Source of the DNA: Bacilli bacterium | Lineage (GTDB): Bacteria > Bacillota_I > Bacilli_A > RF39 > UBA660 | NCBI GenBank assembly: GCA_900771805.1 | Contig: CAAGPL010000002.1 | Coordinates: 1 to 32,000, forward strand | Length of the DNA: 32,000 nt | Reading direction: 5' to 3' | In this document: one piece after another, positions 1-32,000 of the stretch | Position numbering within the stretch: position 1 is the first letter of the stretch | Layout: each line of letters opens with the position of its first letter | The notes under the pieces: model-generated | Told to the model about the DNA's origin: nothing | Databases searched by the model: none | The model's input: the letters and a program-made list of their open reading frames with translations, nothing else | Translations under genes and position numbers: made by a program

Positions 1-67
1 ATTTTCCCTTGAAATATATATAATACTATATATATTTCATAGTATCATATATACTGAAAAAGGATGA

Positions 68-152
68 ACTTGTGGCAGTGGTAAAAAATATAAGCAATGT
101 TGTGGCAAATAAGCTTGCAAAGTCTTATAAATAAAGGACTTGCGAGCTTTTT
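68..152 (+). repeat. Direct repeat copy 1: orphan SEC-C-type zinc-motif coding remnant (TCGSGKKYKQCCGK-stop, 68-112) followed by a hairpin plus T-tract (about 112-152)
   Basis: Translation of 68-112 gives the C-terminal SEC-C-like motif GSGKKYKxCC, but in-frame stops lie immediately upstream. The stem agcttgcaaagtc/gacttgcgagct is followed by ttttt. About 85 bp is similar to 1047-1131. Confidence 0.6.
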
Positions 153-191
153 GCTACTTAAATTTTTAGGTAATTTTACCTCAAAAAAGGT

Positions 192-223
192 GTTTAGATA
201 CGTTTTAGATACGTTTTAGATAC
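192..223. repeat. Three tandem copies of an 11-bp unit, GTTT(T)AGATAC
   Basis: Read directly: gtttagatac gttttagatac gttttagatac, followed by g+T7. It lies about 70 bp upstream of the 293 start codon. Confidence 0.8.
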
Positions 224-292
224 GTTTTTTTGCATGGTTCTGCCGCAAAAAATTGTATTTGGTGATATAATAAAAACTCAGGAGTGATATTA

Positions 293-997
293 ATGGTTAA
301 TAGAAATATTCAAATATTTAATTATAAATATAAATTAGCAATAGAAGAATTGTTTGACATGCGAACTGGATATGTATTAGATTTTTCAAATAATACATTT
401 GAAAGATTTGTATTTGAATCTGTTGGTATTGGGATATATTCTGATCAGGGCTATGAGGAGTATACATCAAAAGCAAACAAATTAAGGCAAATCTTGAATA
501 ATGAAAGCTCTCATATTGTTGCTAAATTAGTATTAGATTTGCTTGATTATTGTGAAAACTATAAATTAAAACTAAATAAATTAACTGAATATGATAGAAA
601 AATTATAAAAGAAATAAAGGATATATGTTTAAAACATGTTGATGATGATTATAGAATTAAAATGCCAGATGATTTAAACAAAAAAATAGAATTAATTTCT
701 ACTAGAAATGCAACATTTGAACAAATGCCAGCGGACGAAAAAATAAAAGAATTGGGAAATTTAATAGAGTTTATGTTAAAAGGTAAAAATGGATTTGCTA
801 GTATTGATTATTCTTTTTCATCAAATTTGATTGATGAAGATTCTGTTATCAAATTTAGAAAAAAGATTCAATGCTTTAGGCATTCGTCAAAAGAGAGTAT
901 CAATGAAAGAAATAGTTTTACTATGGAACAAAAATCTTTTCTAATAGAATATGGCATATTATTAAATGTATATATATATAATCAAATATCTAAATAA
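293..997 (+). CDS. Hypothetical protein (234 aa from the ATG at 293; the ORF track starts at GTG 284)
   Basis: Long ORF. AGGAG lies 9 nt upstream of ATG 293. I recognise no motif. It is flanked by the two SEC-C/terminator repeats. Confidence 0.6.
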   Translation: MVNRNIQIFNYKYKLAIEELFDMRTGYVLDFSNNTFERFVFESVGIGIYSDQGYEEYTSKANKLRQILNNESSHIVAKLVLDLLDYCENYKLKLNKLTEYDRKIIKEIKDICLKHVDDDYRIKMPDDLNKKIELISTRNATFEQMPADEKIKELGNLIEFMLKGKNGFASIDYSFSSNLIDEDSVIKFRKKIQCFRHSSKESINERNSFTMEQKSFLIEYGILLNVYIYNQISK

Positions 998-1046
998 AAT
1001 GATATAATTAAAAAGGAAAGAATTACAAGGTTGTTTTAATATCTTA

Positions 1047-1131
1047 CCTTGTGGCAGTGGTAAAAAATATAAACAATGTTGTGGTAAATAACTCGTAAAG
1101 TCCCATAAATAAAGGGAAAACGCGAGTTTTT
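1047..1131 (+). repeat. Direct repeat copy 2: SEC-C-type remnant (PCGSGKKYKQCCGK-stop, 1047-1091) plus a degenerate terminator-like segment
   Basis: cttgtggcagtggtaaaaaatataaRcaatgttgtggYaaataa is shared with copy 1. The downstream aagtcNNataaataaagg...cgagttttt is also shared. There is no plausible start codon (a TAA lies 13 codons upstream). Confidence 0.6.
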
Positions 1132-1163
1132 CTTTTTATCAAAAAATTGCCTAAAATATTGGC

Positions 1164-1186
1164 TGGAGCCACTTTGGAGCCATTTT
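1164..1186. repeat. Tandem 11-bp repeat TGGAGCCA(c/t)TT x2, bracketed by AAATATTGG direct repeats (1154-1162 and 1192-1200)
   Basis: Read directly. It occupies the same relative position (after the SEC-C remnant, before the next gene) as the 192-223 repeat. Confidence 0.7.
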
Positions 1187-1251
1187 GATTTAAATATTGG
1201 ACTATACAAGTAAAATCTATTATGGCTTCATGGTATAATTATGTATGAAAG

Positions 1252-1740
1252 TTGGTGATTAAATTGAATTATGAAATAATTGATGTAAAACAAGATGAAA
1301 AAGAAAAGTTATATAAATTATTACAGTATGCTTTATATGATGGTTCGCAATACATTGATAATGACATAAATGAAGATTGTATATTTGAATATAGATGGTT
1401 TGATAATTATTTTACCGATAATGATCGAAATTCATATTTTATTAAAAGTGGAAATGCCTATGTAGGAATGGTTATGGTAAACGAGAATTTGAAATTTAAT
1501 AAAGACGGTAAATGCATTGCCGAGTTCTTAATAATGCCAAGATTCAGAAGAAATCATATTGATAAAAAGGTTGCATATGAAATATTTGAAAAATTTAAGG
1601 GCAATTGGGAAGTTCAACCGATGGAGAATAATCCTATTGCATATTCATTTTGGAAGAATATTATATCAGAATATACAAATGGTAATTATATAACTAAAAA
1701 TGATGGAATAGAGGATGTATTCGTTTTTAATAATAAATAG
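1252..1740 (+). CDS. GNAT-fold acetyltransferase-like protein (162 aa)
   Basis: The segment AEFLIMPRFRRNHIDKKVAYEIF resembles the GNAT motif A (R/Q-x-x-G-x-G/A region). Size is typical. The TTG start (1252) is uncertain; GTG 1255 is an alternative. Confidence 0.55.
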   Translation: MVIKLNYEIIDVKQDEKEKLYKLLQYALYDGSQYIDNDINEDCIFEYRWFDNYFTDNDRNSYFIKSGNAYVGMVMVNENLKFNKDGKCIAEFLIMPRFRRNHIDKKVAYEIFEKFKGNWEVQPMENNPIAYSFWKNIISEYTNGNYITKNDGIEDVFVFNNK

Positions 1741-1752
1741 AGGTGTTAATTT

Positions 1753-2235
1753 ATGCAAGTAATAGAATATGAAGATAAATATCTAGAAGATGTTAAAGAC
1801 TTATTAGTTGAACTTGAAGAGTATATTGTATCAATAGATAAAGATCATTTGGATCAAGTTCATCCTGAATATAGGGAAAAAATGGCATTTTTAGATTTAG
1901 AAGAAGTTAATAAGAACAACGGTAAATGTTATTTGGCAGTAGAAAATAATAAAGTAATTGGCTTAATCATGGGTTGCATATTCCCATATGATGAATATGA
2001 TTATCTAGACTATAAATGTCCAAAAAGAGGAGAAATTACAGAATTAATCGTTACAAATAAAATTAGAAGTAAAGGCATAGGTCAAGAACTAATAAATAAA
2101 ATGGAAGAATACTTTAAATCCGTTGGATGTGAATATGTAATAGTTGATGTATTCGCCTACAATGATATTGGTAAGAATTTTTATAATAAAAAAGATTATC
2201 ATGCAAGAATGGAAACAATGATAAAGAAAATATAG
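1753..2235 (+). CDS. GNAT family N-acetyltransferase (160 aa)
   Basis: ITELIVTNKIRSKGIGQELINKMEEYFKSVGCEYVIVDVFAYNDIGKNFYNKKDY is a classical acetyl-CoA binding motif A/B. GAGGTG RBS precedes the ATG. Confidence 0.8.
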   Translation: MQVIEYEDKYLEDVKDLLVELEEYIVSIDKDHLDQVHPEYREKMAFLDLEEVNKNNGKCYLAVENNKVIGLIMGCIFPYDEYDYLDYKCPKRGEITELIVTNKIRSKGIGQELINKMEEYFKSVGCEYVIVDVFAYNDIGKNFYNKKDYHARMETMIKKI

Positions 2236-2264
2236 TGAGGGAAGTAAACAATATGAAACATTAA

Positions 2265-2384
2265 ATGAAATTAAACGATGGACCATTTGAACGAATAAAA
2301 AATGGAACAAAGACCATAAAATTAAGATTAAATGCTGAAAAAAGACAATTGTTAAAAATTAATATTAATTACTATCTGATGTAA
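2265..2384 (+). pseudogene. Truncated ASCH-domain-like ORF (39 codons)
   Basis: MKLNDGPFERIKNGTKTIKLRLNAEKRQLLKIN... resembles the N-terminus of ASCH-domain proteins (xxPFExIKSGxKTIExRLxDEKR) but stops after 39 aa. This comes from memory of the family, not from a search. Confidence 0.35.
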
Positions 2385-2389
2385 TAAGA

Positions 2390-2415
2390 GGCTAAGATTT
2401 ATTCTTAGTCTTTTT
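2390..2415 (+). terminator. Rho-independent terminator candidate
   Basis: The 8-bp stem ggctaaga/tcttagtc (one G-U pair) has a 5-nt loop and is followed by ttttt. Confidence 0.5.
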
Positions 2416-2448
2416 ATAAATTATGATATAATGAATGTAGGTGGTTTT

Positions 2449-3051
2449 ATGTCTAAAGTATCTAATGTTATAACAATGCTAGAATTGTTACAAAACGGAA
2501 AAAAATATAGTATTAATGAACTTTCTAATGAGCTTGAAGTATCAGAAAGAATGATTAGAGTTTATAAAGAAGATTTAGAAAAAGCAGGGATTTATGTAGA
2601 TACAATTATGGGACCATATGGAGGATATGTATTAAATCAGCAGATTCGTATGCCAATTAGAAAATTTAAATTAAAAGATGCAAAACTATTAGATAAATAT
2701 ATATTAAAAGAAAAAGATAAGAAGATAAAAGAAGAATTAATTATGCTTCAAGATAAAATAAAAGGTGTTTATATAGGGAGCAAACAAGAAGAAAAAGAGT
2801 TAAATTTAAAAGAAGAAACTGGAAAAAAATACAATTTGTTAACAAGAGACATAAAAGAAAAAAGAAAAGTTAAATTATTGTATTATTCTTATGGTAAGGG
2901 AGAAAATCAAAGAATTATATATCCTGCTGAAATGTTTTTGTTTCAAAATGGTTGGTACTGTGCAGCATTTTGTGAAATGAGACAAGATATTAGACATTTT
3001 GAATTGAAAAGAATAATAAATTGTGAATTATTAGATGAAAAATATGAGTAG
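2449..3051 (+). CDS. HTH plus WYL-domain transcriptional regulator (200 aa from ATG 2449)
   Basis: N-terminal winged-HTH segment (YSINELSNELEVSERMIRVYKEDLEKAGIYV). C-terminal WYL signature (FQNGWYCAAFCEMRQDIRHFELKRI). AGGTGG RBS lies before ATG 2449. The track start at 2431 overlaps a TGaTATAAT extended -10. Confidence 0.8.
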   Translation: MSKVSNVITMLELLQNGKKYSINELSNELEVSERMIRVYKEDLEKAGIYVDTIMGPYGGYVLNQQIRMPIRKFKLKDAKLLDKYILKEKDKKIKEELIMLQDKIKGVYIGSKQEEKELNLKEETGKKYNLLTRDIKEKRKVKLLYYSYGKGENQRIIYPAEMFLFQNGWYCAAFCEMRQDIRHFELKRIINCELLDEKYE

Positions 3052-3063
3052 ACGAAATATTGC

Positions 3064-3095
3064 CTCCTTTTAAGTTATAGTTAACTTAAAAGGAG
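3064..3095 (+). promoter_or_regulatory. Perfect 14-bp inverted repeat or hairpin that covers the RBS of the 3103 gene
   Basis: ctccttttaagtta-tagt-taacttaaaaggag. The right arm contains AAAGGAG 8 nt upstream of ATG 3103. No T-tract follows it. Confidence 0.7.
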
Positions 3096-3102
3096 AATTA
3101 TT

Positions 3103-4377
3103 ATGGAAAATGAAAAATTTATAAAACTGATATTAAATGATGAATATATTAATTGGATTAATATTTTTATTGAACAATATGAGGAATTTGACGATTGCTA
3201 TTTTCTGCACAACGGTAGAGAATTTTTAAGTGAAAAAGAAATTGATTTTATCTGTTATATATCAACTTTATTTGATCAAATTAATAAATATGGATTTAAA
3301 AATGGAATTACATTTAAAAATACATTTTGTTATTTGTTAAAATACAATGAAAAATTTTATGAAATTTTTGATAGCGGAGATTGTTACTGTTGTAAAATTG
3401 GTGAAAAAGATGATGATGTGCCAGTAATAGACTATAATCAATTCAAAAAATATTATCAAAAAAATATGCAAGTTAATTTTGATATTTTAAAAGAAAGAGT
3501 TATTGATTCATTAGAATCTACTGATTTGAAATTTATTAGAAAAGAATTATCTAAATTAAGTGGTCCAACATTATTTAGTGGTGTTGGAGGCTCAAGTGTG
3601 GTTAGTGAATTTGGAGCAAAGGTTATTAATGCTAAAAACGGTATAGTTTCAATAAATAGGGAGCCAAGAGACTTCTTATATCAAAATAATAAAGCATTTA
3701 AAAATGTTATATCGTGTAGTTACAGCGGAAATAATTATGGAGTTGAATTATCTTTTGAAAATCAGTTAAAAAAATATCTATTATCCAACAACTCTTTTAA
3801 TGATAGGGATGTAACTTATTTAAAATATAATACTAATATTCCAAAAGAAAATAGTTTTATTTCTGTTGGTGCTACATTAATTCCGGTAAGCATATTGATG
3901 GACTATTATTTAAATGGACAAAAAAATTTGATATTAGATTGTATAGAAGAATCATCATTTAAATTTGATTTAGAAAGTGATATATACGAAATATTTAGTG
4001 GTTACGATACAAGTGTGGCATCAAAATATTTAGAATCAACTATGGTTGAATCCGGAATTGGAATACCAATAGTTCATGATAAATATTCTTATTGTCACGG
4101 TAGGAGTACACTTGCTATTAATTATAATAATGTAGCTATTTATTATAATAGAAATACTGAATTTGACAGAATCATGCTAGAAGAATTGAAAAAATATTAT
4201 AGTAGAATTATCACTATTGATTCCAAATTTGAAGACCAAATATTAGATGATTATCAAATGCTTGTGCAAAGTATGTATCTAACAAAGTATATTTCTTATA
4301 AAAAAGAAAAAGATTTATCCAAAGTAGAATATTCACCAATAATAAAAAAATTGTATAAATATAATGGTCAAATTTAA
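3103..4377 (+). CDS. Hypothetical protein (424 aa) with a possible SIS/Rossmann-like central region
   Basis: Long ORF with an RBS. FSGVGGSSVVSEFGAKVI and VISCSYSGNNYGVE loosely resemble the two Gly/Ser-rich loops of SIS (GmhA-like) domains. The Cys-containing N-terminal ~130 aa is unrecognised. Confidence 0.6.
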   Translation: MENEKFIKLILNDEYINWINIFIEQYEEFDDCYFLHNGREFLSEKEIDFICYISTLFDQINKYGFKNGITFKNTFCYLLKYNEKFYEIFDSGDCYCCKIGEKDDDVPVIDYNQFKKYYQKNMQVNFDILKERVIDSLESTDLKFIRKELSKLSGPTLFSGVGGSSVVSEFGAKVINAKNGIVSINREPRDFLYQNNKAFKNVISCSYSGNNYGVELSFENQLKKYLLSNNSFNDRDVTYLKYNTNIPKENSFISVGATLIPVSILMDYYLNGQKNLILDCIEESSFKFDLESDIYEIFSGYDTSVASKYLESTMVESGIGIPIVHDKYSYCHGRSTLAINYNNVAIYYNRNTEFDRIMLEELKKYYSRIITIDSKFEDQILDDYQMLVQSMYLTKYISYKKEKDLSKVEYSPIIKKLYKYNGQI

Positions 4378-4583
4378 TTATGATAATTTTTCTTAAAAAA
4401 ATATAATTTCATATTCTAGATATTTTAAAAGAAATTTTCGTTGGTTATAATTTATTTATATTTTTTATGTATTAAAGGTTTAAAAATTTTAATGGAATTT
4501 AAAATGTTAAAAAATACTATGTTTTTTTTGTAATAGATTTAAATAAGAAAAAAATTGTGTTATACTATACTATAGGTGATTAT

Positions 4584-5697
4584 ATGGAAATTACAAATAA
4601 AGATATAGAAATATTAAATAATAAATTTAATCAAATATGGAGGTCTCTTTGAGGTAGAAGAAAAACAAAAAGAGATAAAAAAACTAAATGAAAAATTATC
4701 AGAACCAAATATTTGGGATGATAGTAAGAATGCCGAGAAACTAACTAAAAAAATGAGTGAATTAAATGAGATTATTAATCCTATTATTAAGTTAAAAGAA
4801 AATTTAGATACTTTAAATCAGTTTAAAGAATTTGATGAAAAGTCCTTAGATTCTGCTTTAAAAAAAGAATTTGAAAAATTATATGAAAATTCTAATATAG
4901 AGTTAGAAAAGCAAGAGACACTTACATATTTGTCCGGAAAATTTGATAATAATGCTGCTATTTTTGAGATACACGCCGGGGCAGGTGGTACAGAAAGCTG
5001 TGATTGGGCAATGATGCTTTCTAGAATGTATACAAAATATTTTGATAAAAAAAATTATTCATATGAAGTAATAGATGAGCAAGAAGGCGAAGAGGCTGGA
5101 ATAAAAAGTATTGTGTATATTGTAAAAGGAGCATATGCTTATGGATATTTAAAAAATGAAAAAGGGGTTCATAGGTTAGTTAGATTATCTCCGTTTGACT
5201 CAAATAACAGGCGTCATACTTCTTTTGCAGCAGTAGATGTTATACCAGAATTTGATGATGATATAGATATAGAAATAAAAGATAGTGATATTAGAGTTGA
5301 TGTATATAGAAGTAGTGGAGCTGGAGGACAAGGTGTAAACACAACAGATTCCGCTGTTAGAATAACTCATATTAAAACAGGAATAGTAGTTACTTGTCAA
5401 AATGAACGAAGTCAGATAAAAAATAAAGAAACAGCACTTAAAGTTTTAAAAAGTAAGTTATATCAAAAAGAATTAAAAACGAGAAAAGAAAAAATTGATT
5501 CTATGAAAAGTGATCATAACGAAATAGAATTTGGCTCACAAATAAGAAGTTATGTACTTCATCCTTATTCAATGATAAAAGATCATAGAACAGGGTATGA
5601 AACATCTAATGTTAATAAAGTTTTAGATGGTAATTTAGATGGTTTTATAGAAAGTAACTTAAAAGGAGAGAAAAATGAGATTAATAAAAAAATTTAG
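4584..5697 (+). CDS. prfB: Peptide chain release factor 2, requiring a programmed +1 frameshift at 4647-4652
   Basis: ORF0 (ATG 4584, MEITNKDIEILNNKFNQIWRSL) ends at TGA 4650-4652. The +1 frame is open from 4651 and joins the track ORF 4753-5697. SPF (RLSPFDS) and GGQ (SGAGGQGVN) motifs are present. Confidence 0.93.
4640..4653 (+). promoter_or_regulatory. RF2 autoregulatory frameshift site (SD-like GGAGG, then CTT TGA G)
   Basis: The sequence tGGAGGtctCTTTGAg matches the canonical arrangement: internal Shine-Dalgarno, 3-nt spacer, then the slippery CUU-UGA. Confidence 0.9.
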
Positions 5698-6580
5698 AAG
5701 TAAAAGAGAATTAAAGATTTTAAAAAGTGCTAAAAATGCTAGTATAATTAAAAGATATTTATTTTTAATAATAGGTACACTTATATACGCAACTTCTTAT
5801 AACTTATTTTTCTTTAAAAATAATATAGTTTATGGAGGTGCAAGTGGTATTTCTATAATAACACAAAAAATTATTGATCCATCTGTAATGATTCTTATTT
5901 TAAATGTTTTCTTTATATCACTTAGTTTACTTTTTTTAGGAAAAGAAAAAACACTTGATTCTGTATTAGGATCCATTTTGTTTCCGATTTTTGTTAAATT
6001 AACAGTAAATATTGGAAATTATATACAAATAGATAATGATAATCTTTTATTAATAGCAATAATAGGTGGTGTTGTAATAGGGTTTGCTTCTGGAATAATA
6101 TTTAAAAGTGGTTTTACAACAGGTGGAACAGATATATTAAATCAAATTGTTTCAAAATATCTTAAGGTATCAATTGGCACATCAATGCTTATGACAGACG
6201 GTGTAATAGTTTTATTAGGAGGCTTCTTCTTTGGATGGACAAGAGTTTTATATGCACTTATAGTTTTATATATAATTAATATAATGGTTGATAAAGTGGT
6301 AATTGGAATATCTAGCAATAAAGCAGTATATATAACAACTGATGAAGATGATTTGATTTGTGATTATTTATTAAACGAACTAAATGTTGGTATAACCTTA
6401 ATAGAAACAAGAGGGGGTTATACTAATAAAAAAGATCAAATAATAATGTGTGTTGTGCCAACTAGTTTATATTTTGAACTTAAAAGTGGTATAACAAAAA
6501 TAGATTCAAAAGCTGTTATATTAGTTACAGACGCATATCAAACGTCAGGAATATATACTAAAAATACAAGTATTATGTAG
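5675..6580 (+). CDS. YitT-family membrane protein (C-terminal DUF2179)
   Basis: Multiple TM helices, a GFTTGGTDIL motif and a C-terminal soluble domain (ETRGGYTNKKDQIIMCVV...AVILVTDAYQTSG). GGAGAG RBS is present. It overlaps the prfB end by 23 nt. Confidence 0.8.
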   Translation: MRLIKKFRSKRELKILKSAKNASIIKRYLFLIIGTLIYATSYNLFFFKNNIVYGGASGISIITQKIIDPSVMILILNVFFISLSLLFLGKEKTLDSVLGSILFPIFVKLTVNIGNYIQIDNDNLLLIAIIGGVVIGFASGIIFKSGFTTGGTDILNQIVSKYLKVSIGTSMLMTDGVIVLLGGFFFGWTRVLYALIVLYIINIMVDKVVIGISSNKAVYITTDEDDLICDYLLNELNVGITLIETRGGYTNKKDQIIMCVVPTSLYFELKSGITKIDSKAVILVTDAYQTSGIYTKNTSIM

Positions 6581-6604
6581 ATTTGAAAAGGAAGGTGTAG
6601 TAAT

Positions 6605-7303
6605 ATGGAATTTATTAAATTTAAGAATGTTGAAAAAACATATAAAAATGGTGTTAATGCAGTATATGATATGAACCTTGATATAAAAAAAGGTGAATTT
6701 GTTTTTGTAATAGGAGCATCTGGTTCTGGTAAATCTACTCTTATAAAAATGTTATACAGAGAAGAAAGACCAACAAAAGGAGAGATATTTGTTGGGGGTG
6801 TAAATGTAGCTAAAGTTAAAAATAATAAAGTTTATAAATTAAGAAGAAAAATAGGAATAGTATTCCAAGATTATAAATTATTACCAAAATTAACAGTATA
6901 TGAAAATGTAGCTTTTGCTCTTGAAATTTATGGTCTTCCAACACCTGAAATTAAAAAGAAGGTATTAAAAGCACTAGATTTAGTTGGTTTAAAACAAAGA
7001 ACAAAAAGTTATCCAAACCAATTGTCTGGTGGTGAACAACAGCGTGTTGCAATAGCACGTGCAATAGTTAACTCACCAAAATTACTTATATGTGATGAGC
7101 CAACTGGTAATTTAGATCCAGACACTAGTCTAGAAGTTATGAAAGTAATAGAGAAAATTAATGATTTGGGTACTACAGTTGTTATGGCAACTCATGATAG
7201 AGAAATGGTTAATAAAATGAAAAAAAGAGTTGTTTTATTAGACAAAGGAAAACTTGTAAAAGATTATGAGAAAGGAAGTTATACTCATTATGAAAGCAAT
7301 TAG
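6605..7303 (+). CDS. ftsE: Cell-division ABC ATPase FtsE
   Basis: Walker [10 protein letters not shown], signature [14 protein letters not shown] and Walker [13 protein letters not shown]. It is followed by ftsX. Confidence 0.92.
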
Positions 7304-8189
7304 AATATTAAGAAGAAATATAAGAGATGGTTTTAAAAGTGTAGGAAGAAATTTAAGTTTATCTATAGCATCTATTTCTTGTATTACAATTACATTATTA
7401 ATAGTAGGTATTGCTCTTGTTTTGTCTTATAATGTTGAAAATATGACAAAACTTGTTAAAGAGGATTTTACAATAGTTACTTTTATAGATACTAAAGCAA
7501 ATACAGAAGATATTAACAAACTAAAAGAAAACATTGAAGCTTTTGATAATGTAGAAGAAGTAACACATCAAACAAAAAAAGAAATAGCAGAAGATATGAA
7601 ACAAACATCTGATTCACTAGCTTCTATAATAAACACTTGGACAGATGAAAATAACCCTTTATATGATACTTTATTAGTTAAAGTTAAAAATACTGATAAA
7701 ATATCAAAAACAGCAAGTAAACTTCAAAGTTTAGATTTAGTTAAAGAAGTAAAATATGGTCAAGGAATGGTTGAAAGTTTACTTAAAGTATTTAAAGTTT
7801 TAGAAAAAGCAATGTTAGTTGCTATGATAGCATTAGTTTTTGTAACATTATTTTTAATAACTAATACAATAAAAATAACTATTTTTTCAAGAAAAAGAGA
7901 AATAGAAATAATGAGACTTGTAGGAGCTTCAAACTTTTCTATAAAACAACCATTTGTAATTGAAGGCTTTTGTTTAGGCTTTTTAGGTGCAATAATTCCA
8001 ATTTGTGCAACATTATATGGTTATTCAGCTATATATAAACATTTTAATGGACAATTATTTTCTCCGTTTGTTAAATTAGTTCCTGCAGAGCCATTTATAT
8101 ATTTCGTATCATTAATATTATTAGGATTAGGTGTTGTAGTTGGTATGTATGGTAGTTATAAAGCAGTAAGAAAGTATTTAAAAATATAA
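7290..8189 (+). CDS. ftsX: Cell-division permease-like protein FtsX
   Basis: [21 protein letters not shown] is a typical FtsX N-terminus. It has an extracellular domain and three C-terminal TMs (MRLVGASNFSIKQPFVIEG). The track start at 7266 is an alternative. Confidence 0.88.
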   Translation: MKAIRILRRNIRDGFKSVGRNLSLSIASISCITITLLIVGIALVLSYNVENMTKLVKEDFTIVTFIDTKANTEDINKLKENIEAFDNVEEVTHQTKKEIAEDMKQTSDSLASIINTWTDENNPLYDTLLVKVKNTDKISKTASKLQSLDLVKEVKYGQGMVESLLKVFKVLEKAMLVAMIALVFVTLFLITNTIKITIFSRKREIEIMRLVGASNFSIKQPFVIEGFCLGFLGAIIPICATLYGYSAIYKHFNGQLFSPFVKLVPAEPFIYFVSLILLGLGVVVGMYGSYKAVRKYLKI

Positions 8190-9376
8190 TGAAGATGAAG
8201 AAAAATTTTGGAATATTAATTTTATTATTCATAGTATTTTTAATGCCGATTACAACAATAAAAGCCAAAACAATTGCAGATCTACAAAAAGAGTTGGATG
8301 CTGCAGAAAAAAAGTTAAATGATACTAATACAAAAAAAGCTATAAATAGTCAAAATATTACTGATACAAATAAGAAAATAAATAGTATAAAATCTAGTAT
8401 AAAAGATGCTGAAGATAACATAGTAAAAAAAGAAGAGGAAAGTAAGCAACTAGAAAAAGATATAGCTTTAAAAAATGATCAAATAAAAGATTTAATGAGA
8501 TATTATCAAATATCTTCATCTGGATCAGCAATGTTAGAATACATAATGGGAGCAGAAAGTATAACAGATTTGATATATCGCTTATCAATTACAGAACAAA
8601 TATCTTCATATAATAAAAAGGCTATAAAGCAAATGAATGATATGATAGAAGAAAATGAACGTATAAAAAAAGAATTAACCTTAAAAAAAGAAGAGCTAAC
8701 AAGGTTAAAATCTGATTTAGATACACAAGTTATAGTTTTAAATCAAAAACAAAGCGAATTAGATAAAGAAGGCGAATCAGATGCACAAGCTGTTAAGGGA
8801 ATGCAAAAACAAATTAAATACTATAAATCAATAGGTTGTCGTGATAATGAATCCCTTGATGCTTGTTATGATAGAATATATGGTAAGAATTATCTACCAA
8901 GTGGAACAACATTCTTAAGACCATCAACTACTGGTAGAATATCTAGTGAGTTTGGTAATAGAACATTAAATGGGGCTTTTAATAAACATTTTGCAATAGA
9001 TATAGCTATGCCAACAGGAACACCAATATATCCGGTTGCTCCTGGAATAGTTGGTTATACAGATAGTGTATGTGGAATAACTCTTGTTTTATGGCATAAT
9101 GTTAATGGAAAGACATATTCATCAATATATTGCCATTTATCTAAACAATTAGTTAAAAAAGGGCAAGTTGTAACAACTGATACAAAAATTGCTTTATCAG
9201 GTTGTACAGGTCAGTGTTATGGGGCACATTTACATCTTGGTTTAGCAACAGGAAAATATAAAAGTGATTACTATAGATATTATAAAGGAAAAGAAGACAG
9301 CTTGGAGAATCATACATTTAATCCAAGAAATGTAATATTATTCCCAGCAAAAGGACAGAGCTATCATAATAGATAA
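8189..9376 (+). CDS. Secreted coiled-coil M23 (LytM-type) metallopeptidase
   Basis: Signal peptide, ~200 aa of coiled coil, and a C-terminal M23 domain with HxxxD (HFAIDIA) and HxH (GAHLHLG). The start overlaps the ftsX stop (TAATG). Confidence 0.88.
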   Translation: MKMKKNFGILILLFIVFLMPITTIKAKTIADLQKELDAAEKKLNDTNTKKAINSQNITDTNKKINSIKSSIKDAEDNIVKKEEESKQLEKDIALKNDQIKDLMRYYQISSSGSAMLEYIMGAESITDLIYRLSITEQISSYNKKAIKQMNDMIEENERIKKELTLKKEELTRLKSDLDTQVIVLNQKQSELDKEGESDAQAVKGMQKQIKYYKSIGCRDNESLDACYDRIYGKNYLPSGTTFLRPSTTGRISSEFGNRTLNGAFNKHFAIDIAMPTGTPIYPVAPGIVGYTDSVCGITLVLWHNVNGKTYSSIYCHLSKQLVKKGQVVTTDTKIALSGCTGQCYGAHLHLGLATGKYKSDYYRYYKGKEDSLENHTFNPRNVILFPAKGQSYHNR

Positions 9377-9382
9377 CATAAG

Positions 9383-9411
9383 AACAAGTTTAAAAGTAAA
9401 CTTGTTTTTTT
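9383..9411 (+). terminator. Rho-independent terminator
   Basis: Perfect 10-bp stem aacaagttta/taaacttgtt with a 4-nt loop, followed by a T tract. Confidence 0.8.
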
Positions 9412-9487
9412 GTAGATAAAAACATAATCTTTATAATAATTTTATAATAGTTTTAAAATGTTTATTATTTTTGAATTAAGTAAAATA

Positions 9488-9871
9488 TTATTTAATTATA
9501 TATTTTATTACTTCTTCCATGCTTTTCTTTGTTCCATTAGTATTGTAATATATTAAAACAGTATCAATAGCAAGTTTAAGCATATTAAAATATATTATAA
9601 GTTCACGTCCTTTAGCAGTGTCTTTATATTCATTAATATATTTTTCAAACATCTTTTTATCTTCATTTGAAAGTGGTTCTATTTCAAAATTATATTTCTT
9701 TTCTTTTTTTGCAAATCTATAAAATATTCCATTATAATACTCATCTATAAAGGATAAATCACTAATTTTAATTAAATCAGGAGTTATTCTATTATTTATG
9801 TTTTTTACTAGCTTTAAATCAGCTTCATATCTTTCTTCAAAAAAAAATTTTAGTCTTTTATTCTCGTTCAT
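9488..9871 (-). CDS. Hypothetical protein (127 aa)
   Basis: An isolated minus-strand ORF in an otherwise empty interval. AGGAGA lies upstream of the ATG. No recognisable motif. Confidence 0.55.
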   Translation of the reverse strand: MNENKRLKFFFEERYEADLKLVKNINNRITPDLIKISDLSFIDEYYNGIFYRFAKKEKKYNFEIEPLSNEDKKMFEKYINEYKDTAKGRELIIYFNMLKLAIDTVLIYYNTNGTKKSMEEVIKYIIK

Positions 9872-10031
9872 TATAACGTCTCCTTTGAATTAACATTTTA
9901 TATAATAATAGTATAGCACATTAATTATAATCTAAGTAATTCTTATTGATTACATATAAAATAAGTGTTAGAATAGGTTAATAAGATTTGAGTTGTTTAT
10001 TAATTTTCAAGTTATAGAAAGGAGGCCTTTT

Positions 10032-11987
10032 ATGTTCGATTTAGTATCAAAATTCAAACCATCAGGTGATCAACCAGAAGCAATAAAAGAGCTTTCTACA
10101 GGAATAAAAGATGGTAAGAAATATCAAGTTTTATTAGGAGCAACAGGAACTGGTAAAACTTTTACAATAGCAAACGTTATAAAAGAGGTTAATAAACCAA
10201 CACTCGTTCTTGCACATAATAAAACGCTTGCAGGTCAACTTTACTCTGAACTTAAGGAAATCTTTCCAAATAATCAGGTTTGTTACTTTGTTTCATATTA
10301 TGACTATTATCAACCAGAAGCATATGTACCTTCAAGTGATACTTATATAGAAAAAGACTCTTCAATAAATGATGAGATAGATGAATTAAGGCATTATGCA
10401 ACATCTTCACTAATTAATGCAAAAGATGTAATAGTAGTAGCATCGGTATCTTGTATATATGGTATTGGAGATAAAGAAGAATATGAAAAACATATGTTAA
10501 CGTTAAAGGTAGGAGAAGAAATAAATAGAAATGAAGTCCTATCAAAACTAGTTGATATGATGTATGAAAGAAATAACATAGATTTAGCAAGAGGCATGTT
10601 TAGAGCTAAAGGAGATGTTATCGAAGTAATACCAGTTTACGAAAAAAGCCATGGAATAAGAATTGAATTATTTGGTGATGAGATAGAAAGAATAACAGAG
10701 TTTGATGTTTTAACAGGTGCGGTAGTAGGTGAGAAAAAATTCATTTCAATTATGCCAGCATCACACTTTGTTACAAGTGAAGAAAAATTAAAAAAAGCAA
10801 TCGTAAACATAAGAAAAGAATTAGATGAAAGATTAGCTTATTTTAGAGAAAACGGCAAATTATTAGAGGCTGAACGCCTGGAACAGAGGTGTAAGTATGA
10901 CCTTGAAATGCTTGCAGAAACAGGTTTTTGTTCTGGCGTTGAAAACTATTCTAGACACTTGGCTTTAAAACCAGAGGGTGCAACTCCAACTTGTCTTTTG
11001 GACTTTTTTCCTGACGATTTTTTAATGGTAATAGATGAGTCACACGTAACATTACCTCAGGTTAAGGCAATGTATAATGGTGATAGGGCAAGAAAGCAAA
11101 TGCTTGTAGATTATGGATTTCGTCTTCCATCAGCACTAGATAACAGACCACTTAAATACGAAGAATTTGAAGAAAAAATAAACCAGGTAATATATGTATC
11201 TGCAACTCCTGGGGATGAAGAATTACAAAAAGTAAATAACAAGGTAGTAGAACAAATAATAAGGCCAACTGGACTTTTAGATCCATTAATAGAGGTTAGA
11301 AAACAAGAAAACCAAGTTGACGATTTAATAGAAGAAATAGAAAAGCAAATAGAAAAAGGCGATAGAACACTTGTTACAACATTAACAATTCGTATGGCAG
11401 AGGAATTAACTTCTTACTTGAAAAATTTAAATATAAAAGTAGCATACTTGCATAGTGAAGTTAAAACATTAGAAAGACTAAAAATTATTCATGATTTAAG
11501 GGAAGGCAAATATGATGTTTTGGTTGGTATTAACCTTTTAAGGGAAGGCCTTGATATTCCTGAGGTTAGTTTAGTTGCTATTTTGGATGCAGATAAGCAA
11601 GGATTCTTAAGAAGTCATAGAAGTTTAATTCAAACTATAGGTAGATGTGCTAGAAACGCAGAAGGCAGGGTAATTATGTATGCTAACTTAATAAGCGATG
11701 CGATGAGAACTGCTATAGACGAAACAAAAAGAAGAAGAGAAATTCAAATTAAATATAATAAGGAACATAATATAATTCCAAAAACAATAAAGAAAAAGAT
11801 AATGGATATAGTAACGGTAAATGATGAAGCAGGAGAAAAAACAAAAAAACGCACTATAAAAGATGTAAAAGAAACTGAAAAAATAATTAAAGGTTTAGAA
11901 GAAGAAATGCAAAAAGCTGCAAAAGAATTAGACTTTGAACGTGCTATGGAACTTCGTGATATTATATTTGAAATGAAAGTTAGTTAA
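10032..11987 (+). CDS. uvrB: Excinuclease ABC subunit B
   Basis: Walker [14 protein letters not shown] box (VIDESHVT), helicase motifs, and a C-terminal UVR domain ([17 protein letters not shown]). GGAGG lies before ATG 10032 (the track start at TTG 9993 is probably too early). Confidence 0.95.
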
Positions 11988-12017
11988 AAAGTAGAGATTT
12001 TACTTATCTCTACTTTT
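11987..12017. terminator. Bidirectional hairpin terminator between convergent uvrB and the XRE gene
   Basis: aaaagtagagat-tttactt-atctctactttt, with A and T tracts on either side. The right arm encodes the last residues of the minus-strand ORF. Confidence 0.7.
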
Positions 12018-12320
12018 AATATTTTTACAATACCAAATAACATCTTTTTTCTGATTATCACTAAGTTTATCAAATTCATATATTAATTCATCATTACAAG
12101 TAGTATCTTTTAATCTTACTGGAGTACTTATGTTTGTTCTATCTAACAAATAATCAACAGAAGTATCTAAAAAGTCTGCAAGCTTAATTAATGTATCAGC
12201 ACTAGGAAGAGCTTTTCCGCTTTCATAGGCACTTATTGTTTCTTGTGATACCTCGGCAGCTATTGATAGTCTTATTTGAGTTATATTCTTTTTTTGTCTT
12301 AATTCTTTTAAATTCTTCAT
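12000..12320 (-). CDS. XRE-family helix-turn-helix transcriptional regulator (106 aa)
   Basis: LRQKKNITQIRLSIAAEVSQETISAYESGKALPSADTLIKLADFLDTSVDYLL is a canonical HTH_3/Cro-C1 motif. Confidence 0.88.
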   Translation of the reverse strand: MKNLKELRQKKNITQIRLSIAAEVSQETISAYESGKALPSADTLIKLADFLDTSVDYLLDRTNISTPVRLKDTTCNDELIYEFDKLSDNQKKDVIWYCKNIKSRDK

Positions 12321-12477
12321 AATACTACTTCTTTCTATATTTCTAAAATAATTTTATAAAAAGTATTTGTATTTTATAGATATATGATGTATAATATATA
12401 CATATACAGATTATATTTATTATATGCAGTATCTTAATAATTATTCTGTAAATATGTAGAAAGGAGTAAGTAGTGCT

Positions 12478-13077
12478 ATGAAAGAAGAGAAAAAAACAGG
12501 ATTTTCAGTAGCGGCAATGGTATTAGGAATAATTGGAATTTGCTTATCATTTATACCCATAGTTAATAATGTTTCATTTATATTAGGTGTTTTATCTGTT
12601 ATTTTTGCGATAATTTCATTAGTTAAAAAGTCAGGTAAAGCAAAGGCAATTGTAGGATTAATATTAGGTATATTATCTGTTGTAATAACGCTATCACTTC
12701 AAAATAGCTGGTCAAAGTCGCTAGATGATGTTGGTAAAGATTTGGATAATATGACGGGTGATAATACAGAAGAAATATTAAAAAAAGATGTTGACGTTAA
12801 TATTGGAAAATTAAATGTTACAACCGATGAATATGGTTATTCAGATTCTGAACTTGTAGTTGCAGTAACAAATAAATCTAAAGAGAAAAAATCATTCACT
12901 ATACATATAGAAGCAGTGGATAATACTGGAAAAAGAATAGATGATGATTATGTTTATGCAAATGACTTGAATTCTGGTCAAACGCAAGACTTTAAAACAT
13001 TTACTTTAATTTCGTCGGAAAAATTAGAACAAATGAAATCAGCTGAATTTAAAATTATTGATGTTTCAATGAATTAG
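12478..13077 (+). CDS. Membrane protein with N-terminal TM helices and an extracytoplasmic beta-rich domain (DUF4190/DUF4352-like)
   Basis: Two or three hydrophobic helices (GIIGICLSFIP..., GLILGILSVVITL), then a soluble domain. GGAG RBS is present. It is divergent from the XRE gene. Confidence 0.65.
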   Translation: MKEEKKTGFSVAAMVLGIIGICLSFIPIVNNVSFILGVLSVIFAIISLVKKSGKAKAIVGLILGILSVVITLSLQNSWSKSLDDVGKDLDNMTGDNTEEILKKDVDVNIGKLNVTTDEYGYSDSELVVAVTNKSKEKKSFTIHIEAVDNTGKRIDDDYVYANDLNSGQTQDFKTFTLISSEKLEQMKSAEFKIIDVSMN

Positions 13078-13107
13078 AAAAGTTATGTTTTACATAGCTT
13101 TTTTTAT
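13078..13107 (+). terminator. Rho-independent terminator
   Basis: Stem aaaagttatg/catagctttt (one G-U pair) with a 5-nt loop and a T tract. Confidence 0.65.
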
Positions 13108-13109
13108 CA

Positions 13110-13138
13110 TTGTCATAAGTACATTCGTTTGATATAAT
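13110..13138 (+). promoter_or_regulatory. Sigma-A-type promoter candidate for uvrA (TTGTCA-17-TATAAT)
   Basis: Hexamers read directly at 13110-13115 and 13133-13138. Confidence 0.45.
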
Positions 13139-13183
13139 TGGTGTATAAATTTAATGATTTTATGATAAAATATTAAACTGAAG

Positions 13184-16009
13184 GTGATTTATGTGGACAA
13201 AATTATAGTAAAAGGTGCAAGAGAAAATAATTTAAAAAACGTGGATATAGAAATACCTAAAAATAAACTAACGGTAATGACAGGTGTATCTGGAAGTGGT
13301 AAATCATCCCTTGCTTTTGATACGATATATGCTGAAGGGCAAAGAAGATATGTAGAAAGCTTATCTGCTTATGCAAGGCAGTTTTTAGGAGGAACAAAAA
13401 AACCAGATGTAGATTCAATAGAAGGTCTTTCCCCATCCATTTCAATAGATCAAAAAACTACTAATAATAACCCAAGGTCAACGGTTGGAACGGTTACAGA
13501 AATATATGATTATTTTAGACTTTTATTCGCGCGTATAGGAGTTCCATATTGTCCTAATCATAACATTCCAATAACAAGTCAATCGATAGAAGAGATGACT
13601 ACGCAAATAATGAATGAGGAAGATAAAACTAAATTAATTATTATGTCACCGGTCATATATGGCCAAAAAGGAACGTTTAAAGATTTATTAGATTCTTTAA
13701 GAAAAGATGGTTATGTTAGGGTAAAGATAGATGATGAAGTAAAGGATTTAAGTGAAGAAATAACCCTTGATAAGAATAAAAAGCATAACATATTAGTTGT
13801 AATAGATAGGATAATTAAAAAGGAAGAAGCAAGAAGCAGAATATATGAAGCACTAGAACTTGCTTGCAAATTATCTAAAGGAAAAGCAGTGGTTTCCATT
13901 CCTGGAAAAAAAGACATTGTTATGAGTGAGTCATTTGCATGTCCACACTGTGATTTTTCTTTAGAAGAACTTGAACCTAGAATGTTTTCATTTAATGCTC
14001 CTTATGGTTCTTGTCCTGATTGTAAAGGTTTAGGATTTAAGCAAAAGATAAGTGAACAACTTATAATTCCTGACAAGGAAAAGACTCTAGCAAGAGGGGG
14101 AATAGAGCCACTTGCTGGTATGGATGACCAAAATATATACATAAAGAAACTAGAAATAGTTTGTGATAAGTTTGGCATAGATATGAACAAAAAAATGAAG
14201 GATTTAACTAAAAAAGAATTAGATATAATTCTTCGTGGTACAAAAGAAGCTATAGAATTTAATTTTAAAACTAGAAGTGGAAACGTAATGAATAGTTATG
14301 AGCCTTATGAAGGTGTTTTAAATAACTTAGAAAGAAGATATTTTGAAACTAATAGTGAGTTTATAAGAGACTGGTTAGGTAAATATATGGTAGAACTAAC
14401 TTGTCCTACATGCTTAGGTAAAAGACTTAAGAAAAGTGTTTTATCAGTATTAATAAATAAGAAAAACATAATTGATTTAACAGATATGAACATTGATAAG
14501 CTTTATGAGTTTTTTGATAACTTAAAACTTAGCAAGGAAAAAGAAAAAATAGCAAAATTATTAATAAAGGAAATAAAGTCTAGACTAGAATTTTTGCATA
14601 ATGTTGGATTGGGATACTTAACTTTATCTCGTAGTGCATCAACCTTGTCAGGTGGTGAGGCACAGAGAATAAGACTTGCAACGCAAATAGGCTCACAGTT
14701 AACGGGCGTTTTATACGTACTAGATGAACCTAGTATTGGACTTCATCAAAGAGATAACCAAAGACTTATTGATTCATTATTAAAAATGAGGGATATTGGA
14801 AATACACTAATAGTAGTAGAGCATGATACTGATACTATGATGCAAGCTGATTATTTAGTTGACGTAGGTCCTGGTGCAGGAGAGCATGGAGGCAGGATAG
14901 TAGCATGTGGAACGCCAGAAGAAGTTATGCAAAATACTAATAGTTTAACAGGGGATTATTTAAGTGGTAGAAAGAAAATAGAAGTACCTTTAAAACGTCG
15001 TAAAGGTAATGGTAAATTTATCGAAATAAAAGGTGCAAAGGAAAACAATTTAAAGAACATAAACGTTAAATTTCCTTTAGGAAATCTTGTTTTAGTAACT
15101 GGTGTATCAGGTTCTGGTAAAAGCAGTTTGGTAAACCAAATTTTGTATAAGGCTTTAGCATTAAACGTATACAAATCAAAAGTGGTTCCTGGTAAATATA
15201 GAAGTATAAAAGGTATAGAAGACGTAGATAAAGTAATAGATATAACACAAGATCCAATAGGTAGAACTCCTCGTAGTAATCCTGCTACATATGTTGGTGT
15301 ATTTGATGATATAAGAGATGTTTTTGCGCAAACAAAAGAAGCTAAAATAAGAGGATATGAAAAAGGACGGTTCTCATTTAACGTAAAAGGTGGTAGATGT
15401 GAGGCTTGCTATGGAGATGGTGTTAAAAAAATATCAATGAACTTTTTACCAGATGTATATGTTCCTTGTGAAGTATGTGGTGGAACTAGATTTAATAAGG
15501 AAACTTTAGAAGTTAAATATAAAGGAAAAACGATATATGATGTACTTGGAATGCGCGTTGAAGAAGCTATAGAATTCTTTGAAAATCATCCTAAAATAAA
15601 AAGAAAATTACAAGTTTTAATGGATGTTGGATTAGGATACATAAAGTTAGGTCAAAGTGCGCCAACTCTATCAGGTGGTGAGGCTTCCCGTGTTAAACTT
15701 GCTAAAGAGCTTCAGAAAAAACCAACTGGAAAAAGTGTATTTATTTTAGATGAACCAACAACTGGTCTTCATAGTGGTGACATAAAGAAATTACTTGTTA
15801 TTTTAAATAGAATAGTTGATAATGGAGATACTGTAATAGTTATAGAACATAACCTTGATGTTATAAAAGTGGCTGATTACATAATAGATTTAGGCCCTGA
15901 AGGTGGAGACTTAGGAGGACAAGTAGTTTGCGCTGGAACTCCGGAAAAAGTAGCTAAATGTAAAGAATCATATACAGGTCAGTATTTAAAGAAAGTATTA
16001 AAAAAATAA
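13184..16009 (+). CDS. uvrA: Excinuclease ABC subunit A
   Basis: Two ABC modules (GVSGSGKSS twice; LSGGEAQRIRLA and LSGGEASRVKLA). Zinc modules CPHC...CPDC and CEAC...CEVC. The start may be GTG 13184 or GTG 13193. Confidence 0.95.
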   Translation: MIYVDKIIVKGARENNLKNVDIEIPKNKLTVMTGVSGSGKSSLAFDTIYAEGQRRYVESLSAYARQFLGGTKKPDVDSIEGLSPSISIDQKTTNNNPRSTVGTVTEIYDYFRLLFARIGVPYCPNHNIPITSQSIEEMTTQIMNEEDKTKLIIMSPVIYGQKGTFKDLLDSLRKDGYVRVKIDDEVKDLSEEITLDKNKKHNILVVIDRIIKKEEARSRIYEALELACKLSKGKAVVSIPGKKDIVMSESFACPHCDFSLEELEPRMFSFNAPYGSCPDCKGLGFKQKISEQLIIPDKEKTLARGGIEPLAGMDDQNIYIKKLEIVCDKFGIDMNKKMKDLTKKELDIILRGTKEAIEFNFKTRSGNVMNSYEPYEGVLNNLERRYFETNSEFIRDWLGKYMVELTCPTCLGKRLKKSVLSVLINKKNIIDLTDMNIDKLYEFFDNLKLSKEKEKIAKLLIKEIKSRLEFLHNVGLGYLTLSRSASTLSGGEAQRIRLATQIGSQLTGVLYVLDEPSIGLHQRDNQRLIDSLLKMRDIGNTLIVVEHDTDTMMQADYLVDVGPGAGEHGGRIVACGTPEEVMQNTNSLTGDYLSGRKKIEVPLKRRKGNGKFIEIKGAKENNLKNINVKFPLGNLVLVTGVSGSGKSSLVNQILYKALALNVYKSKVVPGKYRSIKGIEDVDKVIDITQDPIGRTPRSNPATYVGVFDDIRDVFAQTKEAKIRGYEKGRFSFNVKGGRCEACYGDGVKKISMNFLPDVYVPCEVCGGTRFNKETLEVKYKGKTIYDVLGMRVEEAIEFFENHPKIKRKLQVLMDVGLGYIKLGQSAPTLSGGEASRVKLAKELQKKPTGKSVFILDEPTTGLHSGDIKKLLVILNRIVDNGDTVIVIEHNLDVIKVADYIIDLGPEGGDLGGQVVCAGTPEKVAKCKESYTGQYLKKVLKK

Positions 16010-16037
16010 AAAAATTTATAGAATAATAGATAATAAT

Positions 16038-16074
16038 AAAGTAGAGATATAGATTATCTTTACTTTATTTTTTT
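16038..16074 (+). terminator. Rho-independent terminator of uvrA
   Basis: Stem aaagtagagata/tatctttacttt with a 5-nt loop and a T8 tract. The stem sequence is nearly identical to the 11987-12017 hairpin. Confidence 0.8.
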
Positions 16075-16151
16075 ATGATTTATTTAAAACTTTTAGATTA
16101 ACTTTTCTTTTTATAAGAATGATAAAATATTAACTAAAGGAGCTGTTATTT

Positions 16152-16568
16152 ATGATATTGCCTGCAAATGTATCTTGGCCTAAAACAAAGAAGTGTGTTG
16201 AAGAAATAATAACGAAGTATGTTTACTATGTATTATCAGTAGATGATAGCTCATCTGTCAATATTAAAGAAGATTATTTTTTGAATAATTTAGAATATAA
16301 AGAGCCAGATAATATATTTTTTAAAAAAGATTTAGGCGAATTAAAGAAAAGAGTAGAATTTATTAATTATTTTAGAACAGCGTTCAACAGACTTACGACG
16401 GATGAAAGAAAAATTATATATTGGACATATATTGATAAGGAAAATAGATTTGATGATAGTTATATTGCTAATAATTTAGGTTTTTCGCTTGGCTACTATT
16501 ATATAAAAAAGAAAGAAACAATAATAAGATTTTCCTATTGCCTTGGAGTTGAAAAAATAGAAAAATAA
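16152..16568 (+). CDS. ArpU-like / sigma-70 region-4-like small transcriptional regulator (138 aa)
   Basis: Size and C-terminal segment (LTTDERKIIYWTYIDKENRFDDSYIANNLGFSLGYYYIKKKETIIRFSYCLGV) resemble phage-type ArpU/RinA late-gene activators. Recognised from memory only. Confidence 0.5.
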   Translation: MILPANVSWPKTKKCVEEIITKYVYYVLSVDDSSSVNIKEDYFLNNLEYKEPDNIFFKKDLGELKKRVEFINYFRTAFNRLTTDERKIIYWTYIDKENRFDDSYIANNLGFSLGYYYIKKKETIIRFSYCLGVEKIEK

Positions 16569-16600
16569 AAAAACAACAAAGTCCAACAAAATATATAAAA

Positions 16601-16630
16601 ATAATAATTATAATAATTATAATAATTATT
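16601..16630. repeat. 9-bp microsatellite (ATAATAATT)x3 plus a partial copy, just upstream of the RiPP-like operon
   Basis: Read directly. It generates several overlapping TATAAT hexamers 20-45 bp upstream of ATG 16647. Confidence 0.75.
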
Positions 16631-16646
16631 GTTATAGGAGGATAAT

Positions 16647-17111
16647 ATGGAATTTAATATAAGAAAGTGTAATTATGATGATGCAATAGCTGCAAATAAC
16701 CTTTTAACTAAATTAATAGCTGATGAAAAACAGTATGATGATAATATTAATGAAAATTGTGTTGTAAGATCATTATATGAAAAATTTTATAATAATGATG
16801 ATATATGTTTATATGTAGCTAAATATAATAATATAGTTGTGGGTTATATATATGGATATTTGCAAAATAATGGTGATTGTAAAAATAATACAGTCTGTAC
16901 ATTAGACGCTTTATACATATTAGAGGAATATAGAAATAATGGTGTAGCTACTGAGTTAGTTAATTCATTTATTAAATGGGCAAAAAATAAAGATGTACAT
17001 TACATAGAATTAAAAGTATGTAATTTAAATGAAGAAGCAATAAAGCTTTATAAGAAATTCGAATTTTTTGAAACTAAAATGATAATGACTAAAAATATGG
17101 AGGAATTATAA
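16647..17111 (+). CDS. GNAT family N-acetyltransferase (154 aa)
   Basis: LYILEEYRNNGVATELVNSFIKWAKNKDVHYIELKVCNLNEEAIKLYKKFEF is GNAT motif A/B. GGAGG RBS is present. Its stop overlaps the next start (TAATG). Confidence 0.85.
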   Translation: MEFNIRKCNYDDAIAANNLLTKLIADEKQYDDNINENCVVRSLYEKFYNNDDICLYVAKYNNIVVGYIYGYLQNNGDCKNNTVCTLDALYILEEYRNNGVATELVNSFIKWAKNKDVHYIELKVCNLNEEAIKLYKKFEFFETKMIMTKNMEEL

Positions 17112-18451
17112 TGGTTTTATCAAAGTTTTTTCATTCTAAACAAATAGAAGATGATTTATATGCAGTATATAATTCACTTGTTATGGATGTAATATATTTA
17201 AATCAAAAACAACTAGACAACATAAAAAAATATGAAGTTAATAAAGAAGATATGAAACTTTTAAAAGATGCAGGTATATATGTTGATAGTCTAAGCAAAG
17301 ATAAAGACGCCTTAGATATAGTTAAAAAAAGGTATGATAGAGTTTGCGGAAAAGTAAATATAATGTATTTTATAATGAGTACATCTTGTAATTTAGGATG
17401 TAAGTATTGTTTTATAGAAAATTGTCAGTTTAATAACAAAAAAGAGACTAATATGAGTGAAAAAACAGCACTAGAAGCTTTAAGTAAATACGATGATTAT
17501 TTAAAAACAAATGATATTAGAGGCTCAATTATTTTTTATGGTGGAGAACCTTTAGTAAATTGGAAAGTTATTCAAAAGGTATTATTAGCTGCTAAAGAAA
17601 TGAAAAGCCCAATAGACTTTTCTATGGTTACTAATGCAACTTTATTAGATGAAGAAAAAATTAAGTTTCTGGCTTGTAATAATGTTGAAATTGGAATATC
17701 TATAGATGGACCTAAAGCTTTGAATGATATAAATAGAGTTTATAGAAATAGTGAAAAAAGTGTATATGATGAAGTTATAAAAAAATTCCCTATGCTTAAA
17801 GCAGAACAAACAAAATTTGGGCTTTCTATTACGGTTTCTAATGATTTTTTAGACAATCAAGATGCGGTATTAGACTGGCTTTTAAAATTAAATGTAAAAA
17901 GTATATTTTATAATTTATATCATTATACTAGCTATGATGATAATTGGGAAGATTATTACAAAAGGGCTTGTGCTTTTCTTATAAAATCTTATGAAAAACT
18001 ATCAAAAAAGAATATATATGATGGAAGATTAATTAGAAAAATGGAAAGTTTTTATGATAATGAATTTAAGTTTTCAGACTGTGGTGCGATAGGTGCAAAT
18101 CAACTTGCTATAAAACCAAATGGTGATGTATGTATATGCCACGGTTATTTAAAAACAGATAAGTATGTTATTGGAAATATAAATAATGTTTCAATAGAAA
18201 CAATAATGCGATCTGATGAAATTAAATTTTGGAAACATAGAAACACTTTAAATAATAAAGAATGTTTAAAGTGTGAAGCTCTTTATGTATGTGGCGGTGG
18301 TTGTGCTATACAAGCAGAAGCTTTGTTTGGTGATAGAAGCAAAATAGATAGACCCTTTTGTATACATAGTAAGAGCGCTCTTAATTGGTTATTAAAGGAA
18401 AGTTATCGAATAAATACAAAAAAGGATGTAGTAGAGGAGGTGAAAAAATGA
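17111..18451 (+). CDS. Radical SAM enzyme with a C-terminal SPASM domain (peptide maturase-like, 446 aa)
   Basis: CX3CX2C (STSCNLGCKYCF), a GGEPL motif, and a SPASM pattern: CGAIGANQLAIKPNGDVCIC (C-x13-G-x4-C), then CLKCEALYVCGGGC (CX2CX5CX3C), then a distal C (FCIHS). An ~85-aa N-terminal extension precedes the cluster motif (possibly a peptide-recognition element). Confidence 0.9.
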   Translation: MVLSKFFHSKQIEDDLYAVYNSLVMDVIYLNQKQLDNIKKYEVNKEDMKLLKDAGIYVDSLSKDKDALDIVKKRYDRVCGKVNIMYFIMSTSCNLGCKYCFIENCQFNNKKETNMSEKTALEALSKYDDYLKTNDIRGSIIFYGGEPLVNWKVIQKVLLAAKEMKSPIDFSMVTNATLLDEEKIKFLACNNVEIGISIDGPKALNDINRVYRNSEKSVYDEVIKKFPMLKAEQTKFGLSITVSNDFLDNQDAVLDWLLKLNVKSIFYNLYHYTSYDDNWEDYYKRACAFLIKSYEKLSKKNIYDGRLIRKMESFYDNEFKFSDCGAIGANQLAIKPNGDVCICHGYLKTDKYVIGNINNVSIETIMRSDEIKFWKHRNTLNNKECLKCEALYVCGGGCAIQAEALFGDRSKIDRPFCIHSKSALNWLLKESYRINTKKDVVEEVKK

Positions 18452-18627
18452 AAGTGTTAGATAAAGAAAGAGTAAAAAGCGTAGTAGGAGCAACAGCAGA
18501 AAATTATGCTTCAGTATGCAATAGCTGCGCATGTGGTGGTGGAACAGGTTCATGTAATACAACATGTAAGGGTTGCAAGGACAAAAGTGAAAACATTAAG
18601 GAAGTAAGAGAAGTATATAAAAAATAA
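18448..18627 (+). CDS. Cys-rich 59-aa putative RiPP precursor peptide
   Basis: MKVLDKERVKSVVGATAENYASVCNSCACGGGTGSCNTTCKGCKDKSENIKEVREVYKK. GGAGGTG RBS is present, and the ATG overlaps the maturase stop (ATGA). Coordinates are taken from residue 22 of the track ORF 18385-18627. Confidence 0.75.
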   Translation: MKVLDKERVKSVVGATAENYASVCNSCACGGGTGSCNTTCKGCKDKSENIKEVREVYKK

Positions 18628-18667
18628 GGACTCATGTTCTTATTTTTATGTTATTAGGGGGATTATT

Positions 18668-19609
18668 ATGATAATAGATGCTCATAGTCATATCGGTAGA
18701 GATTTTTATTTTGGAGAATCTAAAATAGAAGATTATGATAAATTTTGTGTTAAAAATAATATAGATGTAGGCTTTTTAATGCCAATGCCATGGCCAGTAT
18801 ATAGCAAAAATGGTACTGATATTTGTTCTTTATTGTGGGAACATGAAAATTATGAAAAAATTAATTATTATAAATTTTATCTTAAAAACAATGAAAAAGA
18901 TACTATAATTTATAATCCGTATGAGGAAATTAATAAGTTTTATTATGAAAAGTTACAAAATTATAATTCTAAAACTAAAGTGAAATTTATACCATTAGTT
19001 CATGGAAAATTAGATAATCCATATTATTTAGAAAATATGATAAGAAAAACAAAGCCAGTAGCTATAAAATTTCATGGCTTTAGTGGTGGTTTCTTTACAG
19101 ATGATATAAAAGAAGATATTATAGATATAATTAAATTTTATGATATACCTATTATTATTCATACATCAGTATATAAATATAATGATGGATATGGAGTAGA
19201 TACAAAATATTTCAGAAATAAATGTAGTCCTAAAAATTGGTATGAATTTTTAAAATCAAATAATTTAAAGGGTGTTTTAAATCACGGAGCGTGTTTAGAT
19301 GAAGAAATTATAAAAAAAGTTAATTCTAATAAAAATATAATGATAGGAATAGGTCCTGACTATGATATAGCAAGTGATCCATATAAAGTTTTAACTGAGA
19401 AAAAATTGTACTTAGATGTTGGATATTTGAATTTGCTAAAGAATATGATAGATCCAGAAAAACTTCTTTTTGATGTTGATTATAATTGGAATTTTGGTAA
19501 TAATAATGAACTGGACAATGATTCTATAAAAAGAATTAGAAAAACGTGGAATTATCTAGATAGTGAAAATATACTTGGTAAAAATGCTAAGGCTTTTTAT
19601 AGACTTTGA
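18668..19609 (+). CDS. Amidohydrolase-fold (TIM-barrel metal-dependent hydrolase, Amidohydro_2-like) protein (313 aa)
   Basis: N-terminal MIIDAHSHIG (HxH metal motif), with later candidate ligands in IKFHGF, IIIHTS, LNHGAC and LFDVDY. GGGGGA RBS is present. It starts 40 bp after the peptide gene. Confidence 0.7.
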   Translation: MIIDAHSHIGRDFYFGESKIEDYDKFCVKNNIDVGFLMPMPWPVYSKNGTDICSLLWEHENYEKINYYKFYLKNNEKDTIIYNPYEEINKFYYEKLQNYNSKTKVKFIPLVHGKLDNPYYLENMIRKTKPVAIKFHGFSGGFFTDDIKEDIIDIIKFYDIPIIIHTSVYKYNDGYGVDTKYFRNKCSPKNWYEFLKSNNLKGVLNHGACLDEEIIKKVNSNKNIMIGIGPDYDIASDPYKVLTEKKLYLDVGYLNLLKNMIDPEKLLFDVDYNWNFGNNNELDNDSIKRIRKTWNYLDSENILGKNAKAFYRL

Positions 19610-19689
19610 TATCTTAATTTTGAAGTGGCATATTTGTAATTTTTTTGTATAAAAAGTATTTCATGTGTTATAATTAAATAGGTGATAAC

Positions 19690-20154
19690 ATGAAGGTAAT
19701 AGTTGTTGATGATTCTAAAGCAAATAAAAAGAAGTATAAAAATAAAAGTGATAATGGAAACAACATAGAATATAGATTAAATTTATTTTTAGAATGGTTA
19801 ATTTATATGTTTGGATATGCTGTTGTTTTACTTATAACATCGAATTTATTTAGACCATTATATGTAGAAAACTTTTGGTATGGTTTTATTGCAGCAATAT
19901 TAATATATATATTAAATAAAACTATAAAGCCATTTTTAGTTACTATATCTCTTCCGATTATTGGAATGTCTCTTGGACTGTTTTATATTGTAATTAATGT
20001 ATTTATTTTACTTTTAGTTAGCTTAATATTAGGTAAACATTTTTACTTAACTGGTTTTTTCTCACCTTTTATAGTGGCATTGTTTATAAGTTTAATGAAT
20101 ATTTTAATGGAAGGTTTTATTATAAAACCTCTTATAGAAAGGTGCAAAAAATAA
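19690..20154 (+). CDS. DUF360 / phage-holin-4-like membrane protein (YvlD-like)
   Basis: Four TM helices in the typical pattern FWYGFIAAILIYILNKTIKPFLVTISLPIIGMSLGLFYIVINVFILLLVS. Confidence 0.7.
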   Translation: MKVIVVDDSKANKKKYKNKSDNGNNIEYRLNLFLEWLIYMFGYAVVLLITSNLFRPLYVENFWYGFIAAILIYILNKTIKPFLVTISLPIIGMSLGLFYIVINVFILLLVSLILGKHFYLTGFFSPFIVALFISLMNILMEGFIIKPLIERCKK

Positions 20155-20155
20155 T

Positions 20156-20965
20156 ATGAATAGTATATTTATTAGTATAGGAAAAATTTCAATAACTTGG
20201 TATTCTATTTTTATTTTATTGGGGGTTTTATTGGCAACTTTTATTATAAAAAAGGAAGCTAACAAAAATGATATACCTACTAGTTTTATTACAAATCTTG
20301 TATTTTGGTGTGTTTTTTATGGAATAATTGGAGCAAGGATTTATTATGTTTTGTTTAATTTGGATTATTATGCAATTAATCCAGTTGAAATAATAAAAAT
20401 TTGGAATGGTGGTCTTGCTATTCATGGTGGTTTGATAGCGGGATTAATAACATTTATTATTTATTGCAAAAAATATGAAGTTAATGTTTTGAAAATGCTA
20501 GACATTTCAGTTCCTGGACTTATATTGGCACAAGCAATTGGAAGATGGGGCAACTTTTTTAATAGTGAAGCTCACGGCGGAATTGTATCACGTATATTTT
20601 TAGAAAATTTACATATACCAAAATTTATAATAAAAGGAATGTATATTAATGGTAATTATTATCATCCGACATTTTTTTATGAATCATTATTCTGCTTTAT
20701 TGGATTCTTTGTATTAATTGGAATAAGAAGTCTTAAAAAAACAAAAGTAGGAACGACTACTTCAATATATTTGATATGGTATGGGATAGTAAGATTCTTT
20801 GTGGAATCATTAAGAACAGATAGTTTGATGTTATCTTCTATTAAAATTGCACAACTAGTATCAGTTTTAATGGTTATTTTGGGTATTATATTGCTTATTA
20901 TATCTAAAACTAAGTTCAAAGAATATTCTAAAGAGGTGGCCTGCGAAAATGAAATCAAATTCTAA
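20156..20965 (+). CDS. lgt: Prolipoprotein diacylglyceryl transferase
   Basis: HGGLIAG and GRWGNFFNSEAHG signature segments, with a polytopic membrane profile. Confidence 0.92.
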   Translation: MNSIFISIGKISITWYSIFILLGVLLATFIIKKEANKNDIPTSFITNLVFWCVFYGIIGARIYYVLFNLDYYAINPVEIIKIWNGGLAIHGGLIAGLITFIIYCKKYEVNVLKMLDISVPGLILAQAIGRWGNFFNSEAHGGIVSRIFLENLHIPKFIIKGMYINGNYYHPTFFYESLFCFIGFFVLIGIRSLKKTKVGTTTSIYLIWYGIVRFFVESLRTDSLMLSSIKIAQLVSVLMVILGIILLIISKTKFKEYSKEVACENEIKF

Positions 20966-21863
20966 TTATGATGTTATAGTTGTTGGAGCAGGTCCTGCTG
21001 GACTATCTGCTTCAATTTATTTAAAAAGAGCAAATGTAAAAGTTTTGGTAATAGAAGCAAATTCACCAGGTGGTACTTTAAATAAAATATATAATATAGA
21101 AAATTATCCTGGTTATACAGAATCAGATGGCACTACATTAGCTTTTAGAATGTATAGTCAAGCAGAAAAATTAGGTGTTGATTTTAAAACTGATAAAGTA
21201 ATTAATATAGAACAAGAAGATAATAATTATAAAATAATAGCATCAAATAATTTTTATTATTCAAAAATTGTATTAATTGCAAGTGGAAAGGTGCCTAGAA
21301 AGTTATCTATTAAAGAAGCTGAAAAATATGAAAATAAAGGTATATCATACTGTACATATTGTGACGGACCACTTTATAAAAATAAAGATATAGCTATTAT
21401 AGGTGGTGGAAATACTGCAATGGAATCTGTTAGATATATGAATAATTTAGCAAGAAAAATATATGTTATTAATAGATCGTTATTAAGAGCAGATGAAATA
21501 GAACAAGAAATATTAAATAATAATGATAAAATTGAAGTTATAGTAAATGCTAATTTAAAACAAATAAATGGTGATGAAAATAAAATAACATCAATACAAT
21601 TAGATAATGGAAGAAAGATAAATGTAGATGCTATATTTGTATGCATAGGTGTTGAAGCATCTAATAAATATTTTCAAAACTTGAATTTAAATAGTGATAA
21701 TTTGGGTATTATTGTAGATAAAAATATGAAATCAAGTCGTTGTGGTGTATATGCTTGTGGTGATGCTATAAGTAAAAAATTATATCAAGTAGTAACAGCA
21801 GTGGCAGAAGGTGCACAAGCAGCAACAAGTATAATAAAAGAATTGAAAACTTCTATTAAATAA
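20949..21863 (+). CDS. trxB: Thioredoxin-reductase-like flavoprotein (low-Mr TrxR family)
   Basis: FAD motif VVGAGPAGLSA, redox CxxC (CTYCDG), second dinucleotide motif GGGNTAMES and C-terminal GDAxxK...QVVTAVAEGAQAA. The usual HRRDxFRA motif is replaced by NRSLLRAD. Confidence 0.8.
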   Translation: MKSNSNYDVIVVGAGPAGLSASIYLKRANVKVLVIEANSPGGTLNKIYNIENYPGYTESDGTTLAFRMYSQAEKLGVDFKTDKVINIEQEDNNYKIIASNNFYYSKIVLIASGKVPRKLSIKEAEKYENKGISYCTYCDGPLYKNKDIAIIGGGNTAMESVRYMNNLARKIYVINRSLLRADEIEQEILNNNDKIEVIVNANLKQINGDENKITSIQLDNGRKINVDAIFVCIGVEASNKYFQNLNLNSDNLGIIVDKNMKSSRCGVYACGDAISKKLYQVVTAVAEGAQAATSIIKELKTSIK

Positions 21864-21903
21864 TAGAATTTTCTTTTTTTATATAAAAAAACACCTGGAT
21901 ATG

Positions 21904-21932
21904 TTGAAAAAGATTTCTTTATTTGATATAAT
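21904..21932 (+). promoter_or_regulatory. Sigma-A promoter candidate for whiA (TTGAAA-17-TATAAT)
   Basis: Near-consensus hexamers with a 17-bp spacer, 25 bp upstream of ATG 21957. Confidence 0.55.
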
Positions 21933-21956
21933 GACTAAGGATAAGGATGTGATGCT

Positions 21957-22889
21957 ATGACATTTTCAAGTAAAATAAAAAGAGAAGTAAGTACGGTAGA
22001 ATGTACAAGAGCTGAATATCTATCCGAATTATCAGGTATAATAAGAACAAATGCAGAAATAAAAATATATAATATTAAAATTCAGACAGAAAATAAATTT
22101 GTTGCAAATCGTATTTTTGGATTGTTTAAAATTTTATATGATATTAATCTTAATATTTCATTAAGAAAAAACTATAATTTTAAAAAGAATGAAATTTATG
22201 TTTTAGAACTAAAAAAAGATACATTAAAGGTATTAAGAGATTTGGGAATTGTTAATGAAAAAAACCAACTTCTTAGAATACCTAGTTCCTCTTTATTATC
22301 TGATGAAGAATTAACAAGAGCATATTTAAGAGGGGTTTTTATGGTGTCGGGAAGTTTAAATGATCCTAAAACTTCAAGATATCATTTAGAATTTTTAATA
22401 AATGATACTATGTATGCTAAGTTTTTAAATGAACTTTTAAATAATAATAACTTAAATAGTAAAATTTTGCATCGTAAAAAAGGTTATATGATATATATTA
22501 AAGAAGCTGAAAAAATAAGTGATTTCTTAAGACTTATAAGAGCTTATAATGGTGTTATGTACTATGAGGAGATTCGAGTATATAGAGAGAAAATAAATAT
22601 GACAAATAGACTTAATAATTGTGAACAAGCAAATGTTGAAAAAATGGTTGCAACTTCAAATAAATTAATTAATGATATAAAATTATTAAGAGAAAAAGAT
22701 ATGTTTGATTTATTAGATGATAAAGTAAAAGAAAGTGCTGTTTATAGGGAAAAATATCCAGAAACATCACTTTTAGAACTAAGTAAAATAATGACTATGG
22801 AAACAGGTAGTAACATTACAAAATCTTGTTTAAATCATAGGTTTAGAAAGATAAAAGAATTAGCTTTAAAGGCATCTTTCAAAAATTAA
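21957..22889 (+). CDS. whiA: DNA-binding protein WhiA
   Basis: MTFSSKIKREV start, degenerate LAGLIDADG-like middle region (YLRGVFMVSGSLNDP) and a C-terminal HTH (SLLELSKIM...SKSCLNHRFRKI). Confidence 0.9.
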   Translation: MTFSSKIKREVSTVECTRAEYLSELSGIIRTNAEIKIYNIKIQTENKFVANRIFGLFKILYDINLNISLRKNYNFKKNEIYVLELKKDTLKVLRDLGIVNEKNQLLRIPSSSLLSDEELTRAYLRGVFMVSGSLNDPKTSRYHLEFLINDTMYAKFLNELLNNNNLNSKILHRKKGYMIYIKEAEKISDFLRLIRAYNGVMYYEEIRVYREKINMTNRLNNCEQANVEKMVATSNKLINDIKLLREKDMFDLLDDKVKESAVYREKYPETSLLELSKIMTMETGSNITKSCLNHRFRKIKELALKASFKN

Positions 22890-22967
22890 AATAATAAAGT
22901 CTTTTAAAAATGACTTTTTTTTGATAGAATATAATTATTGAATAATACGTAAAGGGAAGTGTTTTAT

Positions 22968-23762
22968 ATGGGCAAAGTTATAGCTTTGGTTAATCAAAAA
23001 GGTGGTGTAGGTAAAACTACAACTAGTATAAATTTAGCAGCATCATTAGGAGTTCAAAATAAAAAAGTTTTACTTATAGATTTAGACCCACAAGGAAATG
23101 CTTCCACAGGTGTTGGTATAAATAAAGGTGATGTAAATAAAAGTATTTATGATTTGTTATTAGCAAGATGTACGCCAGAGGAAGCTGTTATAAGAACCAA
23201 CTTTAAAAATTTAAGTATAATTCCTGCAACTATTAATCTAGCGGGTGCTGATATAGAACTTATTGAAAAAGCAAAGGCAGATCCTACTTTTCAAAAAAAT
23301 ATGCAACTTAAATTAGGAATTGAAAAAATAAAAGATAATTATGATTTTATAATTATTGATTGTCCTCCTTCTTTGGGACTTTTAACAACAAATGCTCTTA
23401 CTTGTGCAAATTCTGTTTTAATACCAGTTCAATGTGAATTTTTTGCACTAGAAGGAATAATGCAACTTTTAAATTCGATAATGTTAGCACAAAAAAAACT
23501 TAATCCATCACTTGAAATAGAAGGTGTTTTACTTACAATGCTTGATTCTAGAACTAATTTAGGGCTAGAAGTTGTAGAAGAAATAAGAGGATTTTTTAAA
23601 GAAAGAGTTTATAATACTTTAATACCAAGATTAATAAGATTAACGGAAGCACCAAGCCATGGTAAACCAATAGTGGCATATGATCCTATGAGTCGAGGTA
23701 CAGAAGCATATTTAAATTTAGCTAAGGAGGTTATAGAGCAAAATGAAAGAAGAAACGGGTAA
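22968..23762 (+). CDS. parA: Chromosome partitioning ATPase ParA/Soj
   Basis: Deviant Walker A NQKGGVGKTTT, plus DLDPQGN and IIDCPPSLG. Confidence 0.93.
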   Translation: MGKVIALVNQKGGVGKTTTSINLAASLGVQNKKVLLIDLDPQGNASTGVGINKGDVNKSIYDLLLARCTPEEAVIRTNFKNLSIIPATINLAGADIELIEKAKADPTFQKNMQLKLGIEKIKDNYDFIIIDCPPSLGLLTTNALTCANSVLIPVQCEFFALEGIMQLLNSIMLAQKKLNPSLEIEGVLLTMLDSRTNLGLEVVEEIRGFFKERVYNTLIPRLIRLTEAPSHGKPIVAYDPMSRGTEAYLNLAKEVIEQNERRNG

Positions 23763-24630
23763 AAGAAGAGCTCTTGGAATGGGGTTAGAGCAATTATTTA
23801 ATTCTGAAATGCTTGATTTTGAACAGGTTGAAAAAGATATAGTAAAAGAAGCTACAAAAGATGAAATAGTAATGATAAATTTAGATGAATTGAAATCTAA
23901 TCCTTATCAGCCAAGAAAAATATTTGATGATGATGCATTAAAAGAACTTTCACTATCAATTAAAGAACATGGTGTTTTTCAACCTATAATAGTTAGAAAA
24001 AGTGTTAAAGGATATAACATAATAGCGGGTGAAAGAAGAGCTAAAGCATCACGTCTTGCGGGATTAACACAAATACCTGCAATAATTAGAGATTTTACTG
24101 ATGATGAAATGATGCAAGTAGCACTATTAGAAAATTTGCAAAGAGAGAACTTAAGTGCTATAGAGGAAGCAAAAGCATATAAATCAATAATAGAATCACT
24201 TAGATTAACACAAGATGAACTTGCTAAAAAATTGGGAAAATCAAGAAGTCATATTACTAATATGCTTGGATTACTTAGATTACCATTAAGTGTTCAAGAT
24301 ATGGTTTTATATGACAAAATATCAATGGGTCATGCAAGAATACTTAGTAAATTAGAGAATAAAGATCAAATAGAAGAATTAGCTAATAAAATTGTTAATG
24401 AAAACTTAAGTGTTAGAGATTTAGAAAATATAACTTCAGTATCATCATTTTCAAGAATAGCACCTATTAAAAAAAGTGAAAAAACAAAAGAATATAAATA
24501 TGCAGAGGATGCAATAAAAGAAAAACTTGGAACAAAAGTTTTAATTTCTGGAAATAAGATCAAAATTTCTTTTGCTACAAAAGAAGATCTTAATAGAATT
24601 CTTGAAATATTAGACATAGAAGTAGAATAG
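23743..24630 (+). CDS. parB: Chromosome partitioning protein ParB/Spo0J
   Basis: RALGMGLEQLF, NPYQPRK, the GERRAKASRLAG arginine patch, and an HTH (TQDELAKKLGKSRSHITNMLGLLRL). Confidence 0.93.
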   Translation: MKEETGKRRALGMGLEQLFNSEMLDFEQVEKDIVKEATKDEIVMINLDELKSNPYQPRKIFDDDALKELSLSIKEHGVFQPIIVRKSVKGYNIIAGERRAKASRLAGLTQIPAIIRDFTDDEMMQVALLENLQRENLSAIEEAKAYKSIIESLRLTQDELAKKLGKSRSHITNMLGLLRLPLSVQDMVLYDKISMGHARILSKLENKDQIEELANKIVNENLSVRDLENITSVSSFSRIAPIKKSEKTKEYKYAEDAIKEKLGTKVLISGNKIKISFATKEDLNRILEILDIEVE

Positions 24631-24640
24631 AGGAATTTAT

Positions 24641-25447
24641 ATGAAAATATTTGGACTTAAAATTGCAAAAGAAATATATATGCCAATATTAATAATTATA
24701 ATAGCAATTTTAACTGAAAGAATCTTAAAAAATATTATAAATAAAACATTTAATCCTGAAAAAAAACATCATAAATTTGATTCTAGAAAAGTAAGTACAA
24801 TAAGAAGTTTATTATGTAACATTACAAAATATGTAGTTTGGATAGTAGCAGCTTTATCAATCCTTAGTGTTTACGGAGTTAATACAGCAGCTATAATTAC
24901 TGGACTTGGAGTTGTAAGTTTAGTTATTGGACTTGCATTTCAAGATATGTTAAAAGATATATTAGTTGGTGTTTCTATATTATTTGAAAATTGGTATGCT
25001 GTAGGGGATTTAGTTAAAATTGGCGATTTTGAAGGAACTGTAATTGCTTTGGGGCTTAAAACAACAAGAGTGCAGGCATTTACTGGGGAAATTAAAATTA
25101 TATCAAATAGAAATATAACAGAGCTTACTAATTATAGTATTGATAAAACTTTAGCAGTAGTAGATTTATCTGTTAGTTATGAATCAAAAATAGATAAAGT
25201 TGAGAAAATTATATTAGTTGCGGCAGCATCAATTAAAGATAAAATTCCAAATATTATAGGAGATATAAATTTACTTGGTATAGAAAAATTAGGTGATTCT
25301 GCTGTTGTTTTTAGAATAGTTGCAAAATGTAAGCCTGCAAAACATTATGAAGTACAAAGACAACTAAAAAAAGAATTTAAAAACGTTTTAGATAAAAATG
25401 GTATAAAAATACCATATCCTCAGGTGGAGGTTCATTATGAAAAATAA
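24641..25447 (+). CDS. Small-conductance mechanosensitive channel (MscS family)
   Basis: Three TMs followed by GLAFQDMLKDILVGVSILFENWYAVGDLVKIGDFEGTVIALGLKTTRV. Confidence 0.85.
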   Translation: MKIFGLKIAKEIYMPILIIIIAILTERILKNIINKTFNPEKKHHKFDSRKVSTIRSLLCNITKYVVWIVAALSILSVYGVNTAAIITGLGVVSLVIGLAFQDMLKDILVGVSILFENWYAVGDLVKIGDFEGTVIALGLKTTRVQAFTGEIKIISNRNITELTNYSIDKTLAVVDLSVSYESKIDKVEKIILVAAASIKDKIPNIIGDINLLGIEKLGDSAVVFRIVAKCKPAKHYEVQRQLKKEFKNVLDKNGIKIPYPQVEVHYEK

Positions 25448-25631
25448 CTATGAATTAGGTTCTATAGTATTAATGAAGAAAGCACATCCGTGTGGTGATA
25501 ATAAATTTAAAATAGTAAGAACGGGTGTAGATATTAAAATAAAATGTGAAAATTGTGGAAGATGTATTATGCTTCCTAGAATAGAATTTAATAAAAAGAT
25601 AAAAAAGGTGTTGGAGGTAGAAAATGATTAA
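25437..25631 (+). CDS. DUF951 family small protein
   Basis: GSIVLMKKAHPCGDNKFKIVRTGVDIKIKCENCGRCIMLPR matches the conserved DUF951 pattern. Its position near parB is conserved in Firmicutes. Confidence 0.75.
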   Translation: MKNNYELGSIVLMKKAHPCGDNKFKIVRTGVDIKIKCENCGRCIMLPRIEFNKKIKKVLEVEND

Positions 25632-27165
25632 AGATAAAAAAATTAAAAGATCTTCTCATCCTGTGATGTTCTTTATTTATATATCACTGCTAGTTATTAT
25701 TTTAAGTGGTATTTTAAGTGCTTTAAATATACAAGTTACATATAATAAATTAACAACTATAATAGGAGAGGTAGAATCAACAACAACAACAGTTAATTCA
25801 CTTATTAGTTTAGATGGTTTTAAATTTTTACTTACATCTTTATATGATAATTTAATATCATTTGCACCTTTTGGTTCATTACTTATGGCAGCTATTGCAT
25901 TTGGTATAGCACTTAAAAGTGGATTTTTAAAAACATTATGTAATAAAATGACTAATAAAATTCCTAAGTTTATAGTAGTATTCTTATATTCTTTATTGTG
26001 TATTATAGTAAGTGTTGATGGTAATTTAGGTTATGTATTATTACTTCCTTTTGGTGCAATATTATTTATGAGTATGAATAGAAATCCTATAGGTGGATTA
26101 GCCCTTGGCTTTTCTTCTTTATCAATGGGTCACGGTGCTGGGTTATTTATAAATTCTTTGGATTATAATTTATCAAGTTATACAGAAGCAAGTGCTAAGC
26201 TTTTAGATACAGATTATGTTGTAAGTCAAAGTAGTAATATTATATTTATAATAGTTGCAAGTATAATTATTGCAGCAATATCTACATTTATTACTGAAAG
26301 ATTTATAGTAAGAAAATTAGGAAGAAATCAATTTGAAGAAGAGGAAGAAATAATAGTAGAAGAACAGTCAGAGAAAAAAGGTTTAATAGGAGTATTAATC
26401 GCAACTGTTATTTTGCTTATTCCCTTTATTTTAATGATAATTCCATCATCTAAAGATGGTTTTATAGGTTTATTACTTGATAAATCTCAAACATTATATT
26501 CGAAAATGTTATTTTCATCAGATTCATTACTTATGGATAATTTAGTAGGAATTGTATCAATTTTATTAATTCTTCAAGGCTTTATATATGGCGTTATAAC
26601 AGGTACAATTAAAAAAATAAGAGATTTAGTTAATTTCTCTACCGATTATTTAAAAACCGTAGGAGGAATATTTGTATTAATATTTTTTGCTGCACAATTA
26701 TCAGCAATTATTAAAGAATCAAATTTAGGTGTTGTTATAACAGCAAGCTTATCTAATCTTATTGAAGCATCAGAATTTGCGTTTATACCATTAGTAATTT
26801 TATTGTTTTTTGTAACTATGCTCTGTAATATTATAGCTCCTCAGTCAGTTGCAAAATGGTCTATTTTAGCTCCTAATATTATGTCAACTATAATGAAAGC
26901 TAATATTACACCAGAATTTGCACAAATAATATTTAGAGTGGGAGATTCAGTAACTAACATAATAACACCAGTATTTAGTTATTTTGTTATATTTATTGGT
27001 TTTGTAGAAGTTTATACAAAAAATAAAAATGATTTTAGTATAAGAAATTGCTATAAAACAATACTTCCATACTTTTTTGCAGTAGGGTTAATATGGTTAA
27101 TATTAATTATCTGTTGGTATGTAATTGGGCTTCCTGTTGGCCCAGGAATATATCCTGCAGTTTAA
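25624..27165 (+). CDS. AbgT-family (p-aminobenzoyl-glutamate-type) transporter-like membrane protein
   Basis: 513 aa with more than 10 TMs. The N-terminal SSHPVMFFIYISLLVIILSGILS resembles the AbgT start. The assignment is from memory, not a search. Confidence 0.55.
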   Translation: MIKDKKIKRSSHPVMFFIYISLLVIILSGILSALNIQVTYNKLTTIIGEVESTTTTVNSLISLDGFKFLLTSLYDNLISFAPFGSLLMAAIAFGIALKSGFLKTLCNKMTNKIPKFIVVFLYSLLCIIVSVDGNLGYVLLLPFGAILFMSMNRNPIGGLALGFSSLSMGHGAGLFINSLDYNLSSYTEASAKLLDTDYVVSQSSNIIFIIVASIIIAAISTFITERFIVRKLGRNQFEEEEEIIVEEQSEKKGLIGVLIATVILLIPFILMIIPSSKDGFIGLLLDKSQTLYSKMLFSSDSLLMDNLVGIVSILLILQGFIYGVITGTIKKIRDLVNFSTDYLKTVGGIFVLIFFAAQLSAIIKESNLGVVITASLSNLIEASEFAFIPLVILLFFVTMLCNIIAPQSVAKWSILAPNIMSTIMKANITPEFAQIIFRVGDSVTNIITPVFSYFVIFIGFVEVYTKNKNDFSIRNCYKTILPYFFAVGLIWLILIICWYVIGLPVGPGIYPAV

Positions 27166-27260
27166 AGGTGCTATAAAAGCATCTTTTTATTTACATATAA
27201 TATAAAAAGAACTTTTAATAAATTAATAGATGAATTATAATATAAGTAAGAGAGGCTAGT

Positions 27261-28340
27261 ATGAAAACGGATTTTGAAATAAAAAAAATACAGGAAAAAT
27301 TAACAGAATTACTTAATTTAGGTGTTATTAAAAATTATGATGACTTAAAAAAATTAAAAGATATATATATTAAAGATGATAAAAGTTGTGAAGATATAAT
27401 AAAAGAAATAGATAATTTAAAGTTTGATAAAGAAAAGTTAAATGAATTACTTATGAAAAATGAAAAAATAGGTGATATAAATATAAGTGAATTGGATGTA
27501 AAAAAGAAAGAAGAATGTAAACTTTCGTTAGAAAATATAACCGATTTTGAAAAAGATGGAAAACAATATATAAAAATTCATTATCCCTATCCAAACGATA
27601 ATGTTAGAATAATTGAAAACAGAAGTGATCCTTATCAAACTGGAAAAGAAAGGTTTGAGGAATTAAAAGAAAGGTTTGCAAAATCAACTTTGGATGGTAT
27701 TGAAAATGCAACTTCTATATTTGAACAAAGTTTATCAAAAGATTGTATAGAATTAAATATAAAAGATATTAAAGAAGTATCATCAAAATATGAGTTTGAT
27801 AAATTAACTAAAGAAGAGCAACAAATTGTTTATGGCACGTTAAAAGCAATTATATTAACTCTTCCCGTTAGTGAGGAAGAAAAAAGAATTTTAACTAGTA
27901 AATCAGTTGATACAATTTTAGATAATTTGCAAAAGAAAGTATGTATTTCTCCTGCTGATAATATTGTTGTTATCTCTCAAATTAATGAAACGACTAAAGA
28001 TGAAATAAAAAGTTTGAATGTACAAAAAAGAGCCAATATAAATGGTGAAATAGTATATGATTACTATTTAAAACCATTAAATGAAACTGGGTATAATTAT
28101 GAAAAGAGTAATGTAGAAGAAGACCAAGTGCAAGAAAGTATTGAAAATAATAATGAGTATGAAAAACAAAATATTGATGATTTAGATAAAGAAGTTGGCT
28201 CATCTTTGACTTATAAAGCTCCTTGGCAAAAAAGAAAAAGAAATAATGCAGCGTTTATAAGTATTTTATGGTTTGTTATGTTTCTCGGAATGATTTTGTC
28301 CGTTTTGCTAGTAACATTAGTTAAAGTATATATAAGTTAA
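27261..28340 (+). CDS. Hypothetical acidic protein with a single C-terminal TM anchor (359 aa)
   Basis: Long ORF with a GAGAGG RBS. A C-terminal hydrophobic helix (AAFISILWFVMFLGMILSVLLVTLV) follows a KRKRNN stop-transfer-like patch. Confidence 0.6.
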   Translation: MKTDFEIKKIQEKLTELLNLGVIKNYDDLKKLKDIYIKDDKSCEDIIKEIDNLKFDKEKLNELLMKNEKIGDINISELDVKKKEECKLSLENITDFEKDGKQYIKIHYPYPNDNVRIIENRSDPYQTGKERFEELKERFAKSTLDGIENATSIFEQSLSKDCIELNIKDIKEVSSKYEFDKLTKEEQQIVYGTLKAIILTLPVSEEEKRILTSKSVDTILDNLQKKVCISPADNIVVISQINETTKDEIKSLNVQKRANINGEIVYDYYLKPLNETGYNYEKSNVEEDQVQESIENNNEYEKQNIDDLDKEVGSSLTYKAPWQKRKRNNAAFISILWFVMFLGMILSVLLVTLVKVYIS

Positions 28341-28412
28341 AATGGGTTTTCTATTTTTTCTTTTTCTTTTTTATGATAAGTGTTATAATAAATATTCGAA
28401 AGAGGTGGTACA

Positions 28413-29510
28413 ATGTCACTTACAGCAGGTATAGTAGGATTACCTAACGTTGGTAAATCTACTTTATTTAATGCAATTACAAAGAAAAATATTTTAGCAG
28501 CTAATTATCCATTTGCAACTATAGAACCAAATGTTGGTATGGTAACCGTACCAGATGAAAGATTGGATTTTTTAAATGAGTTAATAGAACCTAAAAGCTT
28601 AGTTCCAACGACATTTGAATTTACAGATATAGCAGGGTTAGTTAAAGGAGCTTCCAAAGGAGAAGGTCTTGGAAATAAGTTTTTATCACACATAAGAGAT
28701 GTAGACGCAATAGTAGAAGTTGTAAGATGCTTTGATGATTCAAACATAACTCACGTAGAAGGTGGTGCAAATCCTCTTCGTGATACTGAAATAATTGATG
28801 TTGAATTTATTTTCTGTGATTTAGAAGTTGTTGATACAAGATTAGGAAAAATAGAAAAAAAAGCAGTATCAACAAAGGATAAAGATGCTTTAAAAGAAGT
28901 AGAACTTTTAAAAAGAATAAAAGAGGCATTAGAAAATAATATTCCAGCTAGAAAACTAGAATATACTGAAGATGATTTAAAAGTTTTAAAAGCCTTTAAT
29001 TTACTTACTATGAAACCTATTATTTATGTTGCAAATATAAAAGAAGATGAAATAGGAAAAGAAAATAGCTATGTAAAAGATTTAAAAGAGCATGCTAAAA
29101 AAGATAATGCTGAGGTAATTGTTTTATGCGCAAAGATAGAAGAAGAGTTAAGTGGTTTTGAAGATGAAGAAAAAAAAGTGTTTTTAAATGATTTAGGAAT
29201 AGAAGAAAGTGGTCTTGATAAATTAATTAGAGCATCTTATCATTTATTAGGACTTCAAACATATTTTACTGCTGGACCTAAAGAAGTTAGAGCCTGGACT
29301 TTTAAAAAAGGTATGAAGGCCCCTGCTTGTGCAGGAATTATCCACAGTGATTTTGAAAAAGGCTTTATAAGAGCTGAGGTAATATCTTTTGATGATTATA
29401 AAAAGTATAATGGTGAAAAAGGCGCAAAAGAAGCAGGTAAACTAAGGAGTGAAGGAAAAGAATACGTTATGCAAGATGGAGATGTTTGCTTGTTTAGGTT
29501 TAATAACTAA
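28413..29510 (+). CDS. ychF: Ribosome-binding ATPase YchF
   Basis: G1 GLPNVGKSTLFNA, G3 DIAGLVKGAS and the C-terminal TGS-like YchF domain (AWTFKKG...GIIHSDFEKGFIRAEV). Confidence 0.95.
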   Translation: MSLTAGIVGLPNVGKSTLFNAITKKNILAANYPFATIEPNVGMVTVPDERLDFLNELIEPKSLVPTTFEFTDIAGLVKGASKGEGLGNKFLSHIRDVDAIVEVVRCFDDSNITHVEGGANPLRDTEIIDVEFIFCDLEVVDTRLGKIEKKAVSTKDKDALKEVELLKRIKEALENNIPARKLEYTEDDLKVLKAFNLLTMKPIIYVANIKEDEIGKENSYVKDLKEHAKKDNAEVIVLCAKIEEELSGFEDEEKKVFLNDLGIEESGLDKLIRASYHLLGLQTYFTAGPKEVRAWTFKKGMKAPACAGIIHSDFEKGFIRAEVISFDDYKKYNGEKGAKEAGKLRSEGKEYVMQDGDVCLFRFNN

Positions 29511-29530
29511 AATAGATGAATATAATTTAT

Positions 29531-29560
29531 AAAAGAAGGTTTACAATAATCTTCTTTTTT
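29531..29560 (+). terminator. Rho-independent terminator after ychF
   Basis: Stem aaaagaag/cttctttt with a 12-nt loop and a T tail. Confidence 0.55.
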
Positions 29561-29568
29561 GTTATAAT
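29541..29568 (+). promoter_or_regulatory. Promoter candidate for the rpsF operon (TTACAA, spacer, TGtTATAAT extended -10)
   Basis: Hexamers read at 29541-29546 and 29563-29568, with TG at 29560-29561. Confidence 0.5.
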
Positions 29569-29570
29569 AC

Positions 29571-29649
29571 AAGGCGAGTAATGAAATTACTCTCTTGTCT
29601 TTCACAAAGAGATGAAAGACCGATAAGACCAAAAGAGGAGGAAAATAAA
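29571..29649 (+). ncRNA. Structured 5' leader of rpsF (candidate S6:S18-binding autoregulatory leader)
   Basis: Two hairpins: gagtaat-gaa-attactc (29576-29592) and gtctttca-N8-tgaaagac (29597-29620). They lie between the promoter and the GAGGAGG RBS. Confidence 0.45.
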
Positions 29650-29934
29650 ATGAAATACGAAATTATGTTCATCGTTAAACCTAATCTTGAAGAAAATAAA
29701 GTAAAGGAAGTAGCTAAAAGTTTTGAAAAAGTTTTAACAGATAACAAAGCTACTGTTACATCTTCAAAAGATTTAGGTCAAAAAGAATTAGCATATGAAG
29801 TAAAAGGTTTTAAAACTGGTTATTACTTTCTAGTTAATGTTACAGCAGAAGATATTAAGGCAATCAATGAATTTGATCGTTTAGCATTAATAAGTGAAGA
29901 TGTTATTCGTCATTTAATCGTAAAAGAAGATTAA
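29650..29934 (+). CDS. rpsF: 30S ribosomal protein S6
   Basis: MKYEIMFIVKPNLEE... with a GAGGAGG RBS. The track ORF start at 29581 is an upstream extension across the leader. Confidence 0.93.
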   Translation: MKYEIMFIVKPNLEENKVKEVAKSFEKVLTDNKATVTSSKDLGQKELAYEVKGFKTGYYFLVNVTAEDIKAINEFDRLALISEDVIRHLIVKED

Positions 29935-29954
29935 TAGAAAGTTGAGGAAACAAA

Positions 29955-30425
29955 ATGAATAAGGCATTTTTAATTGGAAGATTAACAAGGGATCCAGAGT
30001 TAAGATATTCATCAAGTAATGCAGCAATTGTAAATTTTTCTATTGCAATAGATAGACAATATACTAATAGTCAAGGGCAAAGAGAAACAGATTTTATTAA
30101 TGTAGTAGCTTTTCAAAAACAAGCTGAAAATATAAAAAAATATTGTTTTAAAGGTTCTTTAGTTGCAATTGATGGAAGAATTCAAACGCGTAATTATGAT
30201 GATAAAGATGGAAAACGTGTTTATGTGACTGAAGTGGTTGCAGACCGCGTACAATTCCTTGGTGCTAAACAATCAGCATCAGAAACAAATGTTGATACAA
30301 ATAAAGATGAAGTTTCACCATCAGATTTTCAAGATATAAAACCAAATGAAACTAATGTTTCAGATGATGTTTTTGCAGATTTTGGAAGTAGTATAGAAAT
30401 TAGTGATGATGATATTGCATTTTAA
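29955..30425 (+). CDS. ssb: Single-stranded DNA-binding protein
   Basis: MNKAFLIGRLTRDPELRY OB-fold start and an acidic C-terminal tip, DDDIAF. Confidence 0.95.
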   Translation: MNKAFLIGRLTRDPELRYSSSNAAIVNFSIAIDRQYTNSQGQRETDFINVVAFQKQAENIKKYCFKGSLVAIDGRIQTRNYDDKDGKRVYVTEVVADRVQFLGAKQSASETNVDTNKDEVSPSDFQDIKPNETNVSDDVFADFGSSIEISDDDIAF

Positions 30426-30447
30426 TTAAATTAAGGAGGAACATATA

Positions 30448-30663
30448 ATGGCAGAGTTTTTTAGAAAGAAAAAGAAAATATGTCAAATGTGTGCTGGAAA
30501 AAGTGTAGATTATAAAGATCCTGAAATATTAAGAAAATATATAAACGAAAAGGGTAAGATTTTACCAAGAAGAGTAACAGGAGCTTGTTCTAAACACCAA
30601 AGACATATTGCTAAACAAGTTAAAAGAGCTAGAATGATAGCATTATTACCATTCTCTAAATAA
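30448..30663 (+). CDS. rpsR: 30S ribosomal protein S18
   Basis: [43 protein letters not shown]. Confidence 0.95.
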
Positions 30664-30664
30664 T

Positions 30665-30700
30665 AAAGAAAGTTCAAGAGTTTTGAACTTTCTTTTCTTT
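30665..30700 (+). terminator. Strong Rho-independent terminator of the rpsF-ssb-rpsR operon
   Basis: Perfect 13-bp stem aaagaaagttcaa/ttgaactttcttt with a 5-nt loop and a T-rich tail. Confidence 0.85.
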
Positions 30701-30760
30701 AGAAAAAAATTATGTTATAATACTTATACAATTATTTATTAGAAAGAAGGTTTATCTAAT

Positions 30761-31201
30761 ATGAAAGTTATATTTATAAAAGATGTTAAAGGACAAGGAA
30801 AAGCTGGAGATATAAAAGAAGTTAAAGATGGTTATGGACAAAATTTTTTAATAAGAAATGGTTATGCGGTTTCATATTCAAAAAGAAGTAAAGAAATACT
30901 TGATATAAATAACAAAAACAAGGAACAAGAAGAAGCTAATTTAATTAAAGAATGTAATAAAATAAAAGATGAACTAAAAAATAAAGTTATAAAATTTAAA
31001 GTAAAAACTGGTAATCAAGATCAAGTGTTTGGTGTTATATCTAGTAAACAAATAGCAAGTGAACTTGATAAATTAGGATATAAAATTGATAAGAAAAAAA
31101 TAATTTTAGATGAACCAATTAATACATTAGGACATCATATTGTAATTATTAATTTACATAAAAAAGTACAAGCAAAAATAACAGTTGAATTAATTAAGTA
31201 A
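30761..31201 (+). CDS. rplI: 50S ribosomal protein L9
   Basis: [31 protein letters not shown] is the conserved L9 N-domain. Confidence 0.93.
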
Positions 31202-31218
31202 TAAAAGGATGTGATAAA

Positions 31219-32000
31219 ATGGCAGAAAGAAATATACCAAATAGTATTGAAGCAGAAAAGGCAGTATTAGGTTCTGCTTTTTTATCAAAAGTTGCATTAC
31301 AAAAGATTTGTGATGAATTATCTCCTGAAAGTTTTTATAGTGAAGCTAATGCAAAGATTTTTGAAGTAATTAGTGAATTGAATAATGAATCAATTCCACT
31401 TGATGTTGCTATTTTAACTAATAAATTATCTGAAAAGAAAATATTAACTCAAGTTGGAAATGTAGAATACTTATCTGAAATAATAGATTCTGTACCTAGT
31501 GTTTCTAATGTTGAGTATTATATTAACATTGTAAAAGAAAAGATGATTGGAAGAAAAATCATAGAAACGGCATCAGAAATTGCTAATGATGCTTATACTT
31601 CTAGTGATTCAATATACGATGTTTTAGATAGTGCTGAGATGAAAATGCTTAGAATAGGTAATATGAGAAAAACTACTGAGTTTCAAAGTATTAAAGATGT
31701 TGCGTATAGGGAGCAGGCTAATTTGGAAAAATTAGCAGAACAAGGTTCTGATATAACGGGTCTTGCAACTGGTTTTAATGATTTTGATAAATTAACAGCT
31801 GGATTGCAACCTAATCAGTTTATAATTATTGCAGCACGTCCTGCTATGGGTAAGACAGCTTTTGCTCTTAATTTAGCAACTTATGCAGCAATGAATAATA
31901 AAAAATCAGTTGCAGTATTTAACCTAGAAATGAGTGCTGAGCAACTTGCAAATCGTATCTTACAATCATTAGGACAAATATCAGGTATTAAAATGCGTAC
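31219..32000 (+). CDS. dnaB: Replicative DNA helicase (5' partial, runs off the window)
   Basis: MAERNIPNSIEAEKAVLGSAFL N-terminus and Walker A AARPAMGKTAFALN. The frame is open to the window end. It is absent from the ORF track because there is no stop in the window. Confidence 0.9.
   Translation, partial: MAERNIPNSIEAEKAVLGSAFLSKVALQKICDELSPESFYSEANAKIFEVISELNNESIPLDVAILTNKLSEKKILTQVGNVEYLSEIIDSVPSVSNVEYYINIVKEKMIGRKIIETASEIANDAYTSSDSIYDVLDSAEMKMLRIGNMRKTTEFQSIKDVAYREQANLEKLAEQGSDITGLATGFNDFDKLTAGLQPNQFIIIAARPAMGKTAFALNLATYAAMNNKKSVAVFNLEMSAEQLANRILQSLGQISGIKMR

What the first reader, a model, noticed from the sequence alone, without database searches (positions are those of the whole stretch)
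16647..19609. Translationally coupled GNAT / radical SAM-SPASM / six-Cys peptide / amidohydrolase operon: candidate new ranthipeptide-like RiPP system
Seen in sequence: there are four co-directional genes. The first two junctions overlap, with TAATG at 17109-17113 and ATGA at the maturase/peptide junction. Only 40 bp separates the peptide gene from the fourth gene. The 446-aa enzyme carries the radical SAM CX3CX2C motif (CNLGCKYC) and a complete SPASM cysteine pattern (C-x13-G-x4-C, then CLKCEALYVCGGGC, then a distal C). The next ORF is a 59-aa peptide with six Cys in a 20-residue window. Established knowledge: a SPASM radical SAM enzyme next to a small Cys-rich ORF is the hallmark of sactipeptide and ranthipeptide (including SCIFF) maturation. 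Inference: this locus differs from SCIFF in several ways. The gene order is reversed, with the maturase first. The peptide does not match the SCIFF core as I remember it (GGCGECQTSCQSACKTSC). Two extra enzymes, a GNAT and an Amidohydro_2-like HxH hydrolase, are locked into the operon. No leader protease, ABC exporter or immunity gene is present. That combination suggests an undescribed tailoring route (for example N-acetylation plus hydrolytic processing) and possibly an intracellular role.
Basis: partly seen in the sequence, partly recalled or inferred. Interest (0 to 1): 0.9.

Follow-up and report, generated by a model that had tools for sequence, protein, structure and literature searches.

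The report
Radical-SAM cysteine-rich peptide cassette
An uncultured gut bacterium carries a four-gene cassette whose core is a radical-SAM enzyme and the small cysteine-rich peptide it most likely cross-links: an uncharacterised family of a known type of modified-peptide system, here with two lineage-specific helper enzymes.

Summary

The conserved unit is a two-gene module: a radical SAM/SPASM enzyme with an N-terminal peptide-recognition (RRE-like) domain, plus an adjacent Cys-rich peptide. The pair is kept in all 15 loci examined, down to 40% enzyme identity. The enzyme is nearest to RiPP maturases but below every curated cut-off (FibroRumin 244/400 bits, PapB 172/340, SCIFF 120/425). It is not an anaerobic sulfatase maturase. 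The peptide matches no curated family. Its hallmarks are an invariant Tyr near the C-terminus and C-x-D/E at the last Cys (22 of 23).

The GNAT and the HxH protein, a divergent amidohydrolase-fold enzyme, occur only in one lineage of gut Bacilli. There the four genes diverge as one sharply bounded block. Other HxH relatives sit in other radical-SAM clusters. GNAT relatives at 41-50% identity sit in unrelated contexts.

Verdict: a real, uncharacterised ranthipeptide-like system. Thioether chemistry and the accessory roles are inferred, not shown. Interest is moderate, not 0.9.

The parts
16152..16568 (+). ArpU-like small transcription activator, a possible regulator of the cassette
   Evidence: TIGR01637 at E 3e-6, 27 bits, below the 43 cut-off. 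phrog_248 'transcriptional activator' at 6e-9. Present upstream in all 7 syntenic genomes and absent from distant loci. Lies mostly outside the recombined block. Its role was not tested.
16594..16636 (.). AT-rich palindrome / ATAATAATT repeats in the 78-bp spacer before the GNAT gene; a possible promoter or operator
   Evidence: Inverted repeat of 21 nt, 90% complementary. Not followed up. The promoter scan is uninformative in this 25% GC DNA: 41 sites found against 38.6 expected.
16647..17111 (+). GNAT N-acetyltransferase (154 aa), a lineage-specific accessory
   Evidence: PF00583 at E 8e-19. No NCBIfam equivalog is reached. Its stop overlaps the rSAM start (TAATG). It lies inside the co-diverging block.
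17111..18451 (+). Radical SAM/SPASM peptide maturase (446 aa)
   Evidence: PF04055 and PF13186. Best NCBIfam matches are FibroRumin maturase at 244 bits and PapB at 172, all below cut-off. The AF2 model has pLDDT 90.7. Best structures are CteB 5wgg and TigE 8vpo.
17111..17338 (+). N-terminal beta3-alpha3 domain (residues 1-76), RRE-like peptide-recognition element
   Evidence: Secondary structure of the model: strands 7-13, 16-21, 28-30 and helices 32-39, 45-53, 61-76. CteB and TigE align over the full length, but sulfatase maturases only over about 380 columns.
17387..17410 (+). CX3CX2C radical SAM cluster motif (C93, C97, C100)
   Evidence: Invariant in alignment A2.
18080..18361 (+). SPASM domain with seven Cys for two auxiliary Fe-S clusters (C324, C343, C385, C388, C394, C398, C417)
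   Evidence: PF13186 covers residues 324-389.
18448..18627 (+). 59-aa precursor peptide: variable leader (1-21), Cys-rich core (22-46), conserved tail with invariant Tyr57
   Evidence: ATGA overlap and a GGAGG ribosome-binding site. Alignment A3 of 23 homologues has C24 and Y57 invariant, with C29, C40, K41 and C43 at 90% or more. Mean conservation is 0.89 for the core and 0.56 for the leader. C-x-D/E follows the last Cys in 22 of 23. No Pfam or NCBIfam family matches.
18620..18647 (+). Conserved stem-loop with U-run overlapping the peptide stop codon; probably a partial terminator or mRNA stabiliser
   Evidence: Inverted repeat of 12 nt. Folds at -12.3 kcal/mol, z -2.9, and a hairpin is present in all 8 loci. 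96.6% of cells are paired and 2 pairs carry compensatory changes; 22 of 500 shuffles do as well. Function is inferred.
18668..19609 (+). HxH protein: divergent metal-dependent amidohydrolase-superfamily TIM-barrel enzyme (313 aa), a lineage-specific accessory
   Evidence: No Pfam or NCBIfam hit. Only 63 homologue clusters. H6, H8, H165, H206, D231, D269 and D271 are invariant; K134 and H136 are kept in 34 of 35, the exception being a gap. The AF2 model has pLDDT 95.3. Foldseek finds Amidohydro_2-type structures 2f6k, ACMSD and 2ffi, and also dihydroorotase, at E 3e-8 to 1e-5 and TM about 0.6.
16450..19690 (.). Block that diverges as a unit (79-90% DNA identity) between this window and a near-identical relative (L007)
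   Evidence: Mismatches per 50 bp are 0-1 in the flanks 16151-16450 and 19701-20200, against 1-20 (mostly 4-14) inside the block.

Best explanation
The core is a two-gene RiPP module. The 59-aa peptide is made with an N-terminal leader. The enzyme's RRE-like N-terminal domain docks the peptide. Its radical SAM cluster cleaves SAM and abstracts a hydrogen atom from a side-chain or backbone carbon of the core. With the two SPASM auxiliary clusters it joins Cys sulfur to that carbon, giving one or more thioether rings. This is ranthipeptide- or sactipeptide-type chemistry. The conserved C-x-Asp/Glu at the last Cys is the best acceptor candidate.

A hairpin after the peptide gene probably raises peptide mRNA relative to the downstream gene. 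In this one lineage of gut Bacilli two accessory enzymes were added and are inherited and exchanged with the pair. The GNAT probably acetylates an amine of the peptide. The binuclear-type amidohydrolase-fold enzyme probably hydrolyses an amide of it: leader or C-terminal follower removal, deacetylation or side-chain deamidation.

The module has no exporter, protease or immunity gene. It sits in a housekeeping region, and its core is more conserved than its leader. It therefore resembles SCIFF-like physiological peptides more than a bacteriocin.

Shown: gene anatomy, domains, motifs, conservation of the pair, lineage restriction and co-divergence of the accessories. Inferred: thioether chemistry, which residues react, what the GNAT and the hydrolase do, and the biological role.
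For: Domains and motifs are. The enzyme is nearest to RiPP maturases: FibroRumin 244 bits, PapB 172, ahead of anSME 128. By profile it matches CteB at 8e-43, TigE at 1e-36 and anSME at 4e-32. By fold, CteB is best at 3e-21 over the full length, including the beta3-alpha3 N-domain.

The adjacent Cys-rich peptide is kept in 15 of 15 loci with 40-89% enzyme identity, in unrelated genomic surroundings, often overlapping or within a few bases of the enzyme gene. The peptide family shares C24, Y57, CK.C and C-x-D/E. PapB cross-links Cys-Xn-Asp/Glu with n = 0-6 (PMC9413430). SCIFF maturases make Cys-Thr thioethers, and SCIFF is widespread in Clostridia (PMC8326336).

For the accessories: translational coupling; a four-gene block with sharp divergence boundaries; and GNAT, enzyme and HxH homologue lists that share many identical longest-contig lengths, for enzymes down to about 59% identity (indirect evidence). 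HxH relatives at 30-39% identity lie in other radical-SAM clusters. Two of these have small Cys-containing ORFs next to them (L093, L095). There is precedent for an amidohydrolase as a RiPP peptidase: PurAH removes the bottromycin follower peptide (PMC10885120).
Against: No chemistry can be tested here. The second-closest structure, TigE, makes cyclopropanes, not thioethers (PMC10878394), so homology alone does not fix the reaction. The enzyme is below the cut-off of every curated maturase family.

The accessories are absent from most of the wider family. GNAT homologues at 41-50% identity are in unrelated contexts. The single distant locus with a GNAT next to the enzyme (L008, 35% identity) could be chance.

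Two HxH relatives (L094, L101) lie in clusters that look like small-molecule or nucleotide pathways: a MoaA-like rSAM, a PP-loop ATPase, LeuRS-like fragments and a guanylate-kinase fusion. The HxH substrate therefore need not be a peptide. The hairpin between the peptide and HxH genes could uncouple their expression.
Confidence: 0.55

Rival explanations
1. The enzyme-peptide pair is a RiPP module, but the GNAT, the HxH enzyme or both do not act on the peptide. They could be neighbours fixed in one lineage. They could serve radical-SAM chemistry in general, for example disposal of the 5'-deoxyadenosine by-product. They could act on a small molecule.
For: Most family members lack both genes. The nearest GNAT relatives outside the clade are in unrelated contexts. 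HxH relatives L094 and L101 sit with a MoaA-like rSAM, a PP-loop enzyme and LeuRS-like fragments, and one is fused to guanylate kinase, with no small ORF called next to the HxH gene (small ORFs there were not searched for). The only feature common to all five HxH contexts seen is a radical SAM enzyme. A hairpin separates the peptide gene from HxH.
Against: The GNAT stop overlaps the enzyme start. All four genes share one recombination or divergence tract with sharp ends. They stay together across enzyme identities of 57-95%. Two remote HxH contexts do have small Cys-containing ORFs directly adjacent. The invariant Lys on strand 4 fits binuclear hydrolases rather than the mononuclear nucleoside deaminases.
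Confidence: 0.3
2. The enzyme performs non-thioether chemistry on the peptide. Examples are a C-C or ether cross-link, or chemistry centred on the invariant C-terminal Tyr. The product could be a peptide-derived cofactor, by analogy with mycofactocin or PQQ, where an rSAM/SPASM enzyme modifies a Tyr-containing peptide and hydrolases then trim it.
For: Tyr57 is one of only two invariant peptide residues, while the number of Cys varies from 4 to 14. The second-best structural relative, TigE, makes C-C bonds. There is no exporter, the core is strongly conserved and the setting is housekeeping. A hydrolase is present. The analogy to MftC/MftE and PqqE is my own knowledge, not tested here.
Against: The mycofactocin and PqqE models are not among the 25 best NCBIfam matches, and PqqE is only a weak fold match at 6e-8. 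The GYW motif that defines cyclopropyl synthases is absent: the window has GYL. The Cys-rich core and conserved C-x-D/E match ranthipeptide substrates. The nearest enzymes, CteB and PapB, are thioether synthases.
Confidence: 0.15
3. This is not a RiPP system. The small ORF is a metal-binding or Fe-S mini-protein, or is not translated. The enzyme matures some other protein, as an anaerobic sulfatase maturase does.
For: CxxC...CxxC spacing (C24/C27 and C40/C43) could bind a metal. The sulfatase maturase model still scores 128 bits.
Against: The CxxC pairs are not kept in distant family members. No sulfatase gene is nearby. The enzyme has the N-terminal RRE-like domain that sulfatase maturases lack. 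The ORF has a strong ribosome-binding site, is translationally coupled and is conserved at protein level in 15 of 15 loci.
Confidence: 0.05

Closest known systems
SCIFF / ranthipeptide systems (CteA-CteB, Tte1186; PapA-PapB freyrasin)
   Same: An rSAM/SPASM maturase with an RRE sits next to a short Cys-rich precursor. CteB is the best sequence and fold match among solved structures. The module is two genes without exporter or protease, and is chromosomally conserved within a lineage, as SCIFF is (PMC8326336). The C-x-D/E motif is compatible with PapB-type Cys-Asp/Glu links (PMC9413430).
   Different: The maturase is far below the SCIFF (120/425) and PapB (172/340) cut-offs. None of 23 peptides hits a SCIFF peptide model. 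The peptide gene is mostly downstream of the enzyme gene. The conserved C-terminal tail has an invariant Tyr. In this lineage there are also a GNAT and an amidohydrolase-fold enzyme. The host is uncultured low-GC gut Bacilli, not Clostridia.
FibroRumin system radical SAM peptide maturase (NCBIfam TIGR04136)
   Same: It is the best-scoring curated model, aligned end to end (residues 4-435 on 2-457 of 458), so the N-terminal domain is shared.
   Different: The score is 244 bits against a cut-off of 400. More distant relatives (30-36% identity) have upstream peptides ending in LDW, EIEW or FEWEGL, a different peptide type. No literature on FibroRumin was found.
Other predicted Cys-rich peptide/rSAM-SPASM pairs (CcpM/CLI_3235, Clo7bot, CefB 'Cys-every-fifth', TIGR04463)
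   Same: The architecture and the Cys-rich substrate logic are the same. One very Cys-rich family member (1 of 23) weakly hits the CLI_3235 precursor model at 3e-4.
   Different: The maturase scores only 79-103 bits against cut-offs of 500-600. The peptide family is otherwise unmatched.
Bottromycin follower peptidase PurAH/BotAH (amidohydrolase-fold RiPP peptidase)
   Same: It is a metal-dependent amidohydrolase-superfamily enzyme encoded in a RiPP cluster whose precursor has a conserved C-terminal extension (PMC10885120).
   Different: It is not among the 50 best fold matches listed, and no sequence similarity was shown. The HxH enzyme is closest in fold to Amidohydro_2-type proteins at only TM about 0.6 and 10-15% identity. 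Its reaction is unknown.

Membership tests
Radical SAM/SPASM RiPP maturase (general class) | CX3CX2C radical SAM motif | tested here: met
   C93, C97 and C100, invariant in 20 homologues. PF04055 at 1e-14.
Radical SAM/SPASM RiPP maturase (general class) | SPASM seven-Cys pattern for two auxiliary clusters | tested here: met
   C324-x13-G-x4-C343, C385-x2-C-x5-C-x3-C398 and C417. PF13186 at 2e-9.
Radical SAM/SPASM RiPP maturase (general class) | N-terminal RiPP recognition element (winged-helix beta3-alpha3) | tested here: met
   The AF2 model has three strands and three helices in residues 7-76 at pLDDT above 90. CteB and TigE align over the full length. Peptide binding was not tested.
Radical SAM/SPASM RiPP maturase (general class) | Conserved adjacent short precursor peptide | tested here: met
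   15 of 15 loci.
SCIFF system (TIGR03974 maturase / SCIFF peptide) | Maturase reaches the equivalog cut-off | tested here: not met
   120 bits against 425.
SCIFF system (TIGR03974 maturase / SCIFF peptide) | Peptide matches the SCIFF precursor family | tested here: not met
   None of 23 family peptides hits a SCIFF peptide model at E<=1.
Ranthipeptide (radical non-alpha thioether peptide) | S-C(beta/gamma) thioether between Cys and an acceptor residue | not testable with these tools
   This needs MS/MS and NMR. There is only circumstantial support: C-x-D/E in 22 of 23 peptides and CteB/PapB as the nearest enzymes.
PapB family maturase (NF047865) | Reaches the equivalog cut-off | tested here: not met
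   172 bits against 340.
FibroRumin maturase (TIGR04136) | Reaches the equivalog cut-off | tested here: not met
   244 bits against 400.
Anaerobic sulfatase-maturating enzyme (TIGR03942) | Reaches the cut-off, lacks an RRE, sulfatase substrate nearby | tested here: not met
   128 bits against 349. An N-terminal extra domain is present. No sulfatase gene is in the window.
Radical SAM cyclopropyl synthases (TigE/TvgB) | Gly-Tyr-Trp motif giving Tyr ligation of auxiliary cluster I (PMC10878394) | tested here: not met
   The window has GYL at 345-347. GYW occurs in only 1 of 20 homologues.
Amidohydrolase superfamily (fourth gene) | (beta/alpha)8 barrel with HxH on strand 1, His after strands 5 and 6, Asp on strand 8 | tested here: met
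   H6, H8, H165, H206 and D269 are invariant; K134 on strand 4 is kept in 34 of 35, the exception being a gap. Foldseek gives probability 1.0 to amidohydrolase-fold structures.
   No hit even at E<=10. Only faint precomputed hits exist in three remote homologues.
GNAT (PF00583) | Pfam gathering score | tested here: met
   68.4 bits against 20.7. No specific equivalog is reached: RimI scores 44.6 against 86.4.

The most novel reading that the evidence does not exclude
The cassette makes a non-exported, thioether-cross-linked, N-acetylated and hydrolytically trimmed peptide. That peptide serves as a conserved physiological factor (signal, redox or metal cofactor) in an uncultured lineage of gut Bacilli. 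The HxH protein would found a previously unrecognised family of amidohydrolase-fold enzymes that recurrently partner radical SAM enzymes in peptide and other biosynthetic clusters.
Probability: 0.2. Interest if true: 0.7.

Novelty: new variant of a known kind. Interest (0 to 1): 0.45.

Why it matters
The function of transporter-less, lineage-conserved radical-SAM peptides such as SCIFF is still unclear. This cassette is a second, independent example, found in uncultured gut Bacilli that are otherwise hard to study. It is small enough (3 kb, four genes) to reconstitute in E. coli.

It also ties a Pfam-invisible amidohydrolase-fold family to radical SAM clusters. That could add a new tailoring or processing enzyme class to RiPP biosynthesis.

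If the accessories prove unrelated, what remains is a routine addition to the long list of predicted Cys-rich rSAM/SPASM peptide families.

Tried and rejected
- A 'GNAT-like' gene next to the HxH homologue in L095 was suspected from its sequence. It gave no Pfam hit and no BLASTP similarity to the window GNAT. It was dropped as evidence.
- The GNAT as a general system component was rejected. Homologues at 41-50% identity lie in unrelated contexts.
- A double-glycine (GA) leader cleavage site at residues 14-15 was considered. The motif is not conserved in the homologues and no C39 transporter gene is near, so it was rejected.
- An anti-phage defence system was considered. PADLOC gives only generic rSAM-core hits to viperin models.
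- A prophage origin was suggested by the ArpU-like gene and the 'Phage_holin_4_2' gene. The flanks are housekeeping genes (uvrBA, lgt, trxB, whiA, parAB) and are syntenic in 7 genomes, so this was rejected.
- No riboswitch or known RNA was found: Rfam gave no hit in the window.
- The sigma-70 promoter scan was uninformative in this AT-rich DNA.
- The JGI metagenome scan returned mostly distant rSAM/SPASM proteins. About 50 of the 80 loci are at 24-29% identity and most of those match from about residue 89 on, like sulfatase maturases. Only three new family members came from it.
- Literature searches for FibroRumin, for RF39 plus ranthipeptide, and for ranthipeptide plus acetyltransferase found nothing relevant.
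- RODEO, antiSMASH and sequence-similarity networks were not available.

Full report
**Observation.** All stated features are present.
- The four + strand ORFs are GNAT 16647-17111, rSAM/SPASM 17111-18451, peptide 18448-18627 and the HxH protein 18668-19609.
- The TAATG (17109-17113) and ATGA (18448-18451) overlaps and the 40-bp spacer are as described. A GGAGG lies 7 nt before the peptide start.
- The enzyme has CNLGCKYC at residues 93-100. Its SPASM cysteines are C324/C343, C385/C388/C394/C398 and C417. In 20 homologues C394 is kept in at least 90% and the other six are invariant.
- The peptide has six Cys between residues 24 and 43.
- Pfam confirms the GNAT, Radical_SAM and SPASM domains.
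- One correction: the fourth protein has no Pfam or NCBIfam match at all, even at E<=10.

**Setting.**
- The window is 25% GC. It is a housekeeping chromosomal region: prfB, ftsEX, an M23 peptidase gene, uvrB, uvrA, then the cassette, then a yvlD-like membrane protein gene, lgt, trxB, whiA, parAB, mscS, ychF and rpsF.
- Seven species-level genomes of uncultured gut 'Bacilli/Mollicutes' MAGs (human Hadza, rabbit and others) share the synteny uvrA, ArpU-like, GNAT, rSAM, peptide, HxH, yvlD-like, lgt.
- TGA is a stop codon here. RF2 is present with its +1 frameshift site.

**The enzyme.**
- The best curated models are RiPP maturases, all below their cut-offs: FibroRumin 244/400, PapB 172/340, nif11-type 135, QhpD 131, anSME 128/349 and SCIFF 120/425.
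- A family profile finds CteB (5wgg, the SCIFF thioether synthase) at 8e-43, TigE (8vpo) at 1e-36 and anSME at 4e-32.
- The AF2 model (pLDDT 90.7) has an N-terminal beta3-alpha3 domain, the RRE topology.
- Foldseek ranks CteB and TigE first over the full length. Sulfatase maturases align only over the core.
- The GYW motif that defines cyclopropyl synthases (PMC10878394) is absent.

**The peptide and its conservation.**
- Every locus examined with 40-89% enzyme identity has an adjacent small Cys-rich ORF: L001-L007, L008, L009/L010, L011/L012, L013, L014, L015, L096 and L097.
- The ORF is usually just downstream, sometimes overlapping the enzyme gene (L096), and once upstream (L008). The genomic surroundings are otherwise unrelated.
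- An exhaustive phmmer search of 1.84 billion representatives found only 9 called relatives. No curated family matches.
- In the 23-sequence alignment, C24 and Y57 are invariant. C29, C40, K41 and C43 are kept in at least 90%.
- The last Cys is followed by x-D/E in 22 of 23 peptides. A Tyr lies 3-8 residues from the C-terminus in all. The Cys number ranges from 4 to 14.
- Within the close clade the core (0.89) is more conserved than the leader (0.56). This is the opposite of typical bacteriocin precursors.

**Accessory genes.**
- GNAT, HxH and the ArpU-like gene accompany the pair only in the clade with at least about 57% enzyme identity. Loci at 40-54% identity have only enzyme plus peptide. 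L008 has an unrelated-looking GNAT (35% identity) after the enzyme gene.
- The homologue lists of the three proteins share many identical longest-contig lengths. This is consistent with one cassette clade, though the evidence is indirect.
- GNAT homologues at 41-50% identity are in unrelated contexts.
- The window and L007 are nearly identical in uvrA, the ArpU-like gene and the yvlD-like gene (0-1 mismatch per 50 bp). Exactly across about 16450-19690 they differ by 1-20, mostly 4-14, mismatches per 50 bp.
- The four genes therefore diverge, or are exchanged, as one unit. This is the strongest evidence that they belong together.

**The HxH protein.**
- Only 63 homologue clusters exist.
- H6, H8, H165, H206, D231, D269 and D271 are invariant. 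K134 and H136 are kept in 34 of 35 sequences, the exception being a gap.
- The AF2 model (pLDDT 95.3) is a TIM barrel with K134 on strand 4. This is the HxH/Lys/His/His/Asp arrangement of binuclear amidohydrolases (inference).
- Foldseek matches Amidohydro_2-type structures (2f6k, ACMSD, 2ffi), the amidohydrolase-fold oxygenases TruffO, SfbO and AibH, and dihydroorotase. E-values run from 3e-8 to 1e-5, but TM is only about 0.6 and identity 10-15%.
- Remote homologues (30-39% identity) were found in four other contexts, all containing radical SAM enzymes:
  - L093: a 37-aa ORF, three rSAM/SPASM genes and a B12-rSAM.
  - L095: a 46-aa 'CDICDICDICD' ORF, an AsnA-like ligase and a divergently oriented B12-rSAM.
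  - L094 and L101: a MoaA-like rSAM, a PP-loop ATPase, LeuRS-like fragments and an SDH_alpha-like protein. In L094 the HxH protein is fused to guanylate kinase.
- The family is thus a recurrent partner of radical SAM enzymes, but not necessarily peptide-specific.
- There is a precedent for an amidohydrolase acting as a RiPP peptidase: PurAH removes the bottromycin follower peptide (PMC10885120).

**Expression signal.** A stem-loop with a U-run overlaps the peptide stop codon (18620-18647). It is present in all eight close loci, with 96.6% of cells paired and two compensatory pairs. Such hairpins after precursor genes commonly act as partial terminators; this is my own knowledge and inference.

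**Mechanism and rivals.**
- Most likely (0.55) this is a ranthipeptide- or sactipeptide-type system. The RRE-guided rSAM/SPASM enzyme makes thioether ring(s) in the Cys-rich core. C-x-D/E is the best acceptor candidate, because PapB accepts Cys-Xn-Asp/Glu with n = 0-6 (PMC9413430).
- In this lineage the product is probably further acetylated by the GNAT and hydrolytically processed by HxH.
- Rivals:
  - The accessories act on something else (0.3, not exclusive of the core reading).
  - The chemistry is non-thioether or Tyr-centred, like cofactor biogenesis (0.15).
  - It is not a RiPP system at all (0.05).
- No exporter, protease or immunity gene occurs in any locus, and the core is strongly conserved. 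This points to a SCIFF-like physiological role rather than an antibiotic (inference; SCIFF background from PMC8326336).

**Comparison and novelty.**
- It works like SCIFF and ranthipeptide systems but fails the membership tests for SCIFF, PapB, FibroRumin, anSME and the cyclopropyl synthases.
- It is an uncurated family of a well-known kind. Its new traits are the peptide signature, a lineage-specific GNAT and a Pfam-invisible amidohydrolase-fold partner.
- I rate it a new variant of a known kind with interest 0.45. It is a sound genome-mining lead but not a surprise to specialists, who already know many predicted Cys-rich rSAM/SPASM peptide families.

Noticed in passing
window 16450-19690 versus L007 (CAAHEC010000003): The four-gene cassette is 79-90% identical at DNA level, while both flanks are 96-99% identical, with sharp boundaries. 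This indicates allelic replacement of the whole cassette by recombination between close relatives, or unusually fast divergence.
   Followed up: yes
window 18620-18647: A conserved AT-rich hairpin with a U-run overlaps the peptide stop codon. It is present with compensatory changes in all 8 close loci. The terminator scan missed it because it has fewer than 3 G-C pairs.
   Followed up: yes
window 4585-5697: prfB (RF2) shows the classical programmed +1 frameshift site: CTT TGA G at 4647-4653, preceded by GGAGG at 4639-4643. The listed ORF 4753-5697 is only the downstream-frame part. It also shows that TGA is a stop codon in this organism.
   Followed up: partly
window 12000-13077: A variable insert lies between uvrB and uvrA: a minus-strand HTH_3 regulator (with HTH-region-only matches to defence-associated HTH models such as capH and RmrA) and a 199-aa protein with no family. 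The stretch has no counterpart in L001 (0-5% aligned identity) but is present in L007.
   Followed up: partly
L094 3592-9051 and L101 1-5890: A conserved uncharacterised cluster contains an SDH_alpha-like protein, an HxH amidohydrolase-fold protein (fused to guanylate kinase in L094), a PP-loop ATPase (WbuX-like), a MoaA-like radical SAM enzyme, a 172-183-aa unknown protein and a LeuRS-like catalytic core (split into three ORFs in L101). It looks like a nucleotide or small-molecule pathway.
   Followed up: partly
L095 4804-6964: A 46-aa ORF ending in NICDICDICDICDKHKKQ is directly followed by an HxH homologue and an asparagine-synthetase-A-like (class II aaRS-like) gene. A B12-radical SAM gene is divergently oriented. 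This is possibly another undescribed peptide-modification cluster.
   Followed up: partly
L093 199-6218: An HxH homologue (39% identity) is followed by a 37-aa ORF ending in CDRCM, three rSAM/SPASM genes and a B12-binding rSAM gene. It looks like a multi-rSAM RiPP-like cluster.
   Followed up: partly
L016-L030 (for example L017 4675-4887, L021 650-874, L024 718-1068, L029 975-1338): More distant rSAM/SPASM relatives (27-36% identity) have upstream, often duplicated, Cys-rich peptides ending in LDW, EIEW, FEWEGL or HLEW. They are probably the FibroRumin-type systems that give the best NCBIfam hit.
   Followed up: no
window 16594-16636: A near-perfect AT-only palindrome with tandem ATAATAATT units lies in the spacer between the ArpU-like gene and the GNAT gene. 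It is a possible operator or promoter element.
   Followed up: no
L002 (CAYOAY010000028): The contig is labelled as a Muribaculaceae MAG. However, it carries the same low-GC Bacilli synteny, with uvrA 91% identical to the window. It is probably mis-binned.
   Followed up: no
window 1753-3051: There is a second GNAT gene (1753-2235) and a WYL/HTH regulator gene (2431-3051). GNATs are common here, which lowers the weight of GNAT adjacency as evidence.
   Followed up: no
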